Shown here: positions 1 through 64,000 of the stretch, piece after piece
Numbering within the stretch: the stretch's first letter is position 1
How the letters are laid out: each line of letters opens with the position of its first letter
Source: Candidatus Hadarchaeota archaeon
GTDB lineage: Archaea > CAYQAE01 > CAYVLA01
DNA: 64,000 nucleotides
NCBI GenBank assembly: GCA_964621445.1
Contig: CAZUNO010000015.1
Location: 1-64,000, forward strand
Reading direction: 5' to 3'
Translations under genes and position numbers: made by a program
Notes under the pieces: generated by a model
Seen by the model: the letters and a program-made list of their open reading frames with translations, nothing else
The model's database searches: none
What the model was told of the DNA's origin: nothing

Positions 1-118
1 AGGACTAGACCCACACCAACAAATGCACAAAACAATACGAAGCTAAACACATACTTTTGGATCTTCAGGGAACGGAATATGTAATAATGCCGGACTTGGA
101 TACCAAGGCCGTGGTATC

Positions 119-1264
119 ATGGTTACAAAGGTAGGCCAAAATAAGAGAATGACAAAGAGGCAGGCAGTCCTGGCCACCATTCAGGGAAAGCCCGCTGACA
201 GGATTCCCTTCGTCCAGGAGTGGCCCTACCTGCCCACCGGGGAGGCGGAGCTCGAGGCCAGAAACAGGGGGCTCAGCCTCTACTACCGGATGCCCGCCTA
301 CAGGGAGAGCCGGCCCAACGTGAAGGTTACCAGGGTCGAGGTTCCCGGAAAACCAGTAAGGGTCAGGTACGACACCCCGGTAGGAAGCGTGTGGCAGCCC
401 CTCCACCAACGACCATTCATGGGGGCCATGCAGGGCGTTCACGACTACCAGGGGATCGGTTCATACGTGACCGGGGGCATGGTCAAGGACCCCGAGGATT
501 ACAGGGTGCTGAAGTTCATGGCCCAGGACGCCGAGTACCAGCCCCACTACCAGGCCATAGAGAGATTTAAGGAGATAGTGGGGGAGGAGGGGATAGTCAT
601 GGCCTTCAAGGGGGATATTGGATTTCATGCCCCCTACACCACACTGCTCATCGATTGGGTGGGGGCTAAGAGGCTGTGCATCGACCAGTACAGGCACCCC
701 GAGCTGGTGGAGGAGGTCCTGGAGGCCCTGGCCGAGTCCCAGAGGAAGTTCTGGCCCTACTTCGTGGATGCCCCCGCAGACATGATAATGTACGGGGACC
801 ACATAGATGACAAGTTCATCAGCCCCTCGGCCTTCGAGGAATACATACTCCCTTTCCATAACCAGTTCGCCCGGCTGGCCCACTCCAAGGGCAAGTACAC
901 CTGCATCCACTGCGATGGAGGGCTTGACAGGCTAAAGGGGCCCATAGCCGACCTGGAGCACGATGTGATCCATGCCATTACCCCGCCTCCGGTGGGAAAC
1001 CTGGGTGTCAGGGAGGCCCTGGAGGCCTGGCCGGAAAAGATCCTGTGGGTCAACTACGAATACCACTCCCTGGGCCCTAAGGCACTCAAGAAGCACCTAC
1101 TGAAGTTGCTGAGATCCATCATCCCCGGCTACAGGGTGATAATGGACGCCTCCACCGAGAGATGGGTGCCGCTGGACTGTCTCAGGATGTTCTCCGATAT
1201 AATGTCCAGGTGCGCACTTCCCCTCACCGAGAAGAAGATAAGGAGAATCGAGAGGGAGGTTTAA
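119..1264 (+). CDS. Uroporphyrinogen decarboxylase/MtaA-CmuA methyltransferase family protein (start probably ATG 149)
   Basis: N-terminal MTKRQAVLATIQGKPADRIP, YDTPVG, ISPSAFEEYILPFH, CIHCDG and ITPPPVGN motifs typical of the URO-D superfamily. Confidence 0.8.
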   Translation: MVTKVGQNKRMTKRQAVLATIQGKPADRIPFVQEWPYLPTGEAELEARNRGLSLYYRMPAYRESRPNVKVTRVEVPGKPVRVRYDTPVGSVWQPLHQRPFMGAMQGVHDYQGIGSYVTGGMVKDPEDYRVLKFMAQDAEYQPHYQAIERFKEIVGEEGIVMAFKGDIGFHAPYTTLLIDWVGAKRLCIDQYRHPELVEEVLEALAESQRKFWPYFVDAPADMIMYGDHIDDKFISPSAFEEYILPFHNQFARLAHSKGKYTCIHCDGGLDRLKGPIADLEHDVIHAITPPPVGNLGVREALEAWPEKILWVNYEYHSLGPKALKKHLLKLLRSIIPGYRVIMDASTERWVPLDCLRMFSDIMSRCALPLTEKKIRRIEREV

Positions 1265-1338
1265 GCCCCCAAAGTCCTCAGTGTTGATTATCGTGAGTGT
1301 AATCGAGGGCATTTATTAGGAAATAGAAGCATTAGTAA

Positions 1339-1614
1339 TTGGTGGTAATTGTGGAAATTATAACCGTTGACAAAGTTGGGAGAGTCGTTCTTCCCAAGGA
1401 GACTAGGGACAAACTGCAAATTGAGAATGGAACCAAGTTGCTGGTCGTCGAGGTAAAGGAGGACACGCTGGTGTTGAAGAAACTGAATATCCAGGAAATG
1501 AAGAAGCAGCTCGACATGGATTTGGAGAATGTTGACCTTGAAGGACTATTGAAAAGGGTGAGAGTGGATACAAATGAAAAGGTCAAAGGGGCGTACCCGG
1601 AAATTCTTGGTTGA
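1339..1614 (+). CDS. AbrB/MazE/SpoVT-family antitoxin (VapB-like)
   Basis: VDKVGRVVLPKETRDKLQI swapped-hairpin motif; overlaps the downstream PIN gene. Confidence 0.85.
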   Translation: MVVIVEIITVDKVGRVVLPKETRDKLQIENGTKLLVVEVKEDTLVLKKLNIQEMKKQLDMDLENVDLEGLLKRVRVDTNEKVKGAYPEILG

Positions 1615-2008
1615 TACTAATGCATTTGTATCAGCAATCAAGAAACCAGGGAAGGCCCTTGAACTCCTACTAAGATTGTTGGGAAAGGAATTCAATTTAG
1701 TGGCCAATCCCTATCTGGTGGATGAGTATACCAGGTATTCCAGGGAGCTGCCTTCCGATGTTGCGCGCTTTTTGATGGCGGAACTTTGTTCGAGGCTCCG
1801 GGTGGTAGAGGTGGCGGAGAGATTTGTTAGGTTATGCAAGCCATATTTCCAGCCCGGAGAGGCAGTGGATATTCTTATTGCAGCCACATGTCTACAGGAA
1901 GGTGCAGTTCTAATAACGAATGATAAACATTTCACCGAAATAATGGAAGAGGGAGTGATCGAGGTATGGAGCATTTCCGATGCGATCGATGAACTCCTCC
2001 GGAATTGA
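1574..2008 (+). CDS. PIN-domain toxin (VapC-like ribonuclease)
   Basis: FLVDTNAFV, E(Y), DILIAA and ITNDKHF acidic PIN motifs; coupled to the AbrB gene. Confidence 0.88.
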   Translation: MKRSKGRTRKFLVDTNAFVSAIKKPGKALELLLRLLGKEFNLVANPYLVDEYTRYSRELPSDVARFLMAELCSRLRVVEVAERFVRLCKPYFQPGEAVDILIAATCLQEGAVLITNDKHFTEIMEEGVIEVWSISDAIDELLRN

Positions 2009-2240
2009 TGGAACGAGGATTTTTTTAATCCACCAATTCTTATTTCTTAGTCCTACCAAGATTATCGTATTTCGCCAACGAGTGTAGAATTCCTCACTCT
2101 AAGAGGATGAAAACGCCGAAGGCCGAACGCCTAATTGCCAATTAGTCCGCAAGGATGCGATAGAGGTTTTAGAATAAGTCGGGATAGAGCTAAACAATAC
2201 TTTTGATTTCTTGGGGTAAAAGAGCTGGTGCCGGATGCTT

Positions 2241-2324
2241 GCTGGGGTGACTGAGCGGCCGAAAATGTCCGGTTGAAAACCGGATAAGGCTCAGCCTTCC
2301 CGGGTTCGAATCCCGGCCCCGGCG
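2241..2324 (+). tRNA. Class II tRNA with serine-type body; anticodon reads GAA in the canonical register (tRNA-Ser-like/atypical, possibly a pseudo-tRNA)
   Basis: Acceptor GCTGGGG/CCCCGGC + G73; D-loop GAGCGGCCGA; anticodon stem TCCGG/CCGGA with loop TTGAAAA; variable arm AAGGC-TCA-GCCTT; T-arm CCGGG-TTCGAAT-CCCGG. Confidence 0.85.
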
Positions 2325-2643
2325 CCTGTCCGGCACCAATATTAGTATTATCTTAAGCGGTATTAAAGTATTGCCTGAGCTTGTCGACAAAGACATGAAA
2401 ATATCCTTAACTGGTATTTTTTGAAATCTACCGGTGGAAACCTGCTCTGCTTTTCCGCGTACATTTCCCCATCCGATTACTACCATGAAGTCGTTCAGTG
2501 GGGCATAAATCCATAACACCCACCATAATGTGAATAATTGCGTTTTTTTCAGTCCGAAATTCGATTGGCCGGCCCCGAAGAATTCGCTTGCTAGGGAAAC
2601 CGACTCAACTCTAATCCACTAACCTTATTTCCATCCTGAAGAG

Positions 2644-5622
2644 TCAGATGTCAATGCTGATCTTCCTCCCCACCTGGATGGTGACCGGGCCCATTAGACC
2701 GGAGGGAGGCAAGGGCTGGTAGCCGAATAGTTCCTGGGCACGTTTTCTCCGGGTGCCGGCATCTCCCCCCAGACGCTCTTTGAGATGGTCGGGGACCGGT
2801 GGAATCTCCTCCAGCCCCGAGACCCGGTTTATCAGCGTGTTGGTAACCTTAACCACCAGGGAGTTGGTGCCCGGTCTGGCGGCTTCCGTAATGTCCAGTG
2901 TTTGTCCCCGCATCCAGCGGACCCCAACGTCAATTCCGTTTAGCTCAACCTCCGCGATGTCGCCCACCGAGCCCAGGTCCAGGTCGAGAAGTAGATCCTT
3001 GAAAAGATAGGATACCGGAAGATCGAACTTTACCTCGTACCGTCCCGTCCCGCTGAAATGCTTGGTCCTTTCATCCTCGGTCCACGATCCTAGCCCGGAC
3101 AGGGAAATGGAGGTTTCCGGGAAATCCTTCCCTTTCAATAAGAGTTGCCAGTCGCCCTCTATCCTGAAGTAAGGGGGTATATCCTCTACACTGGTCCTGC
3201 CCGAGCTCCCGTCATCCAGGGTAACCCCATGTATTCCATTTTGGGAGACGATGCCCTGCACGGCATGGTCGTTAACGCGAATCACGCGATCCAGGGTGGA
3301 TTCGGTAACGTGTCCCTGTGTATTCTGTTGATCCTCGAAAACAATGAATGTTGAACCGTAGGGTGGCAGGGAGATGGGTAGGCGGGTTACCTCCCCCTCC
3401 TCCCGGTACTCCCAGAGCCGGTGGATCTCCCCCGACACGGGATTACATTCGGTGGGCCTCTTACCGGTAACCCGGAAGGCTAGCGGCATGTCCATGGCTC
3501 GGTCCTGTACATTTGCCACGAAGTAGATATCACGTTCATCGGTCCTCCTGTGGATGTGGGTAATTCCTCGGTTCTCGCGTATGTCGTGTTTCAGGAAATC
3601 GATGCCCATGTCGGGGGTGACGTGTTCCCGGAGAACGTTCAGGAAGGGATCGAACACGCTGGCGTGCCTGTCAAGGGGGTTTGAGCGGTCGATCACGTTA
3701 TGGATATGGTAGGTCTTACCGCGCCCGTACTCCCTGGGCGCGGTGGGGTTGACCCGCCACCGGGGAAGGTCGAACATCTCCTCAACAATCCTCCTTACCT
3801 CCCGGTCCCGGCTCTCCCAGTCCTGCATTCCGACCGAGGCCTCGGGAACTCGTTCCAGGGCCACCACCTTGCCTCCTCCCTCGACCCAGTCCCGCACGGC
3901 CTTCAGGGTCTCCAGGGGCATGGCCCGGATGTTGGGCAGGATCAGTACCGAGTACTCGGTCTCGTTGATGGTGATCGTGCCCTTTTCCATGCGGGAAAGG
4001 TTGACGAGAGAATCATCATTTACCAGGTCGAAGTCGTACCCGTTGGCGATAAGCAGCCTGCCAAGTTCGCCCCACTCGAAACCCCGTGGCCAGCTGCGAG
4101 CGTTGAGCACGTCCTCGGTCCACTGGCTGGCCAGTGGAGAATAGACGGCGATATCGGCAACGAAACTGCCCTGCCTCAGCAGGTGACAACAGCGGGCCAA
4201 GTAGTCGCTGAGACGGCGGTAGTACTTCCACCACACGTTGGGGTGGCTTATGAGAACCTCGGACTGGAACCTCCTAGAGGGAGCGGTCTCCCGTTCGGGG
4301 GTGCAGCTGTAGCCATGGTTGTAGAACTTGTTGGCCCCAGATCGCAGGAACATGTCGGAGGCGATCTTCAGCTCCTCCAGGGTACCCCGGTAGGACTCCC
4401 AGTGGAGATATGTGTAGGCCTCCACGCTGACGACATTCCTGCCGTAGATGTGGGCCCCCGAGGACACGTACTTCTTGGGACCTATACGGGTGTCGAACCG
4501 GGTCAGGGTGTCCTTCTCCCCGGCAGTGATCTCCATCTCCGGGATATGGGTCATGCCCGCCCCCTCAATGATGTCAGTGGTGAACCCGTAGGGCTGGATT
4601 CTGCCCCTTACCCCGTTTCGCTGGCACCAGTCAAGGAAGGTGGAGAAGAAGGCCTCCAGCCCCACGCGGTGCAGGAAGTGGTTCACGTCGTAGCGAATCC
4701 TCGGGGATATCTCTCCCACCTCCCACCAAATGGCCGGCAGGTAGGGGACCAGGTCGTAACCCTCGGTTTCACGGAACCTGTCCAGGAGACCCCGGCTCCA
4801 GTAGATGCCGTTATCTAGGAGGGCCACCTCGAAGCTATCCACGAAGAAGGACTCCACGGTTTTCCCGAACTCCTCCCCAAATTCCTCCCGGAACCTGCCT
4901 CCCAGGTGTTTGCAGTACCGCTCCATGGCCTCCTTGTTGAAATGGTCGATGGCGTGTCCCTGTCCAGTTGGCTTGAGCCAGAAGGCCATCAGCTGCCACT
5001 GGCCATCAGGGACCTCCCACTCCAGACTGCGACCATCGACTCTTCCCGTGAGGTCCAGGAGGCTATCCTCTTGTAAAACTCCGTCCCCAACCCTGGCCGC
5101 TACCATGGCTAGAAGTTCATCCTTCGGGTCTATTCCCTCCAGACGTATCTGCCCGGTTTGGGGATGATCGCCTATGTCTATTGGTATCTCTCCAGAAAAG
5201 GTTGTGGATCCAGTGATGCGGGTCCATGTGGGTACCATGTTCATGCTCCTGTCCTCGGGTGGAAGCCAGTCTCCGCCGATTACCCAGCCCGGTCCCCCGA
5301 AGTTGAGCGAGAACTCCATGCCCAGCCTTCTGGCCTCCTCGATGGCGTGTTTGACCAGCTCGAAGAACCGGTCTGAGAGGTAGGGGACGTTGCCCTTCCG
5401 GTAGACTGGCTGCATGGTGATCTGCTCCACGCCCCCGATCCCCTGCTCCCGCATCTGCTCCAGCTGCCAGGTAATGTCCTCCTCCAGGGCCGCGTTCCCC
5501 ATCCACCACCAGCGGGTGTGGGGCCGGCAGTATATGGGAGGATCCAAAAAAGAGCTCAAAGTGTTTTCATGGTTCTGGCGTTCCAGGTATTTCTCCGTGT
5601 TGTCCCTGCCCTTCATATTCAA
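2644..5622 (-). CDS. Large glycoside hydrolase, GH106 (alpha-L-rhamnosidase)-like
   Basis: RPHTRWWWMGN, GIGGVEQ, FFVDSFEV and VEAYT motifs; C-terminal sugar-binding domain (DLGSVGDIAEVELNG...VTNTLINR...PSGLMGPV). Confidence 0.85.
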   Translation of the reverse strand: MNMKGRDNTEKYLERQNHENTLSSFLDPPIYCRPHTRWWWMGNAALEEDITWQLEQMREQGIGGVEQITMQPVYRKGNVPYLSDRFFELVKHAIEEARRLGMEFSLNFGGPGWVIGGDWLPPEDRSMNMVPTWTRITGSTTFSGEIPIDIGDHPQTGQIRLEGIDPKDELLAMVAARVGDGVLQEDSLLDLTGRVDGRSLEWEVPDGQWQLMAFWLKPTGQGHAIDHFNKEAMERYCKHLGGRFREEFGEEFGKTVESFFVDSFEVALLDNGIYWSRGLLDRFRETEGYDLVPYLPAIWWEVGEISPRIRYDVNHFLHRVGLEAFFSTFLDWCQRNGVRGRIQPYGFTTDIIEGAGMTHIPEMEITAGEKDTLTRFDTRIGPKKYVSSGAHIYGRNVVSVEAYTYLHWESYRGTLEELKIASDMFLRSGANKFYNHGYSCTPERETAPSRRFQSEVLISHPNVWWKYYRRLSDYLARCCHLLRQGSFVADIAVYSPLASQWTEDVLNARSWPRGFEWGELGRLLIANGYDFDLVNDDSLVNLSRMEKGTITINETEYSVLILPNIRAMPLETLKAVRDWVEGGGKVVALERVPEASVGMQDWESRDREVRRIVEEMFDLPRWRVNPTAPREYGRGKTYHIHNVIDRSNPLDRHASVFDPFLNVLREHVTPDMGIDFLKHDIRENRGITHIHRRTDERDIYFVANVQDRAMDMPLAFRVTGKRPTECNPVSGEIHRLWEYREEGEVTRLPISLPPYGSTFIVFEDQQNTQGHVTESTLDRVIRVNDHAVQGIVSQNGIHGVTLDDGSSGRTSVEDIPPYFRIEGDWQLLLKGKDFPETSISLSGLGSWTEDERTKHFSGTGRYEVKFDLPVSYLFKDLLLDLDLGSVGDIAEVELNGIDVGVRWMRGQTLDITEAARPGTNSLVVKVTNTLINRVSGLEEIPPVPDHLKERLGGDAGTRRKRAQELFGYQPLPPSGLMGPVTIQVGRKISIDI

Positions 5623-5778
5623 TCCACCACGGTATCATTTGATCCGGTGCACGATTCTTGAGGAAATGGCCATCACCGGCATGGCCCTGGAATCCATCTT
5701 TGGGGGATATTAAGGTTTTATGGATTCTTCCTCCCTTACAATTACAGGGGCCTTGCGTTTTTCAACGACGTTTTCGCC

Positions 5779-6012
5779 TTGCTGCCCGCCTCCAGTTCTA
5801 GAGTAGGACTTGGTCCCGATCTGGGGGTTATCGTGCCGACAGAGATGGAATGCGAACTTCATGGCTGGCTGGGAGGCATAGGTAAAACCTGCCGTTATGG
5901 TGTTCCTCTGAATCATACAGGTTCCGCTCAATTGGCTCCTCTTTACGTTGTTGCCGCTGGACTGTCCATCCTCGGTCTTGGCCTGATCTTTTTAGAGATC
6001 TCGATGCCGTGA
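5779..6012 (+). CDS. Possible small membrane protein or gene fragment
   Basis: 77-aa ORF with a hydrophobic C-terminal helix; no recognisable motif. Confidence 0.25.
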   Translation: MLPASSSRVGLGPDLGVIVPTEMECELHGWLGGIGKTCRYGVPLNHTGSAQLAPLYVVAAGLSILGLGLIFLEISMP

Positions 6013-6090
6013 TCTGGGCCTTCCAGCCACGGCCCTGGGTGTTCCCCGGCTTCGGTCCGCTGCGAAGAATCATTCAGCAATTCCGTTGGG

Positions 6091-8745
6091 CTATTCCTTA
6101 ATTACCCGCTGGCTGCCATAGACATTTAGAATTTTCAGTATCTCGTCAGCTATCCAGATGGTGCTCGATACCATGGCTATCAAGAGCCAGTCCGCCCAGG
6201 AGATTCCGGTGGTTCCGAACAGGATCTGGCCGACCGGGGTATGAATCACCCCGATTTGGAGTAGGATCGCAGCTCCCACACCCAGAAGGAGGTATCTGTT
6301 ACTGAACACGCCGATCGAGAAGATCGACTGGTAGTTGGACCGGGCATTTAAAGCCTGGAACCACTGGAAGGCCGCTATGGCGGTAAAGGCGATTGTCCGG
6401 GCGTAATCCAGCCCCCCTTTTCCCTGCGCAAACCAGAACAGTCCAAGCGTACCGGCTGCCATAATCGGGGTTAGAAGGGCCATACGCAGTGCCACCTTTC
6501 GGTCCACGATGGATTCCTTGGGGTCGCGTGGTGGGTGTTTCAGGACATCCGAGTGCCTCGCCTCGACCCCCAGGGGCAGGGTGCATGCGCCGTCAGTCAC
6601 GAGGTTGATCCAGAGAATCATGACCGCCGTAAGGGGCAGATGCAGGCCGATGGCCAGGGCGGCAACCAGGGTGAGAATCTCGCCGAGGTTGGTAGCCAGG
6701 AGGAAGAATACAACGCGGCGTAGATTGCTGTAGATAACCCTGCCTTCCTCCACGGCGCGGACGATCGTGGCGAAGTTGTCATCGGTCAGCACCATGTCGG
6801 CGGCCTCCTTGGCCACCTCGGTGCCGGCCTCCCCCATGGCCACGCCGATATCCGCGCCCTTTAGCGCAGGGGCGTCGTTCACGCCGTCGCCGGTCATCGC
6901 CACTATCTGCCCATGGTCCTTGAGAGCCTCCATGATTTTTAGCTTGTGAGCCGGGGCTACCCGGGCGAACACCCCACCTCGGAGGGCTACCCTTGCCAGG
7001 TCGTTCTTCTCCATGGCCTCGATTTCCTGGCCGCTCACTGCCTCGCCGTTCTCCGAGATTCCTACCTCCCGGGCGATGGCCCGGGCGGTCACGGCGTGAT
7101 CACCGGTAATCATGACCGGATGAATTCCCGCCCCCTTGGCGATCTTCACCGCCGCCGCGCTTTCCTCTCGCGGCGGGTCGATCATGCCCCACAATCCGAC
7201 AAGGGTCAGACCTTTCTCCACATCACCCCGCTCGAGATCATCCCTGCCCGGGGGCACCTCCCGGTATGCTCCCGCCATCACCCGCATCGCATCGGAGGCC
7301 AACTTCTCGTTTATCTCAGCGACCTCTCTCCGCAGCTCCTCGTCCAGCTCCACCCGCTCACCATCCTTGAGGACATGTGAGCAAAAATCCATTACCCGCT
7401 CGGGAGCCCCCTTGACGTACACGATGTCGCTCGAGACCTCCTCTCCCGGATGGAGGGTGGCCATGTACTTGTCTTGGCTGGAGAACGGCACCTCGGCAAG
7501 TCGCTGGTTGTCCTGTTGTATATTGTGTATGTCCAAACCTGCCTTGATCGCCACCACCATCAAAGCCCCCTCGCTGGGATTCCCCTCTACCCTCCACCGA
7601 TCTCCACTCCCCCTAAGATTGGCATTGTTGCAAAGCACCCCGATTCGGAGAAGAAGTTCAAGGGACGGGGGCAGATCCTCAACCCTCCTACCCCCCTCCT
7701 TTAACTCGCCTTTCGGCTCATATCCTTCACCACTAGCCTCGAAGATCTTGCCTCCCGCCCAGAGTCTACGGACCGTCATCTGGTTTTTGGTGATCGTTCC
7801 GGTCTTGTCTGAACAGATCACGGTTGTGGACCCCAGAGTTTCCACCGCCGACAGGCGCCGGATGATCGCGTTCTCATCAGCCATACGGCGCACGCCCAGG
7901 GCCAGGGTCACGCTGATGACGGCGGGGAGTCCCTCGGGGATGGCCGATACGGCCACTGCAACTGAGAACATCAACATCTCGATCAGCTCATAGCTTCGCA
8001 AAAGGCCCAGAATGAACACGGCTCCCGCGAGGGCCAGGCCCCCAACCCCTAGTACCATGCCCAGCCTGTGCATCCTCCTTTGCAACGGGGTTTCCTCTCT
8101 GCGGGTGGCCCTTACCTCCCCGGCAATGCGCCCCATCTGGGTCTGCATCCCGGTCTCCACCACGACGGCCCTGCCACGACCCCCGGTTATACTGGTGGAC
8201 ATCCACACCATATTTCGACGGTCCGCCACCGGCATGTCCTCGTCCATCGCTCCCGGCTGCTTTTCCACCGACTGTGATTCTCCGGTAAGGGCTGACTCAT
8301 CAACCCGTAGATTATCTCCCGACAGCAACAGGGCGTCGGCTGCCACCCGATCACCCGTCTCAAGAAGCAGGATATCCCCTGGAACCACAAGATCCGAATT
8401 GATCTGGGTCGATTTTCCCTCTCGCAAAACCCGGGCCTGGGGCGCTGCCATCTCGCGGAGGGCATCTAAAGCCCCTTCGGCCCGCCATTCCTGGACGAAC
8501 CCCAGGACCGCGTTGACCACGATCACTACCCCAATCACGACAGCATCAACGCGATGCTCAACAAGGAGGGACAACACTGCCGCCCCCATGAGCAGATAGA
8601 TCAAGGGGTTGTGAAACTGTTGTGCCAGAAGGCGAAGGGGGCCAATTCCTTCCTCGGCCTCCAGCAGATTCATCCCCGTCTTTTCAAGCCGTTTCCTAGC
8701 CTGCTCTTCGCTCAAGCCATCCTTCGAAGCGTTGAGGCGATTCAT
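6091..8745 (-). CDS. Cation-transporting P-type ATPase (type IIA, Ca2+-like); true start probably upstream (~8814)
   Basis: LTGES, IPEGL, DKTGT phosphorylation site, KGAPE, MITGD and TGDGVNDAPAL motifs; frame continues upstream with DWHAISVEEA. Confidence 0.95.
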   Translation of the reverse strand: MNRLNASKDGLSEEQARKRLEKTGMNLLEAEEGIGPLRLLAQQFHNPLIYLLMGAAVLSLLVEHRVDAVVIGVVIVVNAVLGFVQEWRAEGALDALREMAAPQARVLREGKSTQINSDLVVPGDILLLETGDRVAADALLLSGDNLRVDESALTGESQSVEKQPGAMDEDMPVADRRNMVWMSTSITGGRGRAVVVETGMQTQMGRIAGEVRATRREETPLQRRMHRLGMVLGVGGLALAGAVFILGLLRSYELIEMLMFSVAVAVSAIPEGLPAVISVTLALGVRRMADENAIIRRLSAVETLGSTTVICSDKTGTITKNQMTVRRLWAGGKIFEASGEGYEPKGELKEGGRRVEDLPPSLELLLRIGVLCNNANLRGSGDRWRVEGNPSEGALMVVAIKAGLDIHNIQQDNQRLAEVPFSSQDKYMATLHPGEEVSSDIVYVKGAPERVMDFCSHVLKDGERVELDEELRREVAEINEKLASDAMRVMAGAYREVPPGRDDLERGDVEKGLTLVGLWGMIDPPREESAAAVKIAKGAGIHPVMITGDHAVTARAIAREVGISENGEAVSGQEIEAMEKNDLARVALRGGVFARVAPAHKLKIMEALKDHGQIVAMTGDGVNDAPALKGADIGVAMGEAGTEVAKEAADMVLTDDNFATIVRAVEEGRVIYSNLRRVVFFLLATNLGEILTLVAALAIGLHLPLTAVMILWINLVTDGACTLPLGVEARHSDVLKHPPRDPKESIVDRKVALRMALLTPIMAAGTLGLFWFAQGKGGLDYARTIAFTAIAAFQWFQALNARSNYQSIFSIGVFSNRYLLLGVGAAILLQIGVIHTPVGQILFGTTGISWADWLLIAMVSSTIWIADEILKILNVYGSQRVIKE

Positions 8746-8916
8746 CGCCTCTTCGACGCTTATGGCGTGCCAGTCAACGGGCGGGGTCTCCTCAGTTGTG
8801 TCATCTTTGTTCAGGCTGGCCCCCCTACATGGAGTTGCTGGACAAGGGCATGTTATGCGTCGTACTTAAATCATGATGCCCGGGATCCCAAGCTTTCGAT
8901 ATTCAGACCCATAGCT

Positions 8917-9060
8917 CTACTCGATAAGGGGGCATTCCAGTTTCCTGATTGGGTATGTCCGGACCAGGCAAGCTTCCCTCCCGCAAGTTCTACACCGACC
9001 CCTGTCCTTAGTCAAGAGGTTGGTGGATATCTTAAAGGTCTTGGCCTGCTTGTGTTGCAT
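8917..9060 (-). CDS. Putative 47-aa Cys-rich microprotein
   Basis: ATG preceded by AGAGGGAC; translates MQHKQAKTFKISTNLLTKDRGRCRTCGREACLVRTYPIRKLECPLIE. Confidence 0.35.
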   Translation of the reverse strand: MQHKQAKTFKISTNLLTKDRGRCRTCGREACLVRTYPIRKLECPLIE

Positions 9061-9355
9061 GTCCCTCTAATCTGCACCGAGGGGCGACGGGGAGTGGGTT
9101 GGGTTAGGAAGGGCATGGCAATTTTCTCATTATTCCCGCCTCAATCACCCTTCATATCCATCCGGTCCTCTCGCAATTCTTGAGTAAATTTTCGCGGTTG
9201 TGTATATAGGTAGGAAAGGCGATTCGGGGGTGTTGAGGTTTATGGCGAACGTTGAGATTTTTCGGTTTCAACCCTATTTCCTCGTCGTGTGGATAAGCTT
9301 TTTGGAAACCCATTAAATTTGGGTGCTTCGTTGACAGATCACGGAAGTTGAGACC

Positions 9356-10651
9356 ATGCCTGACCAGCCAAATATTCTTGTCATATTGGCCGACGACCTG
9401 GGCTACGGTGACCCATCCTGCTACGGAAGGACCGACCTCAGGACACCCCATCTCGACAGACTGGCATCCCAGGGCCTGATGTTCACCGATTTTCACACCA
9501 ACGGCGCCGTATGTTCACCGACTCGGGCCTCATTGCTCACCGGCAGATACCCCCAACGCGCGGGCATAGAAACTGCGCTTGGAAAGGACGAGCCGGGCCT
9601 TTCCAGGGATGATGTTACCATCGCCCAGAGGTTGAAGGAGGCAGGATACTCGACGGCCATCTTCGGAAAATGGCATCTCGGAGATAGGCTGGTGAACAAC
9701 CCCGTGCATTACGGGTTCGAAGAGTTTCGCGGCCACACCTATGGCGATTCCGACTATATATCACACGTCGACAGGCATGGCGACCTCGACTGGTGGCACA
9801 ACCTGGAGATAGAGAACGATGAGGGCTACAACACCAGGCTGCTCACCGACTACGCGCTGAGGTTCATGGAGGATAACCGGGACCGGCCCTTCTTCCTGTA
9901 CCTGTCGCACTCGGCGATCCACTTTCCCTGGATGACCCCGGAGGAACCCGGACACCGCCAGCAGGGAGTGGATTACACGGAATGGAGTCCAACCGTACCC
10001 AAGAAATTCTCCAAGCTGGGCCCCCACGAGAACGTGGCCCCTGTGGTGAGGACCATGATCGAGGAGCTGGACGCCAGCACTGGCCGGGTGATAAAAGGGC
10101 TGAGGGAACACGGGCTGGACGAAAACACCCTGGTTCTCTTCCTCTCGGATAACGGGGGATACCTGCATTACGGGGGTCTTCACAGGGGGGATATTTCGAG
10201 CAACGGCCCCCTGCGGGGACAGAAGAGCGACATGTATGAGGGCGGGCACCGGGTTCCGGCCATCGCCTGGTGGCCGGGAGAGATCGAGCCGGGCGTTTCG
10301 AATGAAACCACCATGACCATGGACCTTTTCCCGACATTCACGGAGCTGGCGGGTCTGGAGAAGGCTGGTGGGCGTGCCCTTGATGGGACCAGTCTAGTTG
10401 ACCTGCTCAGGGAGAGCGAGCCCATTCCCGAACGGCCCTTGTTCTGGGGGATGAGGGACAAGCGGGGGGTTAGAAGAGGTCGCTGGAAGCTCGACAAGTA
10501 CCAGGGACGGCCCTATGAGCTCTACGATCTTGAGGAAGACCTGGGGGAGCAGAACGACATTTCGGCCAAGAATCCAGATTTGGTCCGTGAGATGGTAAAC
10601 GAGCTGAGCGAATGGGAGAGGGATGTTAGTAATGGGTTCAAGGGCGATTGA
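9356..10651 (+). CDS. Arylsulfatase (Cys-type formylglycine sulfatase)
   Basis: PNILVILADDLGYGD, CSPTRASLLTGRYP, GKWHLG, SDNGG and YEGGHRVP motifs. Confidence 0.95.
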   Translation: MPDQPNILVILADDLGYGDPSCYGRTDLRTPHLDRLASQGLMFTDFHTNGAVCSPTRASLLTGRYPQRAGIETALGKDEPGLSRDDVTIAQRLKEAGYSTAIFGKWHLGDRLVNNPVHYGFEEFRGHTYGDSDYISHVDRHGDLDWWHNLEIENDEGYNTRLLTDYALRFMEDNRDRPFFLYLSHSAIHFPWMTPEEPGHRQQGVDYTEWSPTVPKKFSKLGPHENVAPVVRTMIEELDASTGRVIKGLREHGLDENTLVLFLSDNGGYLHYGGLHRGDISSNGPLRGQKSDMYEGGHRVPAIAWWPGEIEPGVSNETTMTMDLFPTFTELAGLEKAGGRALDGTSLVDLLRESEPIPERPLFWGMRDKRGVRRGRWKLDKYQGRPYELYDLEEDLGEQNDISAKNPDLVREMVNELSEWERDVSNGFKGD

Positions 10652-10775
10652 GATGCTCCTACATAACCTGGTAAGACATCATCTCCAATACTTTTGGGAA
10701 ATTGGTATTCCTGCAAAACCATTACCCGTAATAAACTTTCAACGAGAAATAAAATGTAGTTAGAGAGTTCATGTT

Positions 10776-10995
10776 ATGAAAAAGAAGATGCGATACGTTC
10801 ATACTGAGGTTAATCCGGAGATATACGCCAGAGTGGTGGGCATTGCCAGGTCCAAGGGAACAAGCCTCAAGTAACAGATCAGAAAAGCCCTTGTGGAGTT
10901 CGTGGACCATCACGAAGGAGATGTCGAGGGTGATGACTCCTCCCCTTCTTTGGTCAGCTCCTTCGAAACTGAGGAAGGAAACTGGAGTCAAAGTT
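10776..10995 (+). pseudogene. Ribbon-helix-helix (CopG-like) antitoxin pseudogene with in-frame stop; 3' end approximate
   Basis: MKKKMRYVHTEVNPEIYARVVGIARSKGTSLK*QIRKALVEFV...SFETEEGNWS; TAA at 10872-10874 interrupts an RHH-like sequence. Confidence 0.55.
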
Positions 10996-12093
10996 GGACG
11001 ACTTTTTCGAGTGGTTGGCGGAAGGCAGTCCCCTGGGGGAATTCCATCTCCGTCCTCTAAATAGGAAAATGGAACTGAAATTTACAGCTCAGCGGTTCCA
11101 GGTTATGGCCAGGGAGGAGGCCGAGCCCCGGAGCAAGGATGAAAAGGATGACATCAGGAGAGCCGTCTATTCCCTGGTCAAGTCCTATCTATCCTCCCCA
11201 GGAGAGGGTTATGTGCTGCAGTTTATAACCGAGCATAAGAAACACCTCTGGTATCCCCTGGGCACCTCCTCCTCCTGGAGTCAGCCGGTGGGACTAATAG
11301 AGGTCCTGGTGGATTTTCCCCGGGGATTATGGCTTGAGGACCCGGAACCTGAACCAGATGCCATATACAGGACCGGCACGGGGATCAAGTTCTTCTGGCG
11401 CGTTGAGGATGGCAATCCCTCCTCTGACATCGAGGGGGATATCGTCAATCGGACCATGCCCATGGGGATATACCTGAAGAATTCCCTGGCAGTCTTCCTA
11501 AATACAGGATACAAACCGATGGCCGCCCTGGTCAATATACTCGTGATATGTCTTATCTGGTACTCCGCTATTCTGTTCTCATGGTCATTTTTCGGCCCAA
11601 GCCTTAGACAGATTTCCTACCCGGGAATCAAGAGGAGCTTGACCCTGGGTTTTATCTCCTACTTCCTTTCGGTGTTCTCGGTATTGGCCGTGCTTCCTGT
11701 TCTATACTTCAGAGATGATGGAGAGATTACCGCAACCGTCTCGCCAGATACCTTCCCTGGTTGGCAGTTCCCTTGGCATTATTTATCCCCCTTATGGTGA
11801 TCGGTTGGCGGGGCTATCACGGAGATTTGTTTGTCCTGATTTTTTTGGTCCCGGGAATCGCCCTGCTCCTGATCCTGGGAATGGAACTGGCCTTTAAACA
11901 CCTGAGGGATCCGTTAGGGACTCATAAATCCTCGCGGCTGGCCAGGTGCTGGGCTCTTGGCACATTCATGGCATTTCTCATGATAGTTTTGTATTCCTAT
12001 TCCCTGATTTTAGGCCTTGCTGCAATTGTCCTCAGCCTGATCTTGGGCATGACAAAGATACCAGCACTGGCAAAGAATAGTCCCGGCATCTAG
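10994..12093 (+). pseudogene. Membrane protein gene split by a frameshift (ORFs 10994-11800 and 11761-12093)
   Basis: A run of TM helices continues across the frame change near 11715-11725 (LYFRDDG / RDYRNRLARYLPWLAVPLALF). Confidence 0.55.
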
Positions 12094-12176
12094 CAACATC
12101 CTATTGTAAACCAATTAATAGACCCAGAGTTGTGGGGTTTTGATCATAATAATTGGGGTTTGATTTTTCAAGATAA

Positions 12177-13247
12177 TTATATGACCCGGGGATTCAGTTC
12201 CTCTGAATACGCAAGCATATCCTTCAACAAGATTTTAACGACACTGTAAAGTCCTTCTTTGATCTGTCTGATAGTCCCGGCATCCTCCAGTTCGTCCAGA
12301 TATCTCTTAAAGTAGGCATGAGTAATTTCTTCGCTCCGCGGGGATGATTCAAGATATTCGGCCATTAATCTCGACTCAGAAATCGGCATATCTGTTTTGG
12401 CGATCATGGACTCACGGTATATAGAAGTTTCAATCCTTACGAAAGGATCAATATTATGGATTCCGAGATAATCCTTAAGCATGGAGTAACTGTGTGCCAA
12501 TATTTCGGTGAGAGCCAGTCGTTTAAAGTTCGCCTTGGCCTTTTTTGGCCCTTTTTCCATAGCTTTCTCATATATACCTTCTAATGTGCTACCGTAAGTT
12601 ACCAATTGTTCATCAAGGCTTACTAAGTCTAACGACTCCATGACCGACAGATATTGGTGCATTTTATTCCGTTCTCCATGAAATATCTCATAACAAATTG
12701 TGTTCAATGGAACCGATCGATTGTCGTATAGTTCAGCGAGTATCATACTGAATTTGTTTATGCCATTCCGAATGTCGTGAATTTTGGTGAGGTTTTCAGC
12801 GGTTTTATTCACAATTATGGACTCAATTCGGTTTCTCCATATTTCAAGATTAGAATAGGCGGATTTGGAAAGGTTCGCTCTTTTGGGATATCTCAATGCT
12901 TTTCCTTCGGAGCTAATCTCCATCCTCCCAATTTTGGGAAATTCAAGAAACCTAATAATCTCCCTATCCTCCAAATCGTTTCGTACAAGTCTAGGATAGA
13001 TTATCTTTAGATCTATGAGCCAATTTCCCTTCGGCCGTTTACTAATAGTACCAGGTGAAACCCGATTCCCGTAAAGCCTATGGATCATTCGATTGGCAAT
13101 GAATTCAGCGTGTTTGGGAGACTCAACCCGATACGATTTTCCAGAATTCCAAAGATCCCAATAGACATCCTCCTTACCAACATCAGCAACGGTTTCTACG
13201 GATGAGTTGCTCAAAATATTGCCTCTAATTAGAGTCAGAATCTTCAA
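12177..13247 (-). CDS. Hypothetical protein with probable winged-helix segments, in an AT-rich island
   Basis: 356-aa ORF; QYLSVMESLDLV and FKRYLDELEDAGTI resemble wHTH recognition helix + wing; overlaps the peptidase gene. Confidence 0.7.
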   Translation of the reverse strand: MKILTLIRGNILSNSSVETVADVGKEDVYWDLWNSGKSYRVESPKHAEFIANRMIHRLYGNRVSPGTISKRPKGNWLIDLKIIYPRLVRNDLEDREIIRFLEFPKIGRMEISSEGKALRYPKRANLSKSAYSNLEIWRNRIESIIVNKTAENLTKIHDIRNGINKFSMILAELYDNRSVPLNTICYEIFHGERNKMHQYLSVMESLDLVSLDEQLVTYGSTLEGIYEKAMEKGPKKAKANFKRLALTEILAHSYSMLKDYLGIHNIDPFVRIETSIYRESMIAKTDMPISESRLMAEYLESSPRSEEITHAYFKRYLDELEDAGTIRQIKEGLYSVVKILLKDMLAYSEELNPRVI

Positions 13248-13878
13248 TAATATCGTTATTTTTGGACCAGTCCGTCAATTTTGGTTGTCTTGTACTTTTA
13301 ATCCATCGAAGTACTATGCCACTGCCACGTTCCCAAAGACGGAGAAAGTCGACTTCCGGATATTCCTTAACACCTTCTTCAAGAGGATCCATACATCGTA
13401 TATGTTTCAATTTGGGGTCGTAACCTCTTACTACTATAGCATGATGTAATATGCCGCTTACTCCCTCTAAATCAAATCTTTTATCTATATAAACGCCTGT
13501 TGGAAGACTTCTTTCAAGATCATCCAGGACCCTTTCCAAATCGCCCCTTTCTTCTATTTCTATCCTCCATCCGCAGTTTTCGTCATCTAAGATTTCATTC
13601 AGGTTTGTGATGTCGAACAAACTTGTACCTAACTCTTCATCGGTGTTTAGGGCTTCCGCAATTCGTGAAGCACTCATTTCAGGCATATCTTCATCCCATC
13701 GACTTATGAAATCCATCATCATCTTAAGGCTTATTGGCACGCAATCCTGCTTTTCGGGATTTTGTTTAATTAAGTGGATATCCAAATCTATCCAACTACG
13801 AGGATTTCCCTTTGATTTATTCAAGAGAATATCTCCAGGTATCTTACGAAGTAATAAGGCATATCCAAATATATGCAT
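13225..13878 (-). CDS. C39-like cysteine peptidase
   Basis: Q(x5-6)DCVPISLKM, HAIVVRGYD and CMDP give the Gln/Cys/His/Asp catalytic pattern. Confidence 0.8.
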   Translation of the reverse strand: MHIFGYALLLRKIPGDILLNKSKGNPRSWIDLDIHLIKQNPEKQDCVPISLKMMMDFISRWDEDMPEMSASRIAEALNTDEELGTSLFDITNLNEILDDENCGWRIEIEERGDLERVLDDLERSLPTGVYIDKRFDLEGVSGILHHAIVVRGYDPKLKHIRCMDPLEEGVKEYPEVDFLRLWERGSGIVLRWIKSTRQPKLTDWSKNNDIIEDSDSN

Positions 13879-14185
13879 TTCTTAAAATCTTTGCATCCCT
13901 TTTTATATATCATTATAATCCTTGAAAATACGTTTCATAAATACTGAGATAGTTGAGATAAGATTCCATTATTCTCTTTGGGGAGCATTAGAGCTTGCTT
14001 TGATTTAGTTGTCAGTTATGTAAAATTGCAATGATTCCTGTGTTTATGCGCTTTGGGTAGATCGCAATAGATATCAAGTAAGGGGAAAGAACAACTTTGG
14101 GGAATTCAAAACGTCGGTCATTTCTGAAACTCCCAACTTTCTCTTAGCCCTTATCCTCGCAATTATCATATCGCTCGGGGTATTT

Positions 14186-15328
14186 TTGCCCTCGACCCAG
14201 GCCCAGCAGGAAGAGGAGATATCGGCCTTCGTCATGGCTCATTCCCAATGGATATGGGGCAACCCCTTCCGGGTCCTCTTCTCCCGTGACCCCCTGTTTA
14301 CCTACTCCCTGTATCCTCTGCCTCCCTTCATATCCATGGCCGAAAAATCCAAGCTGGATAGGATCTACTTCCCCAGGAAGAGGGAACTGCTGGTGGATAA
14401 CTACGACCTGATGGTCTTCCATGATATAAGGACCGGGTTCACTCCCAGACAGATCCAGGACCTGGATTACGCCTTCCGGGAGGCCGGCATGACCGCTATG
14501 TGTGGGCTATGTCTGGGCTGGGACTATGCCTGGGAGCCCACCATACTCTCCGAGCTGCTTCCCATAACCGAGCACGGGAGCGTCAGTCCTTACTTCAGGG
14601 GCTACACGGTTAAGTTTAGGAGGGACAGGCCACCCGTATTCCTCGATTTTCTGGATATGGGTATCGAGAATGTGGTGGGAACCCAGTTCTGTGATATGAA
14701 GGCCGACCAGGCAGCCACCGTCTGGGGAGACATAGAGCCCTGGGGAATCCCCTGGATGGTTTCCTGGAGGCCCGGGGGTACCGATGCGGGCATGCAGTGG
14801 GTGGTATCCCACACCTTCGGGGGATGGTGGGACGAGAACGAGAACCCCTACTCCTACGACGTATGCACCAACATGATTTTCTATTCACTGGGCCGTGACC
14901 TGGTGGAGAATATCCCTGGTAGAAGACGTGCTAGGGGCATGTTCGCCGATATCCAGACACAAAAATCCATAATCGTTTCCATGATGGAGTGGGCCGCCGA
15001 TTTCGGGGCCGACACCACCTCACTTTCGGACTCCCTGGAGAATATCGAAGGGGAGATGGAAGTCGCGGTGGAGGATTACAAGAAACAGGACTACGCCTCG
15101 GCCATCTCCTTCCTAAAAACCATGTCCCAGAGGGTAAAGAACATATCGTCCCGGGCAGTGGAGCTAAAGGACGGGGCGCTGCTCTGGGTATATATCTCAG
15201 AATGGCTAGCCGTGTCTTCAGCGGCTCTGATATCCGGCCTGGCTGTTTGGACCCTTATGGTACGCAGGAGGCTGTATAAGGCAACGCCCACCACGAGACT
15301 CGAGTCCGATGTAAGATTTTCCAATTAA
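14186..15328 (+). CDS. Membrane-anchored GATase1-like paralogue P1 (signal peptide encoded upstream of 14186)
   Basis: IYFPRKRE..YD, DFGADT and ALLWVYISEW...LMVRRRLY motifs shared with four other ORFs. Confidence 0.8.
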   Translation: MPSTQAQQEEEISAFVMAHSQWIWGNPFRVLFSRDPLFTYSLYPLPPFISMAEKSKLDRIYFPRKRELLVDNYDLMVFHDIRTGFTPRQIQDLDYAFREAGMTAMCGLCLGWDYAWEPTILSELLPITEHGSVSPYFRGYTVKFRRDRPPVFLDFLDMGIENVVGTQFCDMKADQAATVWGDIEPWGIPWMVSWRPGGTDAGMQWVVSHTFGGWWDENENPYSYDVCTNMIFYSLGRDLVENIPGRRRARGMFADIQTQKSIIVSMMEWAADFGADTTSLSDSLENIEGEMEVAVEDYKKQDYASAISFLKTMSQRVKNISSRAVELKDGALLWVYISEWLAVSSAALISGLAVWTLMVRRRLYKATPTTRLESDVRFSN

Positions 15329-15346
15329 CCAAGGGAAGGAAAGCTC

Positions 15347-15622
15347 GTGAAACCTCTGCTTTACATTCCCGCCGGCGCCATCGGTGACACCAGCCCCTTC
15401 TCCATCACCAGGAAGCCGGTCAACATCACTACCAAATCATGTTTCGTGTTTTTCGAGGACGAGAATTTCCACTACGCGGTGGAGTACGAGAAGCCAGAAC
15501 CGGGAAAGGGCGGCCTGGAGAACCTGGCCAGGATCTCGCCCTGGGGCCCCTCCCAGATATCGGGCGCCAAGAGGATTGGAAGTGAGCGGGGCCTGAGGAA
15601 GGTACAGATGCAGGCCAGGTAA
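15347..15622 (+). CDS. Small hypothetical protein or fragment
   Basis: 91-aa ORF filling the gap in a co-oriented run; host-like codon usage. Confidence 0.35.
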   Translation: MKPLLYIPAGAIGDTSPFSITRKPVNITTKSCFVFFEDENFHYAVEYEKPEPGKGGLENLARISPWGPSQISGAKRIGSERGLRKVQMQAR

Positions 15623-15667
15623 GGAGAAATATTAGAACCCGCCCTCGCCACATCCCGCGGTGCGTCC

Positions 15668-16969
15668 ATGAACGTAGATGAGCTGCGATCAGAGATACTG
15701 GAGTCCATCTCCGATTACCCGGTAATTGACTGTCACGACCACACCATGGGGCCCGAAAGCGCCCCCGAGTACTCGGAGCCCATAGCCGCCCTGATCCAGG
15801 GATACTTCGAGAGCGATCTCATATCCGCCGGCGGGGAGAGTGTAATGAACAAGCTCAAGGACCATGATATCTCCACCGAGGAGAAGTGGCCCATATTTCA
15901 GGAGCTGTGGAACAGGACCAAGCACACGGGATATGCGAGGGTAACCCGCATCGTTCTCAGGGATTTCTACGGTCAGGATGAAATGAGCCTGGAGTCCCTG
16001 AAGGCCATCCAGGACCGGCTCCTGGATCTCAAGGATGAGGAAACATATCGGTCTATCCTGGAAGGGGCAAACATAAAGTGCAGGCTGGTGAATGTGGATC
16101 CGGGCCTAAGGGACTTCATCACCGGGAAGCACCAGATGTACCCCCTGGACAGGCTCCTCATCCCCCTGCCCGGATTCCATAGCATACGCAGCTACGGCGA
16201 TGTGGAGAACAACGCGAGGATCGTGGACCGGTCGGTGGTGGATCTGGATGATTACCTGGACGCCTGCAGGGAGGTTTTCTCCTCCATGAAAACGGCGGGA
16301 GCGGTTGGATTCAAGGACCAGTCGGCCTACAACAGGGCCCTGATCTACGAGAACGCCACCCGGAGCCAGGCCGAATCCCTCTTTAATCGAATAATCGAGG
16401 ATCCCAGGAAGTCCCTGGGCTGGCCGGGGGCAAAACCCCTGGACGATTTCCTGTTTCACAGCTTCATGAAGATGGCGGCGGAGCTGGAGCTGCCGGTACA
16501 GCTACACACCGGGCATATGGCCGGGATAAGAAACGACATAGTGAAGACCAATGCGGCCGGGCTGACCTCGGTGCTGGAGCTACACCGGGATGTGAATTTC
16601 GACCTCTTCCACGGGAACTGGCCCTATCTGGGCGAGCTGCTGTATTTGGGTAAGAACTACCCCAACGCATCCATAGATTGCTGCTGGGTCAATATAATCG
16701 ATCCCTTCTATACCGAGAGACTTCTGGCTAATTCTCTGGTCACCGTCCCCCACTCCAAGATCCATGCCTTCGGCGCCGACTACGGCGACTGCGTGGAGTA
16801 CGCCGCCGCCCACCTGGAGGTGGCCAAGGACGTGGTCGCCGGCGCCCTGGCCGGGTCAGTGTCCAGAGGTTGGCTGGACAGGGAGTCCGTGGAGTCCGTT
16901 GCCGCTGACTGGTTGTTCAACAATCCGAATAGATTTTTCGATCTGGGATTCGATACACTGGAGCCCTGA
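15668..16969 (+). CDS. Amidohydrolase family protein (uronate isomerase/amidohydro_2-like)
   Basis: IDCHDH metal motif; VGFK, QLHTG, FDLFHG, FGAD and NPNRF motifs. Confidence 0.85.
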   Translation: MNVDELRSEILESISDYPVIDCHDHTMGPESAPEYSEPIAALIQGYFESDLISAGGESVMNKLKDHDISTEEKWPIFQELWNRTKHTGYARVTRIVLRDFYGQDEMSLESLKAIQDRLLDLKDEETYRSILEGANIKCRLVNVDPGLRDFITGKHQMYPLDRLLIPLPGFHSIRSYGDVENNARIVDRSVVDLDDYLDACREVFSSMKTAGAVGFKDQSAYNRALIYENATRSQAESLFNRIIEDPRKSLGWPGAKPLDDFLFHSFMKMAAELELPVQLHTGHMAGIRNDIVKTNAAGLTSVLELHRDVNFDLFHGNWPYLGELLYLGKNYPNASIDCCWVNIIDPFYTERLLANSLVTVPHSKIHAFGADYGDCVEYAAAHLEVAKDVVAGALAGSVSRGWLDRESVESVAADWLFNNPNRFFDLGFDTLEP

Positions 16970-17180
16970 CCACGTTTAACCGCTATTCGATGGCCGTATG
17001 TAACTTCATGGGGACCTCAATTGATCATTTTATCCCAAAGTTTTTGTATGCAGCTTCCCATAGTAGTATAGCGTTTGCGGTCTTTTAGGCCCACATGGCG
17101 AATCGAGCTTGGCGGGTGTCTCTCTTGACATCCGTCCGGCGGTAGCCTATTGAGGCTGGTCCGCGGAATTAGGGGCAAAA

Positions 17181-17450
17181 ATGATGGGAAGGAGAAACGT
17201 TGAACATGTCTGTGCTGAATGCGGTAAGAAGATTAACGGAACGCCAACGGAGTGCATGGGTTGTCTCCGCCTTTTCCACAGCTCATGCCTGCAAAGGGTA
17301 AAGCTGAAAAACAAGAGACCCTCATACATGATGTGTGAGGACTGCGTGCTCGAAAAACACACGGAGAGGGTGCTAGTAGGACCGACGAGAATTGACGAGG
17401 ACGCTTTGGAAGCGAGTCCCCACCTGTCCAGTAATTCCCGTGGAAGGTAG
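17181..17450 (+). CDS. Small zinc-finger protein with C4-H-C3 (PHD/RINGv-like) spacing
   Basis: CAEC-x10-CMGC-x4-H-x2-C-x15-CEDC. Confidence 0.7.
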   Translation: MMGRRNVEHVCAECGKKINGTPTECMGCLRLFHSSCLQRVKLKNKRPSYMMCEDCVLEKHTERVLVGPTRIDEDALEASPHLSSNSRGR

Positions 17451-17524
17451 ATCACCGCGTTGCGGATCGGCAATGACATGCTTGAAATGATACCTTTAAT
17501 TGGGAAAAACGAGAAAGTCGGTCC

Positions 17525-17791
17525 GTGGATCTGAGAAAAATCCTTGGCAAATTCATTCGCGAAACCGAAGGAAAACATGTGGAATCCCTGGGTAGGCTTA
17601 GCCAGAAGAAGGGTGATCTATCGGTCAAGAAGGAGGAACAGGATGTTTGGGTCGGTCCCTATCCGGATATAACCTATACCTGGGGCCGACTCAGCGGCGC
17701 TCAGAGCATAGACATGGTCCTGTTTCTGGTCAGCATCGCCGTGCTGCTTCTACTAGCCGAGATACTACGTCAGACCCAGGGTCCCTGGTGA
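17525..17791 (+). CDS. Small single-TM hypothetical protein
   Basis: 88-aa ORF with a C-terminal hydrophobic helix. Confidence 0.55.
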   Translation: MDLRKILGKFIRETEGKHVESLGRLSQKKGDLSVKKEEQDVWVGPYPDITYTWGRLSGAQSIDMVLFLVSIAVLLLLAEILRQTQGPW

Positions 17792-17846
17792 TCGGGAGCT
17801 CCCGAGTATACTTATAAACCGCCCGGGAAGCTAGACTCTGAGCTGA

Positions 17847-19139
<1,293 letters not shown>

Positions 19140-19184
19140 AATAGAACTAATCAAGTCCCCGGCCGGCATCGATTTTTCAGGGAG

Positions 19185-20489
19185 ATGGAACCCTCACAAA
19201 GCGGTGGCTTTTTGGATGGTAATGACTGGCTCCTGGAAATGATCCGGGCAGAGATCGTGCAGAGAAGGCAGGAGGGGTGCCGGGTTACCGGCATCGAGGA
19301 GGAGATCGGGGACGACACTTCAATCCAACGGTTAAGAGAAACCTGGAACCGGCTTCAAGGTATGGAACCCACACCGGACTTTCCCTACCTGGAACCATCG
19401 GACATGGAGTCTATAGTGGAGGAGACCGGGCATCCGACCAGGGATTTACCGATCAAGTGGGATGAGCTTAAGGATAGGATACATGCTGCCTGGCTGGGCC
19501 GCTGTGTTGGGTGCCTCCTGGGAAAACCGGTGGAGGGATGGAACAAGCGAGAGATCGAGGAATATCTAAGGAGCCAGGGCTCCTATCCCCTTGAGGATTA
19601 CATCCCTCCCGCCGAAGGCCCGGGGCGAGCGAGCCCTCCGGAAGCATTAAGGGGAAATATCCATGGCATGCCACGCGATGACGACACCGACTACACGATC
19701 CTCGGGTTGCACATGGTGGAGAGACACGGTTTGGGGATAACCAGCCAGCAGATAGGTGAGGAATGGCTACAGAACCTGCCCTACAGATCGGTTTACACCG
19801 CGGAGAGGGCCGCATATAGGAACCTCGTCAACGGCCTGTCCGTCCCCGAAACCGCCACCCATTACAATCCGTACCGGGAGTGGATAGGCGCCCAGATCAG
19901 GGCGGATATCTGGGGCTATGTTAATCCGGGTAATCCGGAGGCCGCCGCGGAAGCTGCCCATGAGGATGCCAGACTGAGCCACGTCAAGAACGGTGTCTAC
20001 GGCGAGATGATGGTGGCTTCCATGATAGCGGCATCTTTTTCTCTGGACGATCCCTTGGAGGTGATCAGAGCGGGCCTGGATTTTATTCCTCGGAACAGCA
20101 GGCTTAGCGAAGCGGTTAGGAGAGTCCTATCCTGGTCGGCTGAAAATGATGACTGGAGGGACTGTTGGTCCCTGATAGAGACCCGATACGGCCATTACCA
20201 TCCCGTACATACCATAAACAACGCCCTAAACGTGGTTTGCTCCCTGCTCTACGGGAGGGACAGCTTCCAGAGGACTGTGGGCATCGCGGTGATGTGCGGC
20301 TGGGATACCGACTGTAACGGGGCAACCTCGGGATCCATATACGGGGCAATGAATGGCCTCTCGGGGATAACCGATCGCTGGCTATCCCCTCTGGGGGACA
20401 GGGTCAGGAGCCACGTGAGGGGTTTTCAGGAATCCAGGATATCTGAGCTAGCGGAAAGAACCTACGCCCTGGTGGAGGAACCGGGATGA
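19185..20489 (+). CDS. ADP-ribosylglycohydrolase family protein
   Basis: LGKPVEG, RDDDTDYT, IGAQIRAD and GWDTDCNGATSG motifs. Confidence 0.9.
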   Translation: MEPSQSGGFLDGNDWLLEMIRAEIVQRRQEGCRVTGIEEEIGDDTSIQRLRETWNRLQGMEPTPDFPYLEPSDMESIVEETGHPTRDLPIKWDELKDRIHAAWLGRCVGCLLGKPVEGWNKREIEEYLRSQGSYPLEDYIPPAEGPGRASPPEALRGNIHGMPRDDDTDYTILGLHMVERHGLGITSQQIGEEWLQNLPYRSVYTAERAAYRNLVNGLSVPETATHYNPYREWIGAQIRADIWGYVNPGNPEAAAEAAHEDARLSHVKNGVYGEMMVASMIAASFSLDDPLEVIRAGLDFIPRNSRLSEAVRRVLSWSAENDDWRDCWSLIETRYGHYHPVHTINNALNVVCSLLYGRDSFQRTVGIAVMCGWDTDCNGATSGSIYGAMNGLSGITDRWLSPLGDRVRSHVRGFQESRISELAERTYALVEEPG

Positions 20490-21877
20490 TCCCAACCAGT
20501 TCCGGGCTGAAAGCCATGGTCCTGTTTTGCCTGCTGGCAATTCCCCTCAACGCTATTTCGGCCGATTCATCAGAAATCAATTATCCCGTCCAAGGCATGA
20601 TCTGTCTAGCTCCCCAGTTCGATCCCTCGACCTATGAGACACGTGTCAAGGATATGCTGGATCTGGGTGTGGGCACCATAAACTCGTTCCACGGGACTCC
20701 GGAAAATAACCACCTGTTCCTGGAGGAGACGGACAGTGGCGGGGTCCATTTCATACCCTCCATACACCTCATCTGCTGGATCAGGTTCGGTGATCCCCCA
20801 TACCCGGATTCCGGCCCTCTTGGATGGGAAAACATCCTTAGCTGGCTCAAGCTCTACGGGTACAGGGAGCCGAATCTTCCAAAACCCTTCGACCAGGGCC
20901 CGGATGGCGGGAATCCCTTAAACGATATTGAGCTGCGAGAACAGGTGGAACTGGTCCTGGAAAAAATCGGTGACCGCGGTATTCACCCATCCCTGCTTGC
21001 CTACTATGCCTTCGACGAGCCCTCCAGCAATGCTCCCGGTACCATGGACAGGATTGCTAGGCTGCATTCCGCCCTTTCCGAATTCGAGAACGCACCTCTT
21101 CCAACTGGAATATTCCTATGGAACGATGACGGCCAGAGGGCAGTAAGGGAGTACATGGAGGCCCTGGACCGGGAGGCCCCGGGACTTAAGCCCGGCTTTT
21201 TAATGTACGACTGCTACCTTCTCAGATACAGGGTGGGGTCCGGGTTTAACGATTACCGCTACCGGGCCCGGCAGTGGGTTGAGATAGGGAGAGAGTACGA
21301 CCTCCCAGTGGTGGTCGTGCCCCAGGGCTTCCAGGTAAACGATAGGCCGGCCGCCAACGAGCTCAGGGCCCAGGTATACATAGCCATGGCAGAGGGCTGT
21401 AAAGGCATCTCCTGGTTCAGACTTGAGACCCTGGAGCTCATGGAGGACTGGGCCCTGGACGAGATCAGGGAGATCAACGCGGATATGAAGATAATATCAC
21501 CGCTGATAGCCGAACTAGAGAAGGTCGCAAATCTGGCCCAAACCTCGGATGGCTTTGCTAATACCTTCAGACACCGGAATGGGACCCTGTTCGTGTTCCT
21601 GGCCAGCACCGACGTGTTATCGCCACATAACGCCAGCGTATCCCTGGGCCTCTCAACGTTAAACATGTCGGTAAAATCGGTAATAGACTGTCATTCGGGT
21701 GAGGTGATCCCCATCAGCGACTCTCAGGGCCAGGCCAACTTTTCCCATAAATTGGAGCCCGGTGGAGGCCGCCTGTTCATGATCGAGACCAGGCCCCAAC
21801 CCGTAGGCGAGCTGCTCTTGCTCCGTATGCTTTTCATACCTCTCCTGCTTCATTCGCTTCGATTCTCGAGCTCCTAG
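20486..21877 (+). CDS. Secreted glycoside-hydrolase-like (TIM-barrel) protein with C-terminal membrane tail
   Basis: Signal peptide; AYYAFDEP, YDCY and ELRAQVYIAMAEGCKGISWF motifs; C-terminal PVGELLLL... tail. Confidence 0.6.
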   Translation: MIPTSSGLKAMVLFCLLAIPLNAISADSSEINYPVQGMICLAPQFDPSTYETRVKDMLDLGVGTINSFHGTPENNHLFLEETDSGGVHFIPSIHLICWIRFGDPPYPDSGPLGWENILSWLKLYGYREPNLPKPFDQGPDGGNPLNDIELREQVELVLEKIGDRGIHPSLLAYYAFDEPSSNAPGTMDRIARLHSALSEFENAPLPTGIFLWNDDGQRAVREYMEALDREAPGLKPGFLMYDCYLLRYRVGSGFNDYRYRARQWVEIGREYDLPVVVVPQGFQVNDRPAANELRAQVYIAMAEGCKGISWFRLETLELMEDWALDEIREINADMKIISPLIAELEKVANLAQTSDGFANTFRHRNGTLFVFLASTDVLSPHNASVSLGLSTLNMSVKSVIDCHSGEVIPISDSQGQANFSHKLEPGGGRLFMIETRPQPVGELLLLRMLFIPLLLHSLRFSSS

Positions 21878-23820
21878 GACCAGCCGAGGAGCATGAGCAC
21901 CCGATATAATATCCCCCCGGTGACGGTGGCAAATATTATCTCGAATGCGGTGACATAGGCCGCGTCCCTCCACCCGAACTCCCGGGCCATGGCGGCTATG
22001 GTGGCGATGCAGGGGATGTAGAGCATTACCACGTAGGCGAAGACGTACATCTGGGCCGGGGTTAGCACCGTGTTGAACTGGGTGGTCCCTAGCAGGGTGG
22101 CCAGCATGAGTATGGTCAGCTCCTTGCGCAGAATGCCCACCACCAGCAGGACCCCAATAATTGCCGGGAGGCCCAGCAGACCTACGGTGACCGGGGCCAA
22201 CAGATCCGACATTATCTGGAGCACGCCTCCGACCTCCATGGCCTTGATCAACACCCCGGCACCAACGATCACCGGAAAGGCCATCTTGACGAAGCTGCTG
22301 AGCCGGAACCAGGTTTGCTTGAGAACGATATTGGGGGATGGCTTCCTGTAGGAGGGCATCTCCATTATCAAACCTATGGCCTCCCCGGGAAGGGTCCTGT
22401 AGGCCAACCTTCCCAGCGCGAAAACTATGATCAGGTCTATGACGTAAAGTGATAGCGCATAGAGGGGTCCCAGATATTTCCCCACCAGGGCAAGGATGAC
22501 TATGGTCCTGGCGGCGCAGGGCACCAGGGTGGCAGCAAAGGCCGCTATAAGCCGTTCCCTCCGGGTTTCCATTATCCTGCAACCAAGAACCGCGGGAACG
22601 CTACACCCGTAGCCTAGCAGCATGGGGATAAAGGCCTTCCCGTGAAGACCCATCCTGTGCATTGCCGAGTCCATGAGAAAGGCGATCCGGGCCAGGTATC
22701 CAGAATCCTCCAGGACGGAGAGAATGAGGTAGAAGGGCAGTATATAGGGCAGGGCGATGGTAATTCCGGCGAAAACTCCCTCGATCAAACCCTCCTGGAT
22801 TATGACCCCGAGGGGACCGGTTCCCAGGATATCCTGGAGTATGGGCCTTATTATACCCAGGGCCGAGTCGAGAACGCCCGAGAACCAGTCCCCAAGCGTG
22901 AAAATGGACAGGAAAACCCCCAGGGTTATGAGGAGCATGATAACATATCCCCAAATCCCGTGTGTGGTGAGGGCATCCAGCTTACTGGAAAGGGTTCGCC
23001 TGGGTCCATGGATAAACTCCTGACAGGTAGAGGATATCCGGTTGGCCAGGGCGTAACGCTCCGAGGTAATCACGGTGCTCGCCGGCTCACCGTGTATTGA
23101 TTCCAGCTCCGAACGCAGGGAGTCCGCCTGGTCCAGTATCTCCTGGTGGGAGATCATGTCAAGTACCTTCTCGTCGCTCTCCAGGAGCTTGATGGCGATC
23201 CACCTGGTTGGGTATGGCCAGGGTCCCTTTTCCTCCAGGAGCTGGCTTAACTGGGAAATCCTTGATTCTATCTCCGGCCCGTATTCTAGCCTCTTGGACT
23301 TTCCTCCCCCTTCAGATTCGCCGACCGCTATGGCCTCCCTGAGCATCTCGGTCAGCCCGGTTCTCTTGGTGGCAACCGTGGAGACCACCGGTATGCCCAG
23401 TTCTCTGGACAGCTTCTCGGTGTCGATCCTTACCCCCCTCTTTTCGGCCTCGTCGTACATGTTTAGGGCTATTACCAGGGGTGCCTCCAGTTCCATGAGC
23501 TGGATGGTGAAGAACAGGTTTCTCTCCAGGACGGTGGAGTCCAGGACGTTGATCACCACGTCGGGCTCCTCCTGGGCGATGTACTGGCGGGAGACTATCT
23601 CCTCCTCCGAGAATGTCGATAGGGAGTATATTCCCGGCAGGTCGATGATCTTGAGGTTCCTGTCCTCGAAGAACAGGGTGCCCTCCGCCCTCTCAACGGT
23701 CTTCCCGGGCCAGTTTCCTATTACCTGGCTTAGACCGGTGAGCTGATTAAAAATTACGCTTTTCCCCACATTGGCATTTCCGGCCAGGGCCATGCGGAGG
23801 TCCGGTCCTTCATCATCCAC
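21874..23820 (-). CDS. feoB: Ferrous iron transport protein B
   Basis: GNANVGKS, GNWPGKTVE, DLPGIYSL, LEDSGYLARIAF, GYGCSVPA and YIPCIATI motifs; GTG start at 23820 likely. Confidence 0.97.
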   Translation of the reverse strand: MDDEGPDLRMALAGNANVGKSVIFNQLTGLSQVIGNWPGKTVERAEGTLFFEDRNLKIIDLPGIYSLSTFSEEEIVSRQYIAQEEPDVVINVLDSTVLERNLFFTIQLMELEAPLVIALNMYDEAEKRGVRIDTEKLSRELGIPVVSTVATKRTGLTEMLREAIAVGESEGGGKSKRLEYGPEIESRISQLSQLLEEKGPWPYPTRWIAIKLLESDEKVLDMISHQEILDQADSLRSELESIHGEPASTVITSERYALANRISSTCQEFIHGPRRTLSSKLDALTTHGIWGYVIMLLITLGVFLSIFTLGDWFSGVLDSALGIIRPILQDILGTGPLGVIIQEGLIEGVFAGITIALPYILPFYLILSVLEDSGYLARIAFLMDSAMHRMGLHGKAFIPMLLGYGCSVPAVLGCRIMETRRERLIAAFAATLVPCAARTIVILALVGKYLGPLYALSLYVIDLIIVFALGRLAYRTLPGEAIGLIMEMPSYRKPSPNIVLKQTWFRLSSFVKMAFPVIVGAGVLIKAMEVGGVLQIMSDLLAPVTVGLLGLPAIIGVLLVVGILRKELTILMLATLLGTTQFNTVLTPAQMYVFAYVVMLYIPCIATIAAMAREFGWRDAAYVTAFEIIFATVTGGILYRVLMLLGWS

Positions 23821-24529
23821 CTGTCTCCACCTCAACAAACACCCTGGAGGCGATGCCGAATCCTATGGCCAGCCTCGACCCCCTGAGTTCTACGTTTACC
23901 GGACCACTAAGAGGAGCCGACCTTATCATCTTGACGCTGGTTCCGGGGGTTAGCCCCATGTCGGATAATCTTCTTACTGCTCCTCTTCCCGCCCGGATGA
24001 ACGCTATCTTGGCGGATTCTCCTGGTTCAAGTGAGGTAAGAGGCTTTATGGGCATATCTCTTTTCTCCTTCCTTGGTTCCTGGGCCGCTATGCACTCGAC
24101 ACAGCTGGAATAGGGGCTGTCGCAGGGTGGTATGGGTTTGTTATCATCGGGGCAAAAATCCGGATGTTTAAGTATTTTGCACAGTGCTTGCTCTGCCTCA
24201 TCAGAGAGGTGGTGCTCAAGTTCGCAGGCCTCATCGTGAACCTTTTCCTTGTTCATGTTTAACATTGAGTAAAGGAAGGTTTCCAGAAGACGGTGCTTTC
24301 TGGTCATCTTTTCCCCCTTCTTCTCCCCGTCATCGGTGAGACGGGCCCCGTGGTAGGGTTTGTATTCAACGCAAGCTCGCCTTGCCAGTTTTTTCAGCAT
24401 CTGGGTAGCGCTCGCGGGGGAAACGTTTAGTGACTTGGCCAGATCGGTGGTCCTCACCGGACGGCCGTTACGGGTAAGTTTGTATAGCGCCTCGAGGTAT
24501 TCCTCGGGTCCTTCATCCATAACTAACAT
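23813..24529 (-). CDS. DtxR/IdeR family metal-dependent regulator with C-terminal FeoA domain
   Basis: EEYLEALYKL, HRLLETFL and EACELEH motifs; Cys-rich linker; RRLSDMGLTPG...GPVNVELRGSRLAIG FeoA domain. Confidence 0.93.
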   Translation of the reverse strand: MLVMDEGPEEYLEALYKLTRNGRPVRTTDLAKSLNVSPASATQMLKKLARRACVEYKPYHGARLTDDGEKKGEKMTRKHRLLETFLYSMLNMNKEKVHDEACELEHHLSDEAEQALCKILKHPDFCPDDNKPIPPCDSPYSSCVECIAAQEPRKEKRDMPIKPLTSLEPGESAKIAFIRAGRGAVRRLSDMGLTPGTSVKMIRSAPLSGPVNVELRGSRLAIGFGIASRVFVEVETGG

Positions 24530-24531
24530 TG

Positions 24532-24545
24532 TTAGGCTCGCCTAA
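24532..24545. promoter_or_regulatory. DtxR-type operator palindrome TTAGGC-TC-GCCTAA
   Basis: Perfect 6-bp inverted repeat matching TTAGG-N4-CCTAA, between a TATA-like TTAAAT (minus strand, ~24546-24551) and the regulator start codon. Confidence 0.8.
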
Positions 24546-24644
24546 ATTTAAGTCTTTCGCATATCCCGATTCGAATTCCAGATAATCCTATAATGGCCGG
24601 ACGGGGGGCAAGACTTTTCTATTGAAAACACGGAAAGAGTAACG

Positions 24645-25898
24645 TTGAAATGCGGAAATTCTGGCCAAATGGTCATCCTGATCCTGCTTTCGGTTCTAAT
24701 CTCCCTGTCCATGTCCTCGGCCAAAGTGGACCCGGCGACCATGAAGATCAGGATAATATGCATAGGGGAGTCCTATGTCCCCGAGACCCGGCTACCAATC
24801 CTCCTTAAGGCCGATCCTAGGATAGCCTACCAGGCAATACCCGCTAACTGGGCCGAATCCACCTTCCAGGTGATTGGAGGGGCGAGCAGAAAGGACGCCC
24901 TCAAGTTCATACGTCAGTACATGCCCCGGAGCTATGGCTTATTCGTGGAGAACTATGACATTATACTGCTATCGGATTTCGAGGTTGACGTGATTACCGA
25001 GCAGCAGTTCATGTGGATGGAGAGGGGGGTGAGGGAAGGAGGCATGGGCCTGGGCAAGTACGAGATGAACTATGACCCCGGGCATTTCTCCACTTTCGAC
25101 CGCTTCCGGGCATCGGCGGTGTACAAGGCGGTCCCGGCCGACCTGAAGAGCGGGTCCCTCATGAGGAGGCCGCTGGAGGGTATATACGCGGTGAAGATGC
25201 CGGACACGGGGGAGCCCCATCCCATGCTGGACCTACCGGAGATGAGGCGCTACAGGCTTCTCGGTTCGGGCGATTACGGATACGAGACACCCCGGACGGG
25301 AGCTACCGTGGTGGCCCGTTTCAAACCTAACGACCAGGACGCCATGATTATCTGGGATTACGGCGATGGGCGTTCCCTTACCTGCGTACCTGGCCTGGAC
25401 AAGATAAGCGGGGCGGCAATCACAGACTGGCCCTTCGTGGTCGACTTCTGGATCAACCAGATGTGGTACCTGGCCGACCTAGCTATTCCCGATGACATAC
25501 AGATGGTCCACACCCTCAGGTCGGATTCCCTGACCTACGTAAACGAGAGGAGCCTGGCCACCTCGGTCATCCAGTTCGTGGAGAAGTTCGGGGCCTCGAC
25601 CGATAAGCTCTACGGCACCCTGGACGAGGTGGATGAGATAAAGGCCGAGTCCGATATGCTTTACATGGAGGGGAGGTATGAGGACAGTCTACAGAAGCTC
25701 GAGGAGGCCTATGCTGCCCTTGGCGATCTTTCCCGGCAGTCGGTAGAGGTCAAGGAGAGGGCCCTATTCTGGATCTACACCATCGAGTGGCTGGCGGTGA
25801 GCGGCACGGCCATCCTTACCGGGGTTATCGTTTGGAGCCTGATGGTGAGAAGACGCCTCTACCACGAGGTGGAGATCACCAAAGCCGAGGAGAGTTGA
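24645..25898 (+). CDS. Membrane-anchored GATase1-like paralogue P2
   Basis: Signal peptide; QYMPRSY..YDIILLSD, KFGAST and ALFWIYTIEW...LMVRRRLY motifs. Confidence 0.85.
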   Translation: MKCGNSGQMVILILLSVLISLSMSSAKVDPATMKIRIICIGESYVPETRLPILLKADPRIAYQAIPANWAESTFQVIGGASRKDALKFIRQYMPRSYGLFVENYDIILLSDFEVDVITEQQFMWMERGVREGGMGLGKYEMNYDPGHFSTFDRFRASAVYKAVPADLKSGSLMRRPLEGIYAVKMPDTGEPHPMLDLPEMRRYRLLGSGDYGYETPRTGATVVARFKPNDQDAMIIWDYGDGRSLTCVPGLDKISGAAITDWPFVVDFWINQMWYLADLAIPDDIQMVHTLRSDSLTYVNERSLATSVIQFVEKFGASTDKLYGTLDEVDEIKAESDMLYMEGRYEDSLQKLEEAYAALGDLSRQSVEVKERALFWIYTIEWLAVSGTAILTGVIVWSLMVRRRLYHEVEITKAEES

Positions 25899-26292
25899 AT
25901 CCCCGGGAGGGCATACGTATTATCAAACGCATGGGAAAATACCCTGATTCATAATCTACGAGTGACAGTTGCAGTGATAAAGTAGCGACTATGTTGGGAA
26001 TAACTATAGTAGCACATTAGCCCTATACAGATAGCACATCTTAGGAAAAAGCCTAATCCTGTAATTACAGCTTAATTCTAATTTTTTTACAGGAACAATT
26101 ACTGGCAAAAGTTAATGCTCTATACCTTTCTTTGGATAATCAAATTGTGGTAAGAGAGAAAATAGGAATATTGGAACTTGAATTAATTTCATGAAAGCAT
26201 ATGATTACAAATTTTAGTAGAGCAAAATTGATAAGTGCTAATAGTTCGCCAACACTACTTTAGTTCCTGAATTCCCTGACTATCAACCATTA

Positions 26293-27594
26293 ATGAGGCT
26301 AATCTCTTTGCCTGACGTAAAAATATCCTTCATCGGTGGTGCCAGTATGACTTGGATGCCGACATTTTCCCAGGAATTATTGGGCTGCCCTGAACTGTCT
26401 GGGAGCACAATAACGTTGATGGACACCGATGAAGAGCACCTCCAGGTAATGAAACGGTATATCAATCGGATGAAGCGGGAGCTTGGGGCAGATGTCACAA
26501 TTGGGACTACGGTGGATCGTGAGGATGCGCTATCCGATGCTGATTTTGTGGTAACTACATTCATGGCTGGAGGGCACGAATACTGGGCGATGGATTTGAA
26601 TATAGCCCTGAAGTATGGCCTGCAGACGCCAAAGGGCATGTCGGTGGGGCCTGGAGGACTTTTGCAGGGACTTAAAGCGATTCCTATGATAGTTGAGATA
26701 GGTCAGGAGATGGAATCTCTCTGCCCGGATGCCAAGCTAATTAACTACACGAATCCAATGTCGAGCATTATATTAGGGCTCCAACGTTATTCGAGCATTC
26801 CAAGCGTTGGCGTATGTCCAGGATTGGAACACGAAATGAGCCGTTACGCAGATATGCTGGAAGTACCGGAGCATGAGCTGCAAGTCCGTGCTGCTGGCGT
26901 CAACCACTGTGACTTCATTCTCGAGCTTCGCCATTTGGGTGAAGATGTTTTGCCTAAAATCATTGATATGTTGGCGAAGGACGAGCAGGAACCCATCAGC
27001 CGCTTGATCTATGAAATCTTCGGGGGCCTTCCTACACCTGGTGACATCCATATCATGGAGTTCTTCCCATACTTCATGCGACAAGGAACCGATCTGGAAC
27101 AGTGGGGTCAGACGCACAATTATGTTGAGAATCGAATAGCAAAACGAAGGTCTTTTTGGAGGTCGATCAAAGCCGCGGCCCAGGGGGAAGGAGAGTTCGT
27201 GACCAGCTATGAACCCCGGGAGAAACTCGACAAGCTAATATGCTCCTCGGTTCTAAACCAGAACAATGTTTTCCAGCTGAACCTTATGAATCGAGGATCC
27301 ATACCAAATGTGCTGAATGACGCTGTTATCGAGTTACCTACCGTAGTGGATCAATACGGATATCATCCTGTGCAATTCGGAAATCTGCCGACGGCCATCG
27401 CTGGCATCTGCAATACTTCTGCCACGGTACAGGACCTTACCGTTGAAGCTGCCATGAAAGGAGACCGCCAGCTGGCCCTACAGGCATTGCTTATGGATCC
27501 TCTGTGCTACTCGATGGAGATAGATGAAGCTGAATCAATGCTTGATGAAATGATAACTGCACAGAAAGTTTGGCTACCTCGTTTCTTTGAGTAG
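26293..27594 (+). CDS. Glycoside hydrolase family 4 (NAD-dependent alpha-galactosidase/glucosidase-like)
   Basis: KISFIGGAS, DADFVV, GPGG, LINYTNPMS, GVNH and ALQALLMDP motifs. Confidence 0.9.
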   Translation: MRLISLPDVKISFIGGASMTWMPTFSQELLGCPELSGSTITLMDTDEEHLQVMKRYINRMKRELGADVTIGTTVDREDALSDADFVVTTFMAGGHEYWAMDLNIALKYGLQTPKGMSVGPGGLLQGLKAIPMIVEIGQEMESLCPDAKLINYTNPMSSIILGLQRYSSIPSVGVCPGLEHEMSRYADMLEVPEHELQVRAAGVNHCDFILELRHLGEDVLPKIIDMLAKDEQEPISRLIYEIFGGLPTPGDIHIMEFFPYFMRQGTDLEQWGQTHNYVENRIAKRRSFWRSIKAAAQGEGEFVTSYEPREKLDKLICSSVLNQNNVFQLNLMNRGSIPNVLNDAVIELPTVVDQYGYHPVQFGNLPTAIAGICNTSATVQDLTVEAAMKGDRQLALQALLMDPLCYSMEIDEAESMLDEMITAQKVWLPRFFE

Positions 27595-27715
27595 CCTGAG
27601 CAACGGTCAGATGAAAAAAATGGTAAGTGTCCTTCCTCTAATCTAGAACTACAGGAAATGGGCTACCACAATTTATAAACACAACCTCATTTTCAATGCC
27701 TCCGGTTTTGATATC

Positions 27716-28921
27716 ATGTCCGAGCTGCTTTCATCAAGAGAAAGAATGCTAAAGGCTCTAGATTGCAGGGAGGCTGACCATGTTCCCCTGTCCTTTATGA
27801 TCTATACTGCTTTGAGGAAGCAGTGCAACGACGACTTTGAATTCGTGGATAGACAGCTCGAGATGGGGTTGGATGCTACAGTCCGACTAGAACTTTCCTC
27901 CTCGGATGATATACCTAATCACAGGGATCTTCCTGGTCTACCGATTCGCTATGATCCAGATGTGGAGGTCGACGAATGGGTTGAAGAAGGACCGGGACAA
28001 GGGCAACCAAACATTCTGCATAAGGAATACCACACGCCTGCGGGTGTATTGAGTACAGTTGTGAATCAAACCGAAGACTGGCCCTACGGGGATCATGTTC
28101 CACTTCTTGACGATTATCTGTGTCCTCGTTCTCAGAAGTACCTAGTAGAGAAGAAAGAGGATCTCGAGGCACTTCGCTATCTTTTGACATCGCCATCTGA
28201 GAAGGATATTGATGCATTCCAAAGAAAATCAGAAAAAGCCCTAGAGTTTGCTGATGATCGTGATCTTCTAGTTACAGGGGGACGTGGAGTTGGGATGGAT
28301 GCTTCTGCATGGTTATGCGGATTCCGAAATGTGGCAATCGCTGCTCTTCGCCGGCCCGATTTTGTGGAAAGCCTCGCAAAATTCTTGCATTCATGGAATC
28401 GCAAGAGGATGAGGGTTTTTCTGGACACGGGCGTCGACCTTTTCGTACGGCGTGGCTGGTACGAAGGCACAGATTTTTGGTCACCAAAGCTGTACCGCCG
28501 GTTCATATTTCCTTATCTTAAGAAGGAAATTGAGATGACTCACAGAGCAGGGGCGAAGTTTGGATATATAATGACCAGTGGGTCCATGCCACTCCTCGAG
28601 ATGTTTGTTGAAGCTGGATTGGATGTGTTGATCGGAATTGACCCTGTCCAGGGAAGAGGAACCGATCTATCCATGATGAAACGCAAACTTCGGGGAAAGA
28701 TCTGCCTATGGGGCGGGGTCAATGGTTTCATCACCATGGAGACGGGTAGTAGGAACGATGTTACCAGAGCGGTCATGAGAGCTGTAAAGATACTTGGACC
28801 ATCAGGGGGATTCATTCTTTCACCTGTGGACAATGTCCGGGATAATTCCCCTGCGACCAAGGAAAGGGTTCAAGCAATGATCGAGGAATGGAAGAGGATT
28901 AGAGAATATCCAATCAAGTAG
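27716..28921 (+). CDS. Uroporphyrinogen decarboxylase/MtaA family protein
   Basis: SSRERMLKAL..EADHVP, YHTPAG, SPKLYRRFIFP, ICLWGGVN and GGFILSP motifs. Confidence 0.85.
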   Translation: MSELLSSRERMLKALDCREADHVPLSFMIYTALRKQCNDDFEFVDRQLEMGLDATVRLELSSSDDIPNHRDLPGLPIRYDPDVEVDEWVEEGPGQGQPNILHKEYHTPAGVLSTVVNQTEDWPYGDHVPLLDDYLCPRSQKYLVEKKEDLEALRYLLTSPSEKDIDAFQRKSEKALEFADDRDLLVTGGRGVGMDASAWLCGFRNVAIAALRRPDFVESLAKFLHSWNRKRMRVFLDTGVDLFVRRGWYEGTDFWSPKLYRRFIFPYLKKEIEMTHRAGAKFGYIMTSGSMPLLEMFVEAGLDVLIGIDPVQGRGTDLSMMKRKLRGKICLWGGVNGFITMETGSRNDVTRAVMRAVKILGPSGGFILSPVDNVRDNSPATKERVQAMIEEWKRIREYPIK

Positions 28922-28998
28922 TCTATCCAATAAACTGATCTTACTCGGAGCACCTATAATTGGCGACAATTAGGTGATGAAGGGTAAAACGTACGTAT

Positions 28999-30252
28999 CT
29001 AACGGCTGAATTTGGTTATCCCGACGTCTCGATAAAGGTGTTTTCTGGCCATCAACGTCCACAGGACGTAACCCGAAACCATCAACGCGGATGTGGTGAC
29101 AAGCCATTCGATGGTGTAGACCCATAGAAGGGCAATGCCTCTCAGGTCCCTTGCCATTTTATCCGCTTCTTGAAGGTCCTGAAAAACCCGTGTCATCGTT
29201 TTTTCGCATTCAACAAATTCTTGGTTCAGGTACTGCTCCTCGGCCATATGGACTTCGTCTTCGAGTTCCCATATGGCCTTCTGGACCTTTTCTGTATTGG
29301 CTCCGAACTTATCGATGAAATCGCTTAGCGAGATAAGCACTGCCTTTTTCGCTCTGAATTCGATGAAGCTAGACTTTAGGCGATGAAATACCTCTACATC
29401 CTGGATGAGAGATCTTCCCGTGGAGTAGAGGATGATGTTGGTGAGAATGTCTGGAGCGTATATATTATCATTTGATGTCTTGGGATAGCGGAAGAAACCA
29501 AGTTCCTTGTGCATGGCGTCACCAATTGTCATCGTGGTCCCCTCCCCGTATTTCCAGGTGATTAGATATGGAACATCTTCATTCCCCGGGAAGTTCCCCA
29601 CCTGCCAGGCGAGAATTGTAGATCCGTCCCGTGGTATCAATAACCTCGATTCACTGCAACCAACTTCTTCAATTCCATATGGAATATAGGGAGTCAATAC
29701 CGGGTCGGGGAAGTCCTTGTTGACACGTACTGTGAAATGATTATATGTGCTCTCTCCACCGCCTCCCCGCGCAACGACTGCTGGCGCATCATTGGGGAAT
29801 GACTGTTGCGTGAGGGAGTTGGCCCAAGCCTCATGTATTTGGGAAACTATACTGAAGACGCTTGCATCATTAAAACCCCCCGCTCCTTCCTCTATAACGT
29901 CGTGCATCCACTTGTCCTGCTGTGTCGTGAACAGGTAGTATTCCGGAGAAGTCAAGAGTATATAGTCAAAGCTCTTCATCTCCTCATAAGTTCGAGGAAA
30001 GTACTGTCGTATGTACTTGATCATGGTACTCGCTCCACCTCGGATGTAGTCACCTCTAGCTGGAATTGCCACCATGTCAATGAGGGGTTCGTCCCTCAGA
30101 AAGTGGGGAAGTTGGGCGTTGCGATCCAGGATCTGCCCGGTGAGCATCACTTTGATCTGTTCTCCTCCTAGACAGGAGGGTGAAGAAATCAAAATAACTC
30201 CCGATAGCACCAGTATCAACAAAGACCAAAATTGGGAGGATGGATGATGCAA
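28999..30252 (-). CDS. Membrane-anchored GATase1-like paralogue P3
   Basis: Signal peptide; QYFPRTYEEMKSFDY, KFGANT and ALLWVYTIEW...LMARKHLY motifs. Confidence 0.85.
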   Translation of the reverse strand: MHHPSSQFWSLLILVLSGVILISSPSCLGGEQIKVMLTGQILDRNAQLPHFLRDEPLIDMVAIPARGDYIRGGASTMIKYIRQYFPRTYEEMKSFDYILLTSPEYYLFTTQQDKWMHDVIEEGAGGFNDASVFSIVSQIHEAWANSLTQQSFPNDAPAVVARGGGGESTYNHFTVRVNKDFPDPVLTPYIPYGIEEVGCSESRLLIPRDGSTILAWQVGNFPGNEDVPYLITWKYGEGTTMTIGDAMHKELGFFRYPKTSNDNIYAPDILTNIILYSTGRSLIQDVEVFHRLKSSFIEFRAKKAVLISLSDFIDKFGANTEKVQKAIWELEDEVHMAEEQYLNQEFVECEKTMTRVFQDLQEADKMARDLRGIALLWVYTIEWLVTTSALMVSGYVLWTLMARKHLYRDVGITKFSR

Positions 30253-30313
30253 AAATCTTCTCGCTTAAAAAGCGACGATTATTATATAACTATTTCGCCC
30301 GGGTTAACAGTTA

Positions 30314-31582
30314 TTGGGTTTACCTGTACCGCATAGAGCATTGAATAGGAGATTCCTCATATCATTTACCTGCCTGTTACTGGTGTTCGGCCCGAATGCT
30401 CTGGCGGCCGAGCGGATCGACCTCCTGCTCATAGGCCACGTGGTTTCCTCCTACAACCCGGTGACCACATTCCTGGATCCCGACCCTTCAGTCAGGTACA
30501 CCATAGTCCCCACCAGCGAGAGCCACGCGCTTCCCCTAAACGAGGATGATGCCAAGAGGTACGTAAAGCAGTACTTCCCTCGGACCTATGAAGACCTTGC
30601 CGATTACGACTTCCTGATGTACTCCATACCATACATTCTGCCCCTAACCCTGAACCAGATATCCTGGCTGAGGGAGGTCGTTTATTCCGGCGAATGCGGC
30701 GCACTCACGGATCAGGGAGGGCTGAGGCTGGACGTGAAGTACGCCCAGTTCTGGGTTAATTCCGGCATGAGCGAGGTGTTCGCCAATGATGCGGAGGCCG
30801 TGTTGCAGACGGGAAAGGTGACCTACAGCGACTCGGGGTACAGGCTTTCCGTTAAGCCGGAGGCCCAGCCCCAGGTCCTGGAACCCCTGATTAGCCTGGG
30901 TCTGGAGGACATCCCGGCCCTGGGCCTCTTCCACACCGTTCCCAGGGAGGGAGCACGGATAATAGCTGAGGCCATGGGCAACTTCCCGGACATACCCGGG
31001 TACTCGAAGAGCGCCCCCTGGCTCATGTACTACCAGTACGGAGAGGGGTCCTCTTGGACCCTCTGCGACAACTTCGTCAATCCGTTCTGGTGCGGCATGT
31101 ATTACGGGAGCGTGCAGGGCGACCTGCAGACCGATGTTCTGATGAACATCATATGGCCCACCGTGGGGTGGGAGCTTCCCAGGGACGCCGCGCTCGTTCA
31201 CAGGATACGCCTCCGTTTCAGGGATTACATAGAGGAGAGGAGTCTCCAGATCTCGGTGGTGGAGTTCGTGGACAGGCTTGGAGCCAATCTACTGCCGGTG
31301 GAGCAGGTCCTGGATACGGCAGACCAACTGAAGGGAGAGGCCGAAGAGCTTTACCTGGAACAGAGATACCAGGATTGCGAGGAGGAGCTTGACGGGGCAT
31401 TCGCAAAAATTGAGGAGGCCGGCGGGCTGGCCCTGGACCAGAAGAAACGGGCCCTGCTCTGGGTGTATATCATAGAGTGGGCCGCGGTGACCGGCGCCCT
31501 CATGATCTGCGGCTTCGTTATCTACACGGTGATGATCCAGAGGCGTTACTACAGGGAGATTCGCACCACTCGTACACAGTAA
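30314..31582 (+). CDS. Membrane-anchored GATase1-like paralogue P4
   Basis: Signal peptide; QYFPRTYEDLADYDF, RLGANL and ALLWVYIIEW...VMIQRRYY motifs. Confidence 0.85.
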   Translation: MGLPVPHRALNRRFLISFTCLLLVFGPNALAAERIDLLLIGHVVSSYNPVTTFLDPDPSVRYTIVPTSESHALPLNEDDAKRYVKQYFPRTYEDLADYDFLMYSIPYILPLTLNQISWLREVVYSGECGALTDQGGLRLDVKYAQFWVNSGMSEVFANDAEAVLQTGKVTYSDSGYRLSVKPEAQPQVLEPLISLGLEDIPALGLFHTVPREGARIIAEAMGNFPDIPGYSKSAPWLMYYQYGEGSSWTLCDNFVNPFWCGMYYGSVQGDLQTDVLMNIIWPTVGWELPRDAALVHRIRLRFRDYIEERSLQISVVEFVDRLGANLLPVEQVLDTADQLKGEAEELYLEQRYQDCEEELDGAFAKIEEAGGLALDQKKRALLWVYIIEWAAVTGALMICGFVIYTVMIQRRYYREIRTTRTQ

Positions 31583-31623
31583 TCATAAGATATTTGTCCT
31601 TCTCATTGCCCCCAAGCGTCGTG

Positions 31624-32469
31624 ATGGATTCACAGGCCCTATCGGTGATAATCGCCACGGTGCTTTTGGGACCCCCGCAGGCGGCCCCAATGTCAATAGC
31701 GATTATGGGTCTGGGAATAGAGAAGGCCATGGCACTTATGGCCTTTGGCCACCTGGGCAGTGCCCTGTTCCTTCTCTTTTTCTTTGAGCTGATCAGCCCC
31801 CTTATCGAAAAAATCAGGGGCTTTCTTGGCTATCTTTGGATAAGAATTAAGCAGAAAAGGGGCCTCAAACCCATTGAGGAAAGATCCAGCGTTCCGTTCC
31901 AGGTGATGACTCCGGGTAGCAAGTATTACCTTCTGGGCGCGGTGGCTTTTGTCTTCGCCTTCGGCTCCTTCGTGGGGGTTGCTGCCACAAAGGCAGTGAA
32001 CATGAAGCGCTCTCGGGCCTTCGCAGCCGTTCTAATCGGATGCGGAATCTCCGTGGTTTTCTGGTCCCTGGTGGCCTACTACCTATCCAGGACCATCAAA
32101 CCCTGGTTGATCACCCTGGTATTCCTGGTCCTGGCCCTGGCCCTTCTATGGAGGGGCAAGATCCTGGAAAACAGGTTCATGTCGGAGATCAGGAAACTGG
32201 GCATAAGGGGAGTCCAGGTCCTGTACCTCATGGCATATGAGGCATCCCCCCGAAAAATCGCTGCCAGGAGCCAGATGGGCATAGACGAGATAACCAAGGT
32301 GCTCGAGGAGCTGCGGAGAAAAGGGTATGTGACCTCAGTTGGACAAGACATATACGAGCTCACATCCAGGGGCCTGGACAGGGCTGGACGGCTCCCTGGA
32401 TGGTTGGTGGAGTCTCTAAAATCGGATGAAGAGGAGGGGAATAAGGATGAAACTGACGGAAGAAGTTGA
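31624..32469 (+). CDS. Multi-TM membrane protein with C-terminal winged HTH
   Basis: About five hydrophobic helices followed by ASPRKIAARSQMGIDEITKVLEELRRKGYV...YELTSRG. Confidence 0.75.
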   Translation: MDSQALSVIIATVLLGPPQAAPMSIAIMGLGIEKAMALMAFGHLGSALFLLFFFELISPLIEKIRGFLGYLWIRIKQKRGLKPIEERSSVPFQVMTPGSKYYLLGAVAFVFAFGSFVGVAATKAVNMKRSRAFAAVLIGCGISVVFWSLVAYYLSRTIKPWLITLVFLVLALALLWRGKILENRFMSEIRKLGIRGVQVLYLMAYEASPRKIAARSQMGIDEITKVLEELRRKGYVTSVGQDIYELTSRGLDRAGRLPGWLVESLKSDEEEGNKDETDGRS

Positions 32470-33400
32470 AGTAGGTTCTCTGGGATTAAGAAACAGGATA
32501 GTGATGCCACCCATGGCCACCGGACTGGCAACCGAGAAGGGCGAGGTGACCGATGAACTGATCGACCACTACTCGTCCCGGGCACCTTGGCTGGGGCTGA
32601 TAATCGTCGAACACAGCTATGTGCACCCCGAGGGTAGGCTTTCCAGCAGACAACTGGGAATATACGACGATTCCCTGGTACCGGGACTGGAGGAGCTATC
32701 AAGTTCGGTAAAGGAAGAGGGAACGCCGGTGTGCATCCAGATTAACCACGCAGGCGCCAAGGCCGAGCCGGGTCCAGACCGGTATGCGGTGGGACCAAGC
32801 GCCGATGAGAATGCACACCAGCTTACCGAGGCAGAGATCTCGGAGGTGGTCGAGTCCTTCGGCAAGGCGGCGGCAAGGGCAGTATCAGCCGGCTTCGATG
32901 CCGTCGAGGTCCACGGCGCCCATGGATTTCTGCTTAACCAGTTCACCTCCCCGGTAACGAACCGCAGACAGGACTCATACGGTGGATATATCAAGAATAG
33001 AATGCGGTTCCCGCTCATGGTGGTGGATAGGGTTAGAAGGGAGACCAACGGAGAGGCCCAACTATGGTATCGCCTGGGAGCAGACGATCGCAACCCCCGA
33101 GGCAATAGCACAGAGGACGCGGCCAAGATGGCCAGGATGCTAGTGGACAGTGGAGTGGAGGTAGTTGACGTCTCGGGAGGGGTCTGTGGCTCCCGTCCCA
33201 CAGGTCTCTCGGGACCTGGATACTTTGCATACGCTGCCCAAGCGGTCAAGGATGTCGTTGATGTGCCAGTGGTGGCCGTGGGCGGTATAAGGACCCCGGA
33301 AGATGCGGAGAGGATATTGTCGGAATGGAATATCGACCTGGTGGCCGTGGGCCGGGCTCTACTTGAGGACCCCGAATGGGGTAGAAAGGCACAGGAATAG
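32447..33400 (+). CDS. NADH:flavin oxidoreductase (Old Yellow Enzyme family)
   Basis: LRNRIVMPPM, QINHAG, GFDAVEVHGAHGFLLNQF, NRRQDSYGG and VGRALL motifs. Confidence 0.95.
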   Translation: MKLTEEVEVGSLGLRNRIVMPPMATGLATEKGEVTDELIDHYSSRAPWLGLIIVEHSYVHPEGRLSSRQLGIYDDSLVPGLEELSSSVKEEGTPVCIQINHAGAKAEPGPDRYAVGPSADENAHQLTEAEISEVVESFGKAAARAVSAGFDAVEVHGAHGFLLNQFTSPVTNRRQDSYGGYIKNRMRFPLMVVDRVRRETNGEAQLWYRLGADDRNPRGNSTEDAAKMARMLVDSGVEVVDVSGGVCGSRPTGLSGPGYFAYAAQAVKDVVDVPVVAVGGIRTPEDAERILSEWNIDLVAVGRALLEDPEWGRKAQE

Positions 33401-33407
33401 GCAGTTA

Positions 33408-33983
33408 ATGGTAATAGAGGGAACATTCATAACTCCCGACGGAAAGCCAGGAGCGAGGAACAACCCATTGAAGATCCAAGATGCCGAGGAGCTCTTAAGA
33501 AAAATTCAGAAAAGGTACAATAAGAATCCAGATCAAGATTGGCGAATACTCATGGGCCGCGACTCCTCCGGACGCCCGACCCAGCTCATAGGAAACTCGA
33601 AAGCGTCCTGGCAGATAAAAGGAGAGATGGTTAAACCTAGCAAGTTTGCTGGTGTGGGTTCCAGGCTCAAGGGAGTCAGCGGAGATGACCTGCTCGACGT
33701 GGGTGATCCCTTTTACGGCCTGAGGCCGGTCAAGAAGGAAGCGATGAGAAATATGCTCAAGACGGGCTCAAAAAAGTCACTCAAGAACTTGATAGGCCTG
33801 CCCCCGGCCTCACTGGATAGCGTGTCCTCTGCGGAGGCCCTCCTGGAGGGCCCCATCCTCCACTCGAGAACCCCTATCACCCCTATCTCGGACAAGCAGA
33901 GGGAGCTGGAGAACTCCCTCAACAGAAGTTTAGAGAAGTTAATGAGGGACAGATATCCGGAGACCAGAAGTGCCTACGGATAA
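33408..33983 (+). CDS. Conserved archaeal hypothetical protein
   Basis: Long ORF in a co-oriented run; resembles (from memory) a euryarchaeal family ending in a helical E-L-x-x-x-L segment. Confidence 0.65.
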   Translation: MVIEGTFITPDGKPGARNNPLKIQDAEELLRKIQKRYNKNPDQDWRILMGRDSSGRPTQLIGNSKASWQIKGEMVKPSKFAGVGSRLKGVSGDDLLDVGDPFYGLRPVKKEAMRNMLKTGSKKSLKNLIGLPPASLDSVSSAEALLEGPILHSRTPITPISDKQRELENSLNRSLEKLMRDRYPETRSAYG

Positions 33984-33991
33984 TCCCTGAG

Positions 33992-35065
33992 GTGAAGTAC
34001 CTGCCATCCATTGATGTTCGTGATTTACCGAGTTCAAGAGAGGTGACCGTTACCCGGGATAAGGGCTATTTCCCGGTGGTCGTCCAAACCGGACCCAGCA
34101 AGGCGGTCGCCGTGGTCCGGGCTGGAGCCGGACATATTGGCCTGAGGGGAAGGCTGGAGGTGGTCAGAACCGAGGACTCCGGACTTACCTGGTCCCAACC
34201 CGTTGTGGCAGCGGACAGCGAGTGGGATGATAGGAATCCCTCCCTGGGCAAGACCCGTCGCGGCGATCTGGTGCTCGCATATCACCACCAGGGAAATTAC
34301 GACTCCGATGGCAATATCGTGAAAGGAGATCGCGTTGACACCCTTCTCACCACCTCCACCGACGAGGGAGGCACCTGGAGCGACCCATACCCATTGAACC
34401 TAGAGGAACTCCGGGGACGTTCACCCTACGGCAGGATGATCAACTATGGCGATCAGCTGCTGATGCCGATCTATGGAGCGGAGATAGGGAGGAAACTTCC
34501 TCTGGACCGTCCCTGCAGGAGCTACATAATCAGATCGGAGGACGGGGGCAGGACCTGGAAGACTCCAACCGAGATAGCCAGTGAGATGAACGAGACATCG
34601 CTACTACCGATGCCCGATGGAGATATCATCGCCTTCCTGAGATCGGAAAAGGGCCATCCCGCTTCCATCTACGGCTCCTTCTCTAGCGATCAGGGGTATA
34701 AATGGTCTGAGCCCTCCCGGATAACAGCCGACTCGGAACACCCGGCCGACGCCCTTCTGTTGTCCAACGGCTGGACCCTTCTCTGCTTTGGAAATCGGCA
34801 CCATCCGTACGGGGTCCAGGGCCTGGTGAGCACCGATGGCGGCAAATCATGGAATGGGACCAGGTTGATATTCACCGACGACCTGCCGGATACGGACATC
34901 GGCTATCCGAGCATGACCATGTTTGATAACGGAAGGATTATGATCATGTATTACTCGAGAGGTATCAAGTCCAAATATAGCGGGAAAGGCGCCTTCGCGA
35001 GAGCCATCCTCTTCGAGGAGGATGAGTTGGTTTCAGCCCTCCAGAAAAGCGGGGCTGGAAAGTAA
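33992..35065 (+). CDS. BNR/Asp-box repeat (sialidase-like) protein
   Basis: Several S-x-D-x-G-x-T-W boxes (TEDSGLTWS, STDEGGTWS, SEDGGRTWK, STDGGKSWN); DIGYP motif. Confidence 0.88.
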   Translation: MKYLPSIDVRDLPSSREVTVTRDKGYFPVVVQTGPSKAVAVVRAGAGHIGLRGRLEVVRTEDSGLTWSQPVVAADSEWDDRNPSLGKTRRGDLVLAYHHQGNYDSDGNIVKGDRVDTLLTTSTDEGGTWSDPYPLNLEELRGRSPYGRMINYGDQLLMPIYGAEIGRKLPLDRPCRSYIIRSEDGGRTWKTPTEIASEMNETSLLPMPDGDIIAFLRSEKGHPASIYGSFSSDQGYKWSEPSRITADSEHPADALLLSNGWTLLCFGNRHHPYGVQGLVSTDGGKSWNGTRLIFTDDLPDTDIGYPSMTMFDNGRIMIMYYSRGIKSKYSGKGAFARAILFEEDELVSALQKSGAGK

Positions 35066-35071
35066 GCTTTG

Positions 35072-37120
35072 TCAGGGGAGGGTTATGGTGTTAACCTCGG
35101 TTTGTGATTCCATTCCCTGGACGAGGTCCCGGTCATGAGTTACCAGGATGACCTGTCCAAGTTCCTCCAGACCGGCAAGGGTGCTGGCCAGAGATCGAAC
35201 GTTTTCCTGGTCCATGTATTCTGTCGGCTCATCGAGTATCAGAAATCCCTGGTCCTGGACCTCGGGCTCCGTCTCCCTGAAGACCCGGGACAGCGCTATC
35301 CTCATGGAAAGACCGGCCATCACCCTTTCTCCCACCGATAACATCTCCAGAGGCATCTTTCCGGAGGCTGTGCGGGCGATAACCCCGTAGTCATCATCAA
35401 GTTCTAGACCCTCTATAAAATCCCCGGAATATATATCCCGGAAAATCTGGTCCGTGCGGGACTCGACAGTTGGTAATATCCGTTTTCTGGCATGAGGACC
35501 GATATTGTTGAATGCCCATCTGATGTCCTTAACCCGTTCTAGCTCATCCTCCAGGGAGGAATGCCTTTCCTCAATGGATTTCAAGCGGGTCTTTTTCATC
35601 TGTTCCTGGCCGAGTTTGTCCATGAGCTGGGAGATCTCCTTTTCCAGCCTCTCCAGCATCCGTTTGTCGGCCATGTACTTCGCCAAGCGGTTCGATTCCT
35701 GGCCAACAGAGGGCGCCGACTTCTCCATCTCCTGGAGCATTTCCTTTTCCTTCTTTATCTCCTTTTCCATCTCCCGCTTGCTCTGGAGATCGGAGCTGAG
35801 CTGGGTCTCTATCTCCTCCTTTGAGGTCCTCAATCCGGAGTTCTGGGACCTCGCCTCCGATATCTCCCTCTCGGCTTCCCGCAGTTCCTGGTCTAGCCTG
35901 GAAAGACGGGACTGAAACCTGTCAACTGCCTGTTTGAATCTCTCCCTATCCTTCTCCTTGGACCGGATAGAGCTCTGAAGATCCTGGATCTTCTGGTCAA
36001 GGCTTCCTCGGGCATCCCGCGCGTGTTGAACGGTGAGTTGTGATCCACACAGAGGACAGATTGATTCACCCTCGGCCTCCATCTGGGAGAAGGTTTTTAC
36101 CAGCCTCTCCTGCAACTCGAGATCGGCCTGGAGCTTCAGCACATCATTCTCCAGCTGCTGCAGGCTCTGCTGGTGCTCCTGAAGGTCCTCCGCTATCCTC
36201 TTTTTCCTCTCCTGCAGGCTCTGCTTCTCCTCGCGGAGGGATTCTATCCGATTTTCCCTCCTCAGGATATCAGCTTCGATCTCGTTCAGCCTTTCGTTTG
36301 CGGAGTCGATCCGCTCGTCCAGGGCCCCTCTATTGTGCTCAATGTTCTCCAGCCTCTGTCTAGTTGATGCCTGGTCCCTGCCGCCTTCCAGGTCTTGGGC
36401 AGAGATATCCTCGGAAATACCAGGCTCGCTCTTCATTTTCTTGATCTCAGCCTGGAGGGTCATCTTCTCCTCCATACGACGGGAGAGCTCTTCTGATATC
36501 GATTCCGCGTTTTCCACCTCGGCCTGGGCCCTTATCAGCTCCTCTCTTGCCCCGGACACCTCGTCTTCCAGCCTGGACTGCCTTTTCCTAAGGTCCTTCC
36601 AGGCCTCCTCGAAAACCCCGAGGCCTATCATGCGGTCAATCTCCCTTTCTCTCTCCTTTCCGGCCTCCAGAAGAGACCGGATTTCCCCCTGTCTTATGTA
36701 ACAGGAGTTCCGGTATGTGCCCTGGTCGACAGGGAGCAGATCGTCCAGGGTCGCCTCCACCGCTGTTTTCTTTGAGGACATCTCATCTCCATTCCTGGTC
36801 AACCGTGTCTGGGTGGTTGATGCGCCCTCGTCACCTTTACTTAACTGCCTGAGAATGCGGTAGGAGCCTTCCGTAGAGACGCCACGTGGTCGAAAGCTGA
36901 GGGAGACTGTGCACTGGTTCTCCCCGATACTAACCAGTGGTGCAAGCCCGGTTGTACCGGTAACCGAGCCAAACAGGGCGAATTCTATGGACTCCAAGAT
37001 CGACGTCTTGCCCGAGCCATTCGGTCCCTGGAGTATGTTGATGCCGGGTGAGAAACGGACATTCCTGTCCTGGAAAATTTTGAAATTATGGAGTGAAAGT
37101 TCATTCACCATCATCTTCAT
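35072..37120 (-). CDS. Rad50/SbcC-like SMC ATPase with zinc hook
   Basis: GPNGSGKTS, YIRQGEI, coiled coils, CPLCG hook, LSVGE signature, ILDEPT and VTHD motifs. Confidence 0.9.
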   Translation of the reverse strand: MKMMVNELSLHNFKIFQDRNVRFSPGINILQGPNGSGKTSILESIEFALFGSVTGTTGLAPLVSIGENQCTVSLSFRPRGVSTEGSYRILRQLSKGDEGASTTQTRLTRNGDEMSSKKTAVEATLDDLLPVDQGTYRNSCYIRQGEIRSLLEAGKEREREIDRMIGLGVFEEAWKDLRKRQSRLEDEVSGAREELIRAQAEVENAESISEELSRRMEEKMTLQAEIKKMKSEPGISEDISAQDLEGGRDQASTRQRLENIEHNRGALDERIDSANERLNEIEADILRRENRIESLREEKQSLQERKKRIAEDLQEHQQSLQQLENDVLKLQADLELQERLVKTFSQMEAEGESICPLCGSQLTVQHARDARGSLDQKIQDLQSSIRSKEKDRERFKQAVDRFQSRLSRLDQELREAEREISEARSQNSGLRTSKEEIETQLSSDLQSKREMEKEIKKEKEMLQEMEKSAPSVGQESNRLAKYMADKRMLERLEKEISQLMDKLGQEQMKKTRLKSIEERHSSLEDELERVKDIRWAFNNIGPHARKRILPTVESRTDQIFRDIYSGDFIEGLELDDDYGVIARTASGKMPLEMLSVGERVMAGLSMRIALSRVFRETEPEVQDQGFLILDEPTEYMDQENVRSLASTLAGLEELGQVILVTHDRDLVQGMESQTEVNTITLP

Positions 37121-37352
37121 TGCCCATCTCCAACGAGCGTTTGAGCTGGTCCTCGATGTCCCCGGTCCGCTTTTGGCTCTCCTTTGCCGGTGATCCCGTC
37201 TTATTCTCCCCTTGATCCCCTGCCTTCTCCCGGATTATGTCCGTGGCTTCCCTTATGAGAGTCTTTAGTTCGCCTTCTTCATACTTTTCTGAGAAATTTT
37301 CCCTCAGGAAGGATTCCAAGATCGAATAGATGTCCAACGAGCGCTTGGTCAT
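37101..37352 (-). CDS. Small helical hypothetical protein coupled to the Rad50-like gene
   Basis: 83-aa ORF from ATG 37352 with TATA-like TTTAAG ~25-30 nt upstream; overlaps the Rad50-like start. Confidence 0.6.
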   Translation of the reverse strand: MTKRSLDIYSILESFLRENFSEKYEEGELKTLIREATDIIREKAGDQGENKTGSPAKESQKRTGDIEDQLKRSLEMGNEDDGE

Positions 37353-37412
37353 ATCAAAGATAGGGAGGCCTGATGGCCTTAAAGTATTTCTGCGCCGGGT
37401 CTCCCCCGCCAT

Positions 37413-38492
37413 CTATTCCCAGTAGCTCTTCAGTATCTCAAGGTAATTCCGATAATTGCTAAAGGAGATTCCCGGGGAAACGCAGTGATCCAGGCTGGGT
37501 ATATATCCCCCCTCCTGGAGGAGAAAATCGAGCTTGTTTTTGACCTCCTCCTCCAGGGCGCGACCTCCCTTGGCGATCTTTCGCTTGTCTATATTGCCGA
37601 TCATGAGCAGGTCACGACCGTACTCCCTCCTGAGCTCTATGGCGTTCTCCCCCGCTGCCGCCTCAAGGGGGTACAGACAGTTAACTCCGCCCTCCAGAAA
37701 GCAGGGGGTGATGGTGTCATTGTTACCGTCGCTGTCAACCATGATGATGTCTATGCCTCTATCCCTCAGAAAACCGGTTATCTTTTTGTATCCGGGAAGC
37801 ATGAATTCCCGCCAAAGCTCGGGGGAGATGTGGGGACCGCTGTGGTAGGCCATATCCTCCCAAAGAGTTGCGTAGTCTATGCGGGCCTCGGAGACGGCCT
37901 TCCTGCAAGCATCCACCTGGAACTGGGCCAGAAAATCGAATAGCTCCCGGATAAACTCGGGTTCCCGGAACATCATCATTATCAGCCTTTTCAGTCCCAT
38001 CATGTTACGGGCATTGCCGAAAAGGCCAGGAAAGTGGATGCCAACCGGATGTTCAACAACCTCGTAGTATTCCATTAGTTCCGGTCCCCAGTTCTTGGGG
38101 TATCTCCTCATGTCATGAGGATCATATCTGTCCCTTATCTTCTCAAAATCCCCAGGAGTATTGACTCCAAACTCAATGAACTGGGGTATGCTCGAGCCCA
38201 CCTTCAGCGTCTTGGCCACCCACCTGAGACCGGATCCCATGGTCTCGGTGACCCTGGTGCGTTCGTCCTCCCTTATGGTCCGGGTCACATAGCTGGGAAT
38301 GGGCCCGAAGTCCAATCCTATCCTTTCCCGCTTGTCGAAACCCAGGAATTCCTGGTGGTCGACGCCCGCGGGCAATCCCTCCCTGCGCCAGCGATTGACG
38401 GTCTCCTGCCAGAAATGTAACCATTCGTAGAACGGAGGCCTGTCCGCATCCTTGAAGTGCATCCAGGCGTTGAACCTTTCCCGGTCGTTCAT
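37413..38492 (-). CDS. Uroporphyrinogen decarboxylase/MtaA family protein
   Basis: MNDRERF..DRPP, WEDMAY..GPHISP, VDSDGN, IGNIDK and GGYIPSLDH motifs. Confidence 0.9.
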   Translation of the reverse strand: MNDRERFNAWMHFKDADRPPFYEWLHFWQETVNRWRREGLPAGVDHQEFLGFDKRERIGLDFGPIPSYVTRTIREDERTRVTETMGSGLRWVAKTLKVGSSIPQFIEFGVNTPGDFEKIRDRYDPHDMRRYPKNWGPELMEYYEVVEHPVGIHFPGLFGNARNMMGLKRLIMMMFREPEFIRELFDFLAQFQVDACRKAVSEARIDYATLWEDMAYHSGPHISPELWREFMLPGYKKITGFLRDRGIDIIMVDSDGNNDTITPCFLEGGVNCLYPLEAAAGENAIELRREYGRDLLMIGNIDKRKIAKGGRALEEEVKNKLDFLLQEGGYIPSLDHCVSPGISFSNYRNYLEILKSYWE

Positions 38493-38590
38493 CCCATCAC
38501 CGTCAAAGGGGGTTATAAGCTCCGATTTAACTATTCCTGCTCCGGGCAGGGGGCAAAGGATATTTAGAACCTACAGGAAAATTACTTGCA

Positions 38591-39613
38591 ATGACCGGCC
38601 TGCTTACCAAGATCAGGGACTATGATCGGTTGCTGAGCGAGCTGGATGAGGCTAGAGAAAACCTGGCCCAGGCCAAGGCCCGTCTCGAGGAAATGGAGGC
38701 GGAGCTGGATAAGCTGAGGTCCCAGCTGGACAGCGCCCATGAAAAATTGAAGCGGGAGAGAAAGAGGAAGGCCAAGGAGGAGGAACGACGGGGGAAAGTC
38801 GAGGACCAGTTGGAGAAAAAGAAGCAGGAGATAGCCAAGCTGGAGTCCAGAATCGAGGAGCTGGGCCGGAGGGTGGAAACCAACACCACGGCTACCCTGA
38901 GCGAGGAAGCTGAAGTTGAAGGCGATGGGGTCAAGGAGTTTGTGGGCCAACAGAGGTTCCCATCCTCAGGGATTTGCATTAGTGCAAAGGTCCCAGATGA
39001 GGAATTTGCACAGTGGATCGATTCCGTTCCGGGCATGGCTCCATGGGCATCGAGGGTCGCCGGCGGACGGAAGGGACTGCTGGTATTCGCCTGTGGCACC
39101 AGGGCCGTGTTCCTTGAGCCCCCTCTCCCCCTTAAGGAGTCCCAAAACATTAGAGATACCGGCTTCGACTTCTCTGTGTTGGAAAACTCCCTGGGCAAAC
39201 CACGGGTGGGGTTTATTTCCCTTCACCGGGACCGGTATGCAGTCTGCCTCTTAAACGGGGCCCTGGAGAAGAGCAAGCTGGAACGAAAGTCGGTATTGGG
39301 ACGGTCCAGTAAAGGAGGTTTCAGCCAGGCACGCTTCTCACGGTCCAGACAGGACCAGGCAAAGCACCTTTTTCTGGAGGCGGACGGCGAGATAAAAGGA
39401 ATTTTGGGGGATGAGAACCTGGAGTACGTCCTACTTGAGGGCGATGACGTAACGGTTTCCAGTTTCCTGGAAAGCTCGGAGAGCCTGGATGAGAGAGACG
39501 TCGTTCGCTACACCATGTCCCAGAAGCTATCCCGGGACCTCCTGGATAGACTACCAAGCATGATATGGAGATGGAGGGCCTGGGTCTTCGACCTACCCTC
39601 CCCGGTAACCTAG
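38591..39613 (+). CDS. Vms1/VLRF1-type (aeRF1-related) peptidyl-tRNA hydrolase with N-terminal coiled coil
   Basis: SKGGFSQARFSRSR catalytic-loop motif; heptad-rich N-terminus. Confidence 0.75.
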   Translation: MTGLLTKIRDYDRLLSELDEARENLAQAKARLEEMEAELDKLRSQLDSAHEKLKRERKRKAKEEERRGKVEDQLEKKKQEIAKLESRIEELGRRVETNTTATLSEEAEVEGDGVKEFVGQQRFPSSGICISAKVPDEEFAQWIDSVPGMAPWASRVAGGRKGLLVFACGTRAVFLEPPLPLKESQNIRDTGFDFSVLENSLGKPRVGFISLHRDRYAVCLLNGALEKSKLERKSVLGRSSKGGFSQARFSRSRQDQAKHLFLEADGEIKGILGDENLEYVLLEGDDVTVSSFLESSESLDERDVVRYTMSQKLSRDLLDRLPSMIWRWRAWVFDLPSPVT

Positions 39614-40104
39614 CCCAGAGGATACCCGATTTTCCTGACTAGATTCCTCCGTTGCTCCACGTCCCGTTCGTTTTCTATGGCCTCCACCGCGTTTCCATCC
39701 ACAAAACCCAATACGCCCCGGCCCAGGTCCGTCTCCGCCACCAGCACCTGGCAAGGATTGGCCGTGGCTCCCGCAACATTACAGACGCCGGGAACGCTCT
39801 TCACCGCTCCCAACAGGTTCACGGGATATGCCCCGTTAACCATTATGACGAAGGCGTGGGAGGCAGCGATCCGCAGAGAATTTTCCGAGGCCAGTTCCTC
39901 TAGACGGTCATCATTACCGGTTACCCTGGTTAGTTTGGGCGCCGCCTCGTTCATGGCAACTCCCACCTTTACCTGGGGGACGGAGGCAACAATGGCCCTG
40001 AAGAGATCGTCACAGGTCTTCACCGTGAAATTTGCCATGCCCACGATGACCTGATCCTCCTCTTCCTTCTCAATGTTCACCGCCTCGATCTCAACTCCTG
40101 CCAT
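39610..40104 (-). CDS. Adenosine-specific kinase family (DUF355-like) protein
   Basis: GVAMNEA, GNDDRLEELA, YPVNLL, ATANP and ETDLGRGVLGFVDG motifs; C-terminal KIGY. Confidence 0.85.
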   Translation of the reverse strand: MAGVEIEAVNIEKEEEDQVIVGMANFTVKTCDDLFRAIVASVPQVKVGVAMNEAAPKLTRVTGNDDRLEELASENSLRIAASHAFVIMVNGAYPVNLLGAVKSVPGVCNVAGATANPCQVLVAETDLGRGVLGFVDGNAVEAIENERDVEQRRNLVRKIGYPLG

Positions 40105-40174
40105 GTATAGAGAATTGCATCCCTAGAAAATAAATATGCCGGGACATATTTTTGAGGTGGGCTGAAGTGAGGTA

Positions 40175-41410
40175 TTGAGCTTGAATTCAAGGACCATCCT
40201 ACTCGCACTGCTCCTGATCACGATTCCGGCAGCGGAGGCCATAACCGAGCTCGATGAAGGCATAGGATTGATGCTGCTGGGCGACGTGGGCAGGGCCGGC
40301 TCGCCGATAAACAACTGGCTGGACCGGGATCTAATCATCGACTACTTCGAGATCCCCATGGCCCAGAAATCGATGGTCAAGGAGGACCTGATCAAGTACA
40401 CCAACCTGTATTTTCCCAGGACCCTCGAACACCTGGTAGATATCTATGATATGATAGTGATTTGCGAGGAGGAGGAGCTCTTCGCCTGGTACACCTCGCC
40501 ACGACACCAGGAAATCATGTACCGGGCGGTGAAGGATGAGGGCGTGGCCCTGTTCAACTCCCTGCCCCACGAACACTACGAGGTCCAGGAGTGGGCAGAC
40601 ACCAGGCTATCCGAGACCATGCCCCACGACTACGAGAAGCTGTACATCAAGGTCATGAGGTCATGGACCCTGGAGATAAACGAGGATCCAAACCTCCCCC
40701 CGGTCTTCACCCCCTTCATCGAGCTGGGTATAGAGAAGTATCAGGGCCCCCATCTGGGCCGAATATACAAGAAGCCCGGGGCTACCACCTGGGCCCGGGC
40801 CGTGCCAATCAACGCGCCTTTCTTCATCAGCTGGGAATACGGCGAGAAGAAGGCAAGAACCTCGGTGACTGGCCACGACCTCGACGAGGCCTGGTGGGGT
40901 TCGACCTACAGGGGGAGTACCACCGAGAACCCATGGGGAGGGGACCTATTCCTGAACATCGTATACTGGTCGGTGGGAAAGGATCCAATTACAGATATAT
41001 CCATCGTCCGGGCAGTCAGGGATGAATATGCAAACTTCCTGATGCAGAGGGGAGTGACCCTGTCCCTGGTGGACTTCATAGACGACTTCGGAGCCAGCGT
41101 GGCCCCTCTGGAGCAGGAACTCAGGGAGATCACCAAAGGAAGGGCTGTGGCAAAGCGTCTATATTTCGAACAGGACTATGACGGGGCCTTGCAACATCTT
41201 CAATCAATGTTTAAGACCATGGAGAATATAGAAACGGAGGCCCTGGAACTCAAGAAAAAGGCCTTCCTCTGGATATACGTAATAGAATGGTCGGTGGTAA
41301 CCGCCTCCTTGATGGTGGTGGGCTTCATCACCTGGTCGTTAATGGTAAGAAGGCGACTTTACAGAAAGGTTGAGGTTACCAGAACGCAAAGCTCGGGCAA
41401 AACTGGATAA
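40175..41410 (+). CDS. Membrane-anchored GATase1-like paralogue P5
   Basis: Signal peptide; LYFPRTLEHLVDIYD, DFGASV and AFLWIYVIEW...LMVRRRLY motifs. Confidence 0.85.
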   Translation: MSLNSRTILLALLLITIPAAEAITELDEGIGLMLLGDVGRAGSPINNWLDRDLIIDYFEIPMAQKSMVKEDLIKYTNLYFPRTLEHLVDIYDMIVICEEEELFAWYTSPRHQEIMYRAVKDEGVALFNSLPHEHYEVQEWADTRLSETMPHDYEKLYIKVMRSWTLEINEDPNLPPVFTPFIELGIEKYQGPHLGRIYKKPGATTWARAVPINAPFFISWEYGEKKARTSVTGHDLDEAWWGSTYRGSTTENPWGGDLFLNIVYWSVGKDPITDISIVRAVRDEYANFLMQRGVTLSLVDFIDDFGASVAPLEQELREITKGRAVAKRLYFEQDYDGALQHLQSMFKTMENIETEALELKKKAFLWIYVIEWSVVTASLMVVGFITWSLMVRRRLYRKVEVTRTQSSGKTG

Positions 41411-41451
41411 TATTTATAGAATACAAAATCAATTAAGGGAAGTGATCAGGC

Positions 41452-41859
41452 ATGCTCTTGTTTCTGTTTAAGACGTCCAAATCGAAGAAGACGAAGGTCA
41501 GCGCCAGCAAGAAGGAAGAGATACCGATCAAGTACAGGATCGAACCAAAAAGCTCTTCACAAAATCCCGGCGACGAGGTCACATACAAGGTTACCATCAT
41601 CAACGACAGGCTGGACGAGGTGTCGGGGTCGGTGACCCTGACCCCGCCCAAGAAGTGGCCAATTGAATCAAAGGGCCAGGATTATGGGCCATTGAAGAAG
41701 GGGGAGGAAACACACCTGGAGTTTACCTTTACCATACCCGATGACGCCGAGACCGGATTCATCTACAAGGTAGCGGGAAACATAGACTACGGGATTGATA
41801 ACGTAGAATCCAGCGCCATGATCGAGCTGGTGGACTCCGGCGAGGAACTTCTCTGGTAG
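41452..41859 (+). CDS. NEW3/NPCBM-associated Ig-like domain protein
   Basis: VTLTPPKKW...GPLKKGEETHLEFTFTIPDDAETG pattern. Confidence 0.65.
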   Translation: MLLFLFKTSKSKKTKVSASKKEEIPIKYRIEPKSSSQNPGDEVTYKVTIINDRLDEVSGSVTLTPPKKWPIESKGQDYGPLKKGEETHLEFTFTIPDDAETGFIYKVAGNIDYGIDNVESSAMIELVDSGEELLW

Positions 41860-41877
41860 TTATTTAGAGGAACCCGC

Positions 41878-43281
41878 TTGATGGAAGTTCCGGAGGAGCT
41901 GACCTCCGAATTCAGGAAAACACGTGAACTATTGGAATCCTTCTCAACCGCCAATATAAACTGCCACCGGGACGCCGATGGCCTGTGCGGAGCGGCAATA
42001 ATTAAACAGCTATTGGAGAAATTCGGGATCTCCTGCAGTATACGATCCGTTTTGCCCAATGACCTACGGGTTTTGGAACCCTCTAAAGGCCTGGATGTGT
42101 TCGTGGACGTGGGAAGTGGGCAGCTCTCCCATCTGCAAAGCTTTCAACAAGGAGCCCTAGTGGTTGATCATCACCCTCCTCAGGGGAGGGAGAGCGACAA
42201 TCTGGTTCATTTAAACCCCAACAAAATTGGCTTCGATGGTTCAACCGAGGTGAGCGGAGCGGGCATGGCCTTTCTGCTTTCGAGGAGCCTGGGAGCTGGA
42301 GGCGGTCTGGCCAAGCTGGCGGTGGTGGGGGCCATAGCGGACAGGCAGGACCTTTTAGGGGATCTCAGAGGCTTAAATGCCGGGATACTGAGGATTGCGG
42401 TAGAAGAGGGCTCCGTTAAGGAGGAGAAGGATGTCCTACTCTTCGGCAAGGAGAGCCGACCGCTCCACCTGGCCCTGAAATACTTTAACGACCCGCCAAT
42501 ACCTGGCGTTTCTGGCCTGGAGGCAGGGTCCATGCAGCTTTTGGCCGATCTTGATATCCCTCTTCGGGAGGGAAAGAGGTTCAGGACCCTTCACGATCTG
42601 GATAAAGAGGAAAGAAGGAGATTAGCATCGGAGTTGGTGGTGAGGAGCATAGGGAGCGTTTCTCCAAACGTATCCACATATATACCGAAGATGATCATCG
42701 GCAGCACCTACAGGATGGTGGGCGAGGACCGACCCCTTCAATACGCCAGGGAGTTCGCGACATGCGTTAACTCAGCAGCGAGGATGGGACTGGAGCGGGA
42801 TGCGGTGGACATGCTGGTCGGTGATCGTTCGGGAAGCTACCAGAGGGTGCTTGAGGGCCTTGAAAGGTACCGAAAGCAGCTCTCCGTCCACATACGAAGG
42901 GTGGTTTCCAGCGGGATTGAAACTGCTGAAAATGGCTACCTTCAGTATTTCAAGGAACCTGAGGTCCCGAGAAATATTGTGGGACCGGTAACAGGTCTAG
43001 TGCTGGGAAGTGGAGCAGCAGATATAAGGAGACCGCTTGTCGGCCTGTCACCTGATGAACCTACAAAGGCCTCGGCAAGATGCTCAAAGACCCTGGTCCT
43101 GGAGGGTATGGACCTATCCGTATGTGTGGAAAGGGCCGCGGCCAGCGTTGGAGGGGAAGGGGGCGGACACCGGGGAGCGGCAGGCGCTTTTTTCAGAACC
43201 GGTTATGAGGAGGTTTTCCTCCATAATCTGGAGGATCTGTTGCTAGACCAGGTGAGGTCTAGGGACATTCCAGTAACTTGA
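41878..43281 (+). CDS. DHH-family RecJ-like phosphoesterase (GAN/HAN/Cdc45-related)
   Basis: HRDADG, DVGSG, VVDHH, EVSGAG, GAIADRQD and GGGHRGAAG motifs. Confidence 0.9.
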   Translation: MMEVPEELTSEFRKTRELLESFSTANINCHRDADGLCGAAIIKQLLEKFGISCSIRSVLPNDLRVLEPSKGLDVFVDVGSGQLSHLQSFQQGALVVDHHPPQGRESDNLVHLNPNKIGFDGSTEVSGAGMAFLLSRSLGAGGGLAKLAVVGAIADRQDLLGDLRGLNAGILRIAVEEGSVKEEKDVLLFGKESRPLHLALKYFNDPPIPGVSGLEAGSMQLLADLDIPLREGKRFRTLHDLDKEERRRLASELVVRSIGSVSPNVSTYIPKMIIGSTYRMVGEDRPLQYAREFATCVNSAARMGLERDAVDMLVGDRSGSYQRVLEGLERYRKQLSVHIRRVVSSGIETAENGYLQYFKEPEVPRNIVGPVTGLVLGSGAADIRRPLVGLSPDEPTKASARCSKTLVLEGMDLSVCVERAAASVGGEGGGHRGAAGAFFRTGYEEVFLHNLEDLLLDQVRSRDIPVT

Positions 43282-44287
43282 AGGACGCACCGTCATACTC
43301 TTCCGGCAGTTCTCCCATCGTATAGCCCCTACCCGTGGTTTCGCAGTAGTAATAGCGGCGCTCGGAGTCCTCCTGGGGTGAGAAATACACTCCCCCGATC
43401 CCCTTTTCCCCCGCTATTCCCACGCCCATATGCTCGTCAACGATTATTAATGCAGCACCGTAGCCCAGGTGTTCCTCATTTGACATCAGGGAGGCAAATA
43501 GAAGAGATGTGTCCTCACAGTCCCCTCCCCCATCATGAAGGGTTTCAACCGGGTATTTGGGATAATCGTTTCCCTCTGCCTCCTGGTCCGCGGAGTAGGG
43601 CATCTCCTGTACGAAGGAAAGGATGAAGTTAGCCTGTTGGTGTGGGTCAAGTCCTGCAAGTTCTCCGTAGAAACCCAGGAGGTGGGCCAGTGATTCCACG
43701 GTGGGGTGGTTGGGGCTCAGGTATTTGAGATAGTCCTGGTAGGAATACAGCGCCCTATCCTGTTCTAGTCCCTGCAGGTCGGTGAGGGGTTGGGAGAGGC
43801 ATAATTTCCAGGTATACCCGTTAAAAGTCCAGTTAAAGCTCCTTGAGGTAGAGGGCTTCCCGACCACCACCGTTGCCCCCAGGGCGTGTTTTCCTTGCAC
43901 GGTGTCCCCCGATGGATCGATGACCAACATTATGGGATTCACCCCTGCAGGTAGCGCCAAGCGGTCCTCGAATGTCAGGTTTGCGGTCTCACCGTTTTCC
44001 AGGTTCGGGATGGTGGCCCTTGAAACCTCCTCGTCCCCGATAAAGAGGCAGAGCGTGGCGGTGCCCGAATCGCCTTTTCCTCCGTTCTCGATCAGGGCAG
44101 ATATGGTGACCGCCTGGCCAGCATCCGGCTGGTGTGGGCTTATGCCCATGCCTCCTATCCGGAGCGCGGAGGACCCCCCTCCGGGGGTTCCGGGGTCAAG
44201 AATGGCCCTTATGTCCTCGATATCTTCCGAGATACAGCCAAGAGTAAGGCAGGCGATCAAAATACAGGCTAGGCCAAACGCCCCCAT
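43259..44287 (-). CDS. Lipoprotein with CARDB domain and transglutaminase-like domain
   Basis: Lipobox-like LTLGC; CARDB-like Ig segment; YPKYPVETL..GGDCEDTS, HMGVGI and YYYCETT motifs. Confidence 0.8.
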   Translation of the reverse strand: MGAFGLACILIACLTLGCISEDIEDIRAILDPGTPGGGSSALRIGGMGISPHQPDAGQAVTISALIENGGKGDSGTATLCLFIGDEEVSRATIPNLENGETANLTFEDRLALPAGVNPIMLVIDPSGDTVQGKHALGATVVVGKPSTSRSFNWTFNGYTWKLCLSQPLTDLQGLEQDRALYSYQDYLKYLSPNHPTVESLAHLLGFYGELAGLDPHQQANFILSFVQEMPYSADQEAEGNDYPKYPVETLHDGGGDCEDTSLLFASLMSNEEHLGYGAALIIVDEHMGVGIAGEKGIGGVYFSPQEDSERRYYYCETTGRGYTMGELPEEYDGASFKLLECP

Positions 44288-44315
44288 GACCCGACTTGGG
44301 CAGGGTTCTTTCCCT

Positions 44316-45692
44316 TCATGAGAAGTAGTTACTTGCCTCTTCAACGCTGTTGAAACCGTATTCGATACTCGAAAATCTTTTTCTTAATTCCGTGGCCTGG
44401 TTGCGAAGTTCCCTATAGCTGGTGGACTTGCCCTTCATTACCCGGATCATGAGGTCACAGAGGTCCTGGATATCGGGTTCCTTGAATCCCCTTCTAGTTA
44501 CCTCCTGGAACCCTATTCTCAGACCCGAGGGGTCCTTGGTCTTTCCTGGATCATCGTAGGGCATCAGGTTACGGTTAACGATAATATTGGCCCTCTCCAG
44601 GTTATCGGCCACCTTTCCGCCTCCTCCGTGATCGGTTACATCGACGGCTATTTGATGGGACATGGTGAACCCCTTGTCCTCTCCCAGCACCTTCAGACCT
44701 TGTTCGTGGAGATATTCCCCTGCCTTCCTGGCATTGTTAACCGTTTGCTCGGCGTACTTCTTACCAAAGACCCACATCTCCACCGCCGATAGCCCCAGGG
44801 CGGGAAGTCGTCTCAGGTGATGGTTGGAAACCGAAAGCGGGAAGACGCCTTTCTGTACAGCTCTGGCCGCGGTTCGTCTCTTCTTGCTAAGCCTACCTTT
44901 ATCATCTCTTAGGTCGGCCATGACCACTCCCCCCTGAGGACCGGGAAAGGTCTTGTGAGTGGAGGCGGTTAGGAAGTCCACTCCCTCCTCGAAAGGTTTC
45001 TGGAACTGCCCCCCTGCTATCAGGCCCAGGACATGCGCGGCGTCGTATACTATGTAGGCCCCAACCTCCCTTGCAGCTTCAGCTATCTCCTTGACCGGGT
45101 GAGGAAACAGGTACAGGCTGCCACCAAAGGTGACGATGCCTGGCTTGGCAGCCTTGATTATCCTGGCCGATTGGTCGGGATCTATATTCATCTCCTGGAG
45201 GTCGAAGGCATGATCTATGGTCTCGAGTCCCACTACCTGCCCTGCCAGGCCGGTGTAGTCATGGGATATGTGGGCGCCGAAGTTGACCGGAGCCACCACC
45301 ATCTTGTCGTTCCCGGTTGCATTGCTCAGTCCCTTGAAGGTGGCCAGGTTGGCCACCGTCCCGGAGACCGGTCTGATGTCGATGAAATCGGCTCCGAACA
45401 GACCCTTCATTAGTTTGGCCGTGTCCTTCTCTATCTTGGACATGTATCTCTGGCCCTGGTAGTGCCTGACCTTGGGATATCCCTTTAGATCATTTGAGCC
45501 CTCGGCGTAGCGGTGCCATAGGTCCTGGGATATCCCGTACAGCTCCCGGACTGCAGGGGAGGGACAGCCCTCGCTGGCAATTAGGTTTATCGTCTCCTCG
45601 CCGCGCCATTTTTCATGATTTTTGGTTGCTTCCAGGAGATTCTTCAGATCCGTGCCAATGTCAATTTTTTTCAACGGCTTCACTTCTGCCAA
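44316..45692 (-). CDS. glyA: Serine hydroxymethyltransferase
   Basis: INLIASE, RYAEG, GAHISH, YDAAHVLGLIAG, STHKTFPGPQGG and SGLRIG motifs. Confidence 0.96.
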   Translation of the reverse strand: MAEVKPLKKIDIGTDLKNLLEATKNHEKWRGEETINLIASEGCPSPAVRELYGISQDLWHRYAEGSNDLKGYPKVRHYQGQRYMSKIEKDTAKLMKGLFGADFIDIRPVSGTVANLATFKGLSNATGNDKMVVAPVNFGAHISHDYTGLAGQVVGLETIDHAFDLQEMNIDPDQSARIIKAAKPGIVTFGGSLYLFPHPVKEIAEAAREVGAYIVYDAAHVLGLIAGGQFQKPFEEGVDFLTASTHKTFPGPQGGVVMADLRDDKGRLSKKRRTAARAVQKGVFPLSVSNHHLRRLPALGLSAVEMWVFGKKYAEQTVNNARKAGEYLHEQGLKVLGEDKGFTMSHQIAVDVTDHGGGGKVADNLERANIIVNRNLMPYDDPGKTKDPSGLRIGFQEVTRRGFKEPDIQDLCDLMIRVMKGKSTSYRELRNQATELRKRFSSIEYGFNSVEEASNYFS

Positions 45693-45739
45693 CTGGTCCG
45701 CATAGGGCCTGGGCAGAGGGGCTTAAAAGTTGTCTCTCC

Positions 45740-46558
45740 CTATTCATCCGGAGCTAGATAGAGGGTGGAGGTAACTGCAGCGTGATCGGAGGCCTTGATC
45801 CCGGAGGGGTCCTGGCCATCTATGAGGGATACCTCCCCAACATCGGTACGGGTCCAGGGAGAGGGTGAGGTGAAGATAAAGTCTATCCTCCCCTCCTCGT
45901 GGGTCTTGTCGTCCTCTTTGATAGTTCTCCTATTCCGCACCGGGGCTTCCTCCCAGGTGTCGACAAGGTTTCCCATAACGGTTTGATTATCCAGCTTTTC
46001 CCTTCCAGTAAGGATCCTGATCGGCGTGTCCTGGGGAACACAATTGAAGTCCCCCACCACCAGCTTTGGTAGGTGGGAGTTGAAGGAGCTCAGGAACCTC
46101 AATAGCTCCACCGCATTTCTAGGCCGCATTTTAGGGCTGAGGGAGAAGTGGGTGACGAAGAAGTGTAGATCCCCTGCGGGAAGGTTCAGAGTGCCGTTGA
46201 AAACGATTCTCTGGTGAACATCCTTCTCATCCTGGGGATCCCGGGTCAGCTCCAGGTAGGCGGTGGATTCTATGGGGTACCTTGACAGAATTCCAACCCC
46301 CTCCACCTTCCTTGGGGTCCTGGAGTAGACCATTGCCGGTTGGAACTGGTAATCGAGGCCGGTACGATCGGCGATCTGTTTCGCCTGGTGGTGACCAAGG
46401 GAGTTAAAATTCCTGTCGTCTCTTAGTTCCTGTAACCCGACTATGTCCGGGTCTGTCTCCAGGATATTCTCCACGATCATCCTGCGCCTCTGAGGCCAGG
46501 GCTCGTTGTAGTTCCATATGTTATAGGTCATTACCTTGAGTTTCATCGAGTTGGCCAT
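45740..46558 (-). CDS. Endonuclease/exonuclease/phosphatase family protein
   Basis: VMTYNI, DIVGLQE, VTHF, GDFN, RIDFIF and ASDH motifs. Confidence 0.92.
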   Translation of the reverse strand: MANSMKLKVMTYNIWNYNEPWPQRRRMIVENILETDPDIVGLQELRDDRNFNSLGHHQAKQIADRTGLDYQFQPAMVYSRTPRKVEGVGILSRYPIESTAYLELTRDPQDEKDVHQRIVFNGTLNLPAGDLHFFVTHFSLSPKMRPRNAVELLRFLSSFNSHLPKLVVGDFNCVPQDTPIRILTGREKLDNQTVMGNLVDTWEEAPVRNRRTIKEDDKTHEEGRIDFIFTSPSPWTRTDVGEVSLIDGQDPSGIKASDHAAVTSTLYLAPDE

Positions 46559-46648
46559 GCCCCATACCGGTGTAATGGGTCTCGATCATCTCTTAAAAAC
46601 TGGTCCGTGGACCCATATTAGGTGTATCAGAAATCCGCAACGCCGGGA

Positions 46649-47992
46649 TCAATCCCTGATCGGACCGCCAATCCTGTAGGATGCGCCGGGGATAGCGTTT
46701 CTCCCATCGACGACCCTGTCACCGATCTCGCTGAGCTGCTTGTCCCGTTCCCTGTATTCCTGGTGTGCGGTAACCAACACAAGGCAATCACATTTCAGGG
46801 CCCGGTCAAAGCTGGCAGGGGTGTAACCCATCGACTGCAGTTCCTGATCCGAGAAAAGCGGGTCGTTGAGGAGGACCTGGCCGTAATCGGATAGTAGGTC
46901 CAGCAGTTTCAGCGCGGGTGAGAATCTGGTCTCCTTTACCCCAGCTCTAAAGGCCAGTCCCAGGACCCCGATGGAGGATGTCGATGGTTCAAGGCCCTGG
47001 TCCTCGATACACCGATCCACCAAATTCTTTAGATGCCCGGGCATGGAATCGTTCACCCTTCTGGCCTCTTCGATAAGCTCTACATCCGTCCCGTACTGGT
47101 GGCCCTTGGTTATTATGAACCAGGGGTAGACTGGTATGCAGTGACCCCCGACCCCGCTCCCGGGCAGGTGGATGTGGCAATAGTCCTCGGTTTCGAGGTT
47201 AGCGGCCCTTATGACCTCCCAGGCGTCAACGCCGTGTTCCTGGCAAAAAAGGGCCAGTGTATTGGCATAGGCGATGTTAACGTCCCTGTATACCCCCTCC
47301 GAGACCTTTACCAGCTCAGCCGTTTCCAGGGATGAGACCTTTACCACCTCCCCAAAAGCGGTGTACAGACCGGCAGCCGAGTTGGTGCTTCTATCATCGA
47401 TTCCCCCCACGATCTTTGGATACTTATACAGATTACGAATTACCCGACCGGTCATGAGTCTTTCCGGCGCGTGTACCAGGCCGAAATCCTTTCCCGCCTT
47501 TAGGCCCGATTCCTCCAGCATGGGCAGGATATGCTCCCGAACGGCCCCCGGTGGCATCGTGGTCTCGATTATTACCAGATCACCCTTTTCAAGCCCCTTG
47601 GCGGCCTTGGTGCAGGCCTCCTTCATCTGGGAGAAGTCGGGGTTCCCCCTGTTATCAACCAGCAGGGGAACGAGTATCAGGATCACGTCGGACTCCTGTG
47701 CCGCTCTCACGGCATCGGTCGTGGCCCGTAGACGATCATCAGCCACCACATCGGCCAGGATCCGGTCAAGCTCCGGCTCCTCCTTTATGGGGCATTTTCC
47801 CTGGTTTACCTGGTCGACTAGTTCCTGGTTCCGTCTCACCCCGATAACCCTTGCTCCCTCTCGGGCCAGGAGCGCGGCAAGGGGAAGGCCCATCTTCCCG
47901 ATTCCCACCACATCGATGGTTATGTTGCCCGACTGCATTAGGGAGGAGACTTCGTCCTGGGAAAGGCCGTATATCTTGACCAACGTATTCAC
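46649..47992 (-). CDS. Nucleotide-sugar dehydrogenase (UDP-N-acetyl-mannosamine/glucosamine dehydrogenase family)
   Basis: GIGKMG, ETTMPPG, APERL, YRDVNIA, GVGGHCIPVYP and LGLAF motifs. Confidence 0.93.
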   Translation of the reverse strand: MNTLVKIYGLSQDEVSSLMQSGNITIDVVGIGKMGLPLAALLAREGARVIGVRRNQELVDQVNQGKCPIKEEPELDRILADVVADDRLRATTDAVRAAQESDVILILVPLLVDNRGNPDFSQMKEACTKAAKGLEKGDLVIIETTMPPGAVREHILPMLEESGLKAGKDFGLVHAPERLMTGRVIRNLYKYPKIVGGIDDRSTNSAAGLYTAFGEVVKVSSLETAELVKVSEGVYRDVNIAYANTLALFCQEHGVDAWEVIRAANLETEDYCHIHLPGSGVGGHCIPVYPWFIITKGHQYGTDVELIEEARRVNDSMPGHLKNLVDRCIEDQGLEPSTSSIGVLGLAFRAGVKETRFSPALKLLDLLSDYGQVLLNDPLFSDQELQSMGYTPASFDRALKCDCLVLVTAHQEYRERDKQLSEIGDRVVDGRNAIPGASYRIGGPIRD

Positions 47993-48047
47993 CGGATGGT
48001 GTGGCAGATGGAAAGCGACCGTTAAATGTCTTCTCTGAGTTCACGAA

Positions 48048-49322
48048 TCAGGGAGAATATACCGGCCAGGTCTCCGGTCCGTCCGGCAGCACCAGAATCT
48101 TGGCATCCTCACCCAGCCTGTCTATGGCGTTCCGTATGCCCTGCTCCACGCTGTCGATCGGCTTGAGCCACATACCCCTGGCCTTCTGGTCATCTATATT
48201 CTCGGAGAAAAGGGATATCTGGGCCTTGGAAAGAATACGGGCAAGTATCTGTGTCTGCCACTGATCGATTACGAAGAAGTCCGGGGAGTGTACCTGTTCC
48301 AGGAACCTCTCCGGGGAGCCGGCCTCCAGGATCATGTTCTCAAAGGTCTGGTGTCCAATACCGTCGGAGCACTCGGCGGCCATGATTATCTCGCCGCCCT
48401 CCTTGATCACGTTCTCCGGGGTGGTCATCCCCTTGACTGCCTGGTATAGGTTCAGGTCCAGGGGATATCCGCTGTTATTGGTGATGGCGATATCCACCTT
48501 CTCCTCGATGGGTATCTTGGATTTCTGGGAAACGAATTCGGTTCCCTTTCGGTGGGCCTCCACTACATCTCCTGAGAAAACCCTGGTGATTTCCTTCTCC
48601 CGGTTGAGGGTAACGTTCACTATGAAGTCGACCCCCACCTTCTCTGCGGCCTCAACCCCGTCCTCATATATTGGATTGCCCTTTGAAATTCCGGTCCTGG
48701 CCTTGGGATGCCCGATGTGGTCCGCACCGTGGTTTACGGCGATGCTATCCTTGCCCGCGCAGCCGGGAAGTATTGCCTTCCGGCCTCCGGTGAACCCGGC
48801 GAAGAAGTGGGGCTCTATGTACCCGGTCAAAATCCTGAATTCAGCCTTATGAAGGACCTTATCTATCCATATCGGGGTTCCATTATTGGTGTCTCCCAGG
48901 TAGACCTGTGATTCCTTATTGCGGGCATCGTGGTTAACAACCTCTACCCGGTTAAGTACCGCGGCGCCGAGCATTTCCTCCAGTTCGTCCTTTGTATTGG
49001 GCCTGTGAAGACCAGTCGCCACCAGTATGGTTATGTCTTCGTCCTCTACCCCAGTGGCGTTTAGTTCGCTGAGGATGGCAGGGACCAGGAGGTGGCTGGG
49101 AACCGGTCTCGTCTTGTCCGAAACCACGATGGTGGTCTTTGTTCCCGGTTCGACTAGGTCCGGTAGGGGACGGGAGGCTATGGGATTCTTCACGGACTCC
49201 ACAATGGCCTGGTAGGCGTCGTCCACGCCGGGAACGAACTCCGGCTCGGCAACCTTGTATAGATTCTCGTCAGGCACGTCGATGTATAGACCCTTCTTAC
49301 CGTAAGCGATCTTGATTCTCAA
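48048..49322 (-). CDS. larA: Nickel-dependent lactate racemase family protein
   Basis: SDKTRP, ATGLHR, VNHD, EPHFFAGFTGGRK, GYPLDLNLYQAVKG and DQWQ motifs. Confidence 0.92.
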   Translation of the reverse strand: MRIKIAYGKKGLYIDVPDENLYKVAEPEFVPGVDDAYQAIVESVKNPIASRPLPDLVEPGTKTTIVVSDKTRPVPSHLLVPAILSELNATGVEDEDITILVATGLHRPNTKDELEEMLGAAVLNRVEVVNHDARNKESQVYLGDTNNGTPIWIDKVLHKAEFRILTGYIEPHFFAGFTGGRKAILPGCAGKDSIAVNHGADHIGHPKARTGISKGNPIYEDGVEAAEKVGVDFIVNVTLNREKEITRVFSGDVVEAHRKGTEFVSQKSKIPIEEKVDIAITNNSGYPLDLNLYQAVKGMTTPENVIKEGGEIIMAAECSDGIGHQTFENMILEAGSPERFLEQVHSPDFFVIDQWQTQILARILSKAQISLFSENIDDQKARGMWLKPIDSVEQGIRNAIDRLGEDAKILVLPDGPETWPVYSP

Positions 49323-49441
49323 TTCAACCGGATATATATCGCGCTTTCACATTAAGAGTCTTTTCCCAAACCTCCTTTCCCTGCCGTGGACGACCAAGAT
49401 TTTTCTACTAGTAGAGGTCAAGTAGCAGCTCGGGATGTCCA

Positions 49442-50308
49442 ATGCGGGATTCACTTGGACTTGATGCCAGTCTGGGAAGCATAATACTCATCGTCCTGAT
49501 CAGCTCCGCCCTGGTGGTATTTACATTGGCCCAGGAGGAGGTGGAAAGCCCGGTAACCATCCTCAAGAACCAGTATCCCAGTAGGATTTACAGTCAGGCC
49601 TCGGTGACCACCAGGGAGAAGATGGATTTCTCATTTAGCGTGGCTGCTAGGAAAAAACTAGCCAGGCTGGGTATTCAATACGTTACCCTGGTGGAGACCG
49701 ATCCCGTTCCCGGACCCCTAAACCCCTCCTCCTCGTGGGAGGGTATTCTGGGAAACATTAGCGCCCTTAAGGCTTTGACCAAGGAGTCCGGGAACCCTTA
49801 CCTGGAAACTGAGGTCAGGTCCATCGAGGTGGAGCACGGAAACTGGTCCTACGAGGGCGTTTTCTATGATTTCCCGGTGGTTAGATTCTATGCCAGTCCG
49901 GAGTGCAGTGACCAGGTGCTAACCTCATTCCTAATGCTGAAGAATGAGACCCATGTGCTTTACTTCGAGGGCATATCGGATTTCTATATCCACCGACTGG
50001 GTCGCTACTACGGAATCTCCTTGCCCCAGGAGGAGAGGAACCGAAGTTCCATCGACCGGATGAAGATACGGAGAAACCAAGAGGTGGCCACCTACTCATC
50101 GGCCCAGGACGCCCCGCCTGGGGCCCTGCCCATAACGGAGGTCCCCGAAAAGGGAAGAGTTGTTTTCGACGATCTGGAGGAACACGACACCATTTCCATT
50201 GACTTCACCATAGAGATACCCAGGAGACCATCCGGGCTGTCCGCTCACCTGATCAGGATATATGCGGACGGCCAACCAGTTGAAATGAGGTTGAACCTAG
50301 TGGAGTGA
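49442..50308 (+). CDS. Exported hypothetical protein
   Basis: N-terminal hydrophobic helix; 288 aa; coupled (GTGA overlap) to the next gene. Confidence 0.7.
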   Translation: MRDSLGLDASLGSIILIVLISSALVVFTLAQEEVESPVTILKNQYPSRIYSQASVTTREKMDFSFSVAARKKLARLGIQYVTLVETDPVPGPLNPSSSWEGILGNISALKALTKESGNPYLETEVRSIEVEHGNWSYEGVFYDFPVVRFYASPECSDQVLTSFLMLKNETHVLYFEGISDFYIHRLGRYYGISLPQEERNRSSIDRMKIRRNQEVATYSSAQDAPPGALPITEVPEKGRVVFDDLEEHDTISIDFTIEIPRRPSGLSAHLIRIYADGQPVEMRLNLVE

Positions 50309-51285
50309 TATGGATGAGATCGAGATTGCTGTCCTTGGTTTTGTTCCTGCTAGTACTTTCGCAGGCCGGTGTATGGGGGGAGATGTTTGAACCTCTGGTG
50401 GTTGTCTACGCCGGGAGGATGGATTACGGAAACGCTCTGGTCGAAATAGTAAATGAGACCGGGACCAGGGCAAGGCTTGCTGAAAGCGACGCCACACTCC
50501 GTGGCCTAATCAGTCTTCCCCAGGTCAAATGCGTTGTAATAGCTGCCCAGAACCCATCGGACTTCGTTTTTCTGAGGGAATTTTCCTCGGTGCTCAGGAA
50601 TTACTTCCTGGAGGGAGGGTCCCTGGTGGGCATCGGGCCCTGCTGTGGGCCCGATCTCGAGGAGCTTTCCGGGTCCCTGTTTCCGTTAAGAGGTAATGCC
50701 ACCAAAAAGGGCAGGCCCATTGATGGGGGCTTTGGCTCGGAATATGTTAGATGTGGAGATCTTGAACCGATAACCGGGAGTCTGCCATCAAGGTTCGTGA
50801 TTACCCAGAGCGAGTATTCATATCGAGCGGGAAGCAGCGGTCCTGTAGATCCGGTTAGCGGACTGGGCGAAACCAGGGTGCTTTTTAGGGACCGCTCCCA
50901 GGGTGCGCCCATGGTGGTAACCCTTGAGAAAGAAAAAGGAGGTAGGACGGTGTCCATGCCCGGATGTCGGGTGGCGAACGTGGAACGCCTACCCTTCTAC
51001 TGGGGGAATTTGGTTGAGAACCAGAAATTTAGACTCCTGCTGGCGGGGGCCGTTAACTGGGCCATGGATGGCTGCAATCGTTACCATTTCCTGGCGGCCA
51101 ATGCCGAAAGTGATCTCAGTGAGGAGAGGCAGAGACTCCAGGAACTGGTTGATGAGGGAGAGAGTCTGAGGGAAGACGCCCAGCGGAATAGAATGATGCT
51201 TCTTGGGGCCCTATGGTCTCTGGGGCTGGTTTTCCAGGGCTTTCTGGTCGTCAAGTATATTTTGCCGGCTTTCAGGCAGAGCTAG
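50305..51285 (+). CDS. Exported class I GATase/ThuA-like domain protein with coiled coil and C-terminal TM anchor
   Basis: Signal peptide; LRNYFLEGGSLVGIG, GGRTV and LLAGAVNWA motifs; C-terminal TM helix. Confidence 0.7.
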   Translation: MIWMRSRLLSLVLFLLVLSQAGVWGEMFEPLVVVYAGRMDYGNALVEIVNETGTRARLAESDATLRGLISLPQVKCVVIAAQNPSDFVFLREFSSVLRNYFLEGGSLVGIGPCCGPDLEELSGSLFPLRGNATKKGRPIDGGFGSEYVRCGDLEPITGSLPSRFVITQSEYSYRAGSSGPVDPVSGLGETRVLFRDRSQGAPMVVTLEKEKGGRTVSMPGCRVANVERLPFYWGNLVENQKFRLLLAGAVNWAMDGCNRYHFLAANAESDLSEERQRLQELVDEGESLREDAQRNRMMLLGALWSLGLVFQGFLVVKYILPAFRQS

Positions 51286-51290
51286 CCGCT

Positions 51291-52307
51291 TTAGCTCCCC
51301 AGGAACTCCTCGGCACGTTTGAGCTGGTCCTCATAACCAAGCAGGATTACCCTGTCCCCAGCCTCTATCAACTCCTCGTCCGGGGGGTTAGCGATACGGT
51401 TCTCCGGGTGATTTTTCTTGGCCAGGGCCACCAGCGTGGTGCCGGTTTTCTGGCGTAAGAGGGGTAACACCTTCCCCACCATCTCGCCCTCAAGGGGACC
51501 ATTCCTGACTCCGAATTCCCGGAGATCCGCTCCCTCCAACCCAGAGGTGACATCATCCACGAAATCGATGACCTTTGGCTCAAAAACGGAGCTGGCCAAC
51601 ATCCTGCCGGTGAGGGCCTGGGGGGAAATCACGCTTTCCACCCCCGATTCCTTAACCAGCTCTATTAGCTGCCTCTCCTTGATCGAGGCGACGACATGTA
51701 TGGATTTATTTACCTTCCTGCATGCCAGGGCCGCCATTATGGTCTTGGAATCATCCCCCACGTTGATGATTACCGTTTCCGCGTCCCCCAGGTTTGCCAT
51801 TTCCAGGGACTCGGTAGAGGTTGGGTCCCCCAGAATGGGGAAGGCTTCCAACCGATTTGTTCTCTCTACACTCTCCTGGCTCTCAACCACAACCGCGACC
51901 TCCATGCCGCCGTGGATCAACTGCTTGACCGCTTCCTCGACGACATCGTCCATTCCCAGTATGACTATGTGTTTCCGGTACTTGCATTCCTTCAAACCCT
52001 TTGATTCCTCCAGAACCCTCCCTAGTATCAGGGAGGCGATTCCTCCTATTGTGAATACGTAGATGCCGAGACCGATTAGTATGAAAACCATTGATATAGA
52101 TCTCCCTCCAGGACTGACTGCCGATATGTCCCCGTATCCAACCGTGGATAGGGTGACCACTCCCCAGTAGACGGAATCGAAATAGGTGAGTTCCTCTCCC
52201 TGGGCTCTGGCCTGGTTCTCAAAGTAGGTGAAGAGGGTAGTGGAGATAAGGAAGATGGCTAATAGGGCAAGGGCCGCCAGATAGACCCTGCGATTATCCC
52301 GCGCCAT
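51291..52307 (-). CDS. MthK-like potassium channel with RCK (TrkA-N/TrkA-C) domains
   Basis: TLSTVGYGD selectivity filter; HIVILG and GDPT motifs; C-terminal GDRVILLG. Confidence 0.93.
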   Translation of the reverse strand: MARDNRRVYLAALALLAIFLISTTLFTYFENQARAQGEELTYFDSVYWGVVTLSTVGYGDISAVSPGGRSISMVFILIGLGIYVFTIGGIASLILGRVLEESKGLKECKYRKHIVILGMDDVVEEAVKQLIHGGMEVAVVVESQESVERTNRLEAFPILGDPTSTESLEMANLGDAETVIINVGDDSKTIMAALACRKVNKSIHVVASIKERQLIELVKESGVESVISPQALTGRMLASSVFEPKVIDFVDDVTSGLEGADLREFGVRNGPLEGEMVGKVLPLLRQKTGTTLVALAKKNHPENRIANPPDEELIEAGDRVILLGYEDQLKRAEEFLGS

Positions 52308-52335
52308 GGTTCTATCATGGGTAATACTGGTGATA

Positions 52336-53409
52336 TTAATGCTTGCCGGATGTGTGTAGAAGAGCACAACGTAGATTCCAAAGGTGGATAAATGGATAGA
52401 GCCGGCGATATGCGTTTTCCGAGAAGAGTTCCTTCAAGGTGTATTTTTGGGTGAGATATGAGATGGCCTTTTCATGGTAACGGTAGGATCCATCCAGCAA
52501 ACCACGAGCGAAATCGGCCACCTGCCTCTCCCCCCTTATGGCCTGGAGAAGCAGGTGGGGATAGCTTCTTGGCTGACCTCTAATAATAGACCGGGCGGCC
52601 GTCAACCCGGAGAGAACGGCTAGATGTGAACCGCCGCCGTGATAGGGGTTGGCAAGCCCGGCCGCATCCCCACATAGGAAAAGATTATCTTGCTGGATGC
52701 TGTTTGCCACCTCATTAGGTATGTGTCCGGAAGTTCTGGAAAGAACCTGGAAATCACCTATCTTTTCCTTCAGAAATTTTTTTAGCCGCTGCCACTTCTT
52801 CCTCGGGGGATGGCATGTCCAGCCTATTCCCACGTTTGCTTCCCCGCCCGACTTGGGGAATATCCAATAATACCCCTTATCCCCGGGAATAAAATAGGCA
52901 ACTATCTTCTTTTCAAGGTCATCAAGATCGGCGTTTATCCTGACCTGTATTCCCAGGGAGAGGGAAACGCTTCCCATTCCGTACTCCCTATAGGACTGCC
53001 CCGGGCAGCCCGAGCAGTCCAGGACGTAGTCATAGTTACGTCTAAGGCGGGAGATCTTGCCCTCATGGTTCAATACGATTTCGGCTCCCCGCCGTTCGGC
53101 CTGGCGGGCCATTGATCTGAGCCAGACATCCTTGTCCATCATCCATATATTCATATCCCCTGGGCTGAAGCTGTACCACCGATGGGCCTTGATGAGTACC
53201 TCCTTTACCCCGGTCCGGGCTCCGGGTGGCGGGTTTGAGTAATGCCCGTAGAGGTCAAAGAAGCCCTCCGCGCACCTAATTACGTGCCCCACCTCCGGCT
53301 CTTTCTCAAGCACTGTTACCATCAAATCCCCCCGGGCTAGCTCCAGTGCTGCCGTGAGACCAGCGGGGCCAGCACCCATTACGGCTACTCTTACCAAGTG
53401 AGACACCAA
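52336..53409 (-). CDS. Geranylgeranyl reductase family FAD-dependent oxidoreductase
   Basis: GAGPAG, CAEG, YYWIFPK, ANVGIG and GDAAG motifs. Confidence 0.88.
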   Translation of the reverse strand: MVSHLVRVAVMGAGPAGLTAALELARGDLMVTVLEKEPEVGHVIRCAEGFFDLYGHYSNPPPGARTGVKEVLIKAHRWYSFSPGDMNIWMMDKDVWLRSMARQAERRGAEIVLNHEGKISRLRRNYDYVLDCSGCPGQSYREYGMGSVSLSLGIQVRINADLDDLEKKIVAYFIPGDKGYYWIFPKSGGEANVGIGWTCHPPRKKWQRLKKFLKEKIGDFQVLSRTSGHIPNEVANSIQQDNLFLCGDAAGLANPYHGGGSHLAVLSGLTAARSIIRGQPRSYPHLLLQAIRGERQVADFARGLLDGSYRYHEKAISYLTQKYTLKELFSENAYRRLYPFIHLWNLRCALLHTSGKH

Positions 53410-53948
53410 ATTGGGCTTGTTACCCGAACATTCTAGATGGTCTTTTCCTTGATATTGATTCCGCTAACAATAGTTGTCTACCCAAATATGGGTTGAGAAC
53501 TAAACTTATCGCCCTAAAATCGGTTTTTTTTGATTTTTTTATTTTTTTTCAAACTTTAAATCACGTAGCACAGCATCCTATTGAGGAGCCATTGTATTAA
53601 AGTTTTATTTCGAGTGCTCTATTTGGATCCTACCTTAGAAAGACCCCCCTTTATTCCTTTTCCACTTGCCTGGACAAAAAGACACCTAATCCCAATGTCG
53701 TTTCCCTATCATCCAACCCCTTTCCTGACAGGAAAGAGCCAGCGGGGGCTATGCTATGCGCTATACTCCACATGTAACCCCATGCTACAACTGTTTTCAT
53801 GACTTCTTGGTCGAGAAATCGCCTCTAAAAAAGAAGATGGAAACCTGAAGTTCCTTCATCGGGAAAGCCCTCCGCAACGAGATGGATAGGGAAAGCACAA
53901 GGCAGGGGGGTAGATAATGCTACAGACTTGAATATATGTTCAAGTCCG

Positions 53949-54318
53949 CAAAGCCGGTTTTGATACTTTAAGCGATCGGAAACCCGTTTCCGCGACAATC
54001 GATTGCCCCCGCTGGCAGCGACCCTAAGTACCAAAAGCCCTTTTGACCCCAGATCGTGAAACCGGTTTCACGTGATGAGGTGTTGGACGAGTTCGAGGAT
54101 CTGTGGGGCAAGAGTCCGTCTATTGATAATATATTATCATTAGCGTCTACAGGTAAAGGCAGTCCTCTCTATGGAAAGATTGGTCCCTATGCCAAGAGTA
54201 TTGGTGTAGATAGAAATATGATCCGCAATAAGATCAACCTCTTGTGGCTGCCTCCCGAAATCGATTGCACGCAGCGACCCCCAGATCGGACAACCGGTTC
54301 TTCGCGACGAGGTGCTGG
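53949..54318. repeat. Cluster of related palindromes / imperfect direct repeats
   Basis: CAAAGCCGGTTTTG (53949), CGGAAACCCGTTTCCG (53977), CGTGAAACCGGTTTCACG (54055), CGGACAACCGGTTCTTCG (54287); the last two share flanks CCCCAGATCG...GAGGTGYTGG. Confidence 0.65.
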
Positions 54319-54375
54319 CGGTATCCCAACGGCCTTGACACAGGTAACCCGTCCGACTGGTTGTACTCACGCACG

Positions 54376-54828
54376 ATGAAAGGCTACAGCAACGCGCCGA
54401 CCGGAAGCAGCCCCAGGGGCGTAAAGAGAACCGGGGCTGAGCTCACAGAGCGTATCTATGGACTAACAAGTAATGATGAGGGATACAACTCCTGCTACAG
54501 TAGGATTAGGAGGAAGATTAGGAGCCTTGAGTCCAAGGGTCTGGTTTCTAGATCCCTCTTCGGCAACAACAAGCCGTTTAGGCTGACCGAGCTGGCGATA
54601 ATCAACCTGGCCAAGATCGGTGGAAAGGAGAAACAGCTTAACGTAATTCCAAGAGTCGATCTGGTTGTATACATATTCACGATCGCTCTGGCAATACCTG
54701 TCTTTCTTCTGTCCGCTTGCTTGATCGATATGGCTGAGCTTTCAATCATAGGCATGTTCAGATGCTTCTGTTTCCTCCTCGGCCTCTCCTTCTGCAGGAT
54801 AGTGCAGAGTGTGAGGAGGGTTTTCTAG
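54376..54828 (+). CDS. Winged-helix protein with two C-terminal TM helices (5' end uncertain, possibly truncated)
   Basis: AELTERIYG...YSRIRRKIRSLESKGLVSR...FRLT followed by hydrophobic helices. Confidence 0.6.
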   Translation: MKGYSNAPTGSSPRGVKRTGAELTERIYGLTSNDEGYNSCYSRIRRKIRSLESKGLVSRSLFGNNKPFRLTELAIINLAKIGGKEKQLNVIPRVDLVVYIFTIALAIPVFLLSACLIDMAELSIIGMFRCFCFLLGLSFCRIVQSVRRVF

Positions 54829-54885
54829 TGAAACCCGTCCGCTTAGAAGAAGAGGATGAAGAGCAGAAAAGGGTGGTTTTTAGCA

Positions 54886-55355
54886 TGAGGACTAAGATCT
54901 CAATCTTTGGGTTATGCTTCCTAGCAACCATGGTTTTCGTGGCCTATACGGGCACTCCTCGTGTAGCGGAGGCCCTACGCAACCTGGGACAGGGATTGCA
55001 GGAAGATGGAAACGAAACTGAGCCGCCAGACTACACCGAAACTGCCTTCGGCGTACCAGTGGTTACTTGCCAGCATGAGATAGTGTGGGAGAAGAGGTAC
55101 AGAGATTGGGAGGCTGAAGACATGATCCCGGCCGGGGATGGCTTCCTTATCCTGGGGAATATCCTCAAGGGGGTCATCAACCTCCGCGCCCTGATGATCG
55201 ATGCAGATGGTGACAAAATCTGGAGTAGAACCTACGGTGGGGCCTATGAGGTGGAGAAAGCAGGAGGCCTGGTTGGTGGGGAGAATGGAACCTACCTGCT
55301 GGCTGGAGGCACCGATTCATGGGGGGCAGGGGAGCGCGAAAGGAAAATACTATAG
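54886..55355 (+). pseudogene. Truncated exported beta-propeller protein
   Basis: Signal anchor, then WEKRY and IWSRTYGG...YLLAGGTDSWGAG propeller repeats, ending abruptly at the AT-rich segment. Confidence 0.55.
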
Positions 55356-55406
55356 TCCTTTAGTCCTTTGATTATATTAATAAGTTCTCAAAAATCCTGA
55401 GAAAAA

Positions 55407-55871
55407 ATGAGTGTTAAAAATAAGGTAAAAAGTGTATTAATACCCTTTTTGGAAGTCCATCCGCCTGAGAAAGTATATAAAGAAGGTCTAAAATCCTTAA
55501 AGGAGAATGGAAAGCTTTACCTTCTCCATATACTTGATGATGCCTCTACAAAGAGTATCCGATATATGACTGAGCTAGGCGAAGAGAGTGAAGTTGTCAA
55601 ATCATTTCAGAAGGCTCAGAGAGATTTGGGAGAAGCAGGAATTGAAGAATTTTTAGAGAAGAAAAGAGCGGAAGGCGAGAAAGGGGTTTCCATAGAAACT
55701 AAATTTGTAAAGGGAGATCCCGCTGAGGAAGTTTTAAAGGCTATTGAAGAGTATTCTATCGACCTTGTTGTTTTAGAACAGTTAAGGCAAAAAAAGGATC
55801 GAATACTGTTTGGAGACGAGATGGATTTTCTTAGAGAGAAAGCTCCTTGCCAAGTTGTAACTGTACGATAG
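55407..55871 (+). CDS. Universal stress protein (USP)
   Basis: LYLLHIL, VKGDPAEEVL, IDLVVL, ILFG and KAPCQVVTV motifs. Confidence 0.85.
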   Translation: MSVKNKVKSVLIPFLEVHPPEKVYKEGLKSLKENGKLYLLHILDDASTKSIRYMTELGEESEVVKSFQKAQRDLGEAGIEEFLEKKRAEGEKGVSIETKFVKGDPAEEVLKAIEEYSIDLVVLEQLRQKKDRILFGDEMDFLREKAPCQVVTVR

Positions 55872-55887
55872 ATTTTCGGCGATAATT

Positions 55888-57339
55888 ATGGGTGGAGGTA
55901 AGGGGGTTAAGGAGAGGTCTGAGATAAGCGAAGAAGTACCTCCTCTTGAAAAACCTCAAAACATTCGGGCAATCGTTTACCTTTTAATTGCTTTTGGAGC
56001 TTTGGCTCTTATTTCTATAATGCCTACCCCCATGAATCCTTTTGCTCAGAGAGCTTTAGGTATTTTAGTGTTTGTCACGATTTTATGGATCACTGAAGCT
56101 TTTCCTCTCGGGATGACTGCGCTTTTTGGTGTCACGTTGTTACCCCTGTTAGGAATACTTCCTCTTTCAAACACTTTTTTGGGTTTCAAGAATCCCGCAT
56201 TGTTCTTTCTAATAGGTGCTTTTTCTTTTGGAATAGCTATGCAGAAAACAAACCTTTCCAAGAGGTTTTCTCTTAAGGTTTTGGATAGATTTGGGAATAG
56301 TGCGTCATACATAATTTTTGGCATATGCTTGATAGGATGTGTTATGTCTTGGGCTATGCCCTCCCATGCTGTTGCGGCGTTACTTCTGCCGGTATTGGTT
56401 AGCATAATCAAAGCGGGAGAGATAAAGCATGATAGTAATTTTGTAGTGGCCGTATTTTTGGCGCTGACTTATTCTACTTCGGTTGGAAGTATTGGATCAT
56501 TGCTGGGTGGAGCTAGGAATATCTTAGCTATTGGTATTCTTGAGACTTTAACCGGTGCTTCGCCAGGTTTTTTGGATTGGATGGTTGCCGGTGTCCCTAT
56601 AGCTTTAGTTTTAACGGTTTTGACTTTCTTCACTTTGAAGCTAATTTACCCTTGGGAGGAAATAGACACCCAAAGAATTAGGAATAAACTACAAGATGAA
56701 GTAAGAGAAATGGGTTCGATGAGTAGAGGTGAAAAAAAAGCCGTCACCATATTTTTTATTACTCTTATACTCTGGATTAGCGTTGGTAGGAATTTTGGAC
56801 TCTCGATAATTGCTATAGGTGGCTTTTTTGCCCTTGTGGTCTCACGGGCGATAACTTGGCGTGATATAAAACGGAACATGCCTTGGGGATTGATTTTCCT
56901 TTATGGTGGGGCCTTGACATTGAGCTATGCATTGACTGAGACTAATGCTGTAGTATATATTTCTAAGAGTTTAGTAGATTTTGTAGGGCAAAATCCTCTT
57001 GTTGTCATGATAACTTTTCTAATTTTGGTTATTGTTATCTCTAATATGATGAGTAATGCGGCTGCCGTTGCTGTCGTTCTACCAATTGCCATTATTACAG
57101 TAACTGGATTGAGCGTGGCTGAGCATTATCCTGGAGAACTCGTCGCTTATCTCATTGCGATGGGATCAGCAATGGTATTTATGTTACCGGTTGGCACACC
57201 TAGTGCAGCAATAGTTTATTCCTCGGGTTATGTAGAAGTCAAAGATCTAGTGAAAGCTGGCGGTGTCCTGACAGTTTTATCAATTTTAGTATTTCTCACG
57301 ATTGGTTTAGGCTGGTGGAAGCTTATTGGAATTTGGTAA
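55888..57339 (+). CDS. SLC13/DASS family sodium-coupled anion symporter
   Basis: LWITEAFPLG, GGARN, MPWGLIFLYGG, SNMMSNAA and FMLPVGTPSAAIVY motifs. Confidence 0.93.
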   Translation: MGGGKGVKERSEISEEVPPLEKPQNIRAIVYLLIAFGALALISIMPTPMNPFAQRALGILVFVTILWITEAFPLGMTALFGVTLLPLLGILPLSNTFLGFKNPALFFLIGAFSFGIAMQKTNLSKRFSLKVLDRFGNSASYIIFGICLIGCVMSWAMPSHAVAALLLPVLVSIIKAGEIKHDSNFVVAVFLALTYSTSVGSIGSLLGGARNILAIGILETLTGASPGFLDWMVAGVPIALVLTVLTFFTLKLIYPWEEIDTQRIRNKLQDEVREMGSMSRGEKKAVTIFFITLILWISVGRNFGLSIIAIGGFFALVVSRAITWRDIKRNMPWGLIFLYGGALTLSYALTETNAVVYISKSLVDFVGQNPLVVMITFLILVIVISNMMSNAAAVAVVLPIAIITVTGLSVAEHYPGELVAYLIAMGSAMVFMLPVGTPSAAIVYSSGYVEVKDLVKAGGVLTVLSILVFLTIGLGWWKLIGIW

Positions 57340-57449
57340 ATTTATTCCAAGCAAGGCTTCGTTGGATCGGTGTTTGTATAAGACCTCTAACCATTACCGA
57401 GAAGAGACCGATGAGCGCTATCAACCAGGTGAACAGATTCCTATAGTTA

Positions 57450-57645
57450 TGTTCCATCCTTGGTTTCGCTGCAAATCTGTGATAACGTTGTGTTGGTGTC
57501 TATAGTGGTCCCTTTTCTTTTGGCTATGATGAGTTCTCTTGTTTTCTCAGGTGGCTCTCAGGTCGGTTGAGCCAACCATGCTATCGATCTTCTCTACAGT
57601 TTTCTGGTCTACTGAGACTCCGAATTTGATTTTACGGCCTGTCAT
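57450..57645 (-). pseudogene. Ribbon-helix-helix protein remnant with probable internal deletion (ends approximate)
   Basis: MTGRKIKFGVSVDQKTVEKIDSMV then a stop; another frame continues KTRELIIAKRKG. Confidence 0.4.
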
Positions 57646-57892
57646 GTCTGTGCACCGGGTGCACGGCCTTGATATCTCTTTTTCTCTACCTGCTGGATCA
57701 TGGTCTGTCTGTTCGTTCACACTTTTGCTCATTTAGAAGCGTGTTAAGGTAGCTGGACCCTGTGAATGGGTGATGGAGATGAGATAGGTCTTCTTTTGTC
57801 GGGTGGGCTCGAATCCTTTCAGCTTGCCCAGATCGCAGAATAGCTAGGCCCCAAATTGTATACTTTCCTATACTAAAAGAAAGGGCAGAATT

Positions 57893-58378
57893 GTGGACTA
57901 CCAAGTGGTTAATGATCTTAGCGAATTGAAAGCTGAACCGGGTTTCAGTATTGATATTGGATTAATAACTCTCCTGCAGTCCAAACTGTCGTTGCTAACT
58001 CTTCTTAGAGGAACTGACCAGATTGAAGACATGGACTACCATTTGTTAATTTGGTATAATGAGAGCTTCAGCGGTTACAGTAACCTTACAATCCTTAAGG
58101 TTAATCTAGAAAGGAGAAACGACTGCGCCATCTGTAACCCGGCGCATTGGTCAGAGTCACTTCAAAAATTGTTGACCGAGGCAGCCTTCTGTATGATCAG
58201 TTTGATCCATGAAGCAGGCCATCTGTATCTGCTATCTAGGATCTCCTCGCTGGCGCAGTTAGAGACTCAGAGAGATCGCTGTGCAGGTAGTTCGTGCCTG
58301 TCATCGGTCCTCACGGTATATCGAATGTTATCTCCACAGCGATTCCGCTGCCAGAGAACCCAAACGAAGATACCGTGA
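57893..58378 (+). pseudogene. C-terminal remnant of a ThiF/E1-like adenylyltransferase
   Basis: AEPGFSIDIGLITLLQSKLSLLTLL and RRNDCAIC (second CxxC); the N-terminal GxGxxG domain is absent. Confidence 0.45.
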
Positions 58379-59719
58379 CGCGGAATGGGGGAACTCCATA
58401 GGGGAGGAGCGATATGATCCTTTGGGAGCACTCGGCGTTGAGTACAGATCCAGTTCTCAACTATTACTCCGCCAGTACTCAGCGAGTGCCCACACTTCTC
58501 AGATCTACTGTGAATCCTAATACGAAGGCTTATCCCCCAAGCCCAAGCGAATCATAGCGTATAGATACTGCTCTCCCCCCTCCTTTCGGTTGATGGTATT
58601 TTCGGCGGATGACCCTACACCGTACTAGTTAACCCAGTTTGGTGTAATCCACATTACACAAAACCAGCTCACGGGCCTATCCGCTGCCGCATCGCTCTGC
58701 TGCTGTATCTGTCGGGGATCCGGGCAAAGGGTATCGGACCTCCCCCTGGGACCCATCGCCGCCCCCTGGCTTCCGAGGATCACCCCGCGGCGTATCGCCG
58801 AACTGCCCCCTATGCGTACGTGTCTGGCGTCGGTTTCTCTCGCTGGTTTTCCCGCTGGCCGGTCGGTGGCTTTCTCGGTCGACGCATCGGTGACAACTGG
58901 ATGAGCTCTGATCGACACTTAATGCTTATTGGGGCGGGAGAACAGCACCTTGGAGTACTTCAGATAGGGGAGAAGAGGGAGGAGCTGTTTCAGGAACCAA
59001 GTTTCGCGCACAGATAGGTCACGAAAACGAGGCAGGCGATATCGAAGGGCGGAAAGCCGAAAACATTTGCTACTCCGAGGTCTCCCAGCGTATACATACC
59101 CTTCTTCCCTCACCACCCCCACAGTCGAGCCTGAGCGAACTCGATAGACACGAGAACCCTACACGGCAGAATGGTGATAGCAGAAGAGGGCCGATGATAG
59201 CGATCTCCGGTAGCAATTCATCCAGTTCTCGAGTCTGGTCTAGAAGCCTTGCTGGGTCTGCTTGGCGTGGCCGCCCCGAACGGTGTTGGTCTTTGTGTAA
59301 TGGCGATTACACCAAGTCTGTTCAGAATCTAGGTAGGAGGTCATTCTATGGGAACAGTCCCAAATTCGTTGTCCCTTCAAGGCATCTCTCCTGTCTATGC
59401 TAGTCAGCCTTATACGGGTCAATATGAGGATACTCGCAGCCGTAGAGCGAGGAGATGTTCTAGCGTCAATAGAGGGAAGATAGGATTCGAGGATTGTTCG
59501 ACTAGGGGGTCCAGAGTTGCTAGATCGATGGCGAGATGGAGGGTCGCCCCGATATAGCTACCGCCCTAGATATGGCTTGTCTAGCCTTCGTTTGGTAGCT
59601 TGATTCTCACAATACCTGAGACGGAGAATTCGTTGGAATGGCCATTACGGACACTGAGAGTGACGGTCTCCTTGAAGTCGCTCTCGACTTTGAAATATGC
59701 CGAGGAGCGCGCTGCAACA

Positions 59720-60175
59720 TCGTCCTGGATGAGAAAACCCGTTTCCTGATAGCGAATGAGATAACCGAGCAGCGTAGCACGCTGGAAACCCGGATGGTTA
59801 TGCAGAAAGCCAAAAAGCAGACCAAGAACGCTAAACCGTGGGTTATGATTAGCGACGGTATGAGTGCCTATCCGTCCGCTATACGACAGGAATTTGGCGA
59901 TGACACCCCAACACATCGGCAACGTGGGCATCCGAGACCGGATAAACAACAACGTGCTGGAACGCTATCATGGCACGTATAGGGAGCGAGATAAGGTTAT
60001 GTGTGGTATGGAAAACAATATTCCGGCCAGGGAGATGAACGAAAACATCAGGACATACTACAACTTCGTCCGAGGGCATACGGCTCTGAACGGACGGACA
60101 TCCGCCGAGGAAGCCGGGATAAACCTGTCTCTGGGACGCAACCGATGGATGAGCCTGCTCCATCAGGCTCTCTAA
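59720..60175 (+). mobile_element. IS6-like DDE transposase pseudogene (5'-truncated, frameshift near 59905-59915)
   Basis: LDEKTRFLIA and ISDGMSAY in one frame; NNNVLERYHGTYRER...YYNFVRGHTALNGRT in the next. Confidence 0.8.
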
Positions 60176-60256
60176 TCCTTTTTCTTTACAGGAAAAGAAT
60201 AGGAAGAAACGAAAGCTTTATTAATTGGCCGCCTTATTACAATCAAGAGAGAAAAA

Positions 60257-60318
60257 CAGACGGCAGGAGCAAAGCTCTGTCCTGTAAAGGGCAGCAGGAT
60301 TTCCCTGTCTGCCGTCTG
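60257..60318 (+). ncRNA. Putative structured element: perfect four-way junction
   Basis: CAGACGGCAG/CTGCCGTCTG encloses GAGC-AAA-GCTC, TGTCCT-GTAA-AGGGCA and GCAGG-ATTTC-CCTGT with no unpaired junction bases. Confidence 0.45.
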
Positions 60319-60331
60319 GAACTCAGGCTTT

Positions 60332-60835
60332 TTATCTTTTTAATTTCTCTATTTCGCCGTCAAGTGAAATATATTTGTCTGCATTCAGTTGTAATGTCTT
60401 TGCTGTAGAATGGTCAAAACCAGCCACTTCAACTTGTTTCCCCATTTCTTTCACTGCTTGAATGGCTGGTAGGAAATCTTTATCCCCTGTGGCAACTACA
60501 GCAACATCATACATTTTTTTATGGCCACAAAGTAGTAGTTTAGTGGCCAAAGCAATATCAACACCTTTTTCGTAAAATTTACCTTCTTCTTTTTGTAGTT
60601 CGGTTTCAACTACTTCATAACCTATATACCTTAATTTGTTGTAAAAATTTGTTTGCTTTTGTACCGGGGGCTCTTTCACACTGACAAAAATATATGGCCT
60701 GATAAGCTTACGTTCAGATGTTAAAATTTCTTTTAGCTTTTCGTAGTCAATTTTTATTCCTATATCATTGGCTGAATGAAATAAGTTTGAGCCATCAATA
60801 AAAATCATTATCTTGTCTTGGGTATCTAACGCCAT
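60332..60835 (-). CDS. NYN domain (LabA/DUF88) protein
   Basis: IFIDGSNL, EKGVDIAL, ATGDKDF and GKQVEV motifs; AT-rich. Confidence 0.92.
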   Translation of the reverse strand: MALDTQDKIMIFIDGSNLFHSANDIGIKIDYEKLKEILTSERKLIRPYIFVSVKEPPVQKQTNFYNKLRYIGYEVVETELQKEEGKFYEKGVDIALATKLLLCGHKKMYDVAVVATGDKDFLPAIQAVKEMGKQVEVAGFDHSTAKTLQLNADKYISLDGEIEKLKR

Positions 60836-60887
60836 ACAACCATATCTAACTAATGTATATGTATAATAAGTTTTACCACGTCACTAT

Positions 60888-60941
60888 TCACGACCCGCAT
60901 TAGACAGCCACTTGTCACGCCCCGAATTTATAGACAGAACC
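60888..60941. repeat. Tandem imperfect repeat ending in a putative IS6-type terminal inverted repeat
   Basis: TCACGACCCGCATTAGACAGCC / TCACGCCCCGAATTTATAGACAGAACC; the reverse complement of the end is GGTTCTGTCTA, resembling IS6-family GGYWCTGT termini. Confidence 0.45.
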
Positions 60942-62042
60942 GAAGCTATTAGTCAGCCAAGCCACCAAGGCCGAAGCAAATGAGGTGACGTCATTCTTCT
61001 ACATAAGGCGACAATGCTTGCACCTCGTCCGCTGACAAATCACGTTGTTGGATATGCCTGAATAGAAGGTTTAGCTTGGGACCAATCTGGCCAAAGGTGT
61101 CGATATCACTGTGGTTGCTTGGATCTAGCGGTTGCCTCCCCCCTGCTTGGCGGGGGCACCGGAGCTTCACATCTCGGAATCTTGGAGTACCCTGCAACTA
61201 TGGGCGCGTAGGACATGTAGGGTGGGGCTACCTTCCTTCGAAGTTCATTGCACGGCTTTTGAATGGGTCGGGGGGCAAAACCTCTTTTCTCCGCCGCCCT
61301 TAAACGATCTTGATTACTAACTCAGTCAGCCGTTCGATTAGAGATCCATAGTACAGTACCGGGAAGACCATCACAGCCAAGAGAGATATCAACAGGGATA
61401 GGCTTCTCTGACAAGTCTATCAACCCAGATAGAATGAGCAGAGATAGAGCGTAAGCCGGAACCAAGTATATGAAGCGAGGTTCGCCGGGTTCACCGGGAT
61501 AAAGGAAGATTGAGGCTCCCACTCTATCGGTGTAGCTATGTCTAGGACTTAACTCTTGTTCCAATACATTTGTCGGAGATGAAAGGTTGGCGGGTTCTAT
61601 TTCGATGGTAAGACAGCGCTTCTGTAATCTGGGTGACTTCAGTCATCGGTCATTCTGAACGAACATAAAAGAGACCACAGGTATGAGGCGTCAAGTTAAT
61701 CGTATTATGTTGGCAATGAGTTTAGGCGGATAAGTCCCCCAGATTGTAGTGCAAGTTGGTTCCATGTGAATTGGAGAAGTCTATACGATGACCGACACAA
61801 TCTAGGTAAAGGAACATCATTCAGTTATGATCAATATCAAAACCTTGACAAATATGATGATCTCCGCAGTCTACAGCTTTTCTCAGCCCGATATATAGCC
61901 GAGACCCAGCGACCCGGGGGACCCCCTATCCCAGATATGCTTCGCAGGGCCAAGGACCTGATGCTAGGCAATTATGACTATATCACCCTGCATTTGCATT
62001 AGCTTATGCTTACTTCAAGTATAGAGAGAAGAAACCAAAAAA

Positions 62043-62369
62043 TTACTCTGTTTCTCTGTCTTCTGGTGCCTCCAGTTTCTGTTCGATGTGTTTTACAGTT
62101 TCCTTATCTATGAGAACCTTTACATGTTCTCCATCATATAGGTACAGAGGTTTCTTTGTTTCAGCTGCTAACTGGACGATTTCCCTGGGTACTCTCGACA
62201 CCGGAACGGACAGCATCAACAAACCTTTTTCATAGACGCCTACTGTGATTTGATCAAGGTGCCTCACCTCAAGTCTATCTCCCAAACGGTAAGACAACTT
62301 GTTCTCTATGTGGGTCAATATTTCGCTATCACTCTCGGTCACAGAACCATCTCCATCGAAAAGTTCCAT
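62043..62369 (-). CDS. Hypothetical protein
   Basis: 108-aa ORF with natural amino-acid composition, downstream of rps3. Confidence 0.6.
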   Translation of the reverse strand: MELFDGDGSVTESDSEILTHIENKLSYRLGDRLEVRHLDQITVGVYEKGLLMLSVPVSRVPREIVQLAAETKKPLYLYDGEHVKVLIDKETVKHIEQKLEAPEDRETE

Positions 62370-62495
62370 CTGGCTGTCATATAGGTCTTGGGCCTTACCT
62401 GAACCTGTTCATGGTGGTTCCTAACGGTAGCTTCAAGACCAGTATCAGGATGGCTATCCCCACCGCTATGGCGACAACCCTCCAAACCAACAATC

Positions 62496-63143
62496 CTAGC
62501 CATCCCCCTCGGGAAACTCCTCAGATTCCTCCTCTGGAGCGGCCTTCTCGGCCAAGCTGTCAAGATCCAGATCGTCCGGCATCTGTATGTCAGGGGGCAT
62601 TATCTTGACCCTTATACCCATCATGCCCTGCTTGAGGTCGGCGACGGCTAGTCCTTCCAGAACCTGGTTCGAGGGGTTACCGCATTTCTTTATCGAGCCG
62701 TCCACAAACCTCGCCGTTCTTGCATAACTACCACGAATCTTACCGGAGACGGTGATTTCACAGCCCTGGGCGCCGGCGTCCATTATCCTGTTCAGGGTGC
62801 CGTAGGCGGATCTTCTGAACCGTCTCCCTGCCTTTAGCATTGCCGCCAGGCGATTCCCCATCACTTGTGGGCTGAGCTCCGGAACCGGTACCTCCTCCAC
62901 CTCTATCTGGAGATTATCAAACCCGTATCTCTCCTGGAGGACCTTGGTCAAGCTCTTTATGTTCCTTCCTCTACGCCCGATCACCAGACCTGGACGCTCT
63001 GCATAAAGAACCATCCTAGTCCTCAGAGCGGTTCTCTTTATGTCCACGCCACTGAACTTGGCCCTCTGCAGCTTTCGCTCCAGAAACTCTGTAATATCTG
63101 CCTTTCTTATGCCTCGCTCAACAAATAGTCTTTCTCTAGCCAA
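62496..63143 (-). CDS. rps3: 30S ribosomal protein S3 (uS3), archaeal type
   Basis: AERPGLVIGRRG KH motif; FRRSAY, IMDAGAQGCEITVSGK and GMMGIRVKIMPP motifs; TTG start at 63143 likely. Confidence 0.96.
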   Translation of the reverse strand: MARERLFVERGIRKADITEFLERKLQRAKFSGVDIKRTALRTRMVLYAERPGLVIGRRGRNIKSLTKVLQERYGFDNLQIEVEEVPVPELSPQVMGNRLAAMLKAGRRFRRSAYGTLNRIMDAGAQGCEITVSGKIRGSYARTARFVDGSIKKCGNPSNQVLEGLAVADLKQGMMGIRVKIMPPDIQMPDDLDLDSLAEKAAPEEESEEFPEGDG

Positions 63144-63386
63144 ATCACTTGTCACCGAGCCAAATCTCAACCTTTTTGGGTGGGCTTGCGGGAGGAGACT
63201 ACACCTCCTCTTGCCCTATGGTTGAACCCCTTGACCGCAAAACATTTTCTTGAGCCAACGCCTCTGGGCCACCCCCCTTGCCCCAGACACGTTTCCCAGT
63301 ACCAACAACCTGGTGCTGGTGAACCATAGCTATATATAGAGCCCTGATAAATTCATTGTCGTTTACTAGGGGGTTGGCGATTGTAG

Positions 63387-63926
63387 GTGCCGAGAATTGA
63401 AGTTCAAAATATGGTAGCATTCGTAGATCTCAACACGGAGCTGGATCTAGAACGTCTGGCGTTCGAGCTGCCGCACAGTGAATATGTCCCTGACCGTTTC
63501 CCGGCGTTGGTAGTGAAATTCAAGAAGCCGAAAATATCGTTTCTGGTATTCCGGAACGGCAAGATAAATTGTACCGGTGCCGATCAGGTGGATAGCATAG
63601 AGCAAGGAGTGGCCAAGCTGGCGGAGCAGCTACGGGACCTCGATATCGAAATCCAGAAGGACCCCAAAATCAAGGTTGTCAACGTTGTAGCTACCGTGGA
63701 CTTGGGGCTGACCATGAACCTTGACGAGATCGCTTTGAACATCGAGAATGTGGAGTATGAGCCAGAGCAATTTCCGGGCCTGGTGTACAGGCCCTACCAG
63801 TCGAAGGCATCGGTCTTGGTTTTTACCACCGGAAAGTTGGTGATCGCCGGTCTAAAAGATAGGGACCAGGTTAGAGGAGTGGTGGATAGACTGATGGAAA
63901 GGCTAACCAAAGCAGGTTTAGCGTGA
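63387..63926 (+). CDS. tbp: TATA-box-binding protein
   Basis: Two repeats: QNMVA...EYVPDRFPAL...GKINCTGA and VNVVA...EYEPEQFPGLVYR...GKLVIAG. Confidence 0.96.
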   Translation: MPRIEVQNMVAFVDLNTELDLERLAFELPHSEYVPDRFPALVVKFKKPKISFLVFRNGKINCTGADQVDSIEQGVAKLAEQLRDLDIEIQKDPKIKVVNVVATVDLGLTMNLDEIALNIENVEYEPEQFPGLVYRPYQSKASVLVFTTGKLVIAGLKDRDQVRGVVDRLMERLTKAGLA

Positions 63927-64000
63927 TAGGTTACAAATACCTCGAAGTTGAGATCCTTTATGCTCGGATGTAGAGGGCACCGCCAAAACAATGGAGCCTC

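Follow-up and report, generated by a model that had tools for sequence, protein, structure and literature searches.

A family of serine-type tRNA genes with a phenylalanine anticodon and a leader-trailer helix in Candidatus Hadarchaeota

Known tRNAs whose body and anticodon disagree

Natural tRNAs in which the body and the anticodon point to different amino acids are rare, and those described so far come from bacteria (allo-tRNAs) or eukaryotes (nematode nev-tRNAs). They are relevant to the rigidity of the genetic code and to whether mistranslation is put to deliberate use by cells or mobile elements. Our literature search returned no archaeal tRNA of mismatched identity and no natural tRNA that combines a serine body with GAA. 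Here, we describe a tRNA gene of this kind in a 64-kb window, i.e., the whole stretch of DNA analysed (64,000 nt), together with its relatives. The genome of the window is called G000, the tRNA locus in the window C15 and two further loci of the same genome C45 and C85; the comparison covered five genomes of the phylum (G000 to G004), with G001 99% and G004 98% complete.

The closest described systems are the allo-tRNAs, "irregular tRNA" genes of soil bacteria, which resemble the family in their serine-type class II bodies, non-serine anticodons, patchy distribution, many degenerate copies and adjoining toxin-antitoxin (TA) or transposon genes (Mukai et al., 2017, PMC5389517). That account also reports that TA systems are frequent neighbours of the genes and that degenerate or inactive copies are numerous. 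The allo-tRNAs are bacterial and have 8/4 or 9/3 acceptor/T architectures, whereas the present family is archaeal and is 7/5 in C15, C45 and the G003 copy G003:C198. The family also has a covarying leader-trailer helix, a feature that was not met in the parts of the allo-tRNA account used here. The nematode nev-tRNAs are likewise conserved class II tRNAs with anticodons (Gly, Ile) at odds with the body and without detectable recoding of the proteome, but they are eukaryotic and leucine-type, accept Leu in vitro and belong to the core genome of a clade (Hamashima et al., PMC4300185), while our family is serine-type and accessory.

An engineered yeast tRNA, tS-F(GAA), has the same combination of Ser body, GAA and A37 as C15 (Zimmerman et al., 2018, PMC6125640). 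It inserts serine at Phe codons and is toxic unless destabilised and degraded, for which the weak pairs in C15 and G003:C198 offer a parallel. Unlike this artificial eukaryotic tRNA, the natural family has in addition a clamp helix and what appears to be its own promoter, a promoter-like box. Archaeal split and permuted tRNAs also have a GC-rich leader/trailer helix of about a dozen pairs; however, their helix lies inside the tRNA at the split site and forms a bulge-helix-bulge recognised by the splicing endonuclease (PMC4090602), whereas the helix of the family extends the acceptor stem of an unsplit gene.

Serine-type body and phenylalanine anticodon

ARAGORN called one tRNA in the window, at 2241-2326 on the forward strand, as Phe(gaa). 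The match to the Rfam tRNA model RF00005 covers 2241-2324, bases 1 to 73 of a serine-type class II body, with 44.8 bits (gathering threshold 29; E 2.6e-6 for the window). In the register of the Rfam alignment, the anticodon stem UCCGG/CCGGA (2268-2272 with 2280-2284) closes the 7-nt loop UUGAAAA (2273-2279) and places the anticodon GAA at 2275-2277. The variable region (2285-2299) is a long arm with a 5-bp stem AAGGC/GCCUU (2286-2290 with 2294-2298), the 3-nt loop UCA and one unpaired base per side; it is a 13-nt insertion in the Rfam alignment, so the body is not class I, and it resembles the arms of the resident Ser tRNAs. The acceptor stem GCUGGGG/CCCCGGC contains G1-C72 and U3.G70 and is followed by G73 at 2324. 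The D stem has 3 bp with a C11.A24 mismatch, the anticodon arm has G30-C40 (G2271-C2281), U32, U33 and A37, and the T arm reads CCGGG-UUCGAAU-CCCGG. Bases for tertiary interactions (U8, A14, G18G19 and the T loop) are kept in full, as is G53-C61 in C15 and C45. The anticodon stem and loop, the GAA, the 5-bp variable arm, G1-C72, G30-C40 and G73 had been placed in the same positions by an earlier note on this DNA, which also pointed to U3.G70, C11.A24 and U32, and all of them are present.

Bacterial-type and archaeal SerRS are reported to recognise G73 and, after it, G30-C40 as strong determinants of serine identity; the conserved phenylalanine determinants are G34, A35, A36 and A73, plus G20 in yeast and Aeropyrum pernix, with G34, A35 and A36 the strongest (PMC9976931). 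C15 has the phenylalanine triplet G34, A35, A36 but G73 and C20 in place of A73 and G20; the G002 copy has U20. G73 and G30-C40 are also found in C45 and G003:C198. A serine anticodon (NGA or GCU) occurs in no copy with an intact arm, all of which read GAA, namely C15, C45, G003:C198 and G002:C69. The conflict of identity that the earlier note had described is thus real in the sequence and in the Rfam register, and is conserved in relatives.

Two other classes of RNA were considered and rejected. For tRNA-Sec (9/4 fold, long D stem, UCA), the sole match was on the reverse strand with 17.1 bits against a threshold of 47, and for a Y RNA or YrlA-type mimic, the Deinococcus Y RNA model gave 18.6 bits against 80. 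A Ro (TROVE) protein was found in none of the five genomes of the phylum, while the control genomes were positive.

The inventory of resident Ser and Phe tRNAs that the earlier note had suggested gave a canonical, intron-bearing tRNA-Phe (GAA, A73) in G000, G001, G002 and G003, with G20 in the G000 copy, and Ser tRNAs UGA, CGA and GGA in G000, whose genes have introns and lack flanking complementarity. ARAGORN without intron handling mislabels many intron-bearing tRNAs of G000, and with the -i option it still wrongly reads the Ser(UGA) gene as Leu(gag) and the Ser(GGA) gene as Glu(ttc); these two identities were therefore assigned by eye, and UGA also by its intron-free orthologue in G004. Family and canonical tRNA-Ser share G73, G1-C72, G30-C40, the 3-bp D stem and the 5-bp variable stem. 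They differ in the anticodon GAA, in A10-U25 for G10-C25, in the absence of introns from the family and in the leader-trailer helix. The acceptor GCCGGGG/CCCCGGC with G73 occurs in exactly four G000 genes, namely the canonical Ser genes (UGA, CGA and GGA) and the degenerate C85 copy; the acceptor of G003:C30 is identical as well, and that of C15 is one transition away. The Leu tRNAs of G000 have GCGGGGG and A73. Acceptor and G73 thus match the Ser and not the Leu tRNAs and show that the family descends from tRNA-Ser. With canonical tRNA-Phe, the family shares GAA and G30-C40, and the G003 and G002 copies share its whole loop CUGAAGA, but tRNA-Phe belongs to class I: its variable loop is short, it has A73 and G20, its gene contains a canonical intron and its stem reads CCGGA/UCCGG, as opposed to UCCGG/CCGGA in C15.

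Family copies, flanking helix and neighbourhood

A covariance-model search of the five genomes returned three intact copies (132.5, 131.7 and 120.4 bits) and the defective G002:C69 (70.1 bits) and G003:C30 (58.9 bits). Neither this search nor the trailer-pattern search found a copy in G001 or G004. The diverged paralogue G000:C45:5941-6025 scores 55.1 bits against the Rfam tRNA model, has an anticodon arm identical to that of C15 and contains no non-standard pair in any stem. G003:C198, the orthologue in a sister genome, matches C15 by blastn with 85.5% identity over 152 nt (2186-2337), the only part where the two are similar, and with 88% across the whole unit. Its anticodon loop is CUGAAGA, as in G002:C69, compared to UUGAAAA in C15. 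In relatives, where the earlier note had proposed to look for the same gene, the copies G003:C198 and G002:C69 carry GAA and not ordinary Ser anticodons, and G002:C69 has the same flanks as the rest of the family.

When the stems of the three intact copies are aligned, 97.2% of cells are paired and nine of the 36 pairs have changed on both sides, which none of 500 shuffles reaches. The anticodon stem is the only stem that is invariant, while the variable-arm stem covaries in two of its five pairs. The structure of the family is under selection. As an alternative to a mismatched, allo-tRNA-like molecule, the earlier note had offered a decaying tRNA-Ser(GGA). The conservation favours the former, and the invariant anticodon stem, the compensatory changes in the other stems and the anticodon arm of the resident tRNA-Ser(GGA), which is unrelated to that of C15, all argue against the latter.

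Single-pair defects are nevertheless found in C15 (C11.A24, U3.G70) and in its orthologue G003:C198, where G53 is opposed to A61 and the variable stem contains a C.U. Of seven copies or fragments, three are defective: the acceptor stem of G002:C69 has C.A mismatches and its sequence a run of N, the anticodon arm of C85 is missing its 5' half and that of G003:C30 its 3' half. Two body types, one with a serine-like 3-bp D stem (C15, C45, G003) and one with a 4-bp D stem (G002, C85), have the arm and flanks in common.

What this analysis adds is that a leader-trailer helix with covariation flanks every copy, that a conserved promoter-like box lies upstream, and that the family is accessory and non-syntenic, with degenerate copies and often in TA islands (VapBC at C15). 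The 5' strand of the helix, GGUGCCGGAUG (2227-2237), pairs with 2327-2337 in the trailer (2325-2337), which consists of CC followed by the 3' strand UGUCCGGCACC; between the 5' strand and base 1, the CUU at 2238-2240 forms the 5' side of an internal loop in the RNAfold prediction. RNAfold predicts this pairing, of 11-12 bp, in all five copies folded, including the degenerate ones. In the three intact copies, all 11 pairs are formed in each, two pairs have changed on both sides and two on one side, the latter including U.G to C-G and G.U to A-U. The predicted junction between helix and acceptor stem is a 3x3 internal loop in C15, 6x3 in C45 and 2x2 in G003. A bulge-helix-bulge splicing substrate (two 3-nt bulges and a 4-bp helix) was rejected, as the junction geometry, judged by eye, differs.

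The promoter-like box caatacttttgatttcttgg (2194-2214), with a TATA-like cttttgattt at 2200-2209, is conserved with G003:C198 in the blastn alignment. Its upstream distance from tRNA base 1 exceeds that of the A/T-rich boxes at canonical G000 tRNA genes by about 10-12 nt, a spacing from which transcription is predicted to begin close to the helix's 5' strand. Both the box and the helix, the latter with covariation, are kept across genomes with about 50% protein identity. The trailer GCCUG(U/C)CCGGCAC is common to C15, C45 and G003:C198. As a pattern it had four matches in three of the five phylum genomes, all of them family members, and the reversed control pattern had none.

BLAST against 41 archaeal genomes found the full-length unit in G000 and G003 only. 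A metagenome scan with the trailer pattern yielded 54 stretches: L101, which is related to the G002 copy but truncated; five bacterial-type tRNAs of the ordinary kind (two Arg, one Gln and two Ser(UGA)); and 48 without a tRNA call. The anticodon-arm pattern found four stretches in a genome scan, i.e., the G002 copy, the G003 copy, a gene of Sphingomonas and a match due to chance. Of two viral scans, one was empty and the other had a single chance match inside a coding region, and blastn at E 1e-3 was negative for the phage and plasmid collections.

Upstream of the tRNA in the window and on the same strand lie a VapB-like antitoxin gene of AbrB/MazE type (1339-1614; PF04014, E 2.6e-7) and a VapC-like PIN-domain toxin gene (1574-2008; PF01850, E 8.8e-10), which ends 233 nt before the tRNA. 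G003:C198 is flanked by ParE/DUF2683 and MNT/HepT genes, with a PIN gene elsewhere on the contig, and G003:C30 is flanked by PIN genes. Thus, TA genes adjoin three of the six family loci and the other three have none. The 3.2-Mb G000 genome has 18 PIN matches including the C15 neighbour, and sequence within 400 nt of a PIN gene accounts for about 0.7% of that genome and for about 1.5% in G003. Synteny was not found; a GH106 gene is the only gene common to the C15 region, G003:C7 and G001:C11, and its orthologues in G003 and G001 (64-66%) lie where the tRNA is absent. The earlier note mentioned neither the helix, nor the promoter-like box, nor the TA neighbours, and the other copies lie outside its window.

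Charging, decoding and competing explanations

G000 has one standard SerRS (G000:C8:50617-51873; TIGR00414, 501 bits) and one PheS/PheRS, and no dedicated synthetase for the odd tRNA was found in this genome. A second PheS-like match is a genuine SepRS (TIGR00470, 453 bits compared to 381). With these enzymes and the canonical Phe and Ser tRNAs present, the C15 gene is dispensable for normal decoding. Use of the UUY codons was assessed by tblastn alignments of G000 with two relatives, in which 200 kb of G004 gave 71 HSPs and about 100 kb of G001 gave 95. F stands opposite TTT/TTC in 45-56% of columns and S in 1.5-3.2%, and other hydrophobic codons have Ser shares in the same range. Reassignment of the code is rejected, as TTY aligns with Phe in relatives, and the pattern shows no proteome-scale trace of Ser decoding.

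Our leading explanation, which we put forward tentatively and hold to be plausible but somewhat short of probable, is that these genes form a small accessory family of archaeal class II tRNAs of mismatched identity, found in a few uncultured archaea and derived from tRNA-Ser, that has kept GAA and serves as a serine-charged reader of UUY. Each gene would be its own transcription unit, with the promoter-like box giving a precursor of roughly 110 nt in which leader and trailer would pair, so that an 11-12 bp helix extends the acceptor stem across the small internal loop. Once the ends were trimmed and CCA completed, the RNA would present the serine determinants G73, G30-C40 and the long variable arm without A73 and G20 of tRNA-Phe, and for this reason the single SerRS would be expected to charge it with serine, as far as serine identity rules drawn from other organisms apply. 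The charged tRNA would read UUU and UUC in competition with canonical tRNA-Phe, placing serine where phenylalanine belongs and causing low-level or conditional Phe-to-Ser substitution. The toxicity of the yeast Ser-tRNA(GAA) argues against constitutive activity, and the clamp helix and the single-pair defects of some copies may keep active tRNA scarce. Like bacterial allo-tRNAs, the family may be cargo of variable, TA-rich regions. Counting against this explanation are the weak or mismatched pairs of C15 and G003:C198, the three defective copies, the lack of a copy in G001 and G004 and the ordinary behaviour of the TTY codons; the long leader-trailer duplex could also hinder RNase P and tRNase Z, such that a mature tRNA may never form.

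The strongest competitor, which we regard as rather unlikely, is a tRNA-shaped RNA with no part in translation. Here, the clamped precursor would stay uncharged, and its Phe-type arm would act as a decoy, sensor or regulator for PIN/VapC or HepT tRNA ribonucleases or for another mobile-element factor. The never-varying anticodon arm is consistent with this, as are the loop of canonical tRNA-Phe in the G003 and G002 copies, the two body types that carry the same arm and flanks, the helix that is kept even in degenerate copies and the TA genes at half of the loci. Many allo-tRNAs, too, are held to be unused in translation (PMC5389517). On the other hand, the tertiary bases, G73 and the 7/5 architecture are kept and would be superfluous for a mere arm decoy. 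Moreover, accessory regions commonly contain TA genes, whose adjacency may therefore only mean shared mobility, and the other half of the loci lack them. The invariance of the anticodon arm itself is equally expected from recognition by PheRS or by an RNase.

Elements of serine charging and of the decoy can be combined in a more speculative proposal, which we consider doubtful. The unit would be a module of archaeal mobile or TA islands for gated mistranslation or for decoy, in which an inert precursor locked by the helix is freed or destroyed conditionally (e.g., upon activation of VapC or HepT) and then acts as a toxic tRNA or as a sponge for a tRNA-Phe nuclease. If true, this would be the first natural archaeal tRNA system of mismatched identity, and its built-in maturation lock would also be without precedent. 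The covarying helix may reveal restraint of a potentially toxic tRNA, or a role outside translation tied to tRNA-cleaving toxins. Box, clamp helix and tRNA form a compact testable unit of about 150 bp, and the pristine C45, the defective variants and the single SerRS and PheRS offer a natural test set.

It is improbable that the family is a spare tRNA-Phe in a class II body, e.g., a nuclease-resistant copy, which PheRS would charge via the anticodon and which would read UUY correctly. The invariant GAA holds the strongest Phe determinants (PMC9976931), the loops of the G003 and G002 copies have moved closer to that of canonical tRNA-Phe (C32, G37), and such a tRNA would account both for the tolerance of the gene and for the normal-looking TTY codons. 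Against it stand G73 for A73, C20 (U20 in G002) for G20, and the long variable arm, which together with G73 is a SerRS feature. The single PheS and the single SerRS of the genome also leave no dedicated partner enzyme. We know of no natural class II tRNA-Phe, which further counts against this explanation.

No more probable is a neutral relic, i.e., a duplicated tRNA-Ser family that no longer has a function and is in decay, its GAA being an accident of history. The degenerate C85 and G003:C30, the single-pair defects in C15 and G003:C198 and the lack of a copy in G001 and G004 fit decay. Furthermore, the arm N-CCGG-UUGAAAA-CCGG-N could have originated from the Ser(UGA) arm by a 2-nt loss on the 5' side; the non-canonical intron of the resident Ser(UGA) gene sits at that spot, and the 22-nt parse by ARAGORN, as opposed to 20 nt by eye, shifts the anticodon in the same way. 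However, the nine compensatory pair changes with an untouched arm indicate long-term selection on fold and arm, the stems of C45 consist of standard pairs throughout, and box and covarying helix are conserved between genomes that are distant at the protein level.

An assembly or base-call error that changed GGA or UGA to GAA can practically be dismissed, for which we found no supporting evidence other than that the bin is a low-coverage metagenome with contig depths of about 6. The base calls at the anticodon, which the earlier note had singled out for checking, are backed by Logan contigs from two runs of one study, possibly the source of the assembly itself, that are identical to the window over 2241-2324 (X1, depth 5.6; X2, depth 6.5), and GAA recurs in a second gene of G000 and in two other genomes.

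A mismatched tRNA gene among ordinary serine and phenylalanine tRNAs

The archaeal source genome (G000) is a 3.2-Mb, 89-contig assembly that is 96% complete, and its phylum is represented by only five species in the genome collection (G000-G004). ARAGORN finds a sole tRNA in the window, Phe(gaa) at 2241-2326 (+), and the Rfam tRNA model matches 2241-2324 with 44.8 bits (gathering score 29). The Rfam alignment gives the anticodon stem UCCGG/CCGGA, the loop UUGAAAA and the anticodon GAA (2275-2277) in the register claimed by the earlier note, and places a 13-nt insertion at the site of the class I short variable loop. The other body features in that claim are likewise present in the sequence: G1-C72, U3.G70 and G73 (2324), a 3-bp D stem with a C11.A24 mismatch, G30-C40, U32/U33, A37, and a 5-bp variable stem (2286-2290 with 2294-2298). 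The gene also retains U8, A14, G18G19, the T loop UUCGAAU and G53-C61. The mismatched identity is therefore confirmed. Contigs from two separately assembled sequencing runs span the gene with 0 differences, both runs belonging to one study and being possibly the source of the bin.

Some additional pairings were seen. In the RNAfold minimum free energy structure, the D-region CUGAGC (2251-2256) pairs with GCUCAG of the variable arm (2289-2294), replacing the cloverleaf D and variable stems, and the second copy in G000 has an analogous pairing (GAGGCC with GGCCUC); either chance or a precursor fold that competes with the cloverleaf could explain it. CCGG occurs seven times in 113 nt (2226-2338): in the leader and trailer, the acceptor and T stems, and both strands of the anticodon stem. 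Alternative precursor folds could also arise through pairing of the anticodon-stem strands with CCGG(A)/(U)CCGG of the leader and trailer. A 109-aa open frame on the opposite strand (2190-2519, -) overlaps the gene and is most likely spurious read-through.

The inventory of serine and phenylalanine tRNAs suggested in the earlier note yielded Ser(UGA) (C6:118610, with a 20-nt intron at 30/31 and matching an intron-free G004 gene), Ser(CGA) (C9:91782) and Ser(GGA) (C8:70382), all three identities being read by eye, together with an ordinary tRNA-Phe(GAA). ARAGORN mis-parses two of these three serine genes, and Ser(GCU) was not found among the assembled G000 contigs. The tRNA-Phe(GAA) is intron-bearing with A73 in G000, G001, G002 and G003; a short variable loop and G20 were also seen in the G000 gene. 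The acceptor GCCGGGG/CCCCGGC followed by G73 is found in exactly four G000 genes, namely the three canonical serine tRNAs and a defective family copy on contig C85; the window gene and its G003 orthologue are one transition away (U3.G70). The leucine tRNAs of G000 instead carry GCGGGGG and A73. The family thus descends from tRNA-Ser. Its arm, N-CCGG-UUGAAAA-CCGG-N, is what would remain of a Ser(UGA) arm after losing two 5'-side bases, which is a possible origin. The resident Ser(UGA) intron sits at exactly the spot of this proposed loss, and the 22-nt intron parse of ARAGORN, versus our 20-nt parse, gives an equivalent anticodon shift.

G000 tRNA genes are very intron-rich, with introns at non-canonical positions and more than one per gene; C7:8-97, for example, reads as Arg(UCU) with an intron within the anticodon stem. 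Many of the 37 Rfam tRNA matches are 90-124 nt long, and ARAGORN gives many of the genes a wrong label when it is run without intron handling. G000 encodes one standard SerRS (TIGR00414, 501 bits) and one PheS, and a methanogen-type SerRS was not found in this genome. A genuine SepRS, the O-phosphoseryl-tRNA synthetase, is present at C25:22906-24462 (TIGR00470, 453 bits), so the organism makes Cys-tRNA by the indirect route. G000 TTT/TTC codons align with Phe in relatives in 45-56% of cases, and their Ser share of 1.5-3.2% is not above that at Leu, Ile or Tyr codons. UUY thus means Phe in this organism, reassignment of the code at UUY is out, and no codon requires the odd tRNA.

A gene family with a leader-trailer helix

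G000 C45:5941-6025 (55.1 bits, Rfam tRNA model) is another class II gene that combines G73 with GAA. Its anticodon arm is identical letter by letter to that of the window gene, and compensating changes set the two apart in the acceptor, D, variable and T stems. An orthologue at G003:C198:4221-4334 is 88% identical across the whole unit. A covariance model built from these three intact copies, which score 120-133 bits, was searched against all five genomes. It detected G002:C69:8029-8148 (-) with 70 bits and a G003:C30 copy with 59 bits. The former has a D stem of 4 bp, an acceptor stem with C.A mismatches and 10 consecutive N; in the latter, the anticodon arm is missing its 3' half. The same gene is thus present in relatives, where the earlier note had proposed to look for it, and the G003:C198 and G002:C69 copies both have the loop CUGAAGA (GAA). 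The 10-N run lies inside the variable arm and probably marks a scaffold gap; in addition, a metagenome contig of 1.3 kb terminates within a near-identical copy, indicating that this gene tends to break assemblies. The defective C85 copy (173-250, -, on a 2.3-kb contig; 41.4 bits with the Rfam model, Pro(agg) in ARAGORN) lacks the loop and the 5' half of the anticodon stem. It shares the acceptor stem and G73 of canonical serine tRNAs, has a 4-bp D stem resembling the G002 copy, and has a family-related trailer, CCUUGUUCGGCACC. Covariance-model and trailer-pattern searches found no copy in G001 (99% complete) or G004 (98% complete).

Across the three intact genes, standard pairs make up 97.2% of pair cells, the anticodon stem is invariant, and 9/36 pairs change on both sides, a count that rests on a small sample of three sequences and is reached in 0/500 shuffles. 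This is the pattern expected of selection on the tRNA fold with a fixed anticodon arm. Decay of a tRNA-Ser(GGA), the alternative offered in the earlier note, is therefore set aside, as is an assembly error at the anticodon, given the agreement between runs and the recurrence of GAA in the paralogue and relatives. We consider it very probable that this is a real, conserved family of mismatched tRNAs.

The tRNA-body features listed in the earlier note all stand; missing from its list were a leader-trailer helix, here called the clamp helix, a promoter-like box and the toxin-antitoxin neighbours described below. RNAfold predicts the helix in 5/5 copies folded, in the window between GGUGCCGGAUG (2227-2237) and UGUCCGGCACC (2327-2337) on the + strand. 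All 11 pairs hold in the three intact copies, with changes from A-U to G-C, U.G to C-G and G.U to A-U; the compensation and the presence of G.U pairs speak for an RNA helix over a DNA repeat. A small internal loop (3x3, 6x3 or 2x2), in every case including C74 and C75, lies between the helix and the acceptor stem, which the helix prolongs. By eye, no bulge-helix-bulge motif was seen at the junction, which distinguishes the helix from the leader-trailer helices of split and permuted tRNAs (PMC4090602). Within G000, the paired motif is found only at C15 (the window) and C45.

Similarity between the window gene and G003:C198 covers 2186-2337 (85.5% over 152 nt), with none outside. It begins 55 nt upstream of the tRNA and stops exactly at the helix end, whereas the canonical tRNA-Phe match starts at its first base. 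Compared with the A/T boxes of ordinary tRNA genes, the conserved promoter-like box (2194-2214, +) stands off from base 1 by an extra 10-12 nt, a spacing that would put the transcript start at about the clamp helix.

Accessory surroundings

The window gene lies 233 nt downstream of an AbrB/MazE and PIN pair. G003:C198 is flanked by ParE/DUF2683 and MNT/HepT, with a PIN gene elsewhere on the contig, the G003:C30 copy is flanked by PIN genes, and an rve integrase fragment lies 1 kb from the C45 copy. No toxin-antitoxin or integrase gene was found within the short flanking DNA of C85 and G002:C69. There are 18 PIN matches in G000 and 51 in G003, which by arithmetic places about 0.7% and about 1.5% of these genomes within 400 nt of a PIN gene. 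As the loci are few and non-independent, and accessory DNA and toxin-antitoxin genes often co-localise, this proximity is a pointer and not a test. A 992-aa protein of the GH106 (alpha-L-rhamnosidase) family at 2644-5622 (-) has several paralogues, as well as orthologues of 64-66% in G003 and G001; past its stop codon, the DNA differs among genomes. The tRNA family is accessory.

Possible function and known parallels

For the nature of the gene, the sequence data support the main reading of the earlier note, a mismatched tRNA. Bacterial-type and archaeal SerRS use G73, G30-C40 and the long arm and disregard the anticodon, while recognition by PheRS depends on A73 and G20 in addition to G34, A35 and A36 (PMC9976931). 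A73 and G20 are absent from the odd tRNA; by these identity rules, Ser-tRNA(GAA) would be the most likely product. Charged by SerRS, the family tRNA would be a competitor of tRNA-Phe at UUY. In yeast, a serine-body GAA construct is toxic, inserts Ser at Phe codons and is tolerated only if the tRNA is destabilised (PMC6125640). Three traits of the family may accordingly reflect attenuation: frequent loss of the gene, weak pairing in C15 and G003:C198, and the clamp helix. Serine loading is our tentative choice and is quite possible without being probable. A non-translational decoy or regulator linked to tRNA-cleaving toxins, to which the neighbouring toxin genes point, is rather unlikely. A spare tRNA-Phe loaded by PheRS would have the required anticodon bases and lack A73 and G20, and appears improbable. 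A neutral relic, in line with the defective copies but with the compensated pairs against it, is about as improbable.

Functionally closest are the bacterial allo-tRNAs, which have serine-type bodies and foreign anticodons, are often near toxin-antitoxin systems and are in many cases inactive; however, they are defined by an 8/4 or 9/3 branch and the present family, at 7/5, falls outside this definition (PMC5389517). Nematode nev-tRNAs, conserved and without detectable recoding (PMC4300185), are a eukaryotic parallel. A largely open-access literature search found no archaeal mismatched-identity tRNA, nor any natural Ser/GAA tRNA, nor any tRNA whose acceptor is extended by a covarying leader-trailer helix. 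Among mismatched-identity tRNAs, we rate the family as new for Archaea and new for its clamp helix. Sphingomonas sp. Leaf208 (NZ_LMKH01000035.1) has a serine-like class II tRNA with loop UUGAAAA and anticodon GAA, in which the 3' strand of the acceptor is damaged and a leader-trailer helix is absent. Genes of the IS66 family (TnpB_IS66, HTH_Tnp_1) are ~0.8-1.7 kb away, and the tRNA looks like an independent bacterial mismatched or broken serine tRNA near a transposon.
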